A stretch of DNA of 64,000 nt from Alphaproteobacteria bacterium (GTDB lineage: Bacteria > Pseudomonadota > Alphaproteobacteria > Rs-D84): positions 5,649 to 69,648 of the forward strand of contig JAFGMC010000010.1 in NCBI GenBank assembly GCA_016927735.1, read 5' to 3'. Under the pieces are notes generated by a model. That model searched no databases. It was given only the letters and a program-made list of their open reading frames with translations, and was not told the DNA's origin. Each line of letters opens with the position of its first letter. Positions within the stretch are counted from its first letter, which is position 1. Position numbers and translations under genes: made by a program. Shown here in pieces: positions 1 through 64,000 of the stretch.

Positions 1-2
1 AA

Positions 3-371
3 ACAGCGCCAACAACTCCAATACTTGGTGTTACCAAGGGTTTGGTTCGTGATGGTGACGAACATTTTATTATACCGAATGGTAAAACCGAAAGAAATAT
101 TCCAAAAGACTCAAAATTATTTTTATTATTACGTGCCGTTCGTGACGAGGCACATCGTTTTGCTATTTCATTTCATCGGGCGCAATATGCAAAAACTATG
201 ACTGCCAGCAAATTGGATGATATCGAAGGAATTGGCCCAACAAGAAAACGTGCATTGTTGAATCATTTTGGTTCGGTCCGACAAATTGCGGATGCAGAAT
301 TGAACGCTCTGATTCATGTTCCAGGTCTTGGGAAATCGGCTGCTGAAAAAATATATTCATATTTTCATTAA
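3..371 (+). CDS. uvrC: Excinuclease ABC subunit C, C-terminal part (5' truncated by window edge)
   Basis: RDEAHRFAI motif and HhH motifs (IEGIGPTRKRALLNHFGS, VPGLG); frame is open back to position 3. Confidence 0.95.
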   Translation, partial: TAPTTPILGVTKGLVRDGDEHFIIPNGKTERNIPKDSKLFLLLRAVRDEAHRFAISFHRAQYAKTMTASKLDDIEGIGPTRKRALLNHFGSVRQIADAELNALIHVPGLGKSAAEKIYSYFH

Positions 372-408
372 TAAGGGATATAATTATATCATTAAAAGGA
401 GAACCCCT

Positions 409-1008
409 ATGAAAGCTTTTGTAAATTTTCTATCAATATTTAGAATACTTGCAGCATTTGCACTTATTCCAACAATAATGTTCCAAATGTATTGGTTAAC
501 ATTTATCTTGTACTTTTTGGCAGCAGCCTCTGACTTCTTTGATGGGTGGTTGGCAAGAAAATATAAAGTCACCAGTAAAGTTGGTGGTGTCTTGGATCAT
601 ATTGGGGACAAACTGTTGGTTGTTAATACATTGATTCTTTTGACAATAATGATGCCTGTATGGTTTATAATTATCCCTGTAATCTTAATGATTGCACGCG
701 AATTATATATCAGTGGTCTGCGCGAATTTTTGGGAACACAAAAAGTTGAAATGCCCGTTCCAAAATCCAGATTTTCTATGGGAAAAATTAAAACACTATT
801 ACAAATGAAGGCAATAGGCACATTTCTGTTAATGTTTGCAATGGGGTCAATGATCACACCTGATATGACCAGTAAGGTTTTGATGTATGCAATATACTAT
901 CTTCCATTTATTGCTGTTGGATTATTGTGGTTATCATTATTGGCAAGTATTTGGTCAGCCACCGAATACACATTTACATTTGTGGAAAAGTTAAAAAAGA
1001 TAAAATAA
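409..1008 (+). CDS. pgsA: CDP-diacylglycerol--glycerol-3-phosphate 3-phosphatidyltransferase
   Basis: CDP-alcohol phosphotransferase motif DFFDGWLARK...G..LDHIGDK; start moved to ATG 409 after AGGAG RBS; follows uvrC as usual. Confidence 0.9.
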   Translation: MKAFVNFLSIFRILAAFALIPTIMFQMYWLTFILYFLAAASDFFDGWLARKYKVTSKVGGVLDHIGDKLLVVNTLILLTIMMPVWFIIIPVILMIARELYISGLREFLGTQKVEMPVPKSRFSMGKIKTLLQMKAIGTFLLMFAMGSMITPDMTSKVLMYAIYYLPFIAVGLLWLSLLASIWSATEYTFTFVEKLKKIK

Positions 1009-1033
1009 AAAACCCGCCAAATGGCGGATTTTT
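1007..1033. terminator. Bidirectional intrinsic terminator between pgsA and dnaJ
   Basis: CCGCC/GGCGG stem flanked by A and T tracts between convergent genes. Confidence 0.75.
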
Positions 1034-2171
1034 AAAACCAACTTTTTTTATCTGGTTTTGAATCAGCGAAATCTTTTAATATTTTCTTTTGTTTTTCATT
1101 TAACTTTGTTGGAACAGGCATCACAACTTCTATATATAAATCACCAAAGCTGCCGCTGCGTCTGACTGTTGGCATACCATGTCCACGAACACGTAATTTT
1201 TCACCAATTTGTGTACCAGCTGTTATCTTTACTGATAATTTTTTATCATCAATTGTTTCAATTTCAATTTCACCACCCAATACAAGTGTGGTAAATGGTA
1301 CATTTTCTTTTATCAATAAATCACTGCCCAATCTTGTAAATTTCTTATCTGGACGGATTCTAATATCTAAATAGAAATCACCATTTTTTGCACCCAATGC
1401 GCCTGCTTCACCCTGACCTGCTAAACGAAGTCTGGCACCATCTTCAATACCAGCAGGAATTTCAACATCAATTGTTCTTTGTTTATGAACAGCCCCGAGA
1501 CCTTCGCATGCAGAACATTTTTTCTTTATCTTGCGTCCCAATCCCTGACAATCTGGACATGGTACTTCGACTGTAAAAAATCCTTTTTGCGCATGAACCG
1601 CGCCCGCGCCATGACAACGTTCACAAACAGGTGCCTGTTTACCATCATCAGTTCCAAAACCACCACATTTTTCACATTTTACATTGCTAGAAAATTTAAC
1701 TGTATGTTTTTTTCCGAAATAAGAATCTTTTAAATCTATAACTACTTCGTCCAATAAATCACGCCCAGTCCGTGCATTACCAGATGCACGTCCTTCGCCA
1801 CCACCAAAACCATCAAATCCAAAGCCCCGCATAGCCTCACGCAGGATATCTTCCATACCGCCGCCATTGCCACCACCCATATTAAAATGAAAATCACCAT
1901 TACCAAATGGATTGCCACCACCAAAACCAGCACCTGCACCATTACCCCCAGCAAATGCGGTATCACCAAAGCGATCATAAGCTGCACGTTTTTGAGAATC
2001 ACGCAAAATATCAAAAGCGTTGTTAATCTCTTTAAATTTTTCTTCAGAAGCCTTATCTCCTGAATTTTTATCAGGATGATATTTCATTACTAATTTATGA
2101 TACGCTTTTTTTATATCTGCATCCGATGCATCACGCTGGACACCCAGAATTTCATATGGACTCTTATTCAT
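1032..2171 (-). CDS. dnaJ: Molecular chaperone DnaJ
   Basis: J-domain with HPD, G/F-rich region, four CxxCxGxG repeats. Confidence 0.97.
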   Translation of the reverse strand: MNKSPYEILGVQRDASDADIKKAYHKLVMKYHPDKNSGDKASEEKFKEINNAFDILRDSQKRAAYDRFGDTAFAGGNGAGAGFGGGNPFGNGDFHFNMGGGNGGGMEDILREAMRGFGFDGFGGGEGRASGNARTGRDLLDEVVIDLKDSYFGKKHTVKFSSNVKCEKCGGFGTDDGKQAPVCERCHGAGAVHAQKGFFTVEVPCPDCQGLGRKIKKKCSACEGLGAVHKQRTIDVEIPAGIEDGARLRLAGQGEAGALGAKNGDFYLDIRIRPDKKFTRLGSDLLIKENVPFTTLVLGGEIEIETIDDKKLSVKITAGTQIGEKLRVRGHGMPTVRRSGSFGDLYIEVVMPVPTKLNEKQKKILKDFADSKPDKKSWF

Positions 2172-2320
2172 AATATTAACCTAAATATGTTTTTGCTGCC
2201 CTTAATATATAATAATCTAGTAAAAATAATCAAGTGGTTAAGAACGAATCATTGTCAACCTGATAAAAAAATTTATTCTTTCACTTGATTGAAATCGAAT
2301 AATGTTTTAATAATTGGGCT

Positions 2321-4300
2321 ATGGTCGAAAAAATTAATCATTCTTATGACGCATCTGATATCCAAGTTTTAGAGGGTTTAGAACCAGTTCGCTTGCGTCC
2401 AGGCATGTATATCGGTGGAACGGACGAGAAAGCCTGGCACCATTTACCTGTTGAAATTATGGATAACTCTATTGACGAGGCAGTTGCTGGATTCGCAAAA
2501 AAAATTACTGTTAATATGATAGACAGTAAAACTATTGAAATTATTGATGATGGTCGCGGTATCCCTGTTGATGAACATCCAAAATATCCTGGAAAATCTG
2601 CATTGGAAGTTATTCTTACATCACTTCATTCTGGCGGTAAATTTAATAACAATGTTTACAAAACAAGTGGTGGATTGCATGGTGTTGGCAGCAGTGTTGT
2701 TAATGCCCTGTCATCAGAAATGATTGTTAATATTTTCAGAGATGGATTTGTTTGGACACAAACTTTTTCACGTGGCAAACCAACCAGCCAAATAATCAAG
2801 GGTGATGCAACCAAGAATCATGGTACATCTATACGTTTTACATTGGATGATCAAATATTTGGTGCTGCGGCAGTATTCAAGCCTGTAAAAATTTATCGTA
2901 TGGCACGTGCCAAGGCTTTTCTATCCAGCGGGGTCCGCGTTGAATGGAAATGTAATCCAGAAATTCTGACCGAAGACATGAATATAGAGGCAGAAACTAA
3001 TTTCTATTATCCAAATGGTGTTGCTGATTTCTTGGAAGGCAAAACAAATTCAAAACCACGTATATTGCCAAAAATATTCAACGGTAATGTTGATTTTCCT
3101 GATGATTCTGGACATGTTGAGTGGGCTTTGACATTTTTAACAGATGAAAATGGTGCGGCGTCTGATGATGGATTCTTTGCTTCATATTGCAATACTATTG
3201 CAACTATTGATGGCGGAACACACGAATCGGGATTTAAATCTGCAATTACCAAGGGTTTAAAAAACTATGGTGAAAAGATAAATAACAAATCTGCCAGCAC
3301 AATTATCAGCGAAGATGTATTTGATTCTGTTGCTGCCATTGTTTCTGTTTTTTATAAATCACCACAATTCTTGGGTCAAACCAAAGAAAAACTTTCAAAT
3401 CCAGAAATTGCAAGATTTACAGAAAACGCTTTACGTGATCCTTGGGAAATTTTTTTGGCATCTGATCCAAAAACCGCAAATGCTTTATTAGAATTCGTGG
3501 TTAATCTTGCCAATGCACGTATAAAAACAAAACAAGTCAAAGATATTGCACGTAAAACACCGACCAAACGCGCACGTATGCCTGCAAAACTTGCCGATTG
3601 TTCAAAGCATGGCGTCGCTGGTACAGAGCTGTTTCTGGTCGAAGGGGAATCTGCGGGCGGCACTGCAAAACAAGCGCGTGACCGTGCAACCCAGGCCATT
3701 ATGCCACTACGTGGCAAGGTATTAAACGTTATGTCTAATTCAGATGAACGTTTTACTGCTAACAAAGAATTAAACGAGTTGATTGATATTATCGGTGCCG
3801 GCACCGCCAAGGATTGGGACGAATCCAAATTACGTTATGAAAAAATAATTATAATGACCGATGCGGACGTTGATGGCAGCCATATTGCATCATTGTTAAT
3901 GGGATTCTTTTATCAGTATATGCCGCAACTGATTCATGGTGGACATTTATATTTGTCTTGCCCACCGTTGTATAAATTAACACATGGCTCTGAATCCATT
4001 TATGTTGATACAGATGAAGAACTGGAAGAACTAAAAAATACAAAGTATAAGAATAAAAAGATTGAAACTTCTAGATTCAAGGGACTCGGGGAAATGATGC
4101 CAAATCAGTTGAAAGAAACAACTATGTCAATAAAGACAAGGCGTTTAATTCAGGTTGAATTACCACCAAAAACTGAAGAAGGTGCCGAAGACACTGAAAA
4201 AACGAAGGTATTAATTTCAGAACTTTTGGGTAAAAAACCAGAGTTCAGATTCAAGTTTATAACCGAGCATGCAAAATTTGTAAAAGATTTATTTGTATAA
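2321..4300 (+). CDS. parE: DNA topoisomerase IV subunit B
   Basis: GHKL ATPase (LEGLEPVRLRPGMYIG, GGLHGVG), TOPRIM (EGESA, PLRGK, MTDADVDG); 659 aa, lacking the proteobacterial GyrB insertion. Confidence 0.88.
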   Translation: MVEKINHSYDASDIQVLEGLEPVRLRPGMYIGGTDEKAWHHLPVEIMDNSIDEAVAGFAKKITVNMIDSKTIEIIDDGRGIPVDEHPKYPGKSALEVILTSLHSGGKFNNNVYKTSGGLHGVGSSVVNALSSEMIVNIFRDGFVWTQTFSRGKPTSQIIKGDATKNHGTSIRFTLDDQIFGAAAVFKPVKIYRMARAKAFLSSGVRVEWKCNPEILTEDMNIEAETNFYYPNGVADFLEGKTNSKPRILPKIFNGNVDFPDDSGHVEWALTFLTDENGAASDDGFFASYCNTIATIDGGTHESGFKSAITKGLKNYGEKINNKSASTIISEDVFDSVAAIVSVFYKSPQFLGQTKEKLSNPEIARFTENALRDPWEIFLASDPKTANALLEFVVNLANARIKTKQVKDIARKTPTKRARMPAKLADCSKHGVAGTELFLVEGESAGGTAKQARDRATQAIMPLRGKVLNVMSNSDERFTANKELNELIDIIGAGTAKDWDESKLRYEKIIIMTDADVDGSHIASLLMGFFYQYMPQLIHGGHLYLSCPPLYKLTHGSESIYVDTDEELEELKNTKYKNKKIETSRFKGLGEMMPNQLKETTMSIKTRRLIQVELPPKTEEGAEDTEKTKVLISELLGKKPEFRFKFITEHAKFVKDLFV

Positions 4301-4312
4301 AAATAGTTTATT

Positions 4313-4341
4313 AAAAAACCGCCAAACTGGCGGTTTTTTTT
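4313..4341. terminator. Bidirectional intrinsic terminator
   Basis: AAAAAACCGCCA-AAC-TGGCGGTTTTTTTT. Confidence 0.85.
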
Positions 4342-4344
4342 AAA

Positions 4345-5568
4345 TTATCTTACACCAACGGTGAATTCATCACCCCAACCAGCGACAACCTGCCCACCAA
4401 CTGTACAGCTGATATCTTCGAATCCGTTTTCTTCTTGATTCTTCTTTATAACACTGCTGGTTATCAATCCGCCCGCTGTTCCCAGAACTACACCAGCAAC
4501 AGAGTCAGATACCAAACGTGATTTATTAAATTCACCTTCTTTATCTTTCCAAACACTTATACCCATTCCTGATTGCATTTCTTTAATACTTATGGTCAAA
4601 GATTTAATTGTGTTTTCAGAATTTATTACTGCCTGACTCTTTTTCAATCTGATATCTATAAGTATTTTCAACTTTGTTATGTTATTATCAAAGTTCATCT
4701 GAGATCTATTATCATCATTTGTACAATAATCTATAATTTCTTGAACTAATTTAATTATTTCTTCGTCATCAGAATATTTTAACTGAACTTCACGCAACCA
4801 ATTAATTGTTAATTCGTCACATTCTGAAACCTTTGATTTTTTCACAGGCGAATTTACAATTACAATTGGTTTATTTATACATTGTTTTTTTGCCGCATTC
4901 CAAATCTTTGACTTATCAGAACATTTACATTCTTTTTTATCTTTGTCCCATATTGTGCCATTTGCATTTTCACAATTATTTTGAGCTTCGGTTTTTGCTA
5001 CTACACATTTACCTGCATTATCTGCAACAAGCCCATTTTTACAAGTTTTTGCTTTACATATAAGATGCGGTCCGGATCGACAAATAAGTTCAAAACTTTC
5101 ACCACTTGTATCGGTAATATCAAGACCACTACAATCAATTATTGTCATATTTTTATTCAAAGCCTTGCCCACAGGTATTGTATAATTCCTATATTTACAT
5201 ACATCCTGTGAAACCGGTATCCAACAATCGGAACCAAAACCACATTCTGCACATGTGTATTTTGTTTTTATATTTATAACCTGACCATTAAAAACATGTC
5301 CTGCATTCATTTCCAAAGTCTTACCATATGGACAAAATTCATCATCACATTCCCACGCTTTACCATCCCCAGAACCGTACTTACCAGTATTAAGATAACC
5401 TGCCTCACTTTTATCAAATTCTGTTTTATTTACATATAAAAATTCGTTATCCGTAGGGGACTGATTTCCAATGTATGTAATTGCATTTGGACCGCACGTC
5501 CCAGCATTGGCATTACTAATAAATCCTAGAACAACCAAAAATATTGAAAAAACGGCTAATTTTCTCAT
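4345..5568 (-). CDS. Cys-rich secreted hypothetical protein with C-terminal glycine-zipper-like segment
   Basis: 407-aa ORF, signal peptide (..ANA|G), about 19 Cys, AGVVLGTAGGLIT segment, GGGGG RBS. Confidence 0.8.
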   Translation of the reverse strand: MRKLAVFSIFLVVLGFISNANAGTCGPNAITYIGNQSPTDNEFLYVNKTEFDKSEAGYLNTGKYGSGDGKAWECDDEFCPYGKTLEMNAGHVFNGQVINIKTKYTCAECGFGSDCWIPVSQDVCKYRNYTIPVGKALNKNMTIIDCSGLDITDTSGESFELICRSGPHLICKAKTCKNGLVADNAGKCVVAKTEAQNNCENANGTIWDKDKKECKCSDKSKIWNAAKKQCINKPIVIVNSPVKKSKVSECDELTINWLREVQLKYSDDEEIIKLVQEIIDYCTNDDNRSQMNFDNNITKLKILIDIRLKKSQAVINSENTIKSLTISIKEMQSGMGISVWKDKEGEFNKSRLVSDSVAGVVLGTAGGLITSSVIKKNQEENGFEDISCTVGGQVVAGWGDEFTVGVR

Positions 5569-5650
5569 AAAAATCCCCCTATTAATGTCATAATTGTATC
5601 ATAAAACTGGGAAAATAAAAAGATAAAATAAAGGAACAGTTATTTGAAGA

Positions 5651-6928
5651 TTATCTACATTCTTCAATCATTTGATTAATTTCAGTTGCCAAAATCAAAT
5701 CTGATGATTTGGCTTTTTCAATCTGGGAAATTGCATACAAAACAGTGGCATGATCACGATCCCCACAAATACGACCAATTTCAGAAAGCGATAATTTAGT
5801 AACTGATTTTAATGCGACCATCATAATTTGACGTGCACGAACCAATGTTCTGCTGCGACCCTTGCCACAAATTTCATCAAATGATACACCTAGTTTTTCA
5901 CACATTGTTTTTACCATTGATAACGGGGTCTTATTTTTCTGTAAAGTATCTGTCAGTAATTTTTCTGCAACATCCATTGTCACTTTTTCATTCATCAATT
6001 CTGTATAGGTCTTGATTTTCATTGCAACGCCATTTATTAAATGACCATCACCTGTAATACGACTTGATAAAGTTTCTGCAACATTCAAGGCAACACCACT
6101 GCGTAACAACATTGTCTTGCGAACATTTTTATTTGGTGCAGCCACATCCGCAACCAGACCAGATGCAAATATTGATTGCAGTCTGCGATCAAAACCAGAC
6201 AAGTTGCTGGGGGCAGAATTAGATGTCAAAACAACCTTTTTGTTTGCACCACGTAAATCAGTCAATAAATGTAAAAATTCTTCTGTTGTTGCACGCTTGC
6301 CAGCCAAAACATGTACATCATCCATAATAAAAGTATCACAATTACGACAAAAATCTTTAAATGCGAAAATTGAATGTTCACGCAGACTGCGACTGAATTC
6401 AGATACAAATTGTGATCCAGTCATCATTAATGTGCGACCCACAGCTTCTGTGTTTATACATTCGGTCAATAAACTTTTGCCACAACCTGTTGATCCATAC
6501 ATAAATAAAAGTGAAAAGGATGCAGATCCAGATGCCAATTTTCTGCAAGCAGATACAACAAAAGAATTTTCTTCAGAAGTTATAAAATTATTAAATGCGA
6601 TAGATGTTTGTGCTGATGCTGCTGTTGGAACAAAAATCTTTGTTTCATTATCATTTGCAGACTGTACTATATTTTGTGAAGTCACACCCGATCCAATATG
6701 CAACGACAAATTAAAATCTGCAGCAACAGATTCCAAAATATTTAAATAAACGTTTTTAATAAAATCAGTAGAGAATTGGTTAGGGGTAATTAAAGAAAGG
6801 GTCGTATCAGATAAATCAAATTCAAGGGGCGCAATCCAAGAGCTATATGCCGCAGAATCCATTTTTGTAGCTATTGCTATTTTGATAGATTCCAGATCAA
6901 CTACTTGTATTTTTCCCAAAGCCTGCAT
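5651..6928 (-). CDS. dnaA: Chromosomal replication initiator DnaA (divergent)
   Basis: Domain I (YSSWIAPL), Walker A GSTGCGKS, Walker B FIMDD, domain IV SLSEIG..RDHATVLYA; start at ATG 6928 after AGGAG RBS. Confidence 0.88.
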   Translation of the reverse strand: MQALGKIQVVDLESIKIAIATKMDSAAYSSWIAPLEFDLSDTTLSLITPNQFSTDFIKNVYLNILESVAADFNLSLHIGSGVTSQNIVQSANDNETKIFVPTAASAQTSIAFNNFITSEENSFVVSACRKLASGSASFSLLFMYGSTGCGKSLLTECINTEAVGRTLMMTGSQFVSEFSRSLREHSIFAFKDFCRNCDTFIMDDVHVLAGKRATTEEFLHLLTDLRGANKKVVLTSNSAPSNLSGFDRRLQSIFASGLVADVAAPNKNVRKTMLLRSGVALNVAETLSSRITGDGHLINGVAMKIKTYTELMNEKVTMDVAEKLLTDTLQKNKTPLSMVKTMCEKLGVSFDEICGKGRSRTLVRARQIMMVALKSVTKLSLSEIGRICGDRDHATVLYAISQIEKAKSSDLILATEINQMIEECR

Positions 6929-6948
6929 GCCGTTTCTCCTTTCCTTCC

Positions 6949-7126
6949 CAGGGACAGTGTTTGTCGCACCATCCAAAAGAGTTTCCTGCCGCACAAGATG
7001 CAAAAACCACCTGTACATAAACACTAAATTCTACTGGTATTAAACTATATAGAATTTAGTTTTTATGTGACATCCCTGTTATTAGTTTTTTGATTGATGT
7101 TTCAATCGTCTTGGATACGACAGACA
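6949..7126 (-). promoter_or_regulatory. Structured 5' leader or candidate ncRNA upstream of dnaA
   Basis: Inverted repeats 7015-7033/7050-7068 (1 mismatch), 6958-6980/7109-7126 and 6949-6955/7072-7078. Confidence 0.5.
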
Positions 7127-7254
7127 AGTTATAATATAATTTTCAATTTGCAACTTTTTATTGCACTTTTTTTTAATATTTATCTTTTGACACCGATTCG
7201 TTTTTTTGCCAGTTTTCTGCATGTTGTATAGACATTGTATTGACAATAAGACAT

Positions 7255-8277
7255 TTATATTCTTACATATCCACCATCTTGTTTTCGGGCTTTACCCTGC
7301 AGTTCTAAGACAACTAAATCACCTTTTATTTCCGAAACACTTTTTTTGACAAGTTCTGCCAATACAGATTCCGACATTGGAATTATACCAAGTTTGTCTA
7401 GTAGTTCATTTTCTATTTCTTTTTTTTCTGAAATATTTTTATTTTTATTATTGTACTGTTCTTTATCAAAGAAATCTTCCGAACCAGTGCATAATTTTGC
7501 ACGACCTTCTTTAATCAATTTATTCGGTCCAAAAGACCTTTGGTCTGATGGATGTGAAGGAATCGCGTACACTTCCCTACCATATTCAATCGCAAATCGT
7601 GCAGTTGTCATACTGCCTGATTTTAAATCAGCCTCGCCCAGGATTAATTTTTCACAAATCCCTGCAACCCAACGATTACGTTGAATAAAATTATTTGCAA
7701 CCGGTATCATACCAACAGGCATTTCACTGATTATCGCACCCCTTTCTATTATTTTATTATACAAAGATTCGTTTTCCAGTGGCCAAATATAATCAACACC
7801 ACCAGCCAATACAGCTATTGTTTGCGAATCGCCAGACGTTTGTAATGCCCCGTTATGTGCGCCAGTATCTGTTCCAATTGCCATACCAGATACAACAACA
7901 TGATTATTTTCTGCAAATGACGTGGCCAGACCTGATATAAATTTTATTCCTGCACCTGTTGCATGACGTGTACCAACCATACTTACTGCGGTTTTTTTAA
8001 AGACAGAAATATTTCCACGCAATGTTAAAATTGGTGGGTGATTTTTTATTTCTCTTAATTTATGTGGGTACAATGAATCTTCATCTGATAAATAAATTAT
8101 TCCTAATTTATCTGCCTTTTCAATTTCACGTTTTACAGAGTCTTTAAAACTCTCATTATATAACAAAGAATCTGCTGCTGCGCCAACACTACCAAATTTA
8201 CGAATCAATTCATTATATTTAACAGGACCAATTCCAGGGGTTCGCAAAATCAAAAGCTTATAAAATAAATCATTCAT
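7255..8277 (-). CDS. dprA: DNA processing protein DprA
   Basis: VGTR, VSGMAIGTD..AH, NRWVAG, SGSMTTARFA and GREVYAIP motifs; C-terminal winged helix. Confidence 0.95.
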   Translation of the reverse strand: MNDLFYKLLILRTPGIGPVKYNELIRKFGSVGAAADSLLYNESFKDSVKREIEKADKLGIIYLSDEDSLYPHKLREIKNHPPILTLRGNISVFKKTAVSMVGTRHATGAGIKFISGLATSFAENNHVVVSGMAIGTDTGAHNGALQTSGDSQTIAVLAGGVDYIWPLENESLYNKIIERGAIISEMPVGMIPVANNFIQRNRWVAGICEKLILGEADLKSGSMTTARFAIEYGREVYAIPSHPSDQRSFGPNKLIKEGRAKLCTGSEDFFDKEQYNNKNKNISEKKEIENELLDKLGIIPMSESVLAELVKKSVSEIKGDLVVLELQGKARKQDGGYVRI

Positions 8278-8323
8278 AGAATAAGTATAAACTTTTAATA
8301 ATTTTGTTAAAAGTTAAATTATT

Positions 8324-8352
8324 AAAAAACCGCGCATGGTGCGCGGGATTTT
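8324..8352 (-). terminator. Intrinsic terminator
   Basis: CCGCGCA-TGG-TGCGCGG stem with A tract on the + strand (U tract on the - strand). Confidence 0.7.
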
Positions 8353-9145
8353 ATATTGTCAGTAATACATCATAATTTAGATCGCATTCTGTTGGTTTTT
8401 CTGGAGCATCTGCCTCAGTCCAAATATCACTTTCGCATTCTTTTTTCAAATCTTGTAAGTAAGTTTTGAATTTATTATATTGCGCCGTATCTTTTTCTTT
8501 CAACACCAGCAGTTGGGAACGTATCAATTCATTTTGATTCAAACCCTTTTGTCCCTGCACATCGCCACCAATTAATTTATTTCCAAATAATTCCATTGCA
8601 CCAACACCAATACCCGCGCCACCAACTGCGCCTGCAACAGTACCCCATGTTCTATTTGATTTTTTGGCATCCAAAATACGATTTCTAATTTTCCCACTAT
8701 CTGCCCAGCTACCACAAACTATACTTTGACCCATTTCATAATAAACAGGATCAATATCATAAACACTAATTTTTGAATCTGATGATTTTAAATCAACACG
8801 AACAAAGCAAACATTATTTTCAGGTGTTTCAGTATCTTCTATCATAGAAGAATAGTTAGAAACATCACTATATTTCGATGCCCAAACAAAAGTGTTACCT
8901 GCACCAATATTATTATTTATACAATCTTGCTTTTTCTTTTCAATTGTTGCAATTGCAGCTGCTGTATCAGTCGCTGTGGTTCCAGCCCTGACCGTTGCTG
9001 TTGCGGAAATTTGATTTTTTGACACCGTTGCACGTGGCGCACTGCCCCACTGCGTTGCCATACTGCGACGATCAGTAGAGGTTTCAGCTGCAAAAGCAGA
9101 AGTCCCAACTAATAAAATAATTAAGAAAGACAATAATTTATTCAT
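8351..9145 (-). CDS. Secreted hypothetical protein with glycine zipper
   Basis: Signal peptide (SAFA|A), GTVAGAVGGAGIGVGA segment, several Cys. Confidence 0.8.
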   Translation of the reverse strand: MNKLLSFLIILLVGTSAFAAETSTDRRSMATQWGSAPRATVSKNQISATATVRAGTTATDTAAAIATIEKKKQDCINNNIGAGNTFVWASKYSDVSNYSSMIEDTETPENNVCFVRVDLKSSDSKISVYDIDPVYYEMGQSIVCGSWADSGKIRNRILDAKKSNRTWGTVAGAVGGAGIGVGAMELFGNKLIGGDVQGQKGLNQNELIRSQLLVLKEKDTAQYNKFKTYLQDLKKECESDIWTEADAPEKPTECDLNYDVLLTI

Positions 9146-9220
9146 TCCTCAATCCCTATCTAGATGGGTCTATTATATCACAAATTAGCCTTTTAATAAA
9201 GTAGAAATAAAGTCTATTAA

Positions 9221-9250
9221 TAATAAAACCGCCATATGGCGGTTTTATTA
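9221..9250. terminator. Intrinsic terminator (30-bp perfect palindrome) downstream of plsY
   Basis: TAATAAAACCGCCATATGGCGGTTTTATTA. Confidence 0.8.
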
Positions 9251-9835
9251 TTTTTTCCACTTCCATTCAATTTTTGATTCTATGCCTTTGACCAGTCTAA
9301 TTATGTTTTCCTTATGTCTCCATAGACACAAAGCTGATATTGCAATAAAAATCAACCCCATGTTAAAGCTTATTGCAAAACCCAGAAATGGTAATATCAA
9401 AAATCCGACTATTGCACCAGCAGATGAATAACCGGTTGTAAATGCAATAAACAACCATTCAATTCCACATATAATAAAAGAAAGCGGACTTATTGCCAAC
9501 AACACACCAAACATTGATGAATTACCTTTACCACCTTTGAATTTTAACCATATTGGATAACAGTGTCCAAAAATCGCAAAAAAACCACACAGCGCACCAA
9601 AACTTTCCCCTACTAAATAAATTCCCAATAATACCGCTACGATTGATTTTGCCATATCCAACAACCAAACCAGACCTGCTAATTTTAATCCACCGGCGCG
9701 CATAACGTTTGTTGCACCAATATTACCGCTACCAACCTTTCTTAAATCACCCTTGCCCGCTGCTTTGGCTATTAGTAATCCAAAAGGGATACTGCCCAAC
9801 AAATATGAAATTATTATTCCTATTACGTAAATCAT
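9248..9835 (-). CDS. plsY: Glycerol-3-phosphate acyltransferase PlsY
   Basis: YLLGSIPFG, GSGNIGATN, GHCYPIWLKFKGGKG, RHKENI motifs. Confidence 0.96.
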   Translation of the reverse strand: MIYVIGIIISYLLGSIPFGLLIAKAAGKGDLRKVGSGNIGATNVMRAGGLKLAGLVWLLDMAKSIVAVLLGIYLVGESFGALCGFFAIFGHCYPIWLKFKGGKGNSSMFGVLLAISPLSFIICGIEWLFIAFTTGYSSAGAIVGFLILPFLGFAISFNMGLIFIAISALCLWRHKENIIRLVKGIESKIEWKWKK

Positions 9836-9918
9836 TTTATTTTCCTTTTATTTTCCTTGATTTTATGTCTATTTTCTATAAAATACCAAAACATACGGAT
9901 AAATAAAAGGAAAATAAA

Positions 9919-10179
9919 GTGGCAAATCATAAGTCAGCTAAAAAAAGAATTCTCGTAACAGCAAAGAAAAATGCTGTTAATACTGCACGTCGTTCATCTG
10001 TTAAAACAGTCACAAAAAAAGCTGTTAAAGCAATTGAATCAAACGACAAAGCAGCAGCTATTGTTTTATTACGTGATGCTGAATCAAAAATCATGAAAGC
10101 AGCAAAAAAAATCATGCCAAAAAAACGTGCATCCAGAAAAATTTCACGTATGACAAAAAAAGCAAATAAAATTGCTTAA
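9919..10179 (+). CDS. rpsT: 30S ribosomal protein S20
   Basis: ANHKSAKKR...N.ARRS..KT, ASRKISR; GTG start after AAGG RBS. Confidence 0.96.
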   Translation: MANHKSAKKRILVTAKKNAVNTARRSSVKTVTKKAVKAIESNDKAAAIVLLRDAESKIMKAAKKIMPKKRASRKISRMTKKANKIA

Positions 10180-10193
10180 TTGATTCATTATAA

Positions 10194-10229
10194 ATAAAAA
10201 CATCGGGAAATAAATCCCGATGTTTTTTT
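10194..10229. terminator. Bidirectional intrinsic terminator
   Basis: AAAAACATCGGGA-aataaa-TCCCGATGTTTTT. Confidence 0.8.
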
Positions 10230-10242
10230 ATATTGTATATTC

Positions 10243-11226
10243 TTATCTTTTTTTTACACCAACAATTTCTAAAAGCAATTTTGAATCTTTCGGAGTTAGT
10301 TGTTTTTTTAAAACAAGAACTGAATATGTCGCATTCATATCTTCAATCTCTGGAAAATTTTCACTTCTGGTCACAAACAAAGGATTATACTTTGCTTTTT
10401 TAAGATTATTTATCTTTTCTGCGTTAATAACACCAGATTCTTCATTTTTTAAAACACCTAATTCTTTAATTTTTCTTTCTGATATTTCTATTTTATCTAA
10501 TGTTCCATCTTCTTTATAACTTTCAAAAGTTTTTAAAATTTCTCGAATCTTTGCAATTGCCGCCTTTTTAAAAGCGAACGCCAGTATCCCTTTTGGATCA
10601 AAAGTTAAACCATAAAAAATCCTGGTTTTATCTATATTTACTTCATTTCTTTTCTTTTCAAATTCTTTCTTTTTTAAATAAATATCATTACATGATTTTA
10701 ACCATTTATCATATTTTCCAAACCAATTACTTTTAGGTTCGAAATCTTTTTTTACTTTTATTTCTATCTCTGATTTTAATATTAAATTTGTAAGTTCTTG
10801 ATATTCTTGACCCAGACGGCCATATTCATCTAAATCTATTACTTGGGTCCGCATATTTATATCTATTGGTATTATTCGTTTTGCTATATTTTGCTTTTGA
10901 CCGAATCCATCTTTTGGAAATAATTCATCTTTGCGATCACGAAAACTGTCTTGGAAAATTTCTTCTTCTGTTTTATTTTCAAAACCAACTGGTACCTGTT
11001 TACCAGACAAATTTATAAAATTTCCAACATCTGTTTCTAAATCACGTAATCCCAGACCTGTAAAAAATATATTATTTGCAGAATCTATTTCTGGATATTT
11101 ATTTTTATAATCTGGTAAAAAAGTATCTATTAAACCACTCTTGGTTAATCTAAACTTTACACCTTTTGGGGCAAATTCATTCAAATCATCAATTGTAAAT
11201 TTAACAGTCAAAGTATTTAATTTCAT
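10243..11226 (-). CDS. Hypothetical Lys-rich protein
   Basis: 327-aa AT-rich ORF with AAGG RBS; no recognised motif. Confidence 0.65.
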   Translation of the reverse strand: MKLNTLTVKFTIDDLNEFAPKGVKFRLTKSGLIDTFLPDYKNKYPEIDSANNIFFTGLGLRDLETDVGNFINLSGKQVPVGFENKTEEEIFQDSFRDRKDELFPKDGFGQKQNIAKRIIPIDINMRTQVIDLDEYGRLGQEYQELTNLILKSEIEIKVKKDFEPKSNWFGKYDKWLKSCNDIYLKKKEFEKKRNEVNIDKTRIFYGLTFDPKGILAFAFKKAAIAKIREILKTFESYKEDGTLDKIEISERKIKELGVLKNEESGVINAEKINNLKKAKYNPLFVTRSENFPEIEDMNATYSVLVLKKQLTPKDSKLLLEIVGVKKR

Positions 11227-11323
11227 GACAAAAACCTTTTTATTTGTCTAATCATAACACGAAAATAAAAATGCGCCATAAAAAAGACGCACTTTCTACT
11301 TGGATACAAGTATCTCTTTTTTA

Positions 11324-12958
11324 TTAATTCAGAGGGGCACCCCAATGCTGTTGAATATTACGTTCGACATCCATCGGACTGACCAAAACTTGTGGTGTTA
11401 ATATTACAACCAGAACGTCACGTTGACTTTCAGTTTCGCGTGATCCAGAAAGCGCCATAAAGTCTGGGTCGCCAATACCATATCTTGTATCATTATTTGT
11501 TTGTTTTTCAAACCCAGATACAACCAGCATTTGACCAGATTCCATAATAACTTCTTGCATAAAACTGCGTTCTTCAACTTCTGGTAATTGCAAAGTCACT
11601 TCGCCAATTGTCTGGGTAGACATCTTTAACAATTCACGAACAGACATTTTGAACAACAACAAAACCTTGCCATTTTCCAGAACATTTGGCAGCAACTGCA
11701 TTGAAAATCCTGTTTCCAAATCATCTTGATCCACAGTACTTGATTCAACGGTTGTAAAATTACGTGATTCAAATCGTTTAATGTATCCAGTTGTTTTCGT
11801 ATTACTTACTGGGGCAACACGATTATTACGTGTTGTTACACCAACGTTTGTGACCAATGAAACCTTACCTTGTTTTGCCAAAGCTTGAATCAAAGCATTA
11901 CTTCCAGCAGCACCTGATAATGAAGCATTTGCAATTTGATCTGCAGTATATGCACCTGCTGTTTCTGTACCACTGACATCATGTGTTGCACCAGTCAAAG
12001 CAGATACAGCATTTGATAAAACTGCGATATTCATAGAGCTAGCTTCTGTCGTAGCAAGATTATTCTTTGGATTTGCAACAATATTTAAGCCCGACGCTGA
12101 ATTAATTGCAGCCGCCAAGTTCAAACCAAATGCAGAGTTATTAGAAATTGAAACTTGTAATACTTTTACATCAATTGTGACCAATTGTGACAAGCGTTTA
12201 TTTTGCTTTGCAACATATTCCCCTATACGAGATTGAACCGAAGGTGGGGCTGTCACAGTAATTGTACCCAAACTGCGTGACACATTAAAGTTTGCATTAT
12301 CTGTTTTACCAATAATAGAAGTGATAGTTTTTTCAACTTCGTCCCATTCCTTCATTGTAGATTCCAAAGACACCTGGTTTCCATCATCTGTACGAATTGA
12401 TGATTGATAAGAAACCTCTGTTCCCAGCGCATATAATGTCAGTGTTTTCGTTTCTGTTTCATAAAATACAATTGAATTTTTATCATAGTACCATAACAAA
12501 TCTAAATCTGTTGCAACTTGTGATAAAAGACCAGACAACTTGCCAGTATATGCAATATTCATTGCTTTTTTTAATTTCTCAGCATTTATCTGGCTATCTA
12601 TTTTTACAGGGATACCAGTTACAGAATTTATATTATTAGCAAATACAGGCAATGACACAGGTTCATTCAATAATATTGTGACACCAGTATCTGTTTCAAA
12701 ATTAGAAGGTAATTTGTTTTTATGTTCCAAAACAGTAGACTTACTTCCCAGCCATACACCTTCTGACATAGATACAGTATCACCACTGTTAACTTTTGCA
12801 CGAGGATTTTTTGCCAATTCAAAAGCATCATAAGCATTCACAAAATTTTGATCAACTTCTGCAGCAACTTTTTTTGATTCTTTTTGTGCACAACCAAATA
12901 AAAATGGAATCAGGCATAAAGCAAAAGTCTGCCTAAAAATCATAGATGTTCTTTTCAT
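11324..12958 (-). CDS. pilN: Type IVb pilus outer-membrane lipo-secretin (PilN/BfpB family)
   Basis: Lipobox LFGC; secretin-core motifs (IDVKVLQV, ALAKQGKVS, ETGFSMQLLP, LQLPEV, SGQMLVVSGFE, LVVILTP). Confidence 0.82.
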   Translation of the reverse strand: MKRTSMIFRQTFALCLIPFLFGCAQKESKKVAAEVDQNFVNAYDAFELAKNPRAKVNSGDTVSMSEGVWLGSKSTVLEHKNKLPSNFETDTGVTILLNEPVSLPVFANNINSVTGIPVKIDSQINAEKLKKAMNIAYTGKLSGLLSQVATDLDLLWYYDKNSIVFYETETKTLTLYALGTEVSYQSSIRTDDGNQVSLESTMKEWDEVEKTITSIIGKTDNANFNVSRSLGTITVTAPPSVQSRIGEYVAKQNKRLSQLVTIDVKVLQVSISNNSAFGLNLAAAINSASGLNIVANPKNNLATTEASSMNIAVLSNAVSALTGATHDVSGTETAGAYTADQIANASLSGAAGSNALIQALAKQGKVSLVTNVGVTTRNNRVAPVSNTKTTGYIKRFESRNFTTVESSTVDQDDLETGFSMQLLPNVLENGKVLLLFKMSVRELLKMSTQTIGEVTLQLPEVEERSFMQEVIMESGQMLVVSGFEKQTNNDTRYGIGDPDFMALSGSRETESQRDVLVVILTPQVLVSPMDVERNIQQHWGAPLN

Positions 12959-12985
12959 ATTTAATCCTCTCCGGACCCTAATTGT

Positions 12986-13843
12986 TTATTCTTCTGTTGT
13001 TGAAACTACCAGCACCCTATTTCCCTTATAGAATTTTGCATAAGGAATTGGTGTTGCGCGACCAAAGTTACGTACCAATGCTGATGATACATCAACAAAA
13101 CGTCCTTTGAAAACAGCACTCGCTTCGATTGGATATTCGCGAGATGTTGCCCAAACAAAATCCCAACCTTCTTTGTTGCACCAATCTTGTAAAACTTCGT
13201 GCAGCGTTTGACCACTGGCAACAACCCAGCTACGAACCTGGTCTTGTAATTCTTTTGGTGCCTCGGCATCTGCAGATTGATCAACAGAAATTTCATTTGA
13301 TTGTTCATCTGTTGTTTCTGTCACAACAGAATTTAAAGAAAGTTTATTACCACTGCATTTTTTACGAGAATTACGAGATACAGCCAAAACTTCGCCGCCA
13401 TCATCTTCCAACATTTCACGATGCATCAACGGCATTTCTGATTGAGTATTACATTCATCATCAAATCCAGCTGGAACCTGTGAACCATGTAACATATTTG
13501 CACCACCAGACCAACTGGCAGAATTATTATTTGCATTCATATTAAAATTATTTTCAACAACCAAATCTGCGCCAATTTTGGAAACTATTTTTATATTGTC
13601 AGATTTGTTTAAACCACTGCATTCGGCAGATCCAGATTCACAAGAAACATTTACATCAGCGTCCGATCCTGCCATAGGCCAAGTTGGTACTTCATATACT
13701 GGCTTTTGTTTAGAACCATTAAACATTGGTTGATTTTGTGTGTACAAAACTTCTGATGTTACGATCTGTGGGGCATTTTCTGCTGCAAAGCAATATCCCG
13801 CTGCTGTTGCAAACATAGCTATTATCAAAATCTTACGGAACAT
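12986..13843 (-). CDS. TcpQ/PilL-domain periplasmic pilus assembly protein
   Basis: Signal peptide; C-terminal W...GQTLHEVLQDWC..EGW..VW....YPI....F.G.F......L......Y.GNRVLVV pattern typical of the TcpQ domain; directly upstream of the secretin. Confidence 0.78.
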   Translation of the reverse strand: MFRKILIIAMFATAAGYCFAAENAPQIVTSEVLYTQNQPMFNGSKQKPVYEVPTWPMAGSDADVNVSCESGSAECSGLNKSDNIKIVSKIGADLVVENNFNMNANNNSASWSGGANMLHGSQVPAGFDDECNTQSEMPLMHREMLEDDGGEVLAVSRNSRKKCSGNKLSLNSVVTETTDEQSNEISVDQSADAEAPKELQDQVRSWVVASGQTLHEVLQDWCNKEGWDFVWATSREYPIEASAVFKGRFVDVSSALVRNFGRATPIPYAKFYKGNRVLVVSTTEE

Positions 13844-13979
13844 TAAAGCTTCCTTTCCTAAATTTTTATTTTATCATAGCATTATTATAACAACTTGACC
13901 GAATCTGTGCAAGACCTAAAAATTCGCACGAATCGAGAAAAAATGTTATAGTAACGAAATTAACGGCAGGAGCAATTAT

Positions 13980-14528
13980 ATGAATAATATTTCAATATTA
14001 TTTTACATTATTTCAATTGGTTTTATTGTTTTTGGAATTATTACCATTACTTTTTTAATTTTCAATATTAATTCCAAGATAAAAAATCTTACTAAAACAT
14101 CAGCATATCAATATAATTTGATGGTCAAAATACAATCTATATTAAAAAGTAAACATTCGACAAATATTGTGACAGAAAATGCAGAAATGATTTACCAAGA
14201 TTTACTGCAAAATCTGATTCCTATTATGGCAACCATTGATATTATGCCCAGAAACACGTCTGAACATCCACTTTGGCGTGCACTTGGTGGAATTATGGAT
14301 GAATATTCAAAAAATCCTTTTGCACTTGAAAAATTACGTCGTGCAATTAAATTAGATTCAGAAGTTTCAAGAAGTGTTGATAATTATTTAAATCGTGCAG
14401 ATGGATTTTTACGTCATTTAACTGCTACAGAATCGGATGGAATTTTATCAGCTACATTTACAGATGGTCTGCTGGGGCAATCCCTAACATTTTTTGGGCA
14501 AGCAAAACAGTTGGCCGCAAAAGAATAA
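13980..14528 (+). CDS. Hypothetical membrane-anchored protein
   Basis: N-terminal TM helix, AGGAG RBS, apparently co-transcribed with sufBC. Confidence 0.7.
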   Translation: MNNISILFYIISIGFIVFGIITITFLIFNINSKIKNLTKTSAYQYNLMVKIQSILKSKHSTNIVTENAEMIYQDLLQNLIPIMATIDIMPRNTSEHPLWRALGGIMDEYSKNPFALEKLRRAIKLDSEVSRSVDNYLNRADGFLRHLTATESDGILSATFTDGLLGQSLTFFGQAKQLAAKE

Positions 14529-14538
14529 TTAATAAAAT

Positions 14539-15870
14539 ATGAAAACTTTTTCACGGGATATTGTAAAAGAAATATCTGCACTACGTAACGAACCTGAATG
14601 GTTGCTGGCGTGGCGTCTGACCGCTTTTGATGTATGGACAAAAATGAAAGAACCCCATTGGGCAGAAATAAAATATGACCCAATAGACTATGATTCTTTG
14701 AATTATTATAATAAACCCGAACCTATTGATAACTCTGATTTAAAATCTGTTTATGAGAATATGGGTTTACCAGAATCCGAACAAAAAGCACTTATGGGAA
14801 TGGCGACAGATATTGTAATAGACAGTCGCAGTGTTCATACATCTTATACAGATGAATTATCAAGACTGGGGATAATATTTCTCCCATTTTCCGAGGCAGT
14901 TGAAAAATATCCCGATTTGGTTAAAAAACACCTGGGGACTGTTGTACCTGCAGCCGATAATTTTTATGCTGCTTTAAATGCTGCAGTATTTTCTGATGGA
15001 ACCTTTGTTTATGTTCCAAAAAACACAAAATGCCCTATTGATTTGGCCAGCTATTTCCGAATAGAAACTGCAAAAATTGGTCAATTTGAACGTACTTTGA
15101 TTGTTGCAGACGAAGGGGCTGAACTTTCATATCTTGAAGGATGCAGTGCACCCCGCCGACCTAATCATCAGCTGCACAGTGGTGTTGTTGAAGTAATCGC
15201 ATTTGATAATGCGATTGTTAAATATGCAACTGTTCAGAATTGGTATGCAGGTGATTATAAAGAAAATAAAAAACAAACAGGCGGAATATTAAACTTTGTA
15301 ACCAAGCGTGGAAAGTGTTATAAAAATGCGCGTTTGGATTGGACCCAGGTTGAAATTGGATCAGCCATGACGTGGAAATATCCATCAACTATTCTGATGG
15401 GTGATGACGCGTCCAGTGACTTTTACTCTTTAACAATTACACGCGGTTTACAACAAGCAGATACTGGGACAAAAATGATTCATCTAGGGAATAATACAAA
15501 GTCAAATATCGTATCTTATGGTGTGGCACTGGAAGAATCTGTGCAGACATTTCGCAGTCTTGTTCATTTTTCTGGCACAGGTGGCAAGAACGCTTGCAAG
15601 TGTGACAGCCGGATTATTGGTGATACAGCTGTTGCAAATACAATTCCCAGAATTGTTCATAACAATGGTGAAAATGAACAAAGTCATGAGGCTACAACTG
15701 GTGCAATAGATGCAGCTGCCCTTCTTTATTTAAAACAGAGCGGAATTGAAGAAGATGAAGCAACTGCCCTTATTATAAGTGGTTTGGCATCTCCAATTAT
15801 TGGACGACTGCCTATGGAATTTTTGGTGGAAAGCAAACAGCTAATAAAAATGGCATTATCAAAAGAGTAA
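14539..15870 (+). CDS. sufB: Fe-S cluster assembly protein SufB
   Basis: FSDGTFVYVP, GQFERTLI, YLEGCSAP, TWKYPS, QADTGTKM, HEAT motifs. Confidence 0.96.
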   Translation: MKTFSRDIVKEISALRNEPEWLLAWRLTAFDVWTKMKEPHWAEIKYDPIDYDSLNYYNKPEPIDNSDLKSVYENMGLPESEQKALMGMATDIVIDSRSVHTSYTDELSRLGIIFLPFSEAVEKYPDLVKKHLGTVVPAADNFYAALNAAVFSDGTFVYVPKNTKCPIDLASYFRIETAKIGQFERTLIVADEGAELSYLEGCSAPRRPNHQLHSGVVEVIAFDNAIVKYATVQNWYAGDYKENKKQTGGILNFVTKRGKCYKNARLDWTQVEIGSAMTWKYPSTILMGDDASSDFYSLTITRGLQQADTGTKMIHLGNNTKSNIVSYGVALEESVQTFRSLVHFSGTGGKNACKCDSRIIGDTAVANTIPRIVHNNGENEQSHEATTGAIDAAALLYLKQSGIEEDEATALIISGLASPIIGRLPMEFLVESKQLIKMALSKE

Positions 15871-15873
15871 GCA

Positions 15874-16551
15874 ATGTTATTAGAAATAAAAAAATTATCA
15901 GTCAGTTTGGGTGACAAAGAATTACTGTCAGATATAAATATGTCTGTTATGGATGGTGAACGTCATCTGCTGGCTGGACATAATGGCAGCGGTAAATCAA
16001 CACTGGTTCAGACAACTGCCGGAAACCCAGAATATAAAATCGACAGTGGTCAAATTATTTTTGAAGGTCGTGATATTACGAATGAAAATTCCACAACGCG
16101 CGCTTTGCTCGGGATTTTCTTGGGGGCACAAAATGTTCCAGAAATCCCAGGATTAACAGTTATGAGTTTTCTGAAACATTCTGCCATTGCACACAGACAC
16201 TTTCAAACAGGTAAAGATTTATCAATGGGTGAATTTCTGACAAATTTAGAAACTGCACGCGAACGCCTGGATATCCCAAAGCTTTGGCTAAACCGCAGTA
16301 TAAATGTTGGCTTTTCAGGCGGCGAGAGGAAAAAATTAATGTTATTACGCCTGTTGATGACCATACCAAAATTGGCAATCCTGGACGAACCTGATTCAGG
16401 GGCAGATAAATCTGTTCAAGAAATGATTGTAAATGTCATAAAAGAAATGAAACAGACAACATTCCTATTTATCAGCCACCAAGAAAAATTCACGGAAATG
16501 GTTACCCCATCTAAAACAACATATTTGTCATCAGGCAAAATTATGATATAA
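15874..16551 (+). CDS. sufC: Fe-S cluster assembly ATPase SufC
   Basis: GHNGSGKST, NVGFSGGERK, LDEPDSG; follows sufB. Confidence 0.93.
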   Translation: MLLEIKKLSVSLGDKELLSDINMSVMDGERHLLAGHNGSGKSTLVQTTAGNPEYKIDSGQIIFEGRDITNENSTTRALLGIFLGAQNVPEIPGLTVMSFLKHSAIAHRHFQTGKDLSMGEFLTNLETARERLDIPKLWLNRSINVGFSGGERKKLMLLRLLMTIPKLAILDEPDSGADKSVQEMIVNVIKEMKQTTFLFISHQEKFTEMVTPSKTTYLSSGKIMI

Positions 16552-16578
16552 TTAGTACAAGCAAAAAAGGATTGTACA

Positions 16579-17505
16579 ATGGTAAAAAAAATAACCAATT
16601 CAAAACTTTTATCTTGGCTTTTTAATGAACCTGCAAGATTCGCATTATTATCGTTTGGATTAATATTTAGTGTTTCTATTTTATATGTTCTGACCAAGGA
16701 AGTTTTCTATACAAATATTATTGAATCACCACTGCCATTTTTATTATTAGTATTTGGTGTGATGATATTTTCTGTTTATAAACTTATAAAATGGCTTCCT
16801 AAAGATAATATGGACAGACGCAGCTTTATTGCAATTGATAACGGGTTAAGTTTTATTTATTTTGCAATTTTCTTTACACTTACAATACTAATCGCAAGTA
16901 ATTCACAAGATATTGTATTTTATACCGTTTGGTTACAACATTATTCAATGATATTGTTTATGGGCGCCGCATTTATTGGGTCTCTGATTTATCTTTATAT
17001 TCTTGGATTAATGGTTGCAAATTTATACTCTGTTTATCGTCGCGCTATTTCAATGGGAATACCAAAATGGAAGGTTATTTTATCTCTACCATTTACTTTT
17101 TCAATGTTTTGGATAGCCGGTTATTTATTGCCAGAAGATAAAAAAATAAAATCAGCAATTACAATTAAAACTAAATGGTATTCGAGATTAACAGATTGGG
17201 TTTTAAAAAAACCTATTAATACATTAATAAGTTTCTTGTTAATAACAATATTTATGGGATTGTTTTTTGACTTATATTCCAGTTCTTTGACTATATTCTT
17301 TACTATTATATTTGGTGTATGGTTATGGGGTACGGGTTTAAAAAAATTCCAAAAATCTATTGGTGGTGCATTCTCTACATTTGTTTCTGCATTGAATATT
17401 TTGATTGTTGTTTTAATGATTGGATTTCTGGTGTTTACACCAAATAAACAAAAATCGTTTATGCAATATGATGCGGTACAAATAACAGACAAAATAATAA
17501 AATAA
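16579..17505 (+). CDS. Multi-pass membrane protein, unknown function
   Basis: About 8 hydrophobic segments; AAGG RBS. Confidence 0.7.
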   Translation: MVKKITNSKLLSWLFNEPARFALLSFGLIFSVSILYVLTKEVFYTNIIESPLPFLLLVFGVMIFSVYKLIKWLPKDNMDRRSFIAIDNGLSFIYFAIFFTLTILIASNSQDIVFYTVWLQHYSMILFMGAAFIGSLIYLYILGLMVANLYSVYRRAISMGIPKWKVILSLPFTFSMFWIAGYLLPEDKKIKSAITIKTKWYSRLTDWVLKKPINTLISFLLITIFMGLFFDLYSSSLTIFFTIIFGVWLWGTGLKKFQKSIGGAFSTFVSALNILIVVLMIGFLVFTPNKQKSFMQYDAVQITDKIIK

Positions 17506-17539
17506 ATTTATTATTTTATATTGAATACAGGATTAAAAA

Positions 17540-18580
17540 ATGAACGGATTAATTTTATTCATAGGTATAATTTTTATTCTTTGGCTTGGGAAAGCAATCT
17601 TTATACCAATACTTGTTGCTGCATTCATTTGGTACTTGATGAATGCTATATCTACCTATTACAGAAAAGCTATGCCTTTTAAGATAAAAGATAATAAAGA
17701 TACGACATTTTCATCCAGATTATTTGATTGGGTTTCAAAAATTTTATCATTTTTAACATTTTTTGGATTAACATATCTTTTTGTCACACAAATACGACCA
17801 ATGTTTTCAGAACTTGTTATAGCGTTACCAGAAATTCAAGAGAAACTGATGCTGTTGGGTGATTATTTATCTGGATTTTTTGGCTTTTCATTTAATTCAG
17901 AAAACCTTCCTAATATGTCTGGTATTATTACCAGTATCAGTTCTTCTGCAGCTGGATTAATTACAACCACTGGTATGGTTCTGGTTTACATATTCTTTAT
18001 GTTTGTAGAACAAAGTACCTTTACTAAAAAGTTTAGTTCTTTGTTTCCAAATAAAACACAGTCAAAAAAGATGCGTTATATTTTAAACAGTATTGACGAT
18101 AATATGAAAAAATATATGTTTATGAAAACTTTTGTTTCTGGATTTACCGCAATATTATCATACATATGGTTAACACATATTGGATTAGAGTTTGCAGGAA
18201 TATGGGCATTTATTGTTTTTATTATGAACTATATCCCAACTATTGGGGCAATTATTGCATGTTCACTGCCGATTTTATACTCACTCGTAACTGCGGACAC
18301 TATGAATTTGCCAATTTTGACTGCTGTTGGTTTAATTACACTCCAAGTTATACTGGGAAATATATTAGAACCAAAACTTACAGGAAAAACTCTGAACCTT
18401 TCTACGTTAGCAATTTTGATAAACTTGGTATTTTGGGGTATGCTTTGGGGTGTCGCTGGTATGTTTTTCAGTGTTCCGCTGCTGGTGGCAACATTTATTA
18501 TTACTGCCCAGTTTGATTCAACCCGTTGGATTGCTGTATTACTTTCTGCCAACGGCGAAATTCCGGATAAAAATGATTAA
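17540..18580 (+). CDS. AI-2E family transporter
   Basis: NYIPTIG, GNILEPKLTGKTLNLS, FWGMLWGVAGMFFSVP motifs. Confidence 0.88.
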   Translation: MNGLILFIGIIFILWLGKAIFIPILVAAFIWYLMNAISTYYRKAMPFKIKDNKDTTFSSRLFDWVSKILSFLTFFGLTYLFVTQIRPMFSELVIALPEIQEKLMLLGDYLSGFFGFSFNSENLPNMSGIITSISSSAAGLITTTGMVLVYIFFMFVEQSTFTKKFSSLFPNKTQSKKMRYILNSIDDNMKKYMFMKTFVSGFTAILSYIWLTHIGLEFAGIWAFIVFIMNYIPTIGAIIACSLPILYSLVTADTMNLPILTAVGLITLQVILGNILEPKLTGKTLNLSTLAILINLVFWGMLWGVAGMFFSVPLLVATFIITAQFDSTRWIAVLLSANGEIPDKND

Positions 18581-18613
18581 AATAAAAAACCGCCATTTTG
18601 GCGGTTTTTTATT
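18580..18613. terminator. Bidirectional intrinsic terminator
   Basis: AATAAAAAACCGCCA-TTT-TGGCGGTTTTTTATT. Confidence 0.85.
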
Positions 18614-19236
18614 TACTTTGGGTTATATCCAAATATATCACGTTCACCCCAATCCATATCCAGGGCACATCTGGTTGGCAAGAATTCAAAGCATTTTTTT
18701 GCCAAATCAAATTGATTTTTATCCACCAACACATCAGATAAATAATCTTTTAAAATATGCAGATACATAACATCGGTTGCGGCATACTTCTTCTGCTTGG
18801 ACGTTAATTTCTTGGTCCAGTCTGAACAACATTCACCGCCATCCATTTCCACATTAAACAATTCACGAAGGACATTATGCAGCGCATGCCCTTTTTTTGG
18901 TCGTGCTAACAATACGCCAATTTTTGTACAAAATACTGGTATTGCCCAAACACCCAGACGCTTATAAATCATCAATAAGTCCATACGAGCATAATGGAAT
19001 ATTTTTGTAATTTTTGGATTTGATAATAACTTTACAAGATTAGGATAGTTTTGCCCATCGCGAATCTGAATCAAATAATAATCTTCCGAATCACGTGCAC
19101 GCAGTTGCACCAAACAAAGTTTATCACTATGAACATCTAATCCCGTCAGTTCTGTATCCACCGCCAAATCATGTGATTTTGATAAATCCTTTACCTGCCC
19201 TGCAGATAAATCTTGTTCTAAATAAATTATATTCAT
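18613..19236 (-). CDS. rnd: Ribonuclease D-like 3'-5' exonuclease (short form)
   Basis: DEDDy-type motifs AVDTE, KIFHYARMD, YAATDV. Confidence 0.85.
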   Translation of the reverse strand: MNIIYLEQDLSAGQVKDLSKSHDLAVDTELTGLDVHSDKLCLVQLRARDSEDYYLIQIRDGQNYPNLVKLLSNPKITKIFHYARMDLLMIYKRLGVWAIPVFCTKIGVLLARPKKGHALHNVLRELFNVEMDGGECCSDWTKKLTSKQKKYAATDVMYLHILKDYLSDVLVDKNQFDLAKKCFEFLPTRCALDMDWGERDIFGYNPK

Positions 19237-19254
19237 TTTTTCGTCTTTTATTTT

Positions 19255-19695
19255 TTAAATATCGCGTCTTACTAATGCGATCGCATTTTCCAAAATCACT
19301 TTGGCAGATTCGGAATCTAATTTTTGTTTTTTATTTTTTTTGCCTGCCAAATTTTCTTCTGCTGCAACACTGGTCAAATTTTCTTCTACAAAAATTATTG
19401 GTAAATCCGACACGATTGATAGTCCGGTCGCAAATTTACGCACCTCCAATGTTGTTTCAGATTCTGTTCCATTTGATCTGATCGGTAATCCAATAACAAT
19501 TCCAACAACATTTTCTTCCCCTACAATATTTATAATCTTTTCTGTCAGTAATTCATTTTTATATTCAATTTGTGGTCGGGTAAAAATAAATTCTTGGGTC
19601 GGATCAGAAACAGCCAGGCCCACTCTACGTGCGCCCCAATCTATACCTAAAATGCGCCCTGTGCGCGGAAAATCCTTGAAATCCGTTAAAATCAT
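19255..19695 (-). CDS. ruvX: YqgF/RuvX pre-16S rRNA nuclease
   Basis: ILGIDWGARRVGLAVSD, VIGLP, EENLTS, LDSESA..IL; real start is MILTDF at 19695, not the extended ORF start. Confidence 0.9.
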   Translation of the reverse strand: MILTDFKDFPRTGRILGIDWGARRVGLAVSDPTQEFIFTRPQIEYKNELLTEKIINIVGEENVVGIVIGLPIRSNGTESETTLEVRKFATGLSIVSDLPIIFVEENLTSVAAEENLAGKKNKKQKLDSESAKVILENAIALVRRDI

Positions 19696-19732
19696 TGTAT
19701 AATCTTTTGGTGTTTTAATAATAGGATTAACA

Positions 19733-20026
19733 ATGGCATTTAGCAAGCAACAATTGCAGAAATTTGCACACTTGATAAGAATTGAAATTTCAGACGAAAA
19801 ATTAAGTGAAATGAAAATAGATTCAGTAATTGAATGGCTGGACAAATTACAAAAAATTGATACGACCAATGTTGTACCTATGCTTTCCCCATCCGCACAT
19901 TCACTGCCAAGACGCAGTGATATTGTGACAGAAAAAAATAGTCGTGATTCTATATTAAAAAATGCGCCAGATGATGCTGGAAAGGCCCGTGGATACTTCG
20001 CAGTACCAAAAGTTATGGATGAATAA
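19733..20026 (+). CDS. gatC: Asp/Glu-tRNA amidotransferase subunit C
   Basis: AHLIRIE, DTTNVVPM, ILKNAP, YFAVPKV; precedes gatA. Confidence 0.93.
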   Translation: MAFSKQQLQKFAHLIRIEISDEKLSEMKIDSVIEWLDKLQKIDTTNVVPMLSPSAHSLPRRSDIVTEKNSRDSILKNAPDDAGKARGYFAVPKVMDE

Positions 20027-20027
20027 A

Positions 20028-21497
20028 ATGACACACCTAATAAATCTGACAATTACAAAAGCTTTACAGAAATTAAAATCTGGTGAAATTACTGCCACCG
20101 AATTGACGCAGGCATACTTGGACCGAATTGAAAAATTCGGCGCGGATTTAAATTGTTATATCACAGTAACCCCAGAACGCGCATTGGCAGATGCCGCTGC
20201 AAGTGACGCACGATATGCGGCGGGTAATCCATTGCCCCTTGATGGGATTCCAATTGGAATGAAGGATTTATTTGCCACACGTGGAATTCGCACAACTGCC
20301 GCATCAAAAATGCTGGAAAATTTTATTCCAGAATATGAATCAACTGTTTCACAAAAATTTATCGATTCTGGTGCTGTATTACTTGGTAAAACTAATCTTG
20401 ACGAATTTGCCATGGGAACAACCAGCAAGACCAGTTTTTTTGGCGCGCCAATTAACCCATGGCAAATTGAAAAAAATTTAACACCTGGCGGTTCATCTGG
20501 TGGAACAACCAGCGCAGTTGCTTCAGGGCTTGCCATTGGTGGAACGGGTACTGACACTGGTGGATCAATTCGTTTCCCAGCTGCAATTACCGGTCTGGTC
20601 GGAATGAAACCTACATACGGTTTGTGTTCGCGTTGGGGTTGCGTTGCGTTTGCAAGCTCATTGGATACACCTGGACCAATCGCACGCACTGTTGATGACG
20701 CGGCATTATTGCTGTCCGCTATGGCGGGTCATGATGAAAAAGATTCAACATCTGCAGCTGCAAATTTTTATGTAAAAGATGAATTACCTATAATCGAATT
20801 AAAAAAATTAAGAATTGGTTTAATCAAAGAATTTGATTCTGTTGAAATTTCAAATGACATGAAAAGATTATTTGATGCCCGCATTTCAGATTTAAAATCT
20901 GCGGGGGCTGAAATCGTAACTGTTTCGATTCCAAACATTTTGGATGCACTGGCGGCGTATTATATTATTGCTCCGGCAGAGGCAAGTTCAAACCTTGCCC
21001 GCTATGACGGTATGCGTTATGGATTGCGTGTCGAGGGATCTGATTTAATTGATACATACAAGAAAACCCGCGCGGCTGGATTTGGTGAAGAAGTAAAGAG
21101 ACGAATGGTTGTTGGTACTGCGGTTTTATCATCGGAATCATACGAGGTTTATTTTATGCAGGCCGCGCGCGTTCGCAGGCTGATTGCAGACGCATTTGAT
21201 CGTGCATTTGAACAATGTGATTTAATTGTATGCCCATCCAGTGCGGGAACTGCCCTTCCTTTGGATTCAGATTTAACGCCACTGGAATATTATGCCTTGG
21301 ATTTGTTCACCGTGGCACAGAACCTGGCTGGAATACCAGCGTGCAGCGTACCATGTGGTTTGGCAGAAAATAAATTGCCACTCGGGATGCAGGTTGTCGG
21401 TCAAAAATTTGATGACATGCGCGTATTACAATTGGCAAAACATATTGAAAAGTTTGCAGGCTTAGACAACAAACCAACAAAGATTCTAGGGAAATAA
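20028..21497 (+). CDS. gatA: Asp/Glu-tRNA amidotransferase subunit A
   Basis: Amidase signature GGSSGG...DTGGSIR, SSNLARYDG; start ATG 20028. Confidence 0.97.
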   Translation: MTHLINLTITKALQKLKSGEITATELTQAYLDRIEKFGADLNCYITVTPERALADAAASDARYAAGNPLPLDGIPIGMKDLFATRGIRTTAASKMLENFIPEYESTVSQKFIDSGAVLLGKTNLDEFAMGTTSKTSFFGAPINPWQIEKNLTPGGSSGGTTSAVASGLAIGGTGTDTGGSIRFPAAITGLVGMKPTYGLCSRWGCVAFASSLDTPGPIARTVDDAALLLSAMAGHDEKDSTSAAANFYVKDELPIIELKKLRIGLIKEFDSVEISNDMKRLFDARISDLKSAGAEIVTVSIPNILDALAAYYIIAPAEASSNLARYDGMRYGLRVEGSDLIDTYKKTRAAGFGEEVKRRMVVGTAVLSSESYEVYFMQAARVRRLIADAFDRAFEQCDLIVCPSSAGTALPLDSDLTPLEYYALDLFTVAQNLAGIPACSVPCGLAENKLPLGMQVVGQKFDDMRVLQLAKHIEKFAGLDNKPTKILGK

Positions 21498-21498
21498 T

Positions 21499-22053
21499 AT
21501 GAAAAATGCAATTATCGTTCATGGAGTATATGAAAGTCGTGAAGAATTTCTGGATCAAAAATACACAGAAATAAATGGCTGGAAAGAATGGCTTCAGTTT
21601 GAGTTAAATCATAAAGACATACCAACTCAAATGCCCCAAATGCCAAAAAGATATATTGGCGGTATGAATTTTGATGAATGGGTAAATGTATTCAAACAAT
21701 TCGTAATATCATCGGATACAATCTTAATTGGTCATTCTGCTGGGGGTGGTTTTTTGCTTAAATATTTATCATTACATCCAGAAATTCATTTTAAACAATT
21801 AGTACTGGTTGCCCCATGGATTGATAAAGAAAGATATGCAGGTGATTTTTTTAATTTTAAATTAGATTCAGAACTAAAAGACAGATTAAATAAATTTGAT
21901 TTATTTTACTCAACCGATGACGATGATTATATTTTAGAATCTGTAAAAGATATTTGTGATGTTTATAAAAACATAAAAATACATAAATCTGATAATAATG
22001 GTCATTTTGACGGGGATATGTACAAAGAAATACTAGAGGTAATAGAAAAATAA
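21499..22053 (+). CDS. RBBP9/YdeN-family alpha/beta hydrolase
   Basis: IVHG, GHSAGG nucleophile elbow, STDD and GHF motifs. Confidence 0.85.
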   Translation: MKNAIIVHGVYESREEFLDQKYTEINGWKEWLQFELNHKDIPTQMPQMPKRYIGGMNFDEWVNVFKQFVISSDTILIGHSAGGGFLLKYLSLHPEIHFKQLVLVAPWIDKERYAGDFFNFKLDSELKDRLNKFDLFYSTDDDDYILESVKDICDVYKNIKIHKSDNNGHFDGDMYKEILEVIEK

Positions 22054-22084
22054 AAAACCGCCGAAAAATGGCGATGGGAATAAA

Positions 22085-22160
22085 TGGTGGCTGGAAACGG
22101 AATCGAACCGCTGACACAGGGATTTTCAGTCCCTTGCTCTACCAACTGAGCTACCCAGCC
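22085..22160 (-). tRNA. tRNA-Phe(GAA)
   Basis: GGCTGGGTAGCTCAGTTGGTAGAGC...CTGAAAA...GGTTCGATTCC...CCAGCCACCA; 76 nt with encoded CCA. Confidence 0.97.
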
Positions 22161-22216
22161 AAACATGCGGAATTGATAATAAAACACGAGATTATAAAAA
22201 TCAAGGGAAAATAAAA

Positions 22217-23734
22217 ATGTTCACAATAAAAGGTAAAACTGGCGAATGGGAATTGGTTATTGGATTGGAAACCCATATAGAGGTTTTGTCAAATTCTAAG
22301 TTATTCAGTGGTGCATCCGCTGATTATAACCCAACTGTCCCTGCCAACACACAGGTATCTTTTGTTGACGCCGCTATGCCTGGAATGCTGCCAGTCTTGA
22401 ACGAATTCTGCGTTGAACAAGCGATTCGTATGGGATTGGGTTTAAACGCCGAAATATCCCGCACCAGTAAGTTTGCCCGTAAACAATATTTTTATCCTGA
22501 CCTGCCCCAGGGTTATCAGATTTCACAACCAGCAGAAGAACCCCCGGTCGTTGGTCGTGGCTGGATTGAAATTATGTCAGATGACGGCAAACCAAAAAAA
22601 ATATTTATTGAACGTGCACATTTGGAACAAGATGCTGGAAAATTAAAGCATGATATGAATCCAACAAAATCGTTTGCGGATTATAATCGCACTGGTGTCG
22701 CTTTGTTGGAAATCGTTACCTTTTTGGATATAAAAAACCCTGAAAATAATTCGTTTATAACCAGCCCAGACGAGGCCGAAACATACCTGCGCGAAATTCG
22801 TGATATTGCACGTGCTCTGGATGTTTCAAATGCGAATATGGAAGAAGGTTCCATGCGCGCCGATGTAAACGTATCTGTTCGCCGTGCGGGTACAAATGAA
22901 TTCGGAACCAGAACTGAAACAAAAAATATGGTCAGTTTCAAATTTATTAAAACTGCGATTGAGTACGAGGCACGACGCCAAATAGAAATACTCGAAAACG
23001 GTGGAACTGTATCCCAGGATACAATGCGTTATAACCAAGCAGATGGGACAACATCCGTTATGCGAAGCAAAGAAGATGCATTGGATTATCGTTATTTCCC
23101 TGATCCGGATTTATTACCATTAATTATTGAAGATGAAACAATTGAAAATATTCGTAAAACAATGCCAGAACTGCCAGCAGCGACACGTGCGCGTTATGTA
23201 AAAGAATTGGGATTGACTGAATACGATGCCGCACGTCTGACTGAAACTGTTGAAATCTCAAATTGGTTTGAATCCGCAATTGGGGATAAACCAACACGCG
23301 CCAAGCCAATTGCAAACTGGATAATTTCGGAATTGTTTGCACATCCAGAACACTGTGTTTTGGACAAATCCCTGCAACGCGACGATTCGCTGCGTATTAT
23401 AACCCCATCTGATTTGGCAGAACTGGTTGATATGATTGCTACCAATGACGTTAATGGAAAAATGGCCAAGGATATCTTTATAAAAATGTTGGATGGTGAA
23501 AATGGTTCACCTAAACAAATTGCAGAAAAATTTGGTCTGAAACAAATGTCAGATAACGGTGCAATTGAATCGGTGATTAATGAAGTAATCGCAAAAAATG
23601 CCCCCCAGGTCGAACAATATAAATCTGGTAAAGTTGGATTAATTGGATTCTTTGTCGGCGCCGTTATGAAGGCAACCGGTGGCACCGCAAATCCAGAAAT
23701 TGTTAATAAAATCCTGAAAGATAAGCTAAGCTGA
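22217..23734 (+). CDS. gatB: Asp/Glu-tRNA amidotransferase subunit B
   Basis: VIGLETH, YFYPDLP.GYQISQ, HLEQDAGK, MEEGSMRADVNVS, DYRYFPDPDL. Confidence 0.97.
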   Translation: MFTIKGKTGEWELVIGLETHIEVLSNSKLFSGASADYNPTVPANTQVSFVDAAMPGMLPVLNEFCVEQAIRMGLGLNAEISRTSKFARKQYFYPDLPQGYQISQPAEEPPVVGRGWIEIMSDDGKPKKIFIERAHLEQDAGKLKHDMNPTKSFADYNRTGVALLEIVTFLDIKNPENNSFITSPDEAETYLREIRDIARALDVSNANMEEGSMRADVNVSVRRAGTNEFGTRTETKNMVSFKFIKTAIEYEARRQIEILENGGTVSQDTMRYNQADGTTSVMRSKEDALDYRYFPDPDLLPLIIEDETIENIRKTMPELPAATRARYVKELGLTEYDAARLTETVEISNWFESAIGDKPTRAKPIANWIISELFAHPEHCVLDKSLQRDDSLRIITPSDLAELVDMIATNDVNGKMAKDIFIKMLDGENGSPKQIAEKFGLKQMSDNGAIESVINEVIAKNAPQVEQYKSGKVGLIGFFVGAVMKATGGTANPEIVNKILKDKLS

Positions 23735-23743
23735 TAAAGAAAA

Positions 23744-24037
23744 ATGTACAATAATGAAATAGAACTTTTAAAAAATTCTTATCCAGAGCCTGCTCTATCC
23801 AGCGTTTCTGTTCTGATAGCACTACTTGTTTTAGGTGGTGTTTTTACTGTTAACAAAAATAAAAACAAAGCTTATCCTTGGTATACCAGATTAAATCCAG
23901 ATTGTTTTATGTATGGTTTTACGAATATTGATAAATTTAATTTTGAATATCCTAAAAAAATAACAAATATTTGGAGCAATGACAGATTACAAACAAGTTT
24001 TGCCCCAAGACATGTTAAACAGCAAAAAACAAAATAA
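23744..24037 (+). CDS. Small hypothetical protein with one TM helix
   Basis: 97-aa ORF filling the gap between gatB and the Nudix gene. Confidence 0.55.
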   Translation: MYNNEIELLKNSYPEPALSSVSVLIALLVLGGVFTVNKNKNKAYPWYTRLNPDCFMYGFTNIDKFNFEYPKKITNIWSNDRLQTSFAPRHVKQQKTK

Positions 24038-24062
24038 TCCTATAATAAAAAAAGGATAAATC

Positions 24063-24674
24063 ATGAACGTTGTTGATATTCTTTTGAATAACTATATACC
24101 ATTTGATGATTTGGAAAGAACTGATTTGGAAAAATTTCGTAAATTTGTATCAAAATATGGTGATAAAATTTACAATCGAACACCTGGTCAACCAACCATA
24201 ACTGCCAGCGCATTTGTTATAAATCCTGATTTCTCCAAAACACTAATTATGCATCACAAAGTACATGGTTTTTATAAACAGTTTGGTGGGCATGCTGATG
24301 GAAATCCAGATTTAAAAATGGTCGCGATCGAAGAATTAAAAGATGAATCAGGTATTAATAGTAAAATATTTCAGAATACCCCAATTGATATAATTCGTTG
24401 GAATTTTCCAGAAAGAACCAAAGATGAAATTTTCTACCCGGCCCATGATTGTTTTGATATTGCATTTTTATTTATGATAAATGAAGATGAAAAAATTAAA
24501 ATAAATAAAAATGAAGTTATTGATACAAAATGGGAAAAATTAGAAAATTGGCGTGATTATTTACCAGATAATTCTGTATACAAAACAAATCCCCAGAACT
24601 TTGATTACCAGCAAAGAATTTATAAGAAAATTAAACTCTATCAAAAATTTACAGGAAATTTGAACAACAGATGA
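24063..24674 (+). CDS. Nudix hydrolase
   Basis: ITASAFVIN, variant Nudix box GGHADG..DL..VAIEELKDESG. Confidence 0.85.
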   Translation: MNVVDILLNNYIPFDDLERTDLEKFRKFVSKYGDKIYNRTPGQPTITASAFVINPDFSKTLIMHHKVHGFYKQFGGHADGNPDLKMVAIEELKDESGINSKIFQNTPIDIIRWNFPERTKDEIFYPAHDCFDIAFLFMINEDEKIKINKNEVIDTKWEKLENWRDYLPDNSVYKTNPQNFDYQQRIYKKIKLYQKFTGNLNNR

Positions 24675-25960
24675 AAAAATTTTTTATCCAAACTTTTGGC
24701 TGCCAGATGAATGTCTATGATGGACAACGTATTACAAATATGTTGAAAATAAACGGTTGGCAACAAATAGAAGATATGCGTAATGCAGATTTAATTATTA
24801 TTAACACATGTGCGATTCGGGAAAAAGCATCAAACAAAGTCTTCAGCGCATTGGGACGAATTCGTGATTCAAAGAAACCAGAAGCTATATTCGGTATTGT
24901 TGGTTGTGTTGCACGCGAATCGGGTGCGGATGCTTTTCGTAGAATTCCTGACTTGAATTTTGTTTTGGGTCCACAGAGTTATCATAAGTTGCTTGAAATT
25001 TTGAAAAATCCAGATATAAAATTATTAAACATTGATCTTGGTGGTCTGGAGAAATTTGATGAACTGCCCCAGATGGTGAAATCAGATACAGTTGCATATA
25101 TTCCAGTACAAGAAGGATGTAATCATGGTTGCACCTATTGCATCGTTCCCTTTACCCGTGGACGCGAATTATCACGTCCCTTTGATGATATTATACGCGA
25201 TACCATTCACGCAGCAGCAACAGGTGCAATTGAAATATGCTTTATTGGACAAAATGTTAATGGTTATAAATTTGAAAATTATAAATTATCCGATTTAATA
25301 ATAAAAACAGCAAAACTGGATACAATAAAACGAATCAGATTTACATCCAGTTATCCGACAGAAATGACCGATGATTTAATCGATTTATTCCGTACAGAAG
25401 CCAAACTTTTGCCACTTTTACATTTGCCTATACAAAGTGGATCTTCTGATGTATTGACAAGAATGAACCGCTCCTATAGTTTAGATCTATATATAGAAAT
25501 CATTGATAAACTGCGGGTTGCACGCCCTGAAATTAAAATATCCAGTGATTTTATTGTCGGCTTTCCTGGGGAAACCGATTCGGATTTCAACAAAACAATG
25601 GATATTGTTAAAAAAATTAAATATATATGCTCTTATTCATTTAAATATTCGCCTCGTCCACGTACAGTTGCTGCATTAATGACCGATCAAATACCAGAAA
25701 ATGTAAAACGTGAAAGATTAAAGACCATAGATAGTTATTTAAATGGTATTCAGCGCGAATTTAACGAATCGTGTATTGGTAAAACTTTTGAATGTCTGTG
25801 CGAAGGCCCTGATAGAACCGGGAAACATTTACTATTCCGTACACCTTATATGCAACAATGCATTGTTGAAAAGCCATCAGAAAAGATTTTGGATTTGGTT
25901 AATATAAAAATAACTGCTGCAAACAAATCATCATTGCGCGGGGAAATTGTTAAAATATAA
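24671..25960 (+). CDS. miaB: tRNA methylthiotransferase MiaB
   Basis: TFGCQMNVYD, NTCAIRE, radical-SAM CNHGCTYC, DFIVGFPGET. Confidence 0.95.
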   Translation: MKKFFIQTFGCQMNVYDGQRITNMLKINGWQQIEDMRNADLIIINTCAIREKASNKVFSALGRIRDSKKPEAIFGIVGCVARESGADAFRRIPDLNFVLGPQSYHKLLEILKNPDIKLLNIDLGGLEKFDELPQMVKSDTVAYIPVQEGCNHGCTYCIVPFTRGRELSRPFDDIIRDTIHAAATGAIEICFIGQNVNGYKFENYKLSDLIIKTAKLDTIKRIRFTSSYPTEMTDDLIDLFRTEAKLLPLLHLPIQSGSSDVLTRMNRSYSLDLYIEIIDKLRVARPEIKISSDFIVGFPGETDSDFNKTMDIVKKIKYICSYSFKYSPRPRTVAALMTDQIPENVKRERLKTIDSYLNGIQREFNESCIGKTFECLCEGPDRTGKHLLFRTPYMQQCIVEKPSEKILDLVNIKITAANKSSLRGEIVKI

Positions 25961-27487
25961 ACTTCAACTCTGCCACCAGTTTATGATTTAAACCATATTC
26001 ATCATTACTTATCGCATAAGAAACGCTGCCACCAGCATCATCGGCAATTGACCAAAAATTCATTCTGATACCCAGCGTTTGAATATTATTGGTTTGAATA
26101 TTTAAAAAGACCTGATAATCATTTCTAATTCCCAGCGTTTCTTCGGAAAAACCAAATGCACTGCCAGTTCTGCCGGCAATAGACGAATCGTTTTGATGTA
26201 AAACTTTTTCATAATCACCTGTAAACCCAATAAATGGTGCGAAATAAAAATTATTATAAAAATCAAACTTTAATCCAGCATCCAGTGCGCTGTAAATTGA
26301 AATTCCCGAAGGGTTATAAACAACGTTATCACCATCAAGAATCATATCTGTTTCAAAATTCGACGCTGTCACACCAAAAATAGAATCCAACCAAAAAGAA
26401 TCATTCATATAATAATCCCTGATATTTCCACCATACAAAGTGCCTGCAAATTTATTAATATCATCAATATTTTCAAATCGACCCAAATAACCAGAGGCTG
26501 AAATATTATGATCCCTTATCGCCGCTGCAAAAGATGCCTTGCCACCATATAAATTTACCCCCCAGAAGAAACATAAAATGCATCAAACCCGTTAGAGTTA
26601 TAAATTGTTCTGGGGGAATTTATTTCAAAATTATTAAATATTTTTATAGGTATCATTAAATTTATTGGATTCAATGCCACAGACCTTTCCATTACACCAT
26701 AAAGATCGTATATTGAACCTGCCCTATCCAATGCAACAAGTGTTGGATTATTTGGTGAACTGACCCGCAAATTATTTATAAAAATACCACGCGATCCACC
26801 CAATACTTTTTGATAATCCGTTTCCCTATAAATACTGACATAAATATTATCATCTCTACGAATCGCTTTGGCAATATACAAAGGACCTAATTCTTGTACA
26901 TTCAAATTCACAACCCCATCACCAGATACATTAGATAAAATTACACTTCCGTCTAATTCATCTGAATTATCTATATTAACTTTTATTTCCCCTATTAATT
27001 CTATTTCTGGTGAAATAAAACTCATTTCATTATTACCTATCAAAGATACCGACGCATTATCCAAAATTATTTTATCTGCAGCACCAGATATATCTATCAA
27101 ATCTGAAAAATTTATTGTTTCAACGTTTTGAACCAAAACAGAGTATATGAAATCCCCAGCCCCGATTTCTGAGATATCAGCATTTGTTTTTATTACTTGG
27201 GTTAATTTTGAATTATTACCCATGTTAAAAACACTGTTTATAACACCACTATTTTGTAATTTTAACTGACAAACATCGCATATAAAAATATCGCTGGAGA
27301 TTTCTCCAAGATTTTGAAGATATAAGGAATTTTTTATATTAAGGTTAACCGCTTCAATTATCGAATTTTCAGGAAGAATATAATCTTCATACAAGTCGAG
27401 GTTTTCACCGCCTATCACAAAAGAATCTTGTGAAAAAGCAGCTGTGTTAATTAACACTGTAATTAAAAATACAATTAATTTTCTCAT
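25950..27487 (-). pseudogene. Outer-membrane/autotransporter-like protein split by a frameshift at a G6 tract (26558-26563)
   Basis: ORF 26555-27487 (signal peptide) ends TCT GGG GGG TAA; the adjacent frame continues open (GTA AAT TTA TAT GGT...) into ORF 25950-26486, which ends in a beta-signal-like ELKFIF. Confidence 0.75.
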
Positions 27488-27646
27488 CTCCGGGAATAAG
27501 AGTAGCAAATGGGAATATTTTCTTAAAGTATTTTTTTTTGTGATTTCAGTAAGATATCAAAAATAAAAATTGTCAATATTTGAAGTTCTTGAAAAAGCTA
27601 TTAAAAGGTCTACATTGTATTTGAACCCAAAAGAAAGGAGCAGAAT

Positions 27647-28093
27647 ATGAATATTTTTAACTTAAAAAAAGCTAGCAATAAGATTTCTGCAAAGAAAGAT
27701 CTAGATGCTGTGGTATCTTATCTGAAAACAAAGTTTAAATCTGAATTAGATAGCGCCAGATTTAAAAATAACAATAATATGGGTATAAATTTAGAAGACA
27801 CGCTTATCACAGAGGCTTCGCAACTTTTGTATTCTGTCATAAACGATTTTGATGAAATAAATAAAAGAACAGATGCGGAAAAAAAATCTTTAAAAAAGAC
27901 AAAAACCAAAGGAACTAAAGAATTATCCCCTGATGAAATTTATATGATAAATATGTCCTCTATACATGATATAAAAAAAGCTGGTTTAAAAAGATTACTA
28001 TCTACAAATGAAAGAATGTTATTAAAAAATGCGAATAATCGATTCGTTCATTTATATTCAGAACAAATTAAATCATTAAAAACAAGGGATTGA
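27647..28093 (+). CDS. Hypothetical protein
   Basis: 148-aa ORF with AAGGAG RBS. Confidence 0.65.
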   Translation: MNIFNLKKASNKISAKKDLDAVVSYLKTKFKSELDSARFKNNNNMGINLEDTLITEASQLLYSVINDFDEINKRTDAEKKSLKKTKTKGTKELSPDEIYMINMSSIHDIKKAGLKRLLSTNERMLLKNANNRFVHLYSEQIKSLKTRD

Positions 28094-28200
28094 TATTTAT
28101 TAAACCCGTGGGTTATTATACAAAAACAGCGAAAAAACTTGCATTTACCAGATAAAGATATATAATCGGCTGGTGTCTTTTTAAGACGTATGATGACCCC

Positions 28201-28276
28201 GGGTGCGTAGCTCAGTTGGTAGAGCAACTGACTCTTAATCAGTGGGTCTGGGGTTCGAATCCCCACGCGCCCACCA
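28201..28276 (+). tRNA. tRNA-Lys(CTT)
   Basis: GGGTGCGTAGCTCAGTTGGTAGAGC...CTCTTAA...GGTTCGAATCC...GCCCACCA; 76 nt. Confidence 0.97.
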
Positions 28277-28438
28277 AAAATCAAACTGCCCTTTGTGGCG
28301 GTTTTATTTTTTATATAAAAAATCATTCCTATACCAAAAAAATATCAATCATCAAGATATAAATTCAACTTTATTTAATTGCAAACCCATATTAAGAGTC
28401 TAGGATTGTTATCATAGTATTTAAGAGAGAGAATAAAT

Positions 28439-28813
28439 ATGAATAAAACCGTATCTAATAACAAAAATAATTATTCCAAAAAAGATTACGCATATATAAT
28501 AATATCCGATATTTTAATAACTGCACAGAAACTTAAATGGATTGCTAAATCAGCTGAAGATTCATTTTATAAGAAATCGAGTATTTCAAAAGATATTTTT
28601 AAAACTATTGAAAGTCAAATAACATACATTGAACAAATTGGTTTACCTATTATAAGTGAATGTAAAATAATATTTTCAAAAAAATATAATATACAAATAA
28701 CATATATTGAACAGGCATTAAAATTATCAAAAAGAATTTTTAATGAATTTAACGCACAAAAAACGGAATGTTCATCACATTATATATTTAATAAAAATCG
28801 ACAGTATGCATAA
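28439..28813 (+). CDS. Hypothetical protein
   Basis: 124-aa AT-rich ORF followed by a terminator hairpin. Confidence 0.6.
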   Translation: MNKTVSNNKNNYSKKDYAYIIISDILITAQKLKWIAKSAEDSFYKKSSISKDIFKTIESQITYIEQIGLPIISECKIIFSKKYNIQITYIEQALKLSKRIFNEFNAQKTECSSHYIFNKNRQYA

Positions 28814-28824
28814 AACATATATTT

Positions 28825-28849
28825 AAATGTCCCGTTTGGGACATTTTTT
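28825..28849 (+). terminator. Intrinsic terminator
   Basis: AAATGTCCC-GTTT-GGGACATTTTTT. Confidence 0.8.
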
Positions 28850-29074
28850 ATTCTGTATATACAAGCTAAAAAATTAAATTTTATTTTGTATATACAAAAT
28901 AAAAAATTGGTTTTATAAACCCTTCAATAGCCAGGTTTATAAGTAATTCTCTTAGAAAAAATAATTTTCTATAACAAAAAAACTAGTATCGTCAAGTTAT
29001 AAATACATGTTTCTTTTGTTGAAAAATGAAATTAACCTTCTAGGATTATGTTCATATGTAAGGAGGAGAAACAT

Positions 29075-29476
29075 ATGATCACATCATCATTATCGCTATC
29101 TAGAGAAAATATTATTAAAAAAGAAGATTATAATAATTATAATATTGGGACAGCTACGAATTTGAGTTCATATTATGGTTTATTTTTAGAAGATAATATT
29201 AAAAAATACGAACATGCTAATTTAACAATCGCAGAAATTGAGTATGAATTAAAAGAAAACCGAATCATTCCTTTAATTGAGTTAAGAAAATTTTCAAATC
29301 AACTTAAAGATGTTACTTTTATGAAAGTCTTTAGCAATATTAATGTATTTGATGGCGATTTTGTTGAAGGAGTCAGGAAACGTTATTATCTTTTAAGATT
29401 ATATAATAAAATAAAAAAACATGAAAAAAAGTTCAAAGGTTTAATGGCTATTACGAATTTACAACATGTTAATTAA
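29075..29476 (+). CDS. Hypothetical protein
   Basis: ATG 29075 preceded by strong AAGGAGGAG RBS. Confidence 0.65.
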   Translation: MITSSLSLSRENIIKKEDYNNYNIGTATNLSSYYGLFLEDNIKKYEHANLTIAEIEYELKENRIIPLIELRKFSNQLKDVTFMKVFSNINVFDGDFVEGVRKRYYLLRLYNKIKKHEKKFKGLMAITNLQHVN

Positions 29477-29503
29477 AAAATGCCCCATTTGGGGCATTTT
29501 TTT
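29475..29503. terminator. Bidirectional intrinsic terminator
   Basis: AAAAAATGCCCC-ATTT-GGGGCATTTTTT. Confidence 0.85.
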
Positions 29504-30023
29504 ATTTGCTTTTTAAAGTATCATTAACCCATTCATACAAACCCCAATTTTCTAACATTCCATATTTTATACCTTTACGTAAAAAACCTGCTTTTTCATA
29601 AATCTTACGTAGTGCATGTTTTCTATCTGCTGTATCTAATCTTAAAGTGTTAAAACCCTTTTTAATTGCACGTTTTTTTAAATTATCTAGAAATATTTCT
29701 GATATACCTTGTCCATGAAATTCATTTGCAACACAGAATTTATATATGTACATGGCTTTTTTATCTTTACCATCTGGCCATAAATTAACTTTATCACCTT
29801 TTTGAAATATAACAGCGCCTGTTGGCTTATCATCAACAAATAATACCAGGAATTCATGATTTTCTACTTTATACACACTTTTAAATCTTGCCATATTTAA
29901 ATTTTTTGACAACCAATCCCATGTTGGTTCTATATTATGTTCCAATTGCCATTTACTGTTATCCAACATAATTTTAATGGCCAGATCTGGATCATTTTTA
30001 AAAGTTATTTTTGTAAATTTCAT
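29502..30023 (-). CDS. GNAT-family N-acetyltransferase
   Basis: YIYKFCV...HGQGIS motif A, LRLDT, L.KIYEKAGF motif B. Confidence 0.88.
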   Translation of the reverse strand: MKFTKITFKNDPDLAIKIMLDNSKWQLEHNIEPTWDWLSKNLNMARFKSVYKVENHEFLVLFVDDKPTGAVIFQKGDKVNLWPDGKDKKAMYIYKFCVANEFHGQGISEIFLDNLKKRAIKKGFNTLRLDTADRKHALRKIYEKAGFLRKGIKYGMLENWGLYEWVNDTLKSK

Positions 30024-30031
30024 ATTATTTT

Positions 30032-31303
30032 TTATCTTTTTAAATACTTACGTGGATCATATGCTTTGGTTCCTTTACGTATTTCAAAATGTAGTTGTGG
30101 TTTATCAACTTTACCAGTTTGACCAATTGTTCCAACCTGTTGACCAACTTTGACTTTAACACCACGACGCACAGACAGTTTATCCATATGTGCGTACACT
30201 GTCATCCATCCACCAGAGTGTTGAACAATAACAAGGTTACCCATCCCCTTTAATTCATTACCAGCGTATGCAACGACACCATTTTCGGCCGAACCAACCT
30301 TGGTACCTATTTTTGCCCCGATATTAACCCCATCATTAAACAAACCATTCGATTTTGCACCAAAGCTGGATAAGATTGTACCTTTAACTGGCCAACTGAA
30401 TTTTGATGAAGAACGTGATGCAATTGCTGGCAAAGCCTTTGTCGGATCTGATGATATTTTCGTTTTTGCGACTGGCGAAGAAACAGGTGATGATGAAATT
30501 GTTTTTGGTACAAGAAATGATGATCTTGATTTTGAATCTGAAGCAATAATAGTTTCTTTTAATTTCGGAACTTTTAACTTTTGTCCAACAGACAATATAA
30601 ATGGCGCAGATAATTTATTCATAACCGCTAAATCATTCACAGGTAATGAGTACTTACGCGAAATTGAATACAATGTATCCCCTGGTCCAACTTTTATCTC
30701 TGTCAGTTCAACTTTTGTTATTTTTACTTGTTCAGTTTTATTTACTGCCGGAATCGATATTGGCGCAATTTTTATATCTGATTTTTCTAAAACTGTAAGT
30801 TTTTGTCCTATGGATAGTTTATAAGGTGCAGATAAGTTATTTAATTTTGCAAATTCATCTACTGATAACGAATGGTCCCGCGAAAGCGAATAAACAGTAT
30901 CCCCCTTAGAAACAGTTATTTCCATTGAACTCTCTGGTTCTATGGTTTTATACATTGGAACCTTTATATAATCGTCCGATATTGTTGGTGCTCTCTTTTG
31001 AAAATAAGATGTGCTTGAAGATGTCTGCTGGGGTTTTAATCTGTAATCATCAACACTTGAATATAAAATATAATCATCAACATCCGCATTACCATATAAT
31101 TCAGGGGATGCATAAACCCCGTAATCAGTAGCCGCCGAATTATAGATTTCTGGTTGGGTTGAAGGATCAGCTAACAATGCAGGATATCGTGTTGAAATAA
31201 ATTCGCCTACCGTATCTGGTATTGATGCGATTTTTGGCTGCAGGTCACAAGCTGACAAAGACAGTGCCACAGTAAAAAATAAAAGATAAAAAAGCTTTTT
31301 CAC
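30032..31303 (-). CDS. LysM / M23 peptidase-domain lipoprotein (NlpD/DipM-like)
   Basis: Lipobox LSAC, two LysM repeats (GDTVYSLS, GDTLYSIS), M23 domain (FSWPVKG, NDGVNI, YAHM, LHFEIR). Confidence 0.9.
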   Translation of the reverse strand: MKKLFYLLFFTVALSLSACDLQPKIASIPDTVGEFISTRYPALLADPSTQPEIYNSAATDYGVYASPELYGNADVDDYILYSSVDDYRLKPQQTSSSTSYFQKRAPTISDDYIKVPMYKTIEPESSMEITVSKGDTVYSLSRDHSLSVDEFAKLNNLSAPYKLSIGQKLTVLEKSDIKIAPISIPAVNKTEQVKITKVELTEIKVGPGDTLYSISRKYSLPVNDLAVMNKLSAPFILSVGQKLKVPKLKETIIASDSKSRSSFLVPKTISSSPVSSPVAKTKISSDPTKALPAIASRSSSKFSWPVKGTILSSFGAKSNGLFNDGVNIGAKIGTKVGSAENGVVAYAGNELKGMGNLVIVQHSGGWMTVYAHMDKLSVRRGVKVKVGQQVGTIGQTGKVDKPQLHFEIRKGTKAYDPRKYLKR

Positions 31304-31358
31304 GATATTAAATTATATCATAAAAATAAAAACAAATAAACTAGTGGTACTTTATTAA

Positions 31359-32066
31359 TCAAGCGTCTTTTTTCATGAAAAGTATACTTATTTCAAATAA
31401 TACCAACATCGGTAGCGCCAATAATATCTGTGATACTATATCTGGCGGTGTCAGTATTGCAGAAATAACAAAAATAAATACCATCGCATAACGACGAAAT
31501 TTTACAACCCGACTACGTTGTAAAATACTTAATCTGTTTAATAAGACCAATATCAATGGCATCTGAAATGCAATTCCAAAAATTTTTAATAATCCAATCG
31601 AAAATGATAAATAGTCTTTTACAGCTGGTAATAATACCGAAGGTACCGATGCAGATTGATTAATTTCTACAAAAAACTTAAACACTACTGGGAATAAAAT
31701 ATAAAATGCAAATGCTGCGCCGGTTAAAAACAAAATTGGCGATAAAAATAAAATCGGTAATATGAATTTCTTTTCTTTATTATGTAATCCAGGCGCAATA
31801 AATGCCCAAATATGCCACAACAATACAGGTATCGTCACAAGAATTGCAACCAAGGTTGCCAACGAAAACTGTATTAAAACACCATCTGCCAGTCCTGTAT
31901 ATAACATTTGACCACTTGGCCATACAGACATCAATGGCTTTGTCAAAAAGTTTTGTAAAAATGGCGCTATGAACCAACCTGCACCAAATGAAATTGTAAA
32001 AAACAACAGCGCCCATAAAACACGTCTACGTAATTCTGCAAAATGCTGCATCATGGTCATTTTCAT
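31359..32066 (-). CDS. tatC: Twin-arginine translocase subunit TatC
   Basis: HFAELRRR, WAFIAPGL, FQMP, ILTPPD motifs. Confidence 0.95.
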   Translation of the reverse strand: MKMTMMQHFAELRRRVLWALLFFTISFGAGWFIAPFLQNFLTKPLMSVWPSGQMLYTGLADGVLIQFSLATLVAILVTIPVLLWHIWAFIAPGLHNKEKKFILPILFLSPILFLTGAAFAFYILFPVVFKFFVEINQSASVPSVLLPAVKDYLSFSIGLLKIFGIAFQMPLILVLLNRLSILQRSRVVKFRRYAMVFIFVISAILTPPDIVSQILLALPMLVLFEISILFMKKDA

Positions 32067-32380
32067 GATTTGGATGAACCTTTTGTTTTACGTGATACCT
32101 TATTTTTAACAATTTTTGATTTCTTCGTATTTGAACGAACAGATGAAAAACTGGACAAAACATCATCAGTTGTATTTTTTATTAAATCATTTATAGGTTT
32201 TTCGAGCTCTATTTGTTCTTTGATATTTTCAGAGGCATCAGAAATTTTCCAAATTAAATTCCGGATAAATTTAATGCACTTTGCAAGAAACTTTGCAATA
32301 TCAGGCCAATTTTCTGATGGAACAACCAGTATTGTGACCAATATTATAACCAAGAGTTCCGTCCAACTTATTCCAAACAT
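32063..32380 (-). CDS. tatB: Twin-arginine translocase subunit TatB
   Basis: MFGISWTELLVI...P..WP; overlaps the tatC start. Confidence 0.85.
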   Translation of the reverse strand: MFGISWTELLVIILVTILVVPSENWPDIAKFLAKCIKFIRNLIWKISDASENIKEQIELEKPINDLIKNTTDDVLSSFSSVRSNTKKSKIVKNKVSRKTKGSSKS

Positions 32381-32397
32381 TTTAATTATCCAAAGGT

Positions 32398-33021
32398 TTA
32401 ATCATAATAAGAATCCCCACCAGAAACAGATACTGTCTTATGACGTTGAATTTGGAAATAATTTTTTCCAAAATCCGTTTTAGTTTTTAAATTATTAAAG
32501 GCAACCTCTGTCTTGGCACCAGTTGCATCAACAACCGTCCAAGAATTTAATTTAACAGGATTATTATTAAATATAACTGTCATAGTTCCAATCCCCGCAT
32601 TATCACGCAGATGCATTTTCAAAGAAAAAGTATTTGAATCTTTTTGTGTATCAGAAACTGTGATGTCTGAATTTCGCAGATCAATATGCTTTCTGACCAA
32701 GATTCCAGCGGGAGTACTGGTCAGTGGTACAGTTGTTATTTGATCCAATGATTTATCAAAAAAGTATAAATCGGTACCATCAGAAATTAATTGAACCGGC
32801 AGATTTTTATAATCCAACCTAACCCGCCCTGGACGAAACATAGAAAATATACCAGATTCTTTTTTACCATTTGCAATTTGAACAAAATCACCAGACAGTC
32901 CTGTAATGGAATTAAGGTATTTCTCAGCCTCAATAACCTTTGATGGATCTACTGCTGAATATGCACAAATTGGTACAAATAACAAAACAAATATAATAAA
33001 TGGTGAAAATAATTTTTTCAT
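32398..33021 (-). CDS. lolA: Outer-membrane lipoprotein carrier LolA
   Basis: Signal peptide from ATG 33021; F.Q, RPGRVRLDY, ISDG, PL.STP motifs. Confidence 0.88.
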   Translation of the reverse strand: MKKLFSPFIIFVLLFVPICAYSAVDPSKVIEAEKYLNSITGLSGDFVQIANGKKESGIFSMFRPGRVRLDYKNLPVQLISDGTDLYFFDKSLDQITTVPLTSTPAGILVRKHIDLRNSDITVSDTQKDSNTFSLKMHLRDNAGIGTMTVIFNNNPVKLNSWTVVDATGAKTEVAFNNLKTKTDFGKNYFQIQRHKTVSVSGGDSYYD

Positions 33022-33043
33022 ATTACAAACCTTTTGAATCGTT

Positions 33044-34816
33044 TTATACAACCATATCTTCCAAAATAAATTGTGCAGATACCCTTCCACGATAATCGTT
33101 TTCTTTTAACTTACCCAGCATTGTTATTTTAGTGTTTGTATTCGCATCGTCCAGTAAAAAATCACCGACATCCGTACCTACCAAATTAAATCCTACAAAT
33201 GGCAATTGTTTTCCACTGCTGGTGTTTAACATACCCCGCAGATGTGAACCATTGCCCATTATTGTAGCATATGCCAAAGTTGCACCATGTAACACAATTG
33301 TTGGTTCTGGATTACCCTGTCCAAAAGGTTCTAATGATGATAGTTTCTGAACCAGTTCCATATTTGCACCACCTGCATCTATTTGGGCATCTATCATTAT
33401 CTCTTGTGTTGGGGCTTCACCATTTAATTGTTTTAAAACCTCTTCCTCCAGAAATTTACAAAACTCTTCCTCTTTTGAGGATGGTAATGTAAATCCTGCG
33501 GCGGCTGCATGCCCACCACCTTCAGAAATCACACCTTTTTCCAATGCATCATGAATTATTTTTCCCAAATCAACACCTGGTATTGACCGACCAGATCCAT
33601 TTATAATTCCATCAACCTTGGTTGCAACACATGATGGCAGATTGTATTTATCTTTCAATCTTCCAGCAATTATTCCCATGACACCACCATGCCAATTATC
33701 ACCACAAACAAAAAGACTGACTTTATTATCAGATTTACAACAAAATTTTGCCATTTCTGTCGCATTTATCATGATAGAATTTTGGATATCTATACGTTCT
33801 TGATTCATTTTATGTAATTTATTGGCCAAATCATTGGCAATTAAAATATTATCAGTCAATAATAATTCGAGTGCCGGTGCAGCAGAATCCAAACGACCAG
33901 CCGCATTTAAACGTGGCCCCAGCGCAAAACCTACTGCATAAACAGACGCTTTTTTTATACTCGATATATCCATTAAAACACGTAATCCCAGATTATTACG
34001 CAACCCCATAACTTTCAAACCTGTTGAAACAAAAGCTCTATTTAAACCGACAAGCGGCATAGTGTCACAAATAGTCCCCAGGGCCACCAAATCCAAATAA
34101 TTTAATAGGTTTATATTCTCTATTTTTTCTTTCTCTTCCGCAGTTTTGGCACGTTCACGCATTTCACGATTAACGGCAACCAAGGTTAAAAATGCAACAC
34201 CAACACCTGCCAAATATGATAATCCTGATGTATCATCTTTCCTTTTTGGATTTACAATTGCATCAGCATCTGGCAACACTGATTCAGGTGAATGGTGATC
34301 TGTGACAACTATCTGCATACCAATATTTTTTGCGTATGCAACCTCTTCTGTTCCGCTAATACCACAATCAACGGTTATAACAAGTTTTACACCCTCTTTT
34401 GCTATGGTTTCCAGTGCTTCAATATTCAAACCATAACCTTCGCCTTCACGGGTTGGTAAATGCCATATAACATCAGCATCAAATTCGCGCAAATACTTAA
34501 CAAAAACAGCAGTAGATGTTATACCATCAACATCGTAATCACCATAAACAGCAATTTTCTCTTTTTTTATAACCGCATCTGCAATTATTTTTGCAGCTTT
34601 ATCCATATCCATTAAAACATCTGGATCTGGCATATATTCTTTAATACTGGGATTTAAAAATTTTTCAACTTCAAAAACACCAGTTATTCCACGCGAATAC
34701 AGTATTTGTTCTATTAAATTATCATCTATAATATTTATACTGGATCCAGAATTATTGGATTGCGTTGCCACAATCCAAGCTTTCCCCAGCATGGATTTAT
34801 CTACTATCTTTCTCAC
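33044..34816 (-). CDS. recJ: ssDNA exonuclease RecJ
   Basis: GDYDVDG, TVDCG, TDHH, PRLNAAGR, GGHAAAAG, PFGQGNP. Confidence 0.97.
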   Translation of the reverse strand: MRKIVDKSMLGKAWIVATQSNNSGSSINIIDDNLIEQILYSRGITGVFEVEKFLNPSIKEYMPDPDVLMDMDKAAKIIADAVIKKEKIAVYGDYDVDGITSTAVFVKYLREFDADVIWHLPTREGEGYGLNIEALETIAKEGVKLVITVDCGISGTEEVAYAKNIGMQIVVTDHHSPESVLPDADAIVNPKRKDDTSGLSYLAGVGVAFLTLVAVNREMRERAKTAEEKEKIENINLLNYLDLVALGTICDTMPLVGLNRAFVSTGLKVMGLRNNLGLRVLMDISSIKKASVYAVGFALGPRLNAAGRLDSAAPALELLLTDNILIANDLANKLHKMNQERIDIQNSIMINATEMAKFCCKSDNKVSLFVCGDNWHGGVMGIIAGRLKDKYNLPSCVATKVDGIINGSGRSIPGVDLGKIIHDALEKGVISEGGGHAAAAGFTLPSSKEEEFCKFLEEEVLKQLNGEAPTQEIMIDAQIDAGGANMELVQKLSSLEPFGQGNPEPTIVLHGATLAYATIMGNGSHLRGMLNTSSGKQLPFVGFNLVGTDVGDFLLDDANTNTKITMLGKLKENDYRGRVSAQFILEDMVV

Positions 34817-34855
34817 AATAATCTCTTTTTCTTATCAAGATTATTATATCAAAAA

Positions 34856-36481
34856 TCAATTAAATAGCAATGGAAGGATATCATTCAAGATTTTACCGGT
34901 TGTTGGAACCGCATTCCAAGCAGCTGTACGTAAACCAAAAGATTCTTTTGTTCCCTTTGGTTCATCCAGTAAAATAAATATTGTATATTGTGGTGCTTCT
35001 ATTGGGAAAGCGCCTATAAAAGCCGTTAAATTTTTACGCTTATCTATTTTTCCATTAATTCTTTTTTCAGCTGTCGCTGTTTTTCCACCTATGTTTATTC
35101 CTGGAATTTTTGCATTTTTACCAGATGTCTCTTCTGCGATTCTGAACATTATTCCACGCAATGTTTCAGATATCTTTGGTGATATAATACGTTCACCTTG
35201 GATTGCGCCTATTCCACGCTTTTGTAATGTTGGATATATATATATTCCACCATTTACCATCGCATTTACAGCCAATAATGTGTGGATTGGGGTCACAGAT
35301 ATACCATGTCCAAAGGCAACTGTTGCCTTTTCAACTGGTCCCCAATTTCTAGGGTTCAATGGTCTTTCTGTTTTTCCAAACTCCAAATCCAGTGGTTCAT
35401 CCATATGTATCCGCTTGAAAAATTCTTGCTGCGCGCCTTCTGGTAATTCCAATGCTATTTGTGCACTACCAACATTACAAGAATGCAACATTATCTCTGA
35501 TACAGATAAATTTGGACGCGGTGGTTTAAACGAACTAATATCACCAATAGTTGCAGCCGTGCGACCGAATTTATCCAAAATTTTATATGGCTTTTCAATA
35601 TAAAATTCGTGGTTTATTCCATTTTCAAAAGCCATTGCAGTATTAAATATTTTAAAAATAGATCCCATTTCATATAATCCACGCATTGGCATAAACATTC
35701 TATTTCTAACTGGATCTAAATTTCTGTTTTCTGGGTCATAATCTGGTAATGATACGATTGCTATGATTTCACCAGTACGTGAATTCATTAACATTCCTGT
35801 TGCAGATAAAGCATCATATTTTTTCATAGCTAATGATAATTGATCATAAAATACAGATTGTATTCTGGAATCTAGTGATAAACGCAAAGGGTCTTTATTT
35901 TCGCGCAAATAATTATCAAAAATTCTTTCTACACCATCTGCACCATTTCCACCTCTTTCAACAAACCCAACAATATGTGAAAATAAACGTTGTTTTGGAT
36001 AAACTCTGTTTTGAATATTCTCAATACTTAAACCTGGTAATTTTGCATTATTTATCATATTAAGTTGATATTCTGTCGCCAACTTCTTGACATAAATAAA
36101 TGAACGCGAAGAGTTTATTAAATCCAAAGCCTGTGATACGGTATATTCAAATGGCAAAGTATTATGAATCAATGCAGCAACCGCATCCCTATCTTTAACA
36201 TGTGTTGGGCGCAATACAATATGTCCAGACATTATATTCTTGGCCAATATATCACCATTACGATCAATAATATCCGCACGTGAAACATTCCAAACATTAT
36301 CACCCCCAGCCAACCTGGTACGACTGGTACCTTGGATACCAATTGATAAAGTTCTGATTATAAAAATAGCAAAAGCAATTACAAATATAGAATAAACAAA
36401 ACGAACACGCCCCCGTCCGATATTTTCTGTACCGACGACCTTAAAACCGTTTTTTAAAACATCTTTTCCGACTTCAAACAT
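34856..36481 (-). CDS. ftsI: Penicillin-binding protein 3 (FtsI)
   Basis: RADIIDRNG; SxxK (GSIFK), SxN (SCN), KTA variant of KTG; follows ftsL. Confidence 0.9.
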   Translation of the reverse strand: MFEVGKDVLKNGFKVVGTENIGRGRVRFVYSIFVIAFAIFIIRTLSIGIQGTSRTRLAGGDNVWNVSRADIIDRNGDILAKNIMSGHIVLRPTHVKDRDAVAALIHNTLPFEYTVSQALDLINSSRSFIYVKKLATEYQLNMINNAKLPGLSIENIQNRVYPKQRLFSHIVGFVERGGNGADGVERIFDNYLRENKDPLRLSLDSRIQSVFYDQLSLAMKKYDALSATGMLMNSRTGEIIAIVSLPDYDPENRNLDPVRNRMFMPMRGLYEMGSIFKIFNTAMAFENGINHEFYIEKPYKILDKFGRTAATIGDISSFKPPRPNLSVSEIMLHSCNVGSAQIALELPEGAQQEFFKRIHMDEPLDLEFGKTERPLNPRNWGPVEKATVAFGHGISVTPIHTLLAVNAMVNGGIYIYPTLQKRGIGAIQGERIISPKISETLRGIMFRIAEETSGKNAKIPGINIGGKTATAEKRINGKIDKRKNLTAFIGAFPIEAPQYTIFILLDEPKGTKESFGLRTAAWNAVPTTGKILNDILPLLFN

Positions 36482-36769
36482 TTATTCTTTGTTTGGTAAT
36501 TCAGCAGCTGTGACTGATTTATTAAATGTTATTACTTCTACTTTTGGATAAATAGTTGTGACTAAATTTCTTAAAAATTCATTTCCAACATATGAAGAAA
36601 AATTTGCATCTGCAATTGCTATTTCTTGTTGTATTTTTACTATTTCTTTATGAACATTGTTGCGCGCCCTATTTTGTGTACGATAACAAACTTGTAATGC
36701 AGCCGTCAGCATCAGAACAAACATTGCCAACCCCAGACCCCACTTAAACATTTTTTCGTCTTCGTTCAT
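36482..36769 (-). CDS. ftsL: Cell division protein FtsL-like
   Basis: Single TM helix plus coiled coil, immediately upstream of ftsI. Confidence 0.65.
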   Translation of the reverse strand: MNEDEKMFKWGLGLAMFVLMLTAALQVCYRTQNRARNNVHKEIVKIQQEIAIADANFSSYVGNEFLRNLVTTIYPKVEVITFNKSVTAAELPNKE

Positions 36770-36808
36770 TTTATCAATCCAATAGAGATTTCAACTGCTT
36801 TCAGTTTA

Positions 36809-37171
36809 TCACAAATTATCTAAAAAACCGAGAATAGAATTAATACCATTCATACGTCCCGCACCAAGATTTATATTTAATTCCATAAATTCTTTGCTGG
36901 TATTAATCTTTTTTATTTCTTCTGGGGATTTACCATCAACCATTGAAATTATTATAAAAACAATACCACGAACCATTAATGAATCTGCAATCCCATAAAA
37001 TTTATTACCAATCCTGCAAATTTTAACAAAAGACATACAGCCTGAAATTTCTGTACATTCTGAACCTTGTGGAACATCTGAAAGTCTTTTACCAAAATCC
37101 ATAACCATTTCCAGTTTTTCAACTGGATCTGAAATTGATATTAAAATATTTTTTATTTCAGAATAATTCAT
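36809..37171 (-). CDS. sufE: SufE-family sulfur acceptor
   Basis: ISGCMSFV, ADS.MVRG, RMNG motifs. Confidence 0.85.
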   Translation of the reverse strand: MNYSEIKNILISISDPVEKLEMVMDFGKRLSDVPQGSECTEISGCMSFVKICRIGNKFYGIADSLMVRGIVFIIISMVDGKSPEEIKKINTSKEFMELNINLGAGRMNGINSILGFLDNL

Positions 37172-37174
37172 TTT

Positions 37175-37486
37175 CTACCACCCATGTTCTGTTAAATCTA
37201 ATTCCAACCTTGCTTGTTCTGACATTCTGGAAATACTCCACGCCGGATCCCACACCAATTCTATTAAGCTATTTCCGACACCAGCAACTGATTCAACAGC
37301 ATATTTTACCATTTCTAAAAGTTCTTCCATCATGGGACATGTTGGACTGGTAAAGGTCATTTTTATTTTAACCTTATCTTTTATTTCTATATCATAAATC
37401 AACCCTAAATCCAATATATTAACTGGGATTTCTGGATCATAAACAGAACTTAATGCTGTAATAATATCTTCTTTGGTAAATTTCAT
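37175..37486 (-). CDS. sufT: DUF59/SufT Fe-S assembly protein
   Basis: VYDPEIPVNILDLGLIY, TSPTCP, VWDPAW..RMSE. Confidence 0.88.
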   Translation of the reverse strand: MKFTKEDIITALSSVYDPEIPVNILDLGLIYDIEIKDKVKIKMTFTSPTCPMMEELLEMVKYAVESVAGVGNSLIELVWDPAWSISRMSEQARLELDLTEHGW

Positions 37487-38625
37487 TATTTTTCCAATAT
37501 CTTTTTAATTATTTTAACAACATTTTCCATATCTTCCACTGTATTCCAAGACCCAACAGAAATACGAATGGTCCCAGAATATCCCAACGCATTATGAATC
37601 CAAGATGCACACATAGTTCCAACACGTAAACAAACACCATATGCACCAATCAATGCACCAAAATCTAAACAATGCATTCCATCAATAACGAATGATAAAA
37701 TATGCGAATCAGGTTTTGTAATTATTTTAATTCTTTCAATTTTTGATAGTTCAGAATACAAATATTTTATCAGATTCTGTTTATCTTTATGCTTTGTCAA
37801 TTCATCAATTGCGACTGGTAATCCAACAATCTGCGTCAATGGCAGTGTACCCCCTTCGAATCTTTTTATACCATCTGCCAAATTCCATTCACTTGTTGCA
37901 CCGGATTTATCAATCTTTTCTTTAACAGTGGATACCATTCCACCACCCAGCTTATCAACCGCCCAACGCTGTGGCTCTTTTATGTACATAACACCAATTC
38001 CAGTATCAGCACCTATTTTATGCCCCGAAAAACACAAAAAATCTACATCCCAATCTGTAACATTTATTGGTAAATATGCAACATACTGGGCGCCATCAAC
38101 AATCGTTATAACTTTTGGATTTATTTTTTTTGCCGCTTTTACAAGATTCTTAACATCTTGTGCATTACCCAGAACATTAGACATTGCAGTTATAATAAAA
38201 ACATCAATATCATCAATATCATTCAAGTTTATATTAAAATTCGAATCTAATGAACATACTTTGATTTTACAATTTCCAAGATATGCCTGCGCTTCCCATG
38301 GTAATCTTGCAGAATGATGATCTAAATTTGATACTACAATTTGTGAATCTTTTGAAAATGCTTTTGAAGCTTCCAGAATTCTAACAATCCTGTTTAAACC
38401 GTCCGTTGTTCCACTTGTAAAAACGATATTTTCAGCAGTGGTTCCTATAAAATCTGCTGTCTTTTTACGTGCATTTTCTATCATTTTGTCAACTGCAACA
38501 CTTCGTTCACAAATACCTCTTCCTGAATTAGAGTAACGGTTCTGTAGAAAATCCGATTCAATCTCTACCAAATGTCTTGATTTTAGGCAACTTGCGGCTG
38601 CGTCTAAGTATATGATTTTATTCAT
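37486..38625 (-). CDS. sufS: Cysteine desulfurase (SufS-like, class V PLP enzyme)
   Basis: IYLDAAAS, FTSGTT, DGAQ, FSGHK, catalytic Cys in RVGTMCA. Confidence 0.88.
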   Translation of the reverse strand: MNKIIYLDAAASCLKSRHLVEIESDFLQNRYSNSGRGICERSVAVDKMIENARKKTADFIGTTAENIVFTSGTTDGLNRIVRILEASKAFSKDSQIVVSNLDHHSARLPWEAQAYLGNCKIKVCSLDSNFNINLNDIDDIDVFIITAMSNVLGNAQDVKNLVKAAKKINPKVITIVDGAQYVAYLPINVTDWDVDFLCFSGHKIGADTGIGVMYIKEPQRWAVDKLGGGMVSTVKEKIDKSGATSEWNLADGIKRFEGGTLPLTQIVGLPVAIDELTKHKDKQNLIKYLYSELSKIERIKIITKPDSHILSFVIDGMHCLDFGALIGAYGVCLRVGTMCASWIHNALGYSGTIRISVGSWNTVEDMENVVKIIKKILEK

Positions 38626-38699
38626 TTTATTAAAATTCCTTGCTTTTTATGATGATTATAATACACTCGGTGAAAATATCAATAAAGAAGGAGAAAAAT

Positions 38700-39020
38700 A
38701 TGGCTTTACAACACATTAATGACGCAAGTTTTTCTAGCAAAGTAGCAGAAGGAATCAGCTTGGTTGACTTTTGGGCTTCTTGGTGTGGCCCATGTCAGAT
38801 GTTTGGTCCTATGTTTGAAACTGCATCTGAAAAAAATCCAGATGTTAACTTTTTAAAGTTTGAAATTGACGAAGCGAATCGTATCACACCATCTAAGTAT
38901 GGTATACGCAGTATACCAAGCGTATTGGCATTCAAAAATGGTGAATTGATAGAAGCACGCACAGGTGTTATGGATGCAGATACTATCAAAGAATGGGTTC
39001 AAGAACTAAAAGGATCTTAA
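38700..39020 (+). CDS. trxA: Thioredoxin
   Basis: WCGPC active site, cis-Pro motif SIP; AGGAG RBS before ATG 38700. Confidence 0.95.
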   Translation: MALQHINDASFSSKVAEGISLVDFWASWCGPCQMFGPMFETASEKNPDVNFLKFEIDEANRITPSKYGIRSIPSVLAFKNGELIEARTGVMDADTIKEWVQELKGS

Positions 39021-39021
39021 A

Positions 39022-39453
39022 ATGGTAGGAAAAAATTACAAAACTTTGACACTTGACCCAAAGTATTCTCCGAAAAAATCGGAAAAGTATATGTGTGTCG
39101 AACAAAAAGCTTATTTTTATCAGCTTTTAACCGCCCAAAAGGAAGAATTAATACAAGAATCAGATTCTGTTTTAAACGCTGTCAGATTGGCAGAAAAACA
39201 TGAAACATCTGGTGTTGGTGACGAAACTGACAATTCTACTTTTGAACAAGAAATTGCCATGAATCTAAAGTTGTCTGAACGTAATAATAATCTGCTAAAG
39301 AAAATAGATACAGCTCTTGAAAGATTAGAAAATGGGACATTTGGTTACAGTATCGTTTCTGGTGAAGAAATTGGTATAAACAGAATGTTGGCCAGACCTT
39401 TGGCAACTGTTACAATTGAAGAACAAGAAGAATTAGAGAAGAAAGGTCTTTAA
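39022..39453 (+). CDS. dksA: RNA polymerase-binding protein DksA (zinc-finger-less)
   Basis: EKYM...Q..YF, DETD coiled-coil tip, KIDTALERL..GTFG, RM.ARP.A. Confidence 0.88.
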   Translation: MVGKNYKTLTLDPKYSPKKSEKYMCVEQKAYFYQLLTAQKEELIQESDSVLNAVRLAEKHETSGVGDETDNSTFEQEIAMNLKLSERNNNLLKKIDTALERLENGTFGYSIVSGEEIGINRMLARPLATVTIEEQEELEKKGL

Positions 39454-39471
39454 ATATAAATATCTGATAAA

Positions 39472-39502
39472 ATAAAAATCGCGCATAATGCGCGATTTTT
39501 AT
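39472..39502. terminator. Bidirectional intrinsic terminator
   Basis: TAAAAATCGCGCAT-A-ATGCGCGATTTTTA. Confidence 0.85.
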
Positions 39503-39732
39503 TTTGTCTTTTTAACAGTTTTTGCAGAAACAGGTTTCTTCTTTACAACTTGTTTCTTTGGGACTGTTTTTTTTATATTTTCTTTCTTTTCTTCGTTAAC
39601 ACTTTTTAATTCTTTTTTAAATACATTTATACCATTGGCCAAATTCTTCATCAAATCTGGAATTTTTGCATGTCCAAACAGAATTAGAATTAAAACAACT
39701 ATTAAAAGTATTTCCCAAAAACCTGCTCTCAT
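39499..39732 (-). CDS. tatA: Twin-arginine translocase subunit TatA
   Basis: GFWEILLIV....LFG..KIP.L...L..GI..FKK. Confidence 0.92.
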   Translation of the reverse strand: MRAGFWEILLIVVLILILFGHAKIPDLMKNLANGINVFKKELKSVNEEKKENIKKTVPKKQVVKKKPVSAKTVKKTK

Positions 39733-39756
39733 TTTTTGCTCCTTGATATAGGCATT

Positions 39757-40497
39757 TTATCTTGCAACATAACAGTCCAGACCGTCTGATTTTGCATTTC
39801 TGCAGAATCCATTAGCATCAGCAGAATCAGCGAATGCTATACGCAATCTGTATGTTGTTGTCCCATTAGGTAAAACAGCTGCCAAAATAACGAATTGTTT
39901 ATCTGCAAATAAACTGCTGTGTTTAGCACCAATTTTCTTTTGTGCAACCTCTGCCAAGGCGCGTGTACTGTATGAACCGAACTGTACATACCAACTACCA
40001 GAAACTGCTGCGATTGGTTTTTTTGGTAATGGTTTTGGTTTTACAACTGCTGCTGGTGCTGGTTTTGCGGTGGTACCTGCACTTGGATTAAAAGTCACTT
40101 CTTTACGATCATTTACTTCACGCAAAGGAACACCAGGTTCAGGACGAACCGGTTCAACCAGTGGTTTTGGTGGAACTGCTGGTGCTGCTGGTTGTATTTG
40201 TGCTGGTACTGGTGCGGGTGGCACAACCAATGTATCTGGTAATTTATTCAATTCTGAATCAACTGTTGTTACAACAGGTGTATCCAAATCAACTTCCACA
40301 GAAGAGCTGGAATCAGAACCAATGCTGCGAATTATTATATAAGTGGCCAAGATAATTACCAACAAACCAATACCCATTAACAACCATGGTTTTTTTGGTC
40401 TTGGGTTTGTGAATGGACTGGTTTCTGGCAAATCTGATAAATCAGTATCATCTTCCAGATCCAATAAGTCCAAATTATCATCCATATCATTATTCAT
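39757..40497 (-). CDS. SPOR-domain cell division protein (FtsN/DedD-like)
   Basis: TM helix, Pro-rich linker, SPOR domain (WYVQFGSY, YRLRI, A..FC......DC). Confidence 0.85.
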   Translation of the reverse strand: MNNDMDDNLDLLDLEDDTDLSDLPETSPFTNPRPKKPWLLMGIGLLVIILATYIIIRSIGSDSSSSVEVDLDTPVVTTVDSELNKLPDTLVVPPAPVPAQIQPAAPAVPPKPLVEPVRPEPGVPLREVNDRKEVTFNPSAGTTAKPAPAAVVKPKPLPKKPIAAVSGSWYVQFGSYSTRALAEVAQKKIGAKHSSLFADKQFVILAAVLPNGTTTYRLRIAFADSADANGFCRNAKSDGLDCYVAR

Positions 40498-40567
40498 AAT
40501 ATATCCCCCGTTGTTATCATACCAATTATATCACAAAAAAAAGTCATAATAAAGTGATATAAAAAAT

Positions 40568-40600
40568 AAAAAACACATCAAAATATATGATGTGTTTTAT
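40568..40600 (-). terminator. Intrinsic terminator downstream of thrS and the small lipoprotein gene
   Basis: AAAACACATCA-aaatata-TGATGTGTTTT. Confidence 0.65.
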
Positions 40601-40619
40601 ACAAATTTATAATCATTTG

Positions 40620-40760
40620 TTATTTTGGTTGATTTCCAAAATTAGGAGGAACTATCAATTTATGATTTTGTTCCACCATTGGCTCTGTTTCACAACTACA
40701 GCATGCCCCCAGCACAAGAACCAAAGAAAACAGTCCCACAATTAAATAAAATTTCTTCAT
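40620..40760 (-). CDS. Small lipoprotein, 46 aa (not in ORF track), DUF3035-like motif
   Basis: MKKFYLIVGLFSLVLVLGACCSCETEPMVEQNHKLIVPPNFGNQPK; AAAGGA RBS; lipobox LGAC. Confidence 0.75.
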   Translation of the reverse strand: MKKFYLIVGLFSLVLVLGACCSCETEPMVEQNHKLIVPPNFGNQPK

Positions 40761-40776
40761 AATAATATCCTTTCTT

Positions 40777-42519
40777 TTATTTAGGTATTTTAACAGATGT
40801 TTTCATTTGCTTTACAAATGAATCCAGACTGATAGTTTCTTGTTTTTCAACACCAAGTTTACGCAAAGTCACGGTCTTGTCTGCCATTTCTTTTTCACCA
40901 ACGACTGCAATAATTGGTGTTTTTGCCAATGACAATTCACGGATTTTATAGTTAACCTTTTCATCACGCATATCTGCACGTGTATAAACACCTGCTGCAC
41001 GTAAATCTTCAACAACTTGATTTGCATAGTCTTTAAATTTTTCTGAAATTGGTGTGACCACTACTGGTTCTGGGGATAACCACAATGGTAAATTACCACC
41101 AGTTGACTCCAACAAGATTCCCATAAATCTTTCAATACTGCCCAGCATTGCACGGTGCAGCATTATTGGACGATGTTTTTCACCATCTTCGCCAACATAT
41201 GACAAGTCAAATCGTTCTGGTAAATTCATATCCAGTTGTACAGTTCCACACTGCCATACACGTCCCATAGAATCTTTCAGATAATTATCAATCTTTGGAC
41301 CATAGAATGCGGCATCCCCCACAGCAACTTCATATTCAATACCATTCTTTTTTAATGCGTTATGTAATGCAGCTTCAGCCTTATCCCAAACATCATCATC
41401 ACCAATACGGAACTCTGATTCTTTTCTGGTCGCCAGTTTCATCGAAATTTTATCAAAGCCAAATTTGGAATAAATATCTTTGATAAAACGCAAAACCTTA
41501 ACTACTTCTTCTTCTAATTGATTTTCTGTACAGAAAATATGTGCATCATCCTGGGTAAATTCGCGAACACGCATCAAACCGGATAATCCACCAGCTGCTT
41601 CGTATCTGTTAACCTTACCAAATTCTGCCAAATACAATGGTAGGTCTTTGTATGATGTTATACCATGTCCAAATACCAACATACCACCTGGACAAGACAT
41701 AGGTTTGATACAAAAAGTTTTTCCATCTTGGGTTTTTCCGGAATAATTATGTTCACCATATTTTGCCCAATGACCAGAAATTTCCCATAACGATCTATCC
41801 ATAACTGACGGTGTAGAAATTTCTAAATAACCTGCTTGTTCTTGACGGAAACGAATATATTCTATCAAACGACGATATATTTTATACCCCTTATCATGCC
41901 AAAACACAGCGCCCGGTGCATATTCAGGTTCAAAGTGGAATAAATCCATATCGCGACCTAATTTTCTATTGTCTCTTGCGGCTGCCTCTTCCTGCATTTT
42001 TAAGAATTCTTCCAGCTCTGACTGGGTTGCAAATGCGTCAACATACACCCGTTGTAGCATTTTATTCCCAGAATCGCCCTTCCAGTAAGCCCCCGCAACA
42101 CTGCGGATTTTAAAGCTGTCACGTGGTAAATTCTTGGAAGTTTCAACATGTGGACCACGACATAAATCGGTAAAATCACGAAATATGAAAATTGATAAAT
42201 CATCACCTGATGCATCATACTCATTCAACCATTCCATTTTATATGGTTGATCTGCGAATAATTCTTTGGCTTCTGATAATGAAACATTTTTCTGTTCGAA
42301 TCTGCCATTTGATTTTATCAAATCGCGCATTTCTTTTTCGATCTTTGGGAAATCTTCTGGTGAAAATTTATATTCAGTATCAAAGTCGTAATAAAATCCG
42401 TTTTCAATCGCGGGTCCGCCAGCAAATTTAACATCTGGATAAAGTTTATTTATTGCCGCCGCCATAACATGCGCCAAGCTGTGACGAATTATTTCAATTG
42501 GATATTGCTTATCTGACAT
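40777..42519 (-). CDS. thrS: Threonine--tRNA ligase (lacks N-terminal TGS domain)
   Basis: RHSLAH, GFYYDF, DLCRGPH, RVREFTQDDAH, AFYGPK, HRAMLGSIERF. Confidence 0.97.
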   Translation of the reverse strand: MSDKQYPIEIIRHSLAHVMAAAINKLYPDVKFAGGPAIENGFYYDFDTEYKFSPEDFPKIEKEMRDLIKSNGRFEQKNVSLSEAKELFADQPYKMEWLNEYDASGDDLSIFIFRDFTDLCRGPHVETSKNLPRDSFKIRSVAGAYWKGDSGNKMLQRVYVDAFATQSELEEFLKMQEEAAARDNRKLGRDMDLFHFEPEYAPGAVFWHDKGYKIYRRLIEYIRFRQEQAGYLEISTPSVMDRSLWEISGHWAKYGEHNYSGKTQDGKTFCIKPMSCPGGMLVFGHGITSYKDLPLYLAEFGKVNRYEAAGGLSGLMRVREFTQDDAHIFCTENQLEEEVVKVLRFIKDIYSKFGFDKISMKLATRKESEFRIGDDDVWDKAEAALHNALKKNGIEYEVAVGDAAFYGPKIDNYLKDSMGRVWQCGTVQLDMNLPERFDLSYVGEDGEKHRPIMLHRAMLGSIERFMGILLESTGGNLPLWLSPEPVVVTPISEKFKDYANQVVEDLRAAGVYTRADMRDEKVNYKIRELSLAKTPIIAVVGEKEMADKTVTLRKLGVEKQETISLDSFVKQMKTSVKIPK

Positions 42520-42600
42520 TTTTTATTTCCTTATACACTTCCAATAATATTGGATTGTCCAGACAGACATAGTCTGACATATACTTATTTAATATTGATT

Positions 42601-42629
42601 ATTATACTTTTGTGAGCGAAAAATCGCAA
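42601..42629 (-). promoter_or_regulatory. sigma70-like promoter P2 of thrS
   Basis: TTGCGA-17 nt-TATAAT on the minus strand. Confidence 0.55.
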
Positions 42630-42635
42630 TAGAAT

Positions 42636-42692
42636 TTATAACCCCAAAGGGGTTGTTGTAGTTGTTGTAAAGATTACAATTAAATGTTTCAT
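42636..42692 (-). CDS. Thr-rich leader peptide of thrS (MKHLIVIFTTTTTTPLGL)
   Basis: 18-codon ORF with six consecutive Thr codons (ACA ACA ACT ACA ACA ACC), ending about 115 nt upstream of thrS. Confidence 0.8.
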   Translation of the reverse strand: MKHLIVIFTTTTTTPLGL

Positions 42693-42700
42693 ACGCGTTC

Positions 42701-42729
42701 ATTATAAATCTAAAATACTTTAAAATCAA
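42701..42729 (-). promoter_or_regulatory. sigma70-like promoter P1 driving the Thr leader peptide
   Basis: TTGATT-17 nt-TATAAT, 8 nt before the leader ATG. Confidence 0.65.
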
Positions 42730-42730
42730 A

Positions 42731-42756
42731 TAAAAAGCGGCTAATGCCGCTTTTTA
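42731..42756 (-). terminator. Intrinsic terminator of the Cys-rich gene
   Basis: TAAAAAGCGGC-TAAT-GCCGCTTTTTA. Confidence 0.8.
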
Positions 42757-42763
42757 TTAAAAA

Positions 42764-43396
42764 TCATAATGAATAATAACAATTGGGGTCATATTCAAAA
42801 ATACCAGATTCATCGTCACCCGATGATATATTACAACTAGTAATAGATGTACTTCCGGGCAAACTACTACCACCAGATGGACATATCGTACAAACAGTTC
42901 CATTCTTATAATAGCCAGAAATACAAAAAAATGTTGATGCATTACCACCTGGACAAGTTGCATTTGCTGGACATACTATACATCCACTGGTTCCAATTGA
43001 ATTACTTGTACCGTAATACCCAGCCGAACATCTATATGAATATGTGATATTACATGTATTACAAACACAGGTTTTATCTGTATATCTTTCATACCCTGCA
43101 TTATATGCCGTCCAACCTATATCTGTACAATTTGTACAACCAGTACAATTTTCTATACAATTGTATACATTAGAACAACCTAATCCTGAAATCAAAGTTT
43201 TTGTAAAACCTGACTGACAAGTATTACAAGTCTCATAAGATGTTCCACCACCATCACAAACCCATATGGCTGTTAAACAACCGTATACATATGCGAGTCC
43301 TCCACCTTCTGGAACACAGCTCATACAAGCGGCACCATAAGATTTATTAATTAATAAAAACAACATTAAAATAAATGTTACTAAAAAACTTTTCAT
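42764..43396 (-). CDS. Cys-rich secreted/surface protein with CxxC and C.AGYY repeats
   Basis: Signal peptide; about 23 Cys in 210 aa; CSAGYYG...GCIVCP, CISGYYK....CTICP, GSTSITSC resemble ephrin-receptor-like/GCC repeats; GGAGG RBS. Confidence 0.85.
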   Translation of the reverse strand: MKSFLVTFILMLFLLINKSYGAACMSCVPEGGGLAYVYGCLTAIWVCDGGGTSYETCNTCQSGFTKTLISGLGCSNVYNCIENCTGCTNCTDIGWTAYNAGYERYTDKTCVCNTCNITYSYRCSAGYYGTSNSIGTSGCIVCPANATCPGGNASTFFCISGYYKNGTVCTICPSGGSSLPGSTSITSCNISSGDDESGIFEYDPNCYYSL

Positions 43397-43416
43397 TTTT
43401 TCCTCCGGTTTTGATT

Positions 43417-43442
43417 AAAAAAACCACCAAAATTTTGGTGGT
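43417..43442 (-). terminator. Intrinsic terminator/attenuator just upstream of the Cys-rich gene RBS
   Basis: mRNA ACCACCAAAAUUUUGGUGGU followed by a U tract; overlaps the 3' end of the cloverleaf RNA. Confidence 0.75.
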
Positions 43443-43507
43443 CGGGAGGTTAGTAACAATCACATGAATTGCGCGCCATATTTGTATATTTTGACGCCCT
43501 CCCGACC
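43436..43507 (-). ncRNA. C4/CI-like antisense RNA (tRNA-sized cloverleaf ending ACCA)
   Basis: 10-bp closing stem GGUCGGGAGG/CCUCCCGACC, two internal hairpins, 3' ACCA; exposed CAUGUG and GUUACUAA complementary to targets at 43572-43589 and 43376-43384. Confidence 0.7.
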
Positions 43508-43528
43508 AAAAGTCGGAAGGTTTTTTCA

Positions 43529-43614
43529 TCGCAATAAAATACACTTGCCTTATAAACAGGTGTTTGCGACGCATGTGCGAGGTTACTAAGCCTCATTAGT
43601 GGAACTCCCACTAA
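43529..43614 (-). promoter_or_regulatory. Upstream target region (a1/b1-like) of the C4-like RNA with three hairpins
   Basis: Hairpins 43596-43614, 43579-43594 (loop CUUAGUAA) and 43529-43569; CACAUG at 43572-43577. Confidence 0.6.
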
Positions 43615-43715
43615 CAATTTGATTCTAGCTGTCGTATAGTTAAAACACCAGAAAAATATTTAAATAAAAACTTGTTATTGTAAACATGTACTGTTTCCTA
43701 TTAATAAATAAACAT

Positions 43716-43742
43716 AAAAAAACCGCCATTTCTGACGGTTTC
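43716..43742 (-). terminator. Intrinsic terminator downstream of the hemolysin III gene
   Basis: mRNA AAACCGUCA-GAAA-UGGCGGUUUUUUU. Confidence 0.75.
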
Positions 43743-43758
43743 TAAATATTAAAAATTA

Positions 43759-44505
43759 TCAAAAATAAACTATACTGCCAAACAGAACTGCAAAGAAAAA
43801 GCATACACTGCCGCCGATTACAAACAAGTGCCAAATCGCATGCGAATATTTCATCTTTCTCCACATATAGAATATAACACCCAAAGAGTATGAAAGTGCA
43901 CCAGACAATATAAACCATAAACCATGTTCTGGAACATTTTTAATCATTTCTGGCATTATGAACAAGACCGCCCAACCCATAAGCAAATAAAGTGCAACCA
44001 TCCATTTTGGTTGACGCTTTGGACTGCGAATTTTCATAATTGCACCAAAGATAACAATTGCCCACAATATTCCAAAAACTGTCCAACCCAAACCACCACG
44101 TAAATTTACCAACAAGAACGGTGTATAAGTTCCAGCAATCAAAGCATAAATTGCAACACTGTCCCAGACCTCGAAAAAACTCTCGCTCTTTTTACCAATC
44201 ATTGCATGACACATTGTGCTGCCGAAATACAAAGTGAACATTGTAAATCCAAATATAGCACATGATACAACTGCCCACGGATCACCCTTTAATGCTGCAA
44301 AAACAACCAACAATGTTAATCCGGCAATTGCCAAACCAATGCCAATACCATGTGTTAATATATTCATAATTTCTTCATGTTTTGTAGCTGGACGTTCCCA
44401 ACGAAACAGTCCTGTTGATTGTAAAAATCGCAGTAGACCAGAAGCCCTTGTATCTTTTTTAACAACCTTTAATTTTTCCCTGACAACTTTTTTCGATTTC
44501 ACCAT
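43759..44505 (-). CDS. Hemolysin III / PAQR-family (TrhA-like) membrane protein
   Basis: EEIMNILTHG, LIAGTYTP, LYLLMGW, HAIWHLFV. Confidence 0.92.
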   Translation of the reverse strand: MVKSKKVVREKLKVVKKDTRASGLLRFLQSTGLFRWERPATKHEEIMNILTHGIGIGLAIAGLTLLVVFAALKGDPWAVVSCAIFGFTMFTLYFGSTMCHAMIGKKSESFFEVWDSVAIYALIAGTYTPFLLVNLRGGLGWTVFGILWAIVIFGAIMKIRSPKRQPKWMVALYLLMGWAVLFIMPEMIKNVPEHGLWFILSGALSYSLGVIFYMWRKMKYSHAIWHLFVIGGSVCFFFAVLFGSIVYF

Positions 44506-44546
44506 TTTTCTACCTCTATCATTATTTATAAATAACAAACATATTT

Positions 44547-46184
44547 TTAACCAATAACTTGCTGTATTCTTTTTACCACCCTTGCCTGTCCCATTACCTG
44601 CATTACAGAATACAAATCTGGCGTATTGGTACGACCAGTTATTGCAGCACGTAAATTCATGGCAACATCGCCATTTTTTACATCTTGCAAATTTGCAATT
44701 TCAATAATTTTATTCCACCAAGTGTCTTTACTATCATTTATATCAAAGCCACGCACAAATGCATCCAGCACATTTTTATTATATTCAAATTCTTTGTTTA
44801 AAATATACAAATCATCCCAGAAATATTCGATTTCTGACAATGTCTGTTTCCATGTAATAAAATCCTTTCTTATACGTTTTGGATTATCGCGTTCGATGGA
44901 TAACATTGCCTTTAAATAATCTTCTTTGCCCTTGATTATTTTTTCCCATTCAAGATTGTATCGATTTCCCCACACAATAACATATGCAGTCAAATCATCA
45001 ATATTCATTTTTCCAATATATTCTTTTGCCCACCATTCCAATTTTTGCATATCAAACAGCGCGCCCGACATTGGAATCTTTTTAATTTTTACTGGATAAT
45101 TCCACAGATTTACAGATTTGTCTTTTGCCTTATCTTCTTCATATCCACTGGAAACAATATTCAACAAATATTCCAATACTGCATCTGTTGGCCAACCATC
45201 TTCCAGGAAATTTGAAACTGATGCCTCGGTATCATGACGCTTAGACAGTTTTCTTTGCTTACCAGTTTCAGAATCTATTTTATCCAAAGTTGATGTATGA
45301 ACATAAACAGGTGGTGTCCAGCCCATCATTTTGAATAATTGAAAATGCAGCGGTAAACTGGACAACCATTCTTCGCCACGAACAACATGTGTTGTACGCA
45401 TAAAGTGGTCATCACATAAATGTGCAAAATGATAAGTCGGCAAATCATCACCAGATTTAATTAATACAACATCTTCATTATTTTCTGGAAATCCAATACT
45501 GCCACGTGCACCATCTTTACAAAAAATCTTTTGATCTGGATTACCAGTTGAATATAATCTGATAGAAGGTTTAAAATCATCACCCAGATCTTTCATTTTT
45601 TCTAAAATTTGTTCTTCAGTAAAATCGCGATACTTTGCCCATTCCCCATAAATACCAGTTGGTAAACCAGATGATTTTTGTTTATCACGAATTTCTTCCA
45701 TCTCGGCCTGTGTTAAAAAGCAAGGATATGCCGCCCCGCCCGCCAACAATTCTGCAACAACACTGTGATAAATATCTTTGCGCTGAGATTGCAAATATGG
45801 ACCATATTTTGAACCGGGCAAATCAACAATTTTCATATCTTGTTTTTGGTCAAACACAGGTCTTTCATCAGGCATTAACCCGAATTTATAAGCTGTATCT
45901 AAAATTAATTCAATTGCACCACCAACCTCGCGTTTGGTATCTGTATCCTCTATACGCAGCATAAATACGCCACCAGATTGCTTTGCCATTTTATAGTTTA
46001 TCAGCATCTGATACAGGCCACCAATATGCATAAATCCCGTAGGACTGGGGGCAAAACGTGTCACCATTGCACCTTCGGGTAAATTGCGTACTGGAAACTT
46101 TTCTTCCAGCCCCGCAATTGTCCATTCAGGTTTACCCAAAATTCTTTCAATTAATTCTTCAGATATTCCTTGTCTCATTTTCAA
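44547..46184 (-). CDS. gltX: Glutamate--tRNA ligase (long form)
   Basis: TRFAPSPTGFMHIG, LRIEDTD, PTYHFA...DD, HVVRGEEW, KLSKR; start is TTG 46184 or ATG 46178. Confidence 0.93.
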   Translation of the reverse strand: MKMRQGISEELIERILGKPEWTIAGLEEKFPVRNLPEGAMVTRFAPSPTGFMHIGGLYQMLINYKMAKQSGGVFMLRIEDTDTKREVGGAIELILDTAYKFGLMPDERPVFDQKQDMKIVDLPGSKYGPYLQSQRKDIYHSVVAELLAGGAAYPCFLTQAEMEEIRDKQKSSGLPTGIYGEWAKYRDFTEEQILEKMKDLGDDFKPSIRLYSTGNPDQKIFCKDGARGSIGFPENNEDVVLIKSGDDLPTYHFAHLCDDHFMRTTHVVRGEEWLSSLPLHFQLFKMMGWTPPVYVHTSTLDKIDSETGKQRKLSKRHDTEASVSNFLEDGWPTDAVLEYLLNIVSSGYEEDKAKDKSVNLWNYPVKIKKIPMSGALFDMQKLEWWAKEYIGKMNIDDLTAYVIVWGNRYNLEWEKIIKGKEDYLKAMLSIERDNPKRIRKDFITWKQTLSEIEYFWDDLYILNKEFEYNKNVLDAFVRGFDINDSKDTWWNKIIEIANLQDVKNGDVAMNLRAAITGRTNTPDLYSVMQVMGQARVVKRIQQVIG

Positions 46185-46225
46185 ATAACCTTGTTTTTTA
46201 ACAATAACAATTTTATACTAAATAT

Positions 46226-46879
46226 ATGGAAAAACAAGAAATAAGAACTTTTGGACGCCGACATGGTAAAAAAATATCCACTCGTCAACAATGGTTGGTT
46301 GATAATTTATTGCCAACGATGACCGCAAAAAACAATGAAAAATCCATGCCTATTATTTTAGAGATTGGGTTTGGCAGTGGTGAACATTTGCGTGAACTGG
46401 CAATACAAAACCCTGATAAAATTATTATTGGGGCCGAACCTTTTATTAATGGTGTAGCATCACTATTATCATCAATAACAAACGAATCAGATAATCATAT
46501 AAAACCTGAATTTAAAAATATTCTTATCTGGCCAGATGATGTCAGAAAAATTATAAAAAAAGATTCAACTGATTTTTTACCGATTCTTTTTTCAGAGATT
46601 TATGTTTTGCATCCGGATCCTTGGCCAAAGGTAAGACATGAAAAACGTCGCCTATTAAACTCTGATTTTTTAAATCTTTTATCACAACGTTTAACATCAG
46701 ATGGTAAAATTATTATTGGTACGGATCATCACGAATATTACGATTGGATTTTGCAGCAATTAAAAACTACAAATCTTAAAATAAACACTACTGATATAGA
46801 AATAATAAAAACAAAATATCAACAAAAAAACAAAGCAAATACCAAGAATCCAAAATATTTAATTTTGTCTGTAAAATAA
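46226..46879 (+). CDS. trmB: tRNA (guanine-N7)-methyltransferase TrmB
   Basis: LEIGFGSGE, PDPWPK.RHEKRR, TD...Y, TKY. Confidence 0.95.
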   Translation: MEKQEIRTFGRRHGKKISTRQQWLVDNLLPTMTAKNNEKSMPIILEIGFGSGEHLRELAIQNPDKIIIGAEPFINGVASLLSSITNESDNHIKPEFKNILIWPDDVRKIIKKDSTDFLPILFSEIYVLHPDPWPKVRHEKRRLLNSDFLNLLSQRLTSDGKIIIGTDHHEYYDWILQQLKTTNLKINTTDIEIIKTKYQQKNKANTKNPKYLILSVK

Positions 46880-46917
46880 AACGGTGTATATGCATATTTA
46901 TAAGGCATACACCATTT

Positions 46918-47580
46918 TTATTTTTTTATGAAAAACTTTATATTTTCGGAAATTTCTGGGCGCATTTTTTGAACAAGTCGCCAAACCTGCTCTATTTTTT
47001 CATAATCATTCCCCAATGAAAAATGTATGGCAGAATTAAACTCACTTTCCAGATTTTCCAAGAATCCAAAAACACGACCAACAAAATTTTTTTTATTCTT
47101 TATACATTCTCTAAAATCTAATACCAGTGCATCTGCATTTATATTTTTTATTTGCAAAAAAACATCTGACCAATCCAATGGATTTATTTCTTCTAAGTCT
47201 AATTTTATTGATAATATTTTATTAAAAAACAAATCATCTCTGATTGGTGTTAATTCAGATACAAAAGATGAAAGTAATGAATACGGAACAGCAATTTGTG
47301 TACCAGATGCGCCTTTTTTAAAAACAGATTTTATTTTTTCTGATAATTTGTAAAATTCTGTGTTTTCATCCAAATCAAAACGTGCAATTATTTTAGTCGG
47401 TGTTTTTTCTAACCAGGTCCACATTATTTCTACAGATTCTGGACAAATTGAAATAAACTGGATATTTTTATCTACTACTGAATCTGCTATATTAATAAGT
47501 TCGTTGGTATCATGACCTGATGGGCACTCTAATACCAACATATCTTTTAATTCGTTAAAAATAGAGTCTTTATCAATCAT
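46918..47580 (-). CDS. Hypothetical protein (possibly a degenerate aldolase-type TIM barrel)
   Basis: 220-aa ORF with weak DeoC-like alternating pattern; no catalytic motif recognised. Confidence 0.6.
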   Translation of the reverse strand: MIDKDSIFNELKDMLVLECPSGHDTNELINIADSVVDKNIQFISICPESVEIMWTWLEKTPTKIIARFDLDENTEFYKLSEKIKSVFKKGASGTQIAVPYSLLSSFVSELTPIRDDLFFNKILSIKLDLEEINPLDWSDVFLQIKNINADALVLDFRECIKNKKNFVGRVFGFLENLESEFNSAIHFSLGNDYEKIEQVWRLVQKMRPEISENIKFFIKK

Positions 47581-47622
47581 TTGCTTCCCAGTTTATCACA
47601 AATATGATACAATTAAAAATAA

Positions 47623-48510
47623 ATGAATAAACGTATTGATCGTTTTTTGCTCGGATTATTATGGTTGCTTGCAACAACCTTGGGGGCCAGCTTTTGGTTT
47701 AATACAAAATTTGGTTTTAATATATTTTTTGCAGATCATTGGCGTTATCTTGGACAATTACAGGTATCAAATGCAGCAATCAGTCCAGTATTTTACACAT
47801 CTATGATTATTATCGTATTTTTGATGATTTTTGGACTTTATTTAATAGTACGCCCACGCTTTCGAAAAATAAACCTTCAAACAGAAAATAAACCGACTGT
47901 GATTCCTGACGTTATATCAAATAAGCCTGTTGAAATTGGACCTATTTCACCTTTAACACGTCCACCCAGACTATCAATTCCAATTGTTAATAATCATAAT
48001 ACACCTCAACAAAGTTCAAACCATAAAATACCTATTAATACACCATTACCAGCATCTTTGGCATTTGAAACATCTATACCTTCATCTAAACGTGATAAAT
48101 ATTCAGAAGAAATTGAAGATATATTCAAAAACAATGGTTATTTAATAAAAAAATCACCAAAAATTGGGAATTTTCAACCTACACTATTTGCAATTGGTGC
48201 AAATGAAATTTTATGGATTGGCGGCGTTGATGTTGAAGCAAAAAAATTAATAGAAGCTGTTGAAAAACTTAATTCTATTTTCATAGAAACACTGGAAGAT
48301 ATAACTATTAATATAAAACCATTTATAATAAGTCAAATAACAGAAGAATCTTATATTTTGGAAAAAATTGAAAAATTTGATTCTATAAATGCTTTACGTG
48401 AATTTATAGACAACCATAAAAACCGTGAAATAATTGATTCTGAAAAAGAAGATTTTGACGCATATTCAGAATACATAGACACAGTGGCAGATTATTTTAA
48501 TAAACTATAA
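47623..48510 (+). CDS. Hypothetical membrane protein (2 TM, Pro-rich linker, soluble domain)
   Basis: 295-aa ORF. Confidence 0.7.
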   Translation: MNKRIDRFLLGLLWLLATTLGASFWFNTKFGFNIFFADHWRYLGQLQVSNAAISPVFYTSMIIIVFLMIFGLYLIVRPRFRKINLQTENKPTVIPDVISNKPVEIGPISPLTRPPRLSIPIVNNHNTPQQSSNHKIPINTPLPASLAFETSIPSSKRDKYSEEIEDIFKNNGYLIKKSPKIGNFQPTLFAIGANEILWIGGVDVEAKKLIEAVEKLNSIFIETLEDITINIKPFIISQITEESYILEKIEKFDSINALREFIDNHKNREIIDSEKEDFDAYSEYIDTVADYFNKL

Positions 48511-48546
48511 TTATAAAATAACTTTTGACACGGAGACGCAATAAAT

Positions 48547-49053
48547 ATGCAACTAAAAAAATCATCCGCTGAAAAGCGTTTAGCAGATCTTTTTATGGAC
48601 GATTTACCCGTAATGGAATTTAATGTACGGGATGTTACTGTTTCACCAGATTGGTTCACCAAATATAAAACACTGCGCCGCGATTTTATGAAATCACTTA
48701 CAGATTCTATTGAAGAACTTGCATTTTTAAATTTATCACAAGATGAATTTATGGGACTGATAATGGGACGTGAAATGCCTGAAAATTTATCTTTAAGATT
48801 TCGTGTACCACTTGTTTGGGGTGGAAAACTCGAAATAGATAATATGTTTTTATGCAGAACTTTCCCACACAGTCAAAATATGGATATATTTATAATAGAG
48901 CAAGCTGGAAAAGAAATAATATGGTTACCAAATCCTGCGAAAAAAGTATATGTACCTGCGCACACTGCTGGTGGCGGTGATGGTGGTAATGCAACCGAAG
49001 ATAGACTAAGTCAACTGGCTGCTCAACTGGCTACAAATCGGGGCATGGAATAA
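48547..49053 (+). CDS. Degenerate HNH-nuclease-toxin-like protein
   Basis: G..P.NLSLRFRVPL.WGG...IDN.FL....PH resembles the HNH pattern P....VHH..PL..GG.N...NL.L....H; adjacent to a SUKH-like gene. Confidence 0.55.
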   Translation: MQLKKSSAEKRLADLFMDDLPVMEFNVRDVTVSPDWFTKYKTLRRDFMKSLTDSIEELAFLNLSQDEFMGLIMGREMPENLSLRFRVPLVWGGKLEIDNMFLCRTFPHSQNMDIFIIEQAGKEIIWLPNPAKKVYVPAHTAGGGDGGNATEDRLSQLAAQLATNRGME

Positions 49054-49056
49054 AAA

Positions 49057-49491
49057 ATGAATTTGAATGAATTTTTATCTTATATGAAATCTAATGGTGC
49101 AGTTATAGCACCTGGGGTTGCTGATAATTTAATAAAATTGGCCAGCAGTGGATTACAGAATATACGTGCCGCAACTTTGCCAACATTTATAATTGATTTT
49201 TATAAAGTATCCGGTGGTTGCATATTGGGCAATGCATATATTTTTGGTCCCAGTGAAATTACTATTACAAAAGGATTCCCAATTCCATCAATTTTGCAGA
49301 TTAATCGTGAAATTGCAAATATAACACAGATGCGTGGTAAAACAATTTTTGGACGTAATGATTTATTCTGGTTTGCTTTTGATGCATTTGGTAATTGTTT
49401 TATGCTGGATAATATATCGCTTAAAACCATGCGTCAGTATGATGATCCTTGGCGTGCGATGACAGACTGTTTAATAGTAGGTAAAATATGA
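49057..49491 (+). CDS. SMI1/KNR4 (SUKH) family protein
   Basis: PG.....I.......LP..IIDFYK.SGG.....YIFG pattern, I..IN, IFGRNDLFWFAFD. Confidence 0.7.
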   Translation: MNLNEFLSYMKSNGAVIAPGVADNLIKLASSGLQNIRAATLPTFIIDFYKVSGGCILGNAYIFGPSEITITKGFPIPSILQINREIANITQMRGKTIFGRNDLFWFAFDAFGNCFMLDNISLKTMRQYDDPWRAMTDCLIVGKI

Positions 49492-49703
49492 AAAAGATTT
49501 CTGTATCTTTATCTGGACATCAAACAAGCATAACATTGGAAGATGAATTCTTTGCGGTTTTACGTAAAATTTCTAAAAAAGACAAAATTTCTATTTCTTC
49601 TATTATAAATTCAATTGATGCATCGTGCACACCAGAATCTAATCTTTCTTCTGAAATCCGGATATATATATTGAACAGATTATTGAAAACATCAAAATTA
49701 TAA
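49488..49703 (+). CDS. Ribbon-helix-helix domain protein (alphaproteobacterial RHH_4 type)
   Basis: K.SVSLSGHQTSITLE.EFF..L, NLSSEIR motifs. Confidence 0.85.
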   Translation: MKKISVSLSGHQTSITLEDEFFAVLRKISKKDKISISSIINSIDASCTPESNLSSEIRIYILNRLLKTSKL

Positions 49704-51624
49704 TCATAAAATTATCACGCCCTATTTTCCGATAAACCGTCATATGATGTCCACCTATTTTACCATCTAAACTGCCAGCAACACCAATAGGTAAATATGA
49801 TTCAACTGTTCCATCAGATGCAATAAATGCGCTGATTCCAGAATAATTAGATCTAACAATTGGCATTCCCGATTCAATCGCATATCTGCGAACCATATCA
49901 AGATGTTGATGAGTTCCAGGGGTATTACCGAACCAATTATCATTTGTTATATTTATTATCAACTGCGGATTATCGCCCTTTGAAATCAAAGAATCAGAAA
50001 ATATAATTTCATAGCAAATTGCAGGTGCAAAGGATAATTCCCTACCTTCTAAATTTGTCTTTATCATTTCTGGACCATTTCCAGATGTCAGTTGTCCAGG
50101 GGTTGGTATTATGTCACCAAGCGGACGGTATTCACCAAATGGAACCAAATGTGATTTGCTGTAAACTTTTTCAATTTTCCCATCTGGACTTGCAATCAAC
50201 AAAGAATTATAAAATTTTCCATATTTATAATAAGTCGCACCAATAATTGTTTTAACACCTAACTTCTTTGCGAAATCTAATTTATTATCAACTATTAAAT
50301 ATGGATATGTTGTTTCTGGAAATACAAACATATCTATATCTTTATCATCTGTATATGCTAATTTTATTAAATTATTAATATTTTCATCTGCATTTGCGAT
50401 TGCCTGGGCACGGGAATAAGTTGCTTTTTCAACAGCAGATTTTCCAGGTTGAACAATTCTTATAATTGGTGCAGATTCAAAATTATTGATTTTAGATTCT
50501 TTTATATTTTTATAACCAAAAAGAATTCCTGTTGTTATTAATAATAAAAATATTACAAATTGTAAAAAATTTGCTTTGGATTTTCTGTTTATTATTAAAT
50601 CAACAAAACTTGAAATTAAACCAATTATTATAAATGTTAAACCTAATGCCCCCCACAAAGACATAGAATTTGAAAGCATTGGAAATGGCATAGTTATATT
50701 TGAAATCGGGTTCCATGGAAAACCAGTAAAAAGCCATTCGCGCAACCATAAAACAACTGTCCAAATTGATGCAAATAAAAACGCTCTATGTGCATGATTG
50801 TGCCGCATACAAAGAATTATAACAAACGGAATTGCAAATATAAAACCACCAAATATTGCAATACCAACCAAGGCTGGAATTGTCCAAATTGCAAATTGTG
50901 CCATTAATTCTGGAACCACATAAATTGAATTGACAACCCACCAAAACATACCAACTGCATATGCTGCACTGAATGGTAAAATACGAAAAAAAGATGTCCA
51001 AAATTTATTAGATTTATTTCTATTTAAATTATGAACCATCAAATAATATGCAACCCCTATTCCAACAATATTTAAAAACCATAAATTAAATGGTGCAAAA
51101 CCAATTGCCGATAAAACGCCACATAAAAAAAGAACTGCTGAACGTATAAATTTATTATTATCAATTTTATTAATCATATTTTTAAACCAACTTTCTTTTT
51201 TATTTTCTGTATATGGATTTTCTATTTTTAATTTATTTAATACTTTTATTTCCATTTTTTCCATTTTTTTTGCATCTGTATCATTCAAGTGATCAAATCC
51301 TTTTAAATGTAAAATACCATGCACAACCATATGTATAGCATGATATTTAAATGATTTATTTTGTTCTTTTGCTTCACGTTTTACAGTTTCAATTGATATA
51401 AAAATATCACCCAATAATTCCGAATCACCGGTTTCAAAAGATAAAACATTAGTAGGTTTATTAATACCACGATATTCGTGATTCAAGTTTTTAATTTTTT
51501 TATCATTTGTTAATATTATAGACACTTCGGAATTATTGTTTCCGCCAATAATATCTGCAATTTTTTGAAAATTAATATTATAAGACTTCCATCTGGAATC
51601 ATCATAGTTTACGAATACTTTCAT
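49639..51624 (-). CDS. ybeY-lnt: Fusion of rRNA maturation RNase YbeY and apolipoprotein N-acyltransferase Lnt
   Basis: N-terminal LN.EYR...KPTNVLSF, LGDI, HGILHLKGFDH; then TGFPWN, VFPET, KSHLVPFGEY, ICYE, TNDNWFG in one open frame. Confidence 0.92.
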   Translation of the reverse strand: MKVFVNYDDSRWKSYNINFQKIADIIGGNNNSEVSIILTNDKKIKNLNHEYRGINKPTNVLSFETGDSELLGDIFISIETVKREAKEQNKSFKYHAIHMVVHGILHLKGFDHLNDTDAKKMEKMEIKVLNKLKIENPYTENKKESWFKNMINKIDNNKFIRSAVLFLCGVLSAIGFAPFNLWFLNIVGIGVAYYLMVHNLNRNKSNKFWTSFFRILPFSAAYAVGMFWWVVNSIYVVPELMAQFAIWTIPALVGIAIFGGFIFAIPFVIILCMRHNHAHRAFLFASIWTVVLWLREWLFTGFPWNPISNITMPFPMLSNSMSLWGALGLTFIIIGLISSFVDLIINRKSKANFLQFVIFLLLITTGILFGYKNIKESKINNFESAPIIRIVQPGKSAVEKATYSRAQAIANADENINNLIKLAYTDDKDIDMFVFPETTYPYLIVDNKLDFAKKLGVKTIIGATYYKYGKFYNSLLIASPDGKIEKVYSKSHLVPFGEYRPLGDIIPTPGQLTSGNGPEMIKTNLEGRELSFAPAICYEIIFSDSLISKGDNPQLIINITNDNWFGNTPGTHQHLDMVRRYAIESGMPIVRSNYSGISAFIASDGTVESYLPIGVAGSLDGKIGGHHMTVYRKIGRDNFMIIILMFSIICSIYISGFQKKD

Positions 51625-51642
51625 AGTATATATCTCTAATTT

Positions 51643-52017
51643 TTATTTTTTACCCAAACCTGTTTTCTTGGCAATTTTTGAACGTACACGTGAATAACTG
51701 GGCGCGACAAATGGATAGCTTTCTGGCAATCCCCATTTTTCACGATATTTTTGTGGTGTCATATTAAATTTACGTTTTATATATCTGCGTAACATTGTAT
51801 GCCATGTACCATCTTCCAAACATTGAATAGAATCTGGGCGAATCGAATCTTTTATTTGTTCCGGTGTTATAGATGCACCACGCAAATTATCTGTTGCCTG
51901 CTTTACCGCATCTGCCATAGAAAGCCCCGGGTTCGCGGACATTGCCGCAGCCGCCAAATTTGCAACCGCCAAAGTAAAATCGTTATTTTTTATTTGTTTA
52001 GTATTCATAGGATTCAT
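51643..52017 (-). CDS. mucR: MucR/Ros-family transcriptional regulator
   Basis: SI.PD.IQCLEDG....MLRRY......TP..YREKWGLP..YP.VAPSYS..RS.IAK..GLG. Confidence 0.92.
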   Translation of the reverse strand: MNPMNTKQIKNNDFTLAVANLAAAAMSANPGLSMADAVKQATDNLRGASITPEQIKDSIRPDSIQCLEDGTWHTMLRRYIKRKFNMTPQKYREKWGLPESYPFVAPSYSRVRSKIAKKTGLGKK

Positions 52018-52065
52018 TTTTCTTTTGTTTTATGTTTTTTTATACTAAAATCATTGTATCACAAA

Positions 52066-52094
52066 TAAAATGAAAGTAAAATGAAAGTAAAATG
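52066..52094 (+). repeat. 11-bp tandem repeat TAAAATGAAAG (about 2.6 copies) in the mucR/rarA divergent region
   Basis: TAAAATGAAAG TAAAATGAAAG TAAAATG. Confidence 0.75.
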
Positions 52095-53378
52095 CGTAAA
52101 ACTATGAATTCTTCTAACCGACCTCTGGCTGATTTGATGCGCCCATTAACAATTGATGATATTTTGGGACAATCCACATTGCTTAGCGAAAATGGATTGA
52201 TTCGCCGTATGGTTGAAAATAAGCATTTATCAAACCTGCTGCTTTGGGGGCCACCGGGGTGTGGTAAAACAACAATTGCACGCGCATTGGCAAATTCGGT
52301 TGATATGGAATTTGTCCCTATGTCTGCTGTATTCAGTGGGATTGCGGATATAAAAAAAGCAATGGAAACCGCAAAAATGAACTGTGAAATTGGTCGACAA
52401 ACTTTACTTTTTATTGATGAAATTCATAGATTTAACAAAACACAACAAGATACCCTGCTGCCCTATCTGGAAGATGGTACGGTTGTATTTATTGGTGCAA
52501 CAACTGAAAATCCAAGTTTTAATCTGAATAATGCGTTGTTATCACGTTGTCATATTGGTGTGTTGCAACCATTATCAACAGAAGATTTATTGGTTTTGCT
52601 GGAACGCGCTGAAAAATTTTTGGGTTCAAAAAAAATACCCCTGACACCAGAATCAAAAATTCATCTTGCACAAATGGCGGATGGGGATGCGCGGTTTTTA
52701 TTAAACACTGTTGAATATTTGGTGTCTGCAAATTTTGATAATGAACTCTCAACAGATGAACTGAATAATGCAATTCAGAAACGTGCACCACTTTCTGATA
52801 AATCTGGTGATGAGCATTATAATCTGATTTCGGCTGTTCATAAATCGTTACGTGCCAGTGATACTGATGCAGCATTATATTGGACTGCACGGATGATGAC
52901 ATCTGGTCAAGACCCAATGTATTTATTCAGACGCTTGACCCGTTTTGCAATGGAAGATATCGGATTGGCAGATCCAAACGCAATGCAAATTGCATTATCG
53001 GCTTGGCAAATTTATGAAAGAATGGGCAGCCCAGAAGGTGATTTGGCGTTAACCCAACTGGTAATTTATTTGGGAACTGCACCAAAAAGTATTGGAAATT
53101 ATAACGCACAAAAATCCGCCTGGACCTCAGCACGCGCCACAGGTAGCCTGATACCACCAAAAAATATTCTGAACGCTCCAACAAAAATGATGAAAAATTT
53201 GGGTTATGGTTCTGGATATTTTTACGAACCAGAAACAAATTCTGGATTTTCTGGTCAAAACTGTTTTCCAGAAAACCTGCCGAGACAGAACTTTTATACC
53301 CCACGCGAAATAGGATTCGAACGCGAAATAAAAAAACGTGTAGATTATTGGAATAAACTGCGTACCGAAAAAAAATAA
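52092..53378 (+). CDS. rarA: Replication-associated recombination protein A
   Basis: PLADLMRP, GPPGCGKTT, DEIHRFNK.QQD, ATTENP, EDIGLAD. Confidence 0.96.
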   Translation: MRKTMNSSNRPLADLMRPLTIDDILGQSTLLSENGLIRRMVENKHLSNLLLWGPPGCGKTTIARALANSVDMEFVPMSAVFSGIADIKKAMETAKMNCEIGRQTLLFIDEIHRFNKTQQDTLLPYLEDGTVVFIGATTENPSFNLNNALLSRCHIGVLQPLSTEDLLVLLERAEKFLGSKKIPLTPESKIHLAQMADGDARFLLNTVEYLVSANFDNELSTDELNNAIQKRAPLSDKSGDEHYNLISAVHKSLRASDTDAALYWTARMMTSGQDPMYLFRRLTRFAMEDIGLADPNAMQIALSAWQIYERMGSPEGDLALTQLVIYLGTAPKSIGNYNAQKSAWTSARATGSLIPPKNILNAPTKMMKNLGYGSGYFYEPETNSGFSGQNCFPENLPRQNFYTPREIGFEREIKKRVDYWNKLRTEKK

Positions 53379-53410
53379 AAAACCAATGCAAACTCGCATT
53401 GGTTTTTTTA
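53376..53410. terminator. Bidirectional intrinsic terminator
   Basis: AAAAACCAATGC-aaactc-GCATTGGTTTTT. Confidence 0.8.
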
Positions 53411-53421
53411 ATCAAAATTAA

Positions 53422-54132
53422 TTAAAACAAAACATTAACTTTTACACCGAATTGATATTCGCTGCTTGAAAATTCATAATCAAGATGACCAACATATTGT
53501 GTACGACCGTATTTACGAACAAGTTTAAAATTCGCCCATTCTTGATCAAAACTTGGGTTTGTCGATTTTTTAATATCAAATCCAATACCTGTCATCCAAT
53601 TTTGACTGACCCTGAGATACATTTCTGGAATAAGATCAATATATGCCATTCCACTGACCTCATCAAAAATCCAACTTGTTTTCAAAGTTCCTGCAAGTGT
53701 GACAGCAGACCATCTGCGCCCAATACGCATACCAGCATAATATATTGTATCAGCAAATTCTGGTGAACGAATTTTTTTATTACCACCAAAATTTACACCA
53801 AACAAAGCGTCTGATATAACATTATCTTCATTTGATAAACGGTAAACCGTACCCAATCCGATATTTGAAAATCCATCTTCTGTACCATTAAGATCTTGTT
53901 GATATTTCATATCAGCAGATAATGATAATTTATCAGTCACACCATAAGAGAAAGTTTGTGACAAGCGCATAATACTGTCGTTAAAATACAATCCAGATTT
54001 GGAAAGAAAATCCCCAGTTTTTTCTATAAACATTGGATCTGCAGTATCATATTCAACATCTGCATGTGCCGTTAAAAATGGCATAAAACACAAAGTCATT
54101 GCAGAAAAAATTAAACTTATTTTATTTTTCAT
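53422..54132 (-). CDS. Putative outer-membrane beta-barrel protein
   Basis: Signal peptide (AHA|D), amphipathic strands, C-terminal VNVLF. Confidence 0.75.
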   Translation of the reverse strand: MKNKISLIFSAMTLCFMPFLTAHADVEYDTADPMFIEKTGDFLSKSGLYFNDSIMRLSQTFSYGVTDKLSLSADMKYQQDLNGTEDGFSNIGLGTVYRLSNEDNVISDALFGVNFGGNKKIRSPEFADTIYYAGMRIGRRWSAVTLAGTLKTSWIFDEVSGMAYIDLIPEMYLRVSQNWMTGIGFDIKKSTNPSFDQEWANFKLVRKYGRTQYVGHLDYEFSSSEYQFGVKVNVLF

Positions 54133-54237
54133 CTTTTAATCTCACCGTAAAAACGGACACTGTACAACCCCCAGGCTTTGATAAAATATTAACATAATAA
54201 TTTTTCAAGGCCCCTTTATAAAAGAAGCCTTAAATCT

Positions 54238-55434
54238 TTAGAAATGCAATATTGCTTGCAAACCAACCGATGTTTCTGAATTGTTATCAATTCTTGCGGT
54301 TCCTATATTTGTAAGTTCTGTTACTCCTGCTGCCGGTTCATACCACCAAAATCCAAGATCTTTACCGTCTGCATTATCATAAATTGCTGTTTTTACATAA
54401 AAATTCAAAGCGAAAGAATCATATGGTTGCCATCCAATTGCTGCCTTTAAAGTTCCTTGATTATGCCAATCATAATTACCCATCACAGCTTCCAAGTTTA
54501 ATGTCCAATCAGCTTCCAATACGCTGAACACACCAACACCACCTTCGAAATATGTTGCTTTGCTGTCGCCAGTTTTATAGGCAATAAACAAAGCTGCATC
54601 ATCACTTGAAATTCCATTACCATATGAATTTCCATCAAAATCTACCAACCAACCACGGGCCAAACCATAGATTGTAGAAGAAGATGTTTTATAACCTGCT
54701 TTTAAATCAACTGCATAAAAGCTGGCCATGTCTTTTTGTTTTTGGTAATAACCAGAAACTGTTGAAATCCATTTTGAATTATCAACTAAACGCCATTGCA
54801 AACCAAGACCATACAAATTCATACTAGAATCCGTCATCTCATCGTCAGCGGCTGTTTCCCAATCCATTGCATATTTAGAAGAATCAAAACGCATCATACC
54901 CAAAACAGCAACGTTATCTGTGATACCGTAACTGACATCTTCTTTAACAGCGAACTGTGTCATTTTCCATTTTGCTTCTAAATCACTTAATGCTGGTCCA
55001 GATGTTTGATTAATTACGAAATCATATGAACTGGTTGTGTACCCCATATCTGTGACAGATCCAAACTTCCCTTTTAATGGTTGAAAGAAAGGATGTGATA
55101 AATAGTATTTACGCTGTGCAGCTGTACGTGATGAATCAGTACGTGATGTTCTGTCAGCCGAAGTTGATGTTCTTCCTTCATATTCTTTGTACAAATTGCT
55201 TCGTTTAGAAGGCTGTATATAATAAATATCATTATTATCTTTTACAGCATAAGTCTTCGAAGTACTGCGTGTTTCATATTTTTCATAATTAACATTGGTA
55301 AGTGTACGAACACCCGGTTCACCAGTTAAATCTGCACTGGATGCACCACTGAATCCTGTATTTGTTGCTGCCCAAACATTGGACATACCAAATACTGCGA
55401 CCGCCCAAATAAATAAAGACATCTGTTTCTTCAT
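54238..55434 (-). CDS. Putative outer-membrane beta-barrel protein
   Basis: Signal peptide, aromatic-rich strands, C-terminal AILHF; GGAG RBS. Confidence 0.78.
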   Translation of the reverse strand: MKKQMSLFIWAVAVFGMSNVWAATNTGFSGASSADLTGEPGVRTLTNVNYEKYETRSTSKTYAVKDNNDIYYIQPSKRSNLYKEYEGRTSTSADRTSRTDSSRTAAQRKYYLSHPFFQPLKGKFGSVTDMGYTTSSYDFVINQTSGPALSDLEAKWKMTQFAVKEDVSYGITDNVAVLGMMRFDSSKYAMDWETAADDEMTDSSMNLYGLGLQWRLVDNSKWISTVSGYYQKQKDMASFYAVDLKAGYKTSSSTIYGLARGWLVDFDGNSYGNGISSDDAALFIAYKTGDSKATYFEGGVGVFSVLEADWTLNLEAVMGNYDWHNQGTLKAAIGWQPYDSFALNFYVKTAIYDNADGKDLGFWWYEPAAGVTELTNIGTARIDNNSETSVGLQAILHF

Positions 55435-55492
55435 TATAAAACTCCTTGTTGATTACATTATACCATAAACCATACCGCCAAAAAAGTGATTA

Positions 55493-55651
55493 TTAGTAAT
55501 GCTTTGGTTCAAGTTTTGATTTTTTTATTTTCGGTTTTTTATTCTTCTTAAATTGTTTTTTAATCTTAGTCCAAAATTTATTATAAGGGACAAGAGCAAA
55601 TAACATATTTACAACCAATTTTTTTAAAATACTAAATATTATTGAAATCAT
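55493..55651 (-). CDS. Small Lys-rich hypothetical protein (52 aa)
   Basis: ATG immediately after the ftsK stop codon; fills the intergenic gap. Confidence 0.45.
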   Translation of the reverse strand: MISIIFSILKKLVVNMLFALVPYNKFWTKIKKQFKKNKKPKIKKSKLEPKHY

Positions 55652-55652
55652 T

Positions 55653-57881
55653 TTATAATATACGTCTTTTATTATTTGCATCTGGTTGACTGACTATACC
55701 TTCGGCTTCCATTCTTTCCATGAATCCAGCCGCCTTGTTATATCCAACCCCCAATCTTCTTTGAATATATGAAATAGTTGGTTTTTTATCCCTGATAACA
55801 TATTCTTTTGCTTGAGTATAAAGATCTGCATCTTTTTCATCTTTGGATATCGGCATTCCAGGAATTGCAGACATACCAGACCCAGCCATACTGGTTGCAT
55901 CATCATTATCCACAACACCTTCTATAAATTCAGGTTCGCCCTGGCCGCGCAAGAAATCTGCGACTTTATTAATTTCGGTATTTTCTATTAACGATCCGTG
56001 AATTCTGACAGGAACACGTCCAGCCTCACTGAATAACATATCACCAAACGCCAATAATTGTTCCGCACCTTTTTCACCGAGTGTTGTTCCACTGTCAATA
56101 GAGCTGCGAGCTTGGAAGGAAATACGTGTAGGGAAGTTTGCCTTGATAACACCAGTTATAACTGTTGTGTCTGGTCGTTGTGTTGCTGCAACCAGGTGAA
56201 TTCCAGCTGCACGCGCCTTTTGTGCCAGACGTTGTACACAGGCCTCAACCTCTTTTCGTGCAACAGACATCAGATCTGCAACCTCATCAATAATAATAAC
56301 CATGTATGGCATATCTGATAAATCAACTTCTTGTTCTTCAAACTCCAACCCACCAGTTTCAGAATCAGTACCAACTGCAACATGCTTTGTTATTGTTTTA
56401 CCAGCTGCGCGTAATTTTGCAACCGTATCGTTATACCCCTCAATATTTTGAGCACCAACATCTTTTAATTTCTTATAACGTTCTTCCATTTCACGAACAG
56501 ACCATTTTAGTGCATTTACAGAATCATTTGGGTCTGTCAAAACAGGTGTTATTAAATGTGGAATACTATCCCACAATGTAAAATCAACCCCTTTGGGATC
56601 CACGATAAGTAATTTACATTTATCAGGTGTAAAATTATATAGAACAGACATTATAATAGATTGAACAAATACAGATTTACCAGAACCAGTACGACCAGCA
56701 ATCAAAAGATGGGGCATTTTCGCCAAATCAAAATACATTGGGTTTCCACCAATATCAACCCCCAATGCCAATGGTATTTTGTATTTTGAATTTATAAATG
56801 TTGGATTAGTTATCAAAGACTGGAAACGAACAGGTTGTCTGTCCATATTAACCATTTCAACACCAATATAGTTGGTACGTGGAATATGCGCTATACGTAT
56901 ATTTTCTGTCGCCATGGCACGCGTCATATCTTTTACAGTTTCAGTCACTTTGGAAATACGTACACCGCTGTCCGGCTCAAATTCATAAAGCGTAACAATT
57001 GGGCCCGGTCTGATACCAACAACATGACCATAAACACCAAATTCTTCAAAATGTGCCTCCAGCGCGATACCATTTCTTTTTAATTCCGGGGTTACAATAT
57101 TTTTTCCAAAATTAGATTTTTCTAAAAATAACGGATCTGGTAATTCATATTCATTTTCGCCAGCGCTTGATTTACTGCGTACAACGCGTTTTTTTGCAAT
57201 TACATTTTTACGTTTTGGTCTTGCAACAACTTCTTCTTCATCTGTATCTTCTTCATATTCTTCGTATTCTTCTATCTCTTCTGATTCTTGTGGTTTTACA
57301 AGATGAAACACAGACAACAACCAAATAACAGATTTATATAAGGCATGCAAAACCGAACGTAAATCATTCAGTTTTATATTTAACATTTTGCCCGCTATTA
57401 ACAAAAACATAATAAAGAAAGCTATACCAAAAACAAACACCCAGCTTCCAAATAAGGAAGATAAATCATGCGACACCACACTTCCAATAAGACCACCAAA
57501 AGAATTTGCAGGTGAAACTGTCCCCAATCCTGCAGCACCTAAACAAATCGCAACAAATCCGCGCAACAGGTTGTATTCTGGGGCACGTTCATCATCCCAA
57601 TTCATAATAAAAGATATACCACTGCGAACTAAACACAGAAATAAAAATAACGCTGGAATAAAACCAATACTGTATCTGATAAAACCAACCACATAATCTA
57701 TTACACCCTGTGTGCCAAAATCACTACTGACTGCAAAACCATCTAAATAAGGATTATGAAATAATAATGCTATGGATAAAAAGATACCAAAAAACAATAT
57801 TATAATTCCGACAACACGCATCCCCAGGCTTTTAAGCGCATTGGAAAATCTTTCTGGTAAAAAATTTGCTTTATTAGACAT
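55653..57881 (-). CDS. ftsK: DNA translocase FtsK
   Basis: 4TM N-terminus, MPHLLIAGRTGSGKS, IDEVADLM, LAQKARAAGIH..ATQRP, gamma domain IQRRLGVGYNKA. Confidence 0.97.
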   Translation of the reverse strand: MSNKANFLPERFSNALKSLGMRVVGIIILFFGIFLSIALLFHNPYLDGFAVSSDFGTQGVIDYVVGFIRYSIGFIPALFLFLCLVRSGISFIMNWDDERAPEYNLLRGFVAICLGAAGLGTVSPANSFGGLIGSVVSHDLSSLFGSWVFVFGIAFFIMFLLIAGKMLNIKLNDLRSVLHALYKSVIWLLSVFHLVKPQESEEIEEYEEYEEDTDEEEVVARPKRKNVIAKKRVVRSKSSAGENEYELPDPLFLEKSNFGKNIVTPELKRNGIALEAHFEEFGVYGHVVGIRPGPIVTLYEFEPDSGVRISKVTETVKDMTRAMATENIRIAHIPRTNYIGVEMVNMDRQPVRFQSLITNPTFINSKYKIPLALGVDIGGNPMYFDLAKMPHLLIAGRTGSGKSVFVQSIIMSVLYNFTPDKCKLLIVDPKGVDFTLWDSIPHLITPVLTDPNDSVNALKWSVREMEERYKKLKDVGAQNIEGYNDTVAKLRAAGKTITKHVAVGTDSETGGLEFEEQEVDLSDMPYMVIIIDEVADLMSVARKEVEACVQRLAQKARAAGIHLVAATQRPDTTVITGVIKANFPTRISFQARSSIDSGTTLGEKGAEQLLAFGDMLFSEAGRVPVRIHGSLIENTEINKVADFLRGQGEPEFIEGVVDNDDATSMAGSGMSAIPGMPISKDEKDADLYTQAKEYVIRDKKPTISYIQRRLGVGYNKAAGFMERMEAEGIVSQPDANNKRRIL

Positions 57882-57936
57882 AAGGGCATTGTATCACAAA
57901 ATTAAGTGTAATAAAAGTATCGTCCAATTATTATTG

Positions 57937-58620
57937 CTATTTCTTATTATAAAAAACACTTTTTATGATATCAGCTGAAATCATACCAATAAATGCGCCC
58001 AGGATTACATCTGATGGGAAATGTGCACCAAATGATATTCGTGACAAACCAATAATTATTGCCAGCGTCCATGTTGCCCATTTGTATTTTGGAAACAATA
58101 ATCCAATCATAACCAGACCGGCAAAGCTGGCAGTGGTGTGACCAGATGGCATAGAATTAAATGCCCATTCATTTGTCATTGGATAAAAACCCGATTGCCC
58201 GAGGGCCTCATAAAATATCGGACGCTGACGACCGAAACCAAACTTTAAAAATCCAGAAATCAAACTTGCAAAAAAGACAGAGCAAAATATTAAAAAACCA
58301 GAATTAGTTTTTGATTTTTCTATAAAATTATTAATTATGTTTTTTAGATTAAGCTTTTTTGTGTGTTTTTTATTTTTACTTTTTGTTTTCAGTGTGTTTT
58401 TAATAAAAAATGCTACCGAAAAACCTGCCGATACAATTAACCAAACTTTTGTGGCAAAAATAGTGTCAAAATTATTCCAAACAGACCAATTAAAATTACG
58501 AAAAAACAAAAATAATGGTTTATCAAACCATAATACACCAACCAGACATAAAATCACAGTGATTGCAAAAGCAATTAATATTAAATTCCATTTAACAATA
58601 TTATTTTTTTCAAGGAACAT
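57937..58620 (-). CDS. PAP2-family phosphatase
   Basis: K...GRQRP, PSGH, SRI..GAHFPSDV. Confidence 0.92.
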   Translation of the reverse strand: MFLEKNNIVKWNLILIAFAITVILCLVGVLWFDKPLFLFFRNFNWSVWNNFDTIFATKVWLIVSAGFSVAFFIKNTLKTKSKNKKHTKKLNLKNIINNFIEKSKTNSGFLIFCSVFFASLISGFLKFGFGRQRPIFYEALGQSGFYPMTNEWAFNSMPSGHTTASFAGLVMIGLLFPKYKWATWTLAIIIGLSRISFGAHFPSDVILGAFIGMISADIIKSVFYNKK

Positions 58621-58631
58621 TTTAACCTGCT

Positions 58632-60149
58632 TTATAATTCGTTCATCAGTTTATTATAAATCTTTTGATCTGTCAGGATTTTTACAGAAACTGCCTGGGA
58701 TAAATAATCCTCATCTTCACCACTGGTAATTACCGGACAACCCTTTCTGATTTCGTCTATGGACACATCCATATTTTTATTAAAATCCTTGGCCCGAAAA
58801 TCGCCATTTATAACATTCAGAAAGAATGCGCCTTGTTGACTATCACTTCTTATATTAGACAAACATACCAATGGGAATATTCCACGACCATCTATATCAT
58901 TACCCTGACCTGTTTTAATTGATTTATTTAATAACTCTAATGCACCACCATTATTTAAATCTATTTTTGTCGCAATGCGTGCATTACCAGATGTTGGTGT
59001 TCCAATTAAAATACCACGACCGTTTTCATAAAAAGCTGATGCAACTGCCTCTGCTGTACCACTGGTTGTATTTGAAACCAAAACAACAACTGGTGCATCT
59101 GTGACAGCTTTGCCCCCTGGAACAACTTCTACTTCGGACTTGGATGTTTCAATAATACGCATTACTGGTACCTGACCTAGAAATAATCCTGATAATTTCG
59201 CAGCAGCGCTTTCATCATCACCGGTTGCACTGCGCAAATCCAAAACAATACCTGAAACATCGTTATATTTTGCAAGTGCTTCGTTTATAATAGAAACAGA
59301 TCCATCTGTTACACGATGAACAACTATTTCCAATATACTGGGGGTTTCGCCGATACCAGTTCTGTGAATTACATCTGCATCCGCAAGAACAATCGTTGCA
59401 CGACGCAACACAACAGATTTTTCACCTGACGGTGTTAATAATTTTAATTTCAAAGTACCAGAGTTAAATCCGGAAAACATTGAATTAATATCTGCATCAT
59501 TCATATCAGATATATTAATACTATTTATTGTTTTTATTAAATCACCTGATTTAACACCTGCAACATCAGCACTGGAATCTTTATATACGCCCTGTACACG
59601 GAAATTTCCACGTGTATCACGAATACCTTCTAAACCAACACTGGTCAATATTCTACCATCTTCCAATACTTCGGCCTGCTTTGAGTAAATATATCTACCA
59701 TTTTCGTCCAGACCACGAATCAATGCATCTACAACGGTTTGATACATTTCGCTTTCACTTGCTTTTTCCAGTTCTGGAATCAGAGCACGAAACTTTAAAA
59801 CAAGAGCTGTTGTAATCTGACCAAAACCATCCCAATTACCCGCAGATGGGCGTGGATAGTTCGCAATAATTGAATCTTTCCACACCAGGACAACACGATC
59901 ATCTGTTGCGGCAATATGTGCGTTTGGACTGATCTTTTCCAAACTTTCAATTGCAAAATTTATGTTTTTTCCACCCCAACTGACTGTATCGAGTTTCTGA
60001 TATATATCAGCAAATACAGCCGATACATCAAATACATTTATGCCAGCCTGGACAGGTTCATCTTTATCAAATAAATCTGCTGCACTCAGCGGTCCAGCAA
60101 ACAAAATACAGGGTAAAAGCACAGATAAAAACAATCTTTTTATTTTCAT
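58632..60149 (-). CDS. S41/CtpA-like PDZ protease homologue, probably catalytically inactive
   Basis: Signal peptide, PDZ (SSADVAGVKSGDLI), VLDLR, PVVVLVS..TSGTAE, GTPTSGNA, IDGRGIFP. Confidence 0.8.
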   Translation of the reverse strand: MKIKRLFLSVLLPCILFAGPLSAADLFDKDEPVQAGINVFDVSAVFADIYQKLDTVSWGGKNINFAIESLEKISPNAHIAATDDRVVLVWKDSIIANYPRPSAGNWDGFGQITTALVLKFRALIPELEKASESEMYQTVVDALIRGLDENGRYIYSKQAEVLEDGRILTSVGLEGIRDTRGNFRVQGVYKDSSADVAGVKSGDLIKTINSINISDMNDADINSMFSGFNSGTLKLKLLTPSGEKSVVLRRATIVLADADVIHRTGIGETPSILEIVVHRVTDGSVSIINEALAKYNDVSGIVLDLRSATGDDESAAAKLSGLFLGQVPVMRIIETSKSEVEVVPGGKAVTDAPVVVLVSNTTSGTAEAVASAFYENGRGILIGTPTSGNARIATKIDLNNGGALELLNKSIKTGQGNDIDGRGIFPLVCLSNIRSDSQQGAFFLNVINGDFRAKDFNKNMDVSIDEIRKGCPVITSGEDEDYLSQAVSVKILTDQKIYNKLMNEL

Positions 60150-60170
60150 AGTTTCACCCTTTATTCTTAT

Positions 60171-61040
60171 TTATTTAGAATCCATTTTACGCAAATTAAA
60201 GTGGTATAAAATAACATTAGAAATATAAATACTTGTCAATGTTCCCATAATAATCGCAAATATCATTGCAACCGAGAAATCGCGCAAAATAGAACCTCCA
60301 AATGCATATAAACCAACCATCGCAAGCAGTGTTGATACGGATGTCATAACCGTTCTGCGCAACATTTCGTTAACAGATAAATCCACTAAATCTGTCATTG
60401 GCATTTTATGATATTTATTTATATTTTCTTCAATTCTGTCATAGTTAACAACCTTGTCATTAATAGAATACCCTATTCCCATTAAAATCACCGCAATTGA
60501 TGTCTGGTTGAATTCCAACCCCATAATAGAAAAGAATCCGAACATTAAAACAAAGTCCAGAATCAGTGATACAAAAGACCCAACTGCATATCCACCCCTG
60601 TATTGAATCCAAATATAAATAGACATTAATATAAACGATACTAAAATTGCCCAAATTCCACCACGAACCAATTCTCCGCCAATTTTTGGTCCAACAATTT
60701 GTACATGTGAATAATCAACCCTATCCCCCAGAATATTTTTTATTTCACGCACACGTTGGTTTTGTTGTTCATCAGTTGCACCCTTTGGTAATCCAACACG
60801 AACCAAAATTGATTTATTATCATCAATTGATTGTAATTCAGGTTTAAAATTTACCAAATCACTACGCATTTTATCAATTGTATAATCTGCAGATTTTGGT
60901 GTAATTTCCATCGCAATACCACCTGCAAAATCAATACCATAATTTAAGCCGCGTGTAAATAATGATAAAATAGACAAAACAACAAACAAACCTGATACCC
61001 AATAAGACAGTTTTCTATATTTCATAAAATGTAGTTTCAT
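60171..61040 (-). CDS. secF: Protein translocase subunit SecF
   Basis: GIDFAGG, VGPKIG.EL, IGYSINDKVV.YDRI, RTVMTS. Confidence 0.96.
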   Translation of the reverse strand: MKLHFMKYRKLSYWVSGLFVVLSILSLFTRGLNYGIDFAGGIAMEITPKSADYTIDKMRSDLVNFKPELQSIDDNKSILVRVGLPKGATDEQQNQRVREIKNILGDRVDYSHVQIVGPKIGGELVRGGIWAILVSFILMSIYIWIQYRGGYAVGSFVSLILDFVLMFGFFSIMGLEFNQTSIAVILMGIGYSINDKVVNYDRIEENINKYHKMPMTDLVDLSVNEMLRRTVMTSVSTLLAMVGLYAFGGSILRDFSVAMIFAIIMGTLTSIYISNVILYHFNLRKMDSK

Positions 61041-61069
61041 AAACAGCTCCTTTGGCCTTTACGCCATAA

Positions 61070-62620
61070 TTATTTTATAAATCCGATTTTTTTATTCTTG
61101 CCATTCATCCACCAATCAATAATTACTCTGGACAAAAGCATACATGTAAACAACGTTGTCACAATACCAATTGACAAAGTGACCGCAAATCCACGAATTG
61201 GTCCTGCACCAAACTGGAACAATATTAAAGAACAAATCAAAGTTGTCAAATTTCCATCCATAACCGCCTTGGTAGAACGATGAAATCCAGCATCAATTGC
61301 ACGCAGTGTTGAACTGCCTGCCCTGACTTCATCACGAATACGTTCAAACGGCAAAATATTTGCGTCCACCGCCATACCCAATGTCAGAACGATACCTGCA
61401 ATACCAGGTAATGTCAGCGTTGCGCCAAACAATGCAGACACACCTATAATCATAGCTAAATTAACCATTAACACAACATCGGCAATCAGGCCAAAACTGC
61501 GATATAAAATAAACATAAACATTACTATGAATAAAAATCCAGCGGCGGCACCAATTTTACCAGCCGCAATTGTATCAGCACCTAAACCCGCACCAACGGT
61601 ACGTTCTTCAATAACAGAAAGTGGTGCTGGTAATGCACCTGATCTTAACAAAACAGCCAAATCTTTTGCCTTTTGCAATGTAAATCCACCAGATATTTGA
61701 CCACGACCACCTGGGATTGGTTCACGAATTGTTGGTGCAGATAAAACATTATCATCCAATACAATCGCAAATCTTTCATTTACATGTTCAGTCGTTAATT
61801 TTGCAAACTTACGCGCACCTGTTGCATCAAAAACAGTTGTAACAACTGGCATATTATTTTGATCAAAATCAGCTTGTGAATCTTTCAGATTTTCACCTGA
61901 CACCTCTATACGTGAATAAACAGGAATTAATTGTGGTGATTCAATCAAAGGTAAAAATTCTGTACCAGCTGGTGCACGACCACTAGCCAATTGTTCTGGC
62001 GACACATTTTCATTAACCAAATGAAATGATAATTTTGCAGTTTGACCGATTAATTCCTTGATACGTTCTGGATTATCAACACCTGGTAATTGTACAAGGA
62101 CATACTTACCACCTTGGGTTTGAATCGAAGGTTCTTTTGTTCCCAGCGCATCAATACGACGACGAACAATTTCTATACTGCGGGATAAAGCATCTGTAAT
62201 CATATCTGATCTTTGTTTATCAGAATAAGAAACAGTTATAATATTACCGTTTGATTCAACATCAACTTCTCTTCCCAGTTCGCTTTTTAAACGTCCTTTG
62301 GCACGTGAAACTTCTTCTTTATCGCGAATTATCATGGAAATTTTATCTCCTATTCTTCGCATATTAGAAAAACGAATTACACCCTTATCACGATTAATCA
62401 TTGCAGATCTTGCACTGTCATATAATTGCACAGACTTTTCCTTGAACATAGTGTCTGTATCAACCTCTAATAACAATTGTGCACCACCTTTTAAATCCAA
62501 ACCTAATGAAATTGGTTGAATCCAAGAAGGAAAGAATTTAGTTGAACCAGGGATTATAGTTGGTACAGCCAACAATACACCAAACACTGCAACAAAAATT
62601 ATTGCCAGTTTTTTAAACAT
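61070..62620 (-). CDS. secD: Protein translocase subunit SecD
   Basis: LGLDLKGG, RRRIDALG..EP, LRSGALPAP, GMAVDAN..FERI. Confidence 0.97.
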   Translation of the reverse strand: MFKKLAIIFVAVFGVLLAVPTIIPGSTKFFPSWIQPISLGLDLKGGAQLLLEVDTDTMFKEKSVQLYDSARSAMINRDKGVIRFSNMRRIGDKISMIIRDKEEVSRAKGRLKSELGREVDVESNGNIITVSYSDKQRSDMITDALSRSIEIVRRRIDALGTKEPSIQTQGGKYVLVQLPGVDNPERIKELIGQTAKLSFHLVNENVSPEQLASGRAPAGTEFLPLIESPQLIPVYSRIEVSGENLKDSQADFDQNNMPVVTTVFDATGARKFAKLTTEHVNERFAIVLDDNVLSAPTIREPIPGGRGQISGGFTLQKAKDLAVLLRSGALPAPLSVIEERTVGAGLGADTIAAGKIGAAAGFLFIVMFMFILYRSFGLIADVVLMVNLAMIIGVSALFGATLTLPGIAGIVLTLGMAVDANILPFERIRDEVRAGSSTLRAIDAGFHRSTKAVMDGNLTTLICSLILFQFGAGPIRGFAVTLSIGIVTTLFTCMLLSRVIIDWWMNGKNKKIGFIK

Positions 62621-62646
62621 GTTTTTTGCCTTTATCCTTATTATTC

Positions 62647-62952
62647 TTATTCTACAATTGCAACAGCGTTTTTATTAACTTCTATTACAACACCTTTGGC
62701 AACTTCTAAATCAATTGTATTTTCTTTGATTTTCTTGATAATTCCATAAATACCAGCAGCCATAACACGATTTCCAACCTTCAAAGAATCGAGCATTTTC
62801 TGATATTCACCCATACGCTTTTTATTTGGACGTATCATAAAGAAATAAATTACAGCGAATATTACCAAGCAATAAACAATCAGTCCCATAGTATCGTTTT
62901 TAGGTACTGCATTTGTTGCTGTATTAACTGCATCTATTGTCTGTGTGTTCAT
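62647..62952 (-). CDS. yajC: Preprotein translocase subunit YajC
   Basis: YFFMIRP, LKVG.RV...GIYG; upstream of secD. Confidence 0.93.
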   Translation of the reverse strand: MNTQTIDAVNTATNAVPKNDTMGLIVYCLVIFAVIYFFMIRPNKKRMGEYQKMLDSLKVGNRVMAAGIYGIIKKIKENTIDLEVAKGVVIEVNKNAVAIVE

Positions 62953-63139
62953 AGAAATCTCCTTTTGATTATGGGGCTCAGATTAATAAAAAAACGATAA
63001 AGTGTAAAGCAAAATAGTTAGTTTTTCTTACAAAATTGAGATTATACATCCATAAATTCTAGTATATTTAATTTTTTATATAAAATTATTGACAAATATT
63101 TATACTGTATAGTATAGTTCTAGACCAAAGGCTGTTTTA

Positions 63140-63661
63140 ATGAAAAAGAAATTTACAGTAATTATATTATCAACGATACTTTTTGGCAGTGTCACTTATA
63201 ATGTATATCAAATACGTATTATTAACAAATTCAAAAAGCCTGTAAAAAGGATTGCAAAAATTTATGATTCTTCAAGATCTTGTATAGAGGCACAAGAGAA
63301 GGAATTAATTGATATAAATTGTAAAATAAAAACAAACACTGTTGATAAAAAGAATATTGAAAAAGGAATCCGTGATATCAACAATTCTTTTTATAAATAT
63401 CCTATGTATTCAATGACAGATAAAGAAAAAGAAAATTGGGAAAACCTTATAAGTAGTAAATTTACAATGAATCTTGAATTGCAAAATAAATTAAAATCTT
63501 TAAACAAACAAGATGCATATCTGGACAGCTTAATTGGCAGATTAAATATAGAAAAATACTATTTAGATAAAAAAGTAATACAACAAAAAGCTAGTGTTTA
63601 CACAAAATTTTTGGAAGATATGAATACATTAAAACAATTAGTAAAAGAATCTGTTAAATAA
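63140..63661 (+). CDS. Hypothetical protein with N-terminal TM/signal and coiled coil
   Basis: 173-aa ORF; TTGACA followed by TATAGT promoter-like elements upstream. Confidence 0.65.
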   Translation: MKKKFTVIILSTILFGSVTYNVYQIRIINKFKKPVKRIAKIYDSSRSCIEAQEKELIDINCKIKTNTVDKKNIEKGIRDINNSFYKYPMYSMTDKEKENWENLISSKFTMNLELQNKLKSLNKQDAYLDSLIGRLNIEKYYLDKKVIQQKASVYTKFLEDMNTLKQLVKESVK

Positions 63662-63685
63662 AAACCTTGTTTTAATGTTTTTTAA

Positions 63686-64000
63686 CTAAATACGTTCAAA
63701 CCAAGTATCTATTTCCGATATTTTTATTATTTTATAAACAGGACGACCGTGATTACATTGACCAGCGCGCTCTGTATTTTCTATATCGCGCAATAACTTA
63801 TCCATCTGTACCCAATCCAATCTTTGCCCTGCACGTACAGAATGATGACATGCATAATTTGCCAATTTCAAATGTAATTTTTCATGCAATTGCGAAGAAT
63901 GTCCATTTTCGGATACTTCATCCGAGATATCATGTAATAATTTCTTCCAGTTCAAATCCCAATCAGCTGGTTTTTCAAATATTGCAATTGCATCATCACC
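63686..64000 (-). CDS. mutL: DNA mismatch repair protein MutL, C-terminal part (truncated by window edge)
   Basis: ACHHSVRAG and CNHGRP endonuclease motifs; frame is open to 64000. Confidence 0.93.
   Translation of the reverse strand, partial: GDDAIAIFEKPADWDLNWKKLLHDISDEVSENGHSSQLHEKLHLKLANYACHHSVRAGQRLDWVQMDKLLRDIENTERAGQCNHGRPVYKIIKISEIDTWFERI

Follow-up and report, generated by a model that had tools for sequence, protein, structure and literature searches.

The phage c4 RNA reportedly has a tRNA-like shape, an RCCA-type tail and processing by RNase P, in work attributed to Hartmann et al. in 1995. It regulates ant via complementary regions, according to the part of bioRxiv 2020.03.17.996009 concerned with it, and the c4-a1b1 motif is that of Weinberg et al. 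2010 (PMC2864571). The CI RNA of P4 pairs with seqA and seqC and so brings about premature termination, and at the isrK-orf45-anrP locus of Gifsy-1 (IsrK, RF01394, with STnc1160 downstream) a short RNA acts on its own long form, as passages of PMC4825925 describe. In a Xylella genome, matches to isrK, C4 and sRNA-Xcc1 adjoin one another (PMC12189769, Table 4).

Here we describe a locus that appears to be a chromosomal, many-copy variant of the phage P1/P4 immunity RNA switches, in a tiny uncultured alphaproteobacterium. It lies within the window, by which we mean the whole stretch of 64,000 nucleotides that was analysed. Its nearest match is the sRNA-Xcc1 family (RF02221), first described in Xanthomonas campestris integron cassettes. 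In integron cassettes this RNA precedes symE, and in APSE phages an ORF6N gene, and the passages devoted to it in bioRxiv 2025.06.18.660453 and elsewhere in print treat it as a trans-acting sRNA whose targets are unknown, with its leader logic undescribed in those passages.

Layout of the locus

Read 5' to 3', minus-strand positions 43630-43376 hold a leader, a 72-nt RNA, a terminator, a GGAGG and a downstream target, b2. Together with the gene behind them, these elements are predicted to form a single transcription unit, which would start near 43,620-43,680 and run from the leader through the 72-nt RNA and the terminator T2 into the gene for a Cys-rich protein. The features are as follows.

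43621..43629, minus strand: candidate -10 box, TAGAAT within GCTAGAATC, seen in the sequence; the promoter is predicted only
43595..43615, minus strand: first leader hairpin, H0, present in every fold of the leader
43579..43594, minus strand: leader hairpin GAGG-CTTAGTAA-CCTC, presenting b1 in and beside its loop
43589-43582, minus strand: b1 target TTAGTAAC, exact 8-nt complement of b'
43572..43577, minus strand: a1 target CACATG, exact complement of the a' loop, 6 nt here, just 3' of the b1 hairpin
43527..43571, minus strand: middle leader hairpin, then an A/T-rich stretch, from folds
43512..43520, minus strand: anti-stem CCTTCCGAC, pairing with the closing-stem 5' strand, 43507-43498
43436..43507, minus strand: tRNA-like three-way-junction RNA of 72 nt, from its fold and its matches to RF02221 and to our model R1
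43466-43461, minus strand: a' loop CATGTG in arm 2, complement of a1
43457-43450, minus strand: b' linker GTTACTAA, complement of b1 and also complementary to b2 in codons 5-7
43415..43443, minus strand: intrinsic terminator T2, called as 43443-43422 plus T-run; 5' strand shared in part with the closing stem and the ACCA tail
43402..43406, minus strand: Shine-Dalgarno GGAGG, 5 nt 5' of the ATG at 43396
43376..43384, minus strand: downstream target b2, TTAGTAACA, 9 nt, codons 5-7 (+12 to +19 as counted here from the start codon)
42764..43396, minus strand: coding sequence for a 210-aa protein whose N-terminus resembles a signal peptide, with 23 Cys (11%) and a conserved motif at the C-terminus
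42729..42758, minus strand: terminator closing the transcription unit, from a terminator call

Inspection of the sequence found all seven elements of the initial annotation (candidate -10, target hairpin followed by CACATG, 72-nt RNA, competing hairpin, terminator, GGAGG and TTAGTAACA) on the minus strand at the coordinates that it gave, and the competing hairpin, 43520-43498, is real in both the sequence and the folds. The observation at 43630-43376 is real and chance is excluded, because the stem pattern occurs once in the window and in 0 of 100 shuffles, because the composite target TTAGTAAC-N(1-25)-CACATG is confined, in the 764-kb genome, to the window leader (and, trivially, to the complement of the RNA gene), and because TTAGTAACA is rare, with 3 genome occurrences against 27 for the reversed control word.

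The 72-nt RNA folds at -30.7 kcal/mol (z = -6.2), and 0 of 200 shuffles fold as well. It had been described as a cloverleaf with a perfect 10-bp closing stem, a 3' ACCA and exposed complements of the target elements; the stem, the tail (43439-43436) and the complements are all there, but the shape is that of a three-way junction with two arms, arm 1 and arm 2, not a four-arm cloverleaf. Identity as a tRNA was rejected: ARAGORN reports no gene in 43200-43800, and Rfam tRNA matches fall only at 22088 and 28201.

A promoter scan made no call at 43621-43629 and offered 43704-43677 and 43684-43655 instead; the position of the candidate -10 agrees with that of a TATAAT-like box a few bases 5' of the first hairpin in 20 aligned relatives, where the hairpin equivalent to H0 carries compensatory changes. 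A strict, T1-like leader terminator between a1 and the RNA is absent from the window copy and present in 12 of 54 cassettes (0.8 expected). On the downstream side the window copy has no a2 longer than 5 nt. The cassette is flanked by hlyIII/gltX on one side and thrS on the other with no adjoining phage gene, which agrees with the initial annotation in seeing no prophage around it.

The proposed kinship with P1 c4 and P4 CI in architecture stands. As in P1/P7 c4, a short structured RNA carries a' and b' elements whose complements lie upstream on its own transcript, and b' has a candidate target, b2, early in the downstream gene; the window copy differs in lacking a surrounding prophage, in a gene that is neither icd/ant nor any antirepressor, in having only b2 on its downstream side, and in belonging to a family with many private copies per genome. 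With P4 CI, as the passages of PMC4825925 present it, the likeness is an RNA drawn from the leader of the operon under its control, with complementary sites before and after it; the differences are that a leader terminator follows a1 in only the 12 cassettes mentioned, the window copy not being one of them by strict criteria, and that the window locus has no P4-like genes.

An sRNA-Xcc1-like family on alphaproteobacterial chromosomes

The window RNA has the overall fold of sRNA-Xcc1, sharing its long closing stem, two arms (internal hairpins) and single-stranded 3' linker, and matches RF02221 over model positions 1-87 of 87 at 36.3 bits (E = 1.1e-4), below the gathering score of 53. Among matches listed at E up to 10 this is the sole Rfam family that covers the RNA at full length, and at gathering thresholds Rfam reports two tRNAs only in the window. 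The C4 and c4-a1b1 models, which the initial annotation had proposed to run, fail to match: C4 (RF01695) is not among the matches listed for 43200-43800 at E up to 10, and c4-a1b1, sought by name, is not among the 10 matches listed at that cut-off. Run on the genome itself, the C4 model gives one match, away from the locus, at 14.3 bits (E = 2.6).

RF02221 has matches in 40 of the 101 related genomes searched and in none of the 14 controls; only one match in the related set reaches the gathering cut-off, a homologous cassette at 58 bits, and the second copy in this genome scores 38.3 bits. Our own covariance model, R1, gives 48.1 bits for the window copy and finds 3 cassettes in the 764-kb genome; 19 of the 20 pairs in the family consensus show compensatory changes. 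A weak R1 match near 29438-29538 in the window (E = 0.23) sits on an ordinary terminator and was rejected. Up to 10 cassettes were found in one relative, in genomes of ~1 Mb, so the paralogous cassettes with different loops that had been envisaged do exist. Taken by their matches, the cassettes are widespread on the chromosomes of relatives of Candidatus Enterousia (order Rs-D84) and of other Alphaproteobacteria. Among the papers listed in our literature searches, no title or abstract concerns such cassettes ahead of surface-protein genes in Enterousia or Rs-D84, and an mSphere paper on these bacteria leaves sRNA, surface and cysteine unmentioned.

The self-targeting leader logic appears to be common to bona fide members of sRNA-Xcc1. 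At 16 such loci (58-76 bits) the longest stretch of complementarity between an RNA and its own leader has a mean of 9.06 nt, which falls to 6.10 nt with non-own leaders; they too have a leader hairpin with b1 followed by a1 (8 nt and 6 nt in the window copy), and inspection by eye places b2 and a2 on either side of the Shine-Dalgarno at about 11 of these loci. Such self-targeting may be why sRNA-Xcc1 lies directly upstream of symE or ORF6N. The window copy departs from these loci, apart from its score, in a shorter arm 1, in a missing a2 and a b2 that lies inside the coding region, in a strong terminator that overlaps the closing stem where several bona fide loci have no terminator ahead of the gene, and in a Cys-rich secreted protein as cargo within a housekeeping neighbourhood. 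Both the chromosomal spread and the presence of the same leader logic in bona fide sRNA-Xcc1 loci make the initial annotation's notion of repurposed phage logic an overstatement; its interpretation as a whole is partly supported.

Links to phages do exist. The second copy in this genome adjoins a terminase fragment, and its cassette backbone nearly matches that of a cassette on L149, a phage-like viral contig with a gene for a large terminase (3.7e-110). Searching viral contigs with two stem patterns gave 46 loci, of which only 2 (L149 and L160) are true R1 matches, a look limited to those patterns and no phage census; the other 44 were rejected as chance inverted repeats. The second copy's terminase neighbour and its resemblance to the L149 cassette are what might be expected of a decayed phage or mobile-element relic, functionless at the window locus, and yet this account is very improbable: every element there is intact, complementarity is kept across 55 cassettes despite divergence of their sequences, and a cassette is found at this same site before thrS in 10 of the 80 loci from relatives, where the genes that follow it are intact. 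Moreover, the initial annotation had reserved the name of decayed relic for cassettes found only before antirepressor remnants, and antirepressor domains (Ant, KilA-N, BRO, ORF6N) occur in 0 of 50 downstream genes, so that an antirepressor relic is not what these cassettes represent.

Private addresses

Complementarity was followed across 55 non-redundant cassettes out of 60, leaving out 4 duplicates and 1 truncated copy. The recognition loops differ among the 55, each complementary to its own leader: an own a1 of at least 7 nt is found in 44 of the 55 against 7.3% of non-own pairs (the window copy has 6 nt), and an own b1 of at least 7 nt in 49 against 13.5%, with a constant spacing of ~11 nt from b1 to a1. 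Loops and targets thus covary, as the initial annotation had supposed they might. Downstream, 19 of the 55 cassettes have a b2 of at least 7 nt, a match seen in 10.4% of non-own pairs, and 17 of these 19 sites, the window copy's included, overlap positions -20 to +20 of the start codon; this is a modest enrichment, and A-rich words, which also suit a Lys-rich gene start, make up many of the b2 sites. For a2 there is no enrichment (4/55 against 5.9%).

Within-genome matrices for four genomes (with 3, 4, 8 and 10 cassettes) show that the best match of an RNA is usually its own leader, and for this reason cross-regulation between cassettes of one genome was rejected. The mutually exclusive expression through cross-talk that had been suggested loses its footing on the same ground. 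Private loops instead suggest that the several cassettes of a genome would work independently, and the cassettes constitute a natural collection of orthogonal RNA address/target pairs.

Two predicted folds and a terminator

The terminator was said to share bases with the 3' strand of the RNA, and so it does: in the window copy the 5' strand of T2 shares 3 nt with the closing stem, and 5 bp of T2 remain if that stem is fully formed. T2 is present in 34/54 cassettes (0.3 expected) and overlaps the closing stem by at least 2 nt in 32 of those 34; in 24 of them the tRNA-like fold would leave no more than 5 bp. Because T2 is strong, expression of the downstream gene is predicted to require read-through.

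In minimum-energy folds of the predicted primary transcripts, a' and b' are paired in cis with the leader in 53 of 54 cassettes, the anti-stem forms in 49 and the closing stem in none. For the window copy the precursor folds at -80.5 kcal/mol (z = -7.4), and the full-length fold of the locus also pairs b' with b2 in cis, while folding of the 95-nt local context of the RNA yields the tRNA-like form. Of 59 cassettes, 35 have an own anti-stem of at least 6 nt, to be compared with 10.5% when leaders belong to other stem types, and, as these sequence comparisons indicate, the anti-stem covaries with the closing stem. The cassette transcript is therefore modelled as having two mutually exclusive folds, one closed and one open and tRNA-like. 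Since the predicted lowest-energy precursor masks a' and b', a free, active RNA would need refolding or removal of the leader.

Such folds could also belong to an activating switch resembling IsrK. Its closed default would either stop at a full-strength T2 or be silent through cis pairing of b' with codons 5-7; an RNA acting in trans would then occupy the leader sites, favour the tRNA-like fold, weaken T2 and turn the gene on, which implies positive feedback and possibly bistability. The prevalence of the closed fold (53/54), the T2 overlap in 24/34 and the cis pairing of b' with b2 in the window all fit this scheme, as do the 12/54 cassettes whose leader terminator could release a short IsrK-like leader RNA. 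Gifsy-1 isrK supplies a precedent, for passages of PMC4825925 describe complementary leader segments, a partly read-through terminator, and a read-through RNA kept translationally silent by cis pairing, in an inactive fold, until the short RNA activates it in trans. There the effect is activation of a phage antiterminator cascade; the cargo in the window is a surface protein. We nonetheless regard activation as rather unlikely. In IsrK the activator is part of the leader, not a C4-like RNA; those C4-like RNAs whose function is known (c4 and CI) are repressors; and the placing of b2 over start regions (17/19) suggests occlusion of the ribosome site. Furthermore, the window copy is without a strict leader terminator, and the isrK model (RF01394) is not among the matches listed for its leader.

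The same folds might alternatively describe a leader that acts purely in cis, in which competition between anti-stem and tRNA-like fold sets read-through of T2, RNase P trims the mRNA, and the freed RNA is idle in trans. All complementary partners indeed lie within one transcript and are predicted to pair there, the composite target is found nowhere else in the genome, and the overlap of T2 with the closing stem is systematic. However, such a device would leave unexplained why b1 and a' should each sit in a hairpin loop, a kissing-loop geometry, why there are tandem arrays of tRNA-like units (L184) that lack their own leaders, and why related phage RNAs work in trans. That loops are private within a genome points to cross-talk having been selected against, which matters only if the RNA diffuses, and this too counts against an exclusively cis-acting device, which we consider unlikely.

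A proposed self-addressed repressor switch

On balance we lean towards reading the window locus as a chromosomal member of the C4 / CI / sRNA-Xcc1 class that works as a private, self-addressed repressor switch. Its closed fold would have a1:a' and b1:b' paired in cis, the closing-stem 5' strand held by the anti-stem, and T2 at full length. The open, tRNA-like fold would present the kind of substrate that RNase P needs and would take 3 bp from T2. Features compatible with RNase P are the ACCA tail of the window copy and an RCC tail in 38/60 cassettes, and the genome encodes a type A RNase P RNA (rnpB, 212.9 bits); Hfq was not found in this genome, which is ~90% complete.

By analogy with P1 c4 and P4 CI, RNA freed from terminated or processed transcripts would build up and might pair in trans, both in the leader and around the translation start, solely with RNAs transcribed from its own cassette, and so keep the surface-protein gene off. 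Switching the gene on would take both scarcity of the RNA and read-through of T2, and the leader sites could act as a decoy in cis, competing for a' and b' with the start region. That the sign of regulation is repression is thus inferred from these phage relatives. Premature termination in the leader, as in P4, cannot be invoked for the window copy and was rejected there, because it has no strict T1.

A more speculative extension, which we think doubtful, is that each cassette is an RNA-only, self-addressed bistable switch, in which a closed precursor and an open tRNA-like form compete, the open form acting back on its own leader. If it were true, a bacterium with a 0.76-Mb genome could toggle single surface-protein genes stochastically and independently, which would amount to phase variation by RNA, with orthogonal copies of a phage immunity module as its parts.

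Genes behind the cassettes

The P1/P4-type RNA immunity module would thus not be restricted to phages: a divergent branch of it seems to serve as a general leader ahead of envelope and secreted-protein genes, in uncultured Alphaproteobacteria from the gut and the environment, whose genomes are very small, each copy having its own address. For these little-known, host-associated bacteria the set of cassettes offers a testable route to the control of the surface.

The Cys-rich, secreted-type protein that had been noted downstream of the window cassette is confirmed in its 23 Cys among 210 aa and its signal-peptide-like N-terminus. It belongs to no Pfam or PHROG family, a word-based search finds only 8 relatives, and atlas matches of at most 0.83 to Ephrin_rec_like/VSP-like clusters are leads only. 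A crude count of signal peptides was dropped, because the test flags 44 of 50 proteins, HTH proteins among them. Across the cassettes the cargo consists mostly of envelope or secreted proteins, Cys-rich in 21/50, and its types include Cys-rich, YadA-anchor and PMP-type proteins and capsule or LPS enzymes.

A conserved RNA of a known kind

The window encodes a regulatory RNA cassette that is real and conserved, and that belongs to a known kind (c4, CI, IsrK and sRNA-Xcc1) rather than to a new class. At gathering scores no Rfam family matches it; in a permissive scan sRNA-Xcc1 (RF02221) was the sole full-length match (E = 1e-4), scoring 36.3 bits where the cut-off is 53, and the C4 and c4-a1b1 models, to which the initial annotation had looked for its identity, did not appear at permissive thresholds, the isrK model being likewise absent. 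Sub-threshold RF02221 matches occur in 40 of 101 related genomes against 0 of 14 control genomes, and in 32 of 60 genomes of the same family, with up to 8 per genome; the best match among related genomes, a single one, reaches 58 bits. Alignment of 30 matches gave a consensus structure of 20 pairs, 19 of them with compensatory changes, from which our covariance model, R1, was built. With E up to 1e-3, R1 has matches in 28 of 151 alphaproteobacterial genomes sampled evenly across the class (27 of 150 without the unpublished genome G129), and of 151 genomes sampled from the phylum, 24 contain bona fide sRNA-Xcc1 at or above the cut-off. The genome of the window holds three R1 matches:

43507-43436, minus strand: window copy, the 72-nt RNA, 48.1 bits
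Contig C10, 8683-8765: second copy, 53.1 bits
Contig C13, 11815-11903: third copy, 53.1 bits

Seven elements had been described in the window copy, from a -10 element to a target within the coding sequence, and a check of the sequence found every one in its place, the -10 element being a promoter candidate only. The 72-nt RNA folds at -30.7 kcal/mol (z = -6.2) into a three-way junction instead of the four arms of the cloverleaf first proposed. Identity as a tRNA was rejected, since no tRNA finder accepted it. Across the whole genome the composite target TTAGTAAC-N(1-25)-CACATG occurs only in this leader and, trivially, in the complement of the RNA gene, and the 9-mer TTAGTAACA has three occurrences against 27 for the reversed control word, one of the three lying within the downstream gene, at codons 5-7.

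Private addressing by loops and targets

Sixty cassettes were aligned to R1, with the exposed elements a' and b' set as the arm-2 loop and the 3' linker, and 55 were kept (four had duplicate loops and one a truncated leader). The antisense loops covary with their leader targets, a point on which the initial annotation had called for a test: a complement of a' of at least 7 nt (a1) lies in the cassette's own leader in 44 of the 55, against 7.3% of non-own RNA-leader pairs, and one of b' (b1) in 49, against 13.5%. The b1 site, usually within the loop of a GGGR...YCCC hairpin, is always ~11 nt 5' of a1. At the downstream site the match to the own RNA holds for one element and not the other: b2 matches of at least 7 nt are enriched (19 of 55 cassettes against 10.4%), 17 of the 19 overlapping -20 to +20 of the start codon, whereas a2 gives no signal (4 of 55 against 5.9%).

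Paralogous cassettes with different recognition loops, raised earlier as a possibility, do exist. Those in the window's genome carry three different loop pairs, each fitting its own leader (the third requires one G-U pair), and in genomes with 4, 8 and 10 cassettes the best leader match is usually the own one, a' being especially private; cross-regulation between cassettes is unsupported by this within-genome comparison, which mostly favours the own leader. The same leader logic is found in 16 bona fide sRNA-Xcc1 loci, which argues that the sRNA-Xcc1 family is itself of c4 type and the window RNA part of a divergent branch. Inspection by eye puts b2 and a2 on either side of the Shine-Dalgarno site in ~11 of those 16.

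Predicted folds and proposed mode of action

Directly 5' of the RNA, the anti-stem is complementary to, and covaries with, the 5' strand of the closing stem (35 of 59 cassettes have an own match of at least 6 nt; with leaders of other stem types the rate is 10.5%). By strict criteria the terminator T2 follows the RNA in 34 of 54 cassettes, against 0.3 expected; in 32 of the 34 at least 2 nt of its 5' strand are shared with the closing stem, and in 24 of the 34 at most 5 bp of T2 remain when that stem is fully formed. The sharing of bases reported for the window terminator is borne out, with an overlap of 3 nt and 5 bp of T2 left. A leader terminator, mostly of a long type found in Enterousia, occurs by strict criteria in 12 of 54 cassettes (0.8 expected), the window copy not being one of them. 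In 38 of 60 cassettes the closing stem is followed by an RCC tail.

The alternative pairings of these segments are predictions. In minimum-energy folds of leader, RNA and T2 start from 54 cassettes, 53 have a' and b' paired with the leader in cis, 49 have the anti-stem and none has the closing stem. This closed fold is predicted for the window's 202-nt precursor (-80.5 kcal/mol, z = -7.4) and the open, tRNA-like form for a 95-nt local context, while in the read-through RNA, with the gene start added, b' is predicted to pair in cis with codons 5-7. A purely cis-acting device is a reading that we consider quite improbable. By analogy with c4 and CI, we lean towards private repression, in which the RNA of each cassette would repress that same cassette only and the leader sites would act as a cis decoy, competing with the gene start region for a' and b'. 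Regulation of the opposite sign, as for IsrK, is the other analogy on offer, and an unlikely one.

Genes behind the cassettes and links to phages

Fifty downstream ORFs were analysed, 8 of 58 called having been left out as duplicates or tiny spurious frames. Cysteine makes up at least 5% of residues in 21 of them, all with a hydrophobic N-terminus, and a C-terminal Cys-aromatic-aromatic motif is common to the window protein and 10 of the 50. In the last 14 residues (window 42764-42810, and relatives) a Gly/Ser-rich stretch leads through aromatics to Cys-Tyr/Phe-Tyr/Trp; the motif could serve as a sorting signal. For the window protein only 8 relatives were detected, and a family name was not found. 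Pfam domains among the 50 were HTH_3 (3), Stealth, PAP2, YadA_anchor, DUF1796 and Ephrin_rec_like (2 each), glycosyltransferases, Chlam_PMP and others; antirepressor-type domains, remnants of which would have marked the cassettes as phage relics, were not among them.

Scanning the thrS loci of 80 relatives with R1 revealed 24 cassettes in 21 loci, 14 of them downstream of thrS and 10, like the window copy, upstream of it and in the same orientation. Behind the ten syntenic cassettes lie Cys-rich secreted proteins or a 310-360-aa family, two members of which match DUF1796. In one DNA run (X1), contigs fork at window 43429-43471, within the terminator and the RNA's 3' part. Another contig, 786 nt long at depth 16, matches these 43 nt apart from 3 differences and is unrelated beyond them, towards the gene, a hint that a strain or cassette present alongside has another gene following a similar RNA.

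The second cassette of the window's genome (L001, G000:C10:7183-10265) is flanked by a type I restriction-like helicase gene and a terminase fragment, and precedes a 105-aa lipoprotein gene. Its backbone is nearly that of a cassette on the viral contig L149 (IMG/VR), where a large terminase (3.7e-110) and a ParB-methyltransferase are encoded; the two cassettes have different loops and leader targets. The L149 loops fit their own leader targets, and that cassette adjoins a similar lipoprotein gene. Published accounts place sRNA-Xcc1 ahead of an ORF6N gene in APSE phages and, in Xanthomonas integron cassettes, ahead of symE (bioRxiv 2025.06.18.660453). Matches to sRNA-Xcc1, C4 and isrK are adjacent to one another in a Xylella genome (PMC12189769). 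A further locus, L184 (G059:C1:278997-279668), has 3-4 tRNA-like units head to tail at ~100-nt spacing, none preceded by a leader that matches it and two with identical b', in an arrangement similar to the tandem sRNA-Xcc1 arrays of Xylella (PMC12189769).

Genome and locus setting

The window's genome (764 kb, 14 contigs, roughly 90% complete) contains a type A RNase P RNA; an Hfq gene was not found in it. Its thrS product is 81-87% identical to threonyl-tRNA synthetases from MAGs that bear the titles Candidatus Enterousia sp., uncultured Alphaproteobacteria or Rickettsiales and are mainly of animal or human gut origin, and the metagenome DNA runs containing the stretch are labelled freshwater and sediment. 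Enterousia is assigned to the uncultured order Rs-D84, with reduced genomes in all members (PMC12306168). The cassette locus, on the minus strand, is bounded as follows:

43759-44538: hlyIII, on the upstream side with gltX
43743-43718 and 42758-42729: called terminators flanking the cassette unit
40777-42519: thrS, on the downstream side

No phage gene adjoins the window copy, in keeping with the original description of a locus free of prophage. Relatives often have a second cassette 3' of thrS, and none was found there in the window; the ORF immediately 3' of thrS encodes 46 aa and has a signal of lipoprotein type (…LVLGAC; 40620-40760, minus strand). Just 5' of thrS, an 18-codon ORF (42636-42692, minus strand), MKHLIVIFTTTTTTPLGL, has six Thr codons in a row and terminates in a CCCC-TTT-GGGG hairpin. 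It resembles a leader peptide that would sense Thr on behalf of thrS, and the Thr-codon run is also present in the thrS leaders of relatives.
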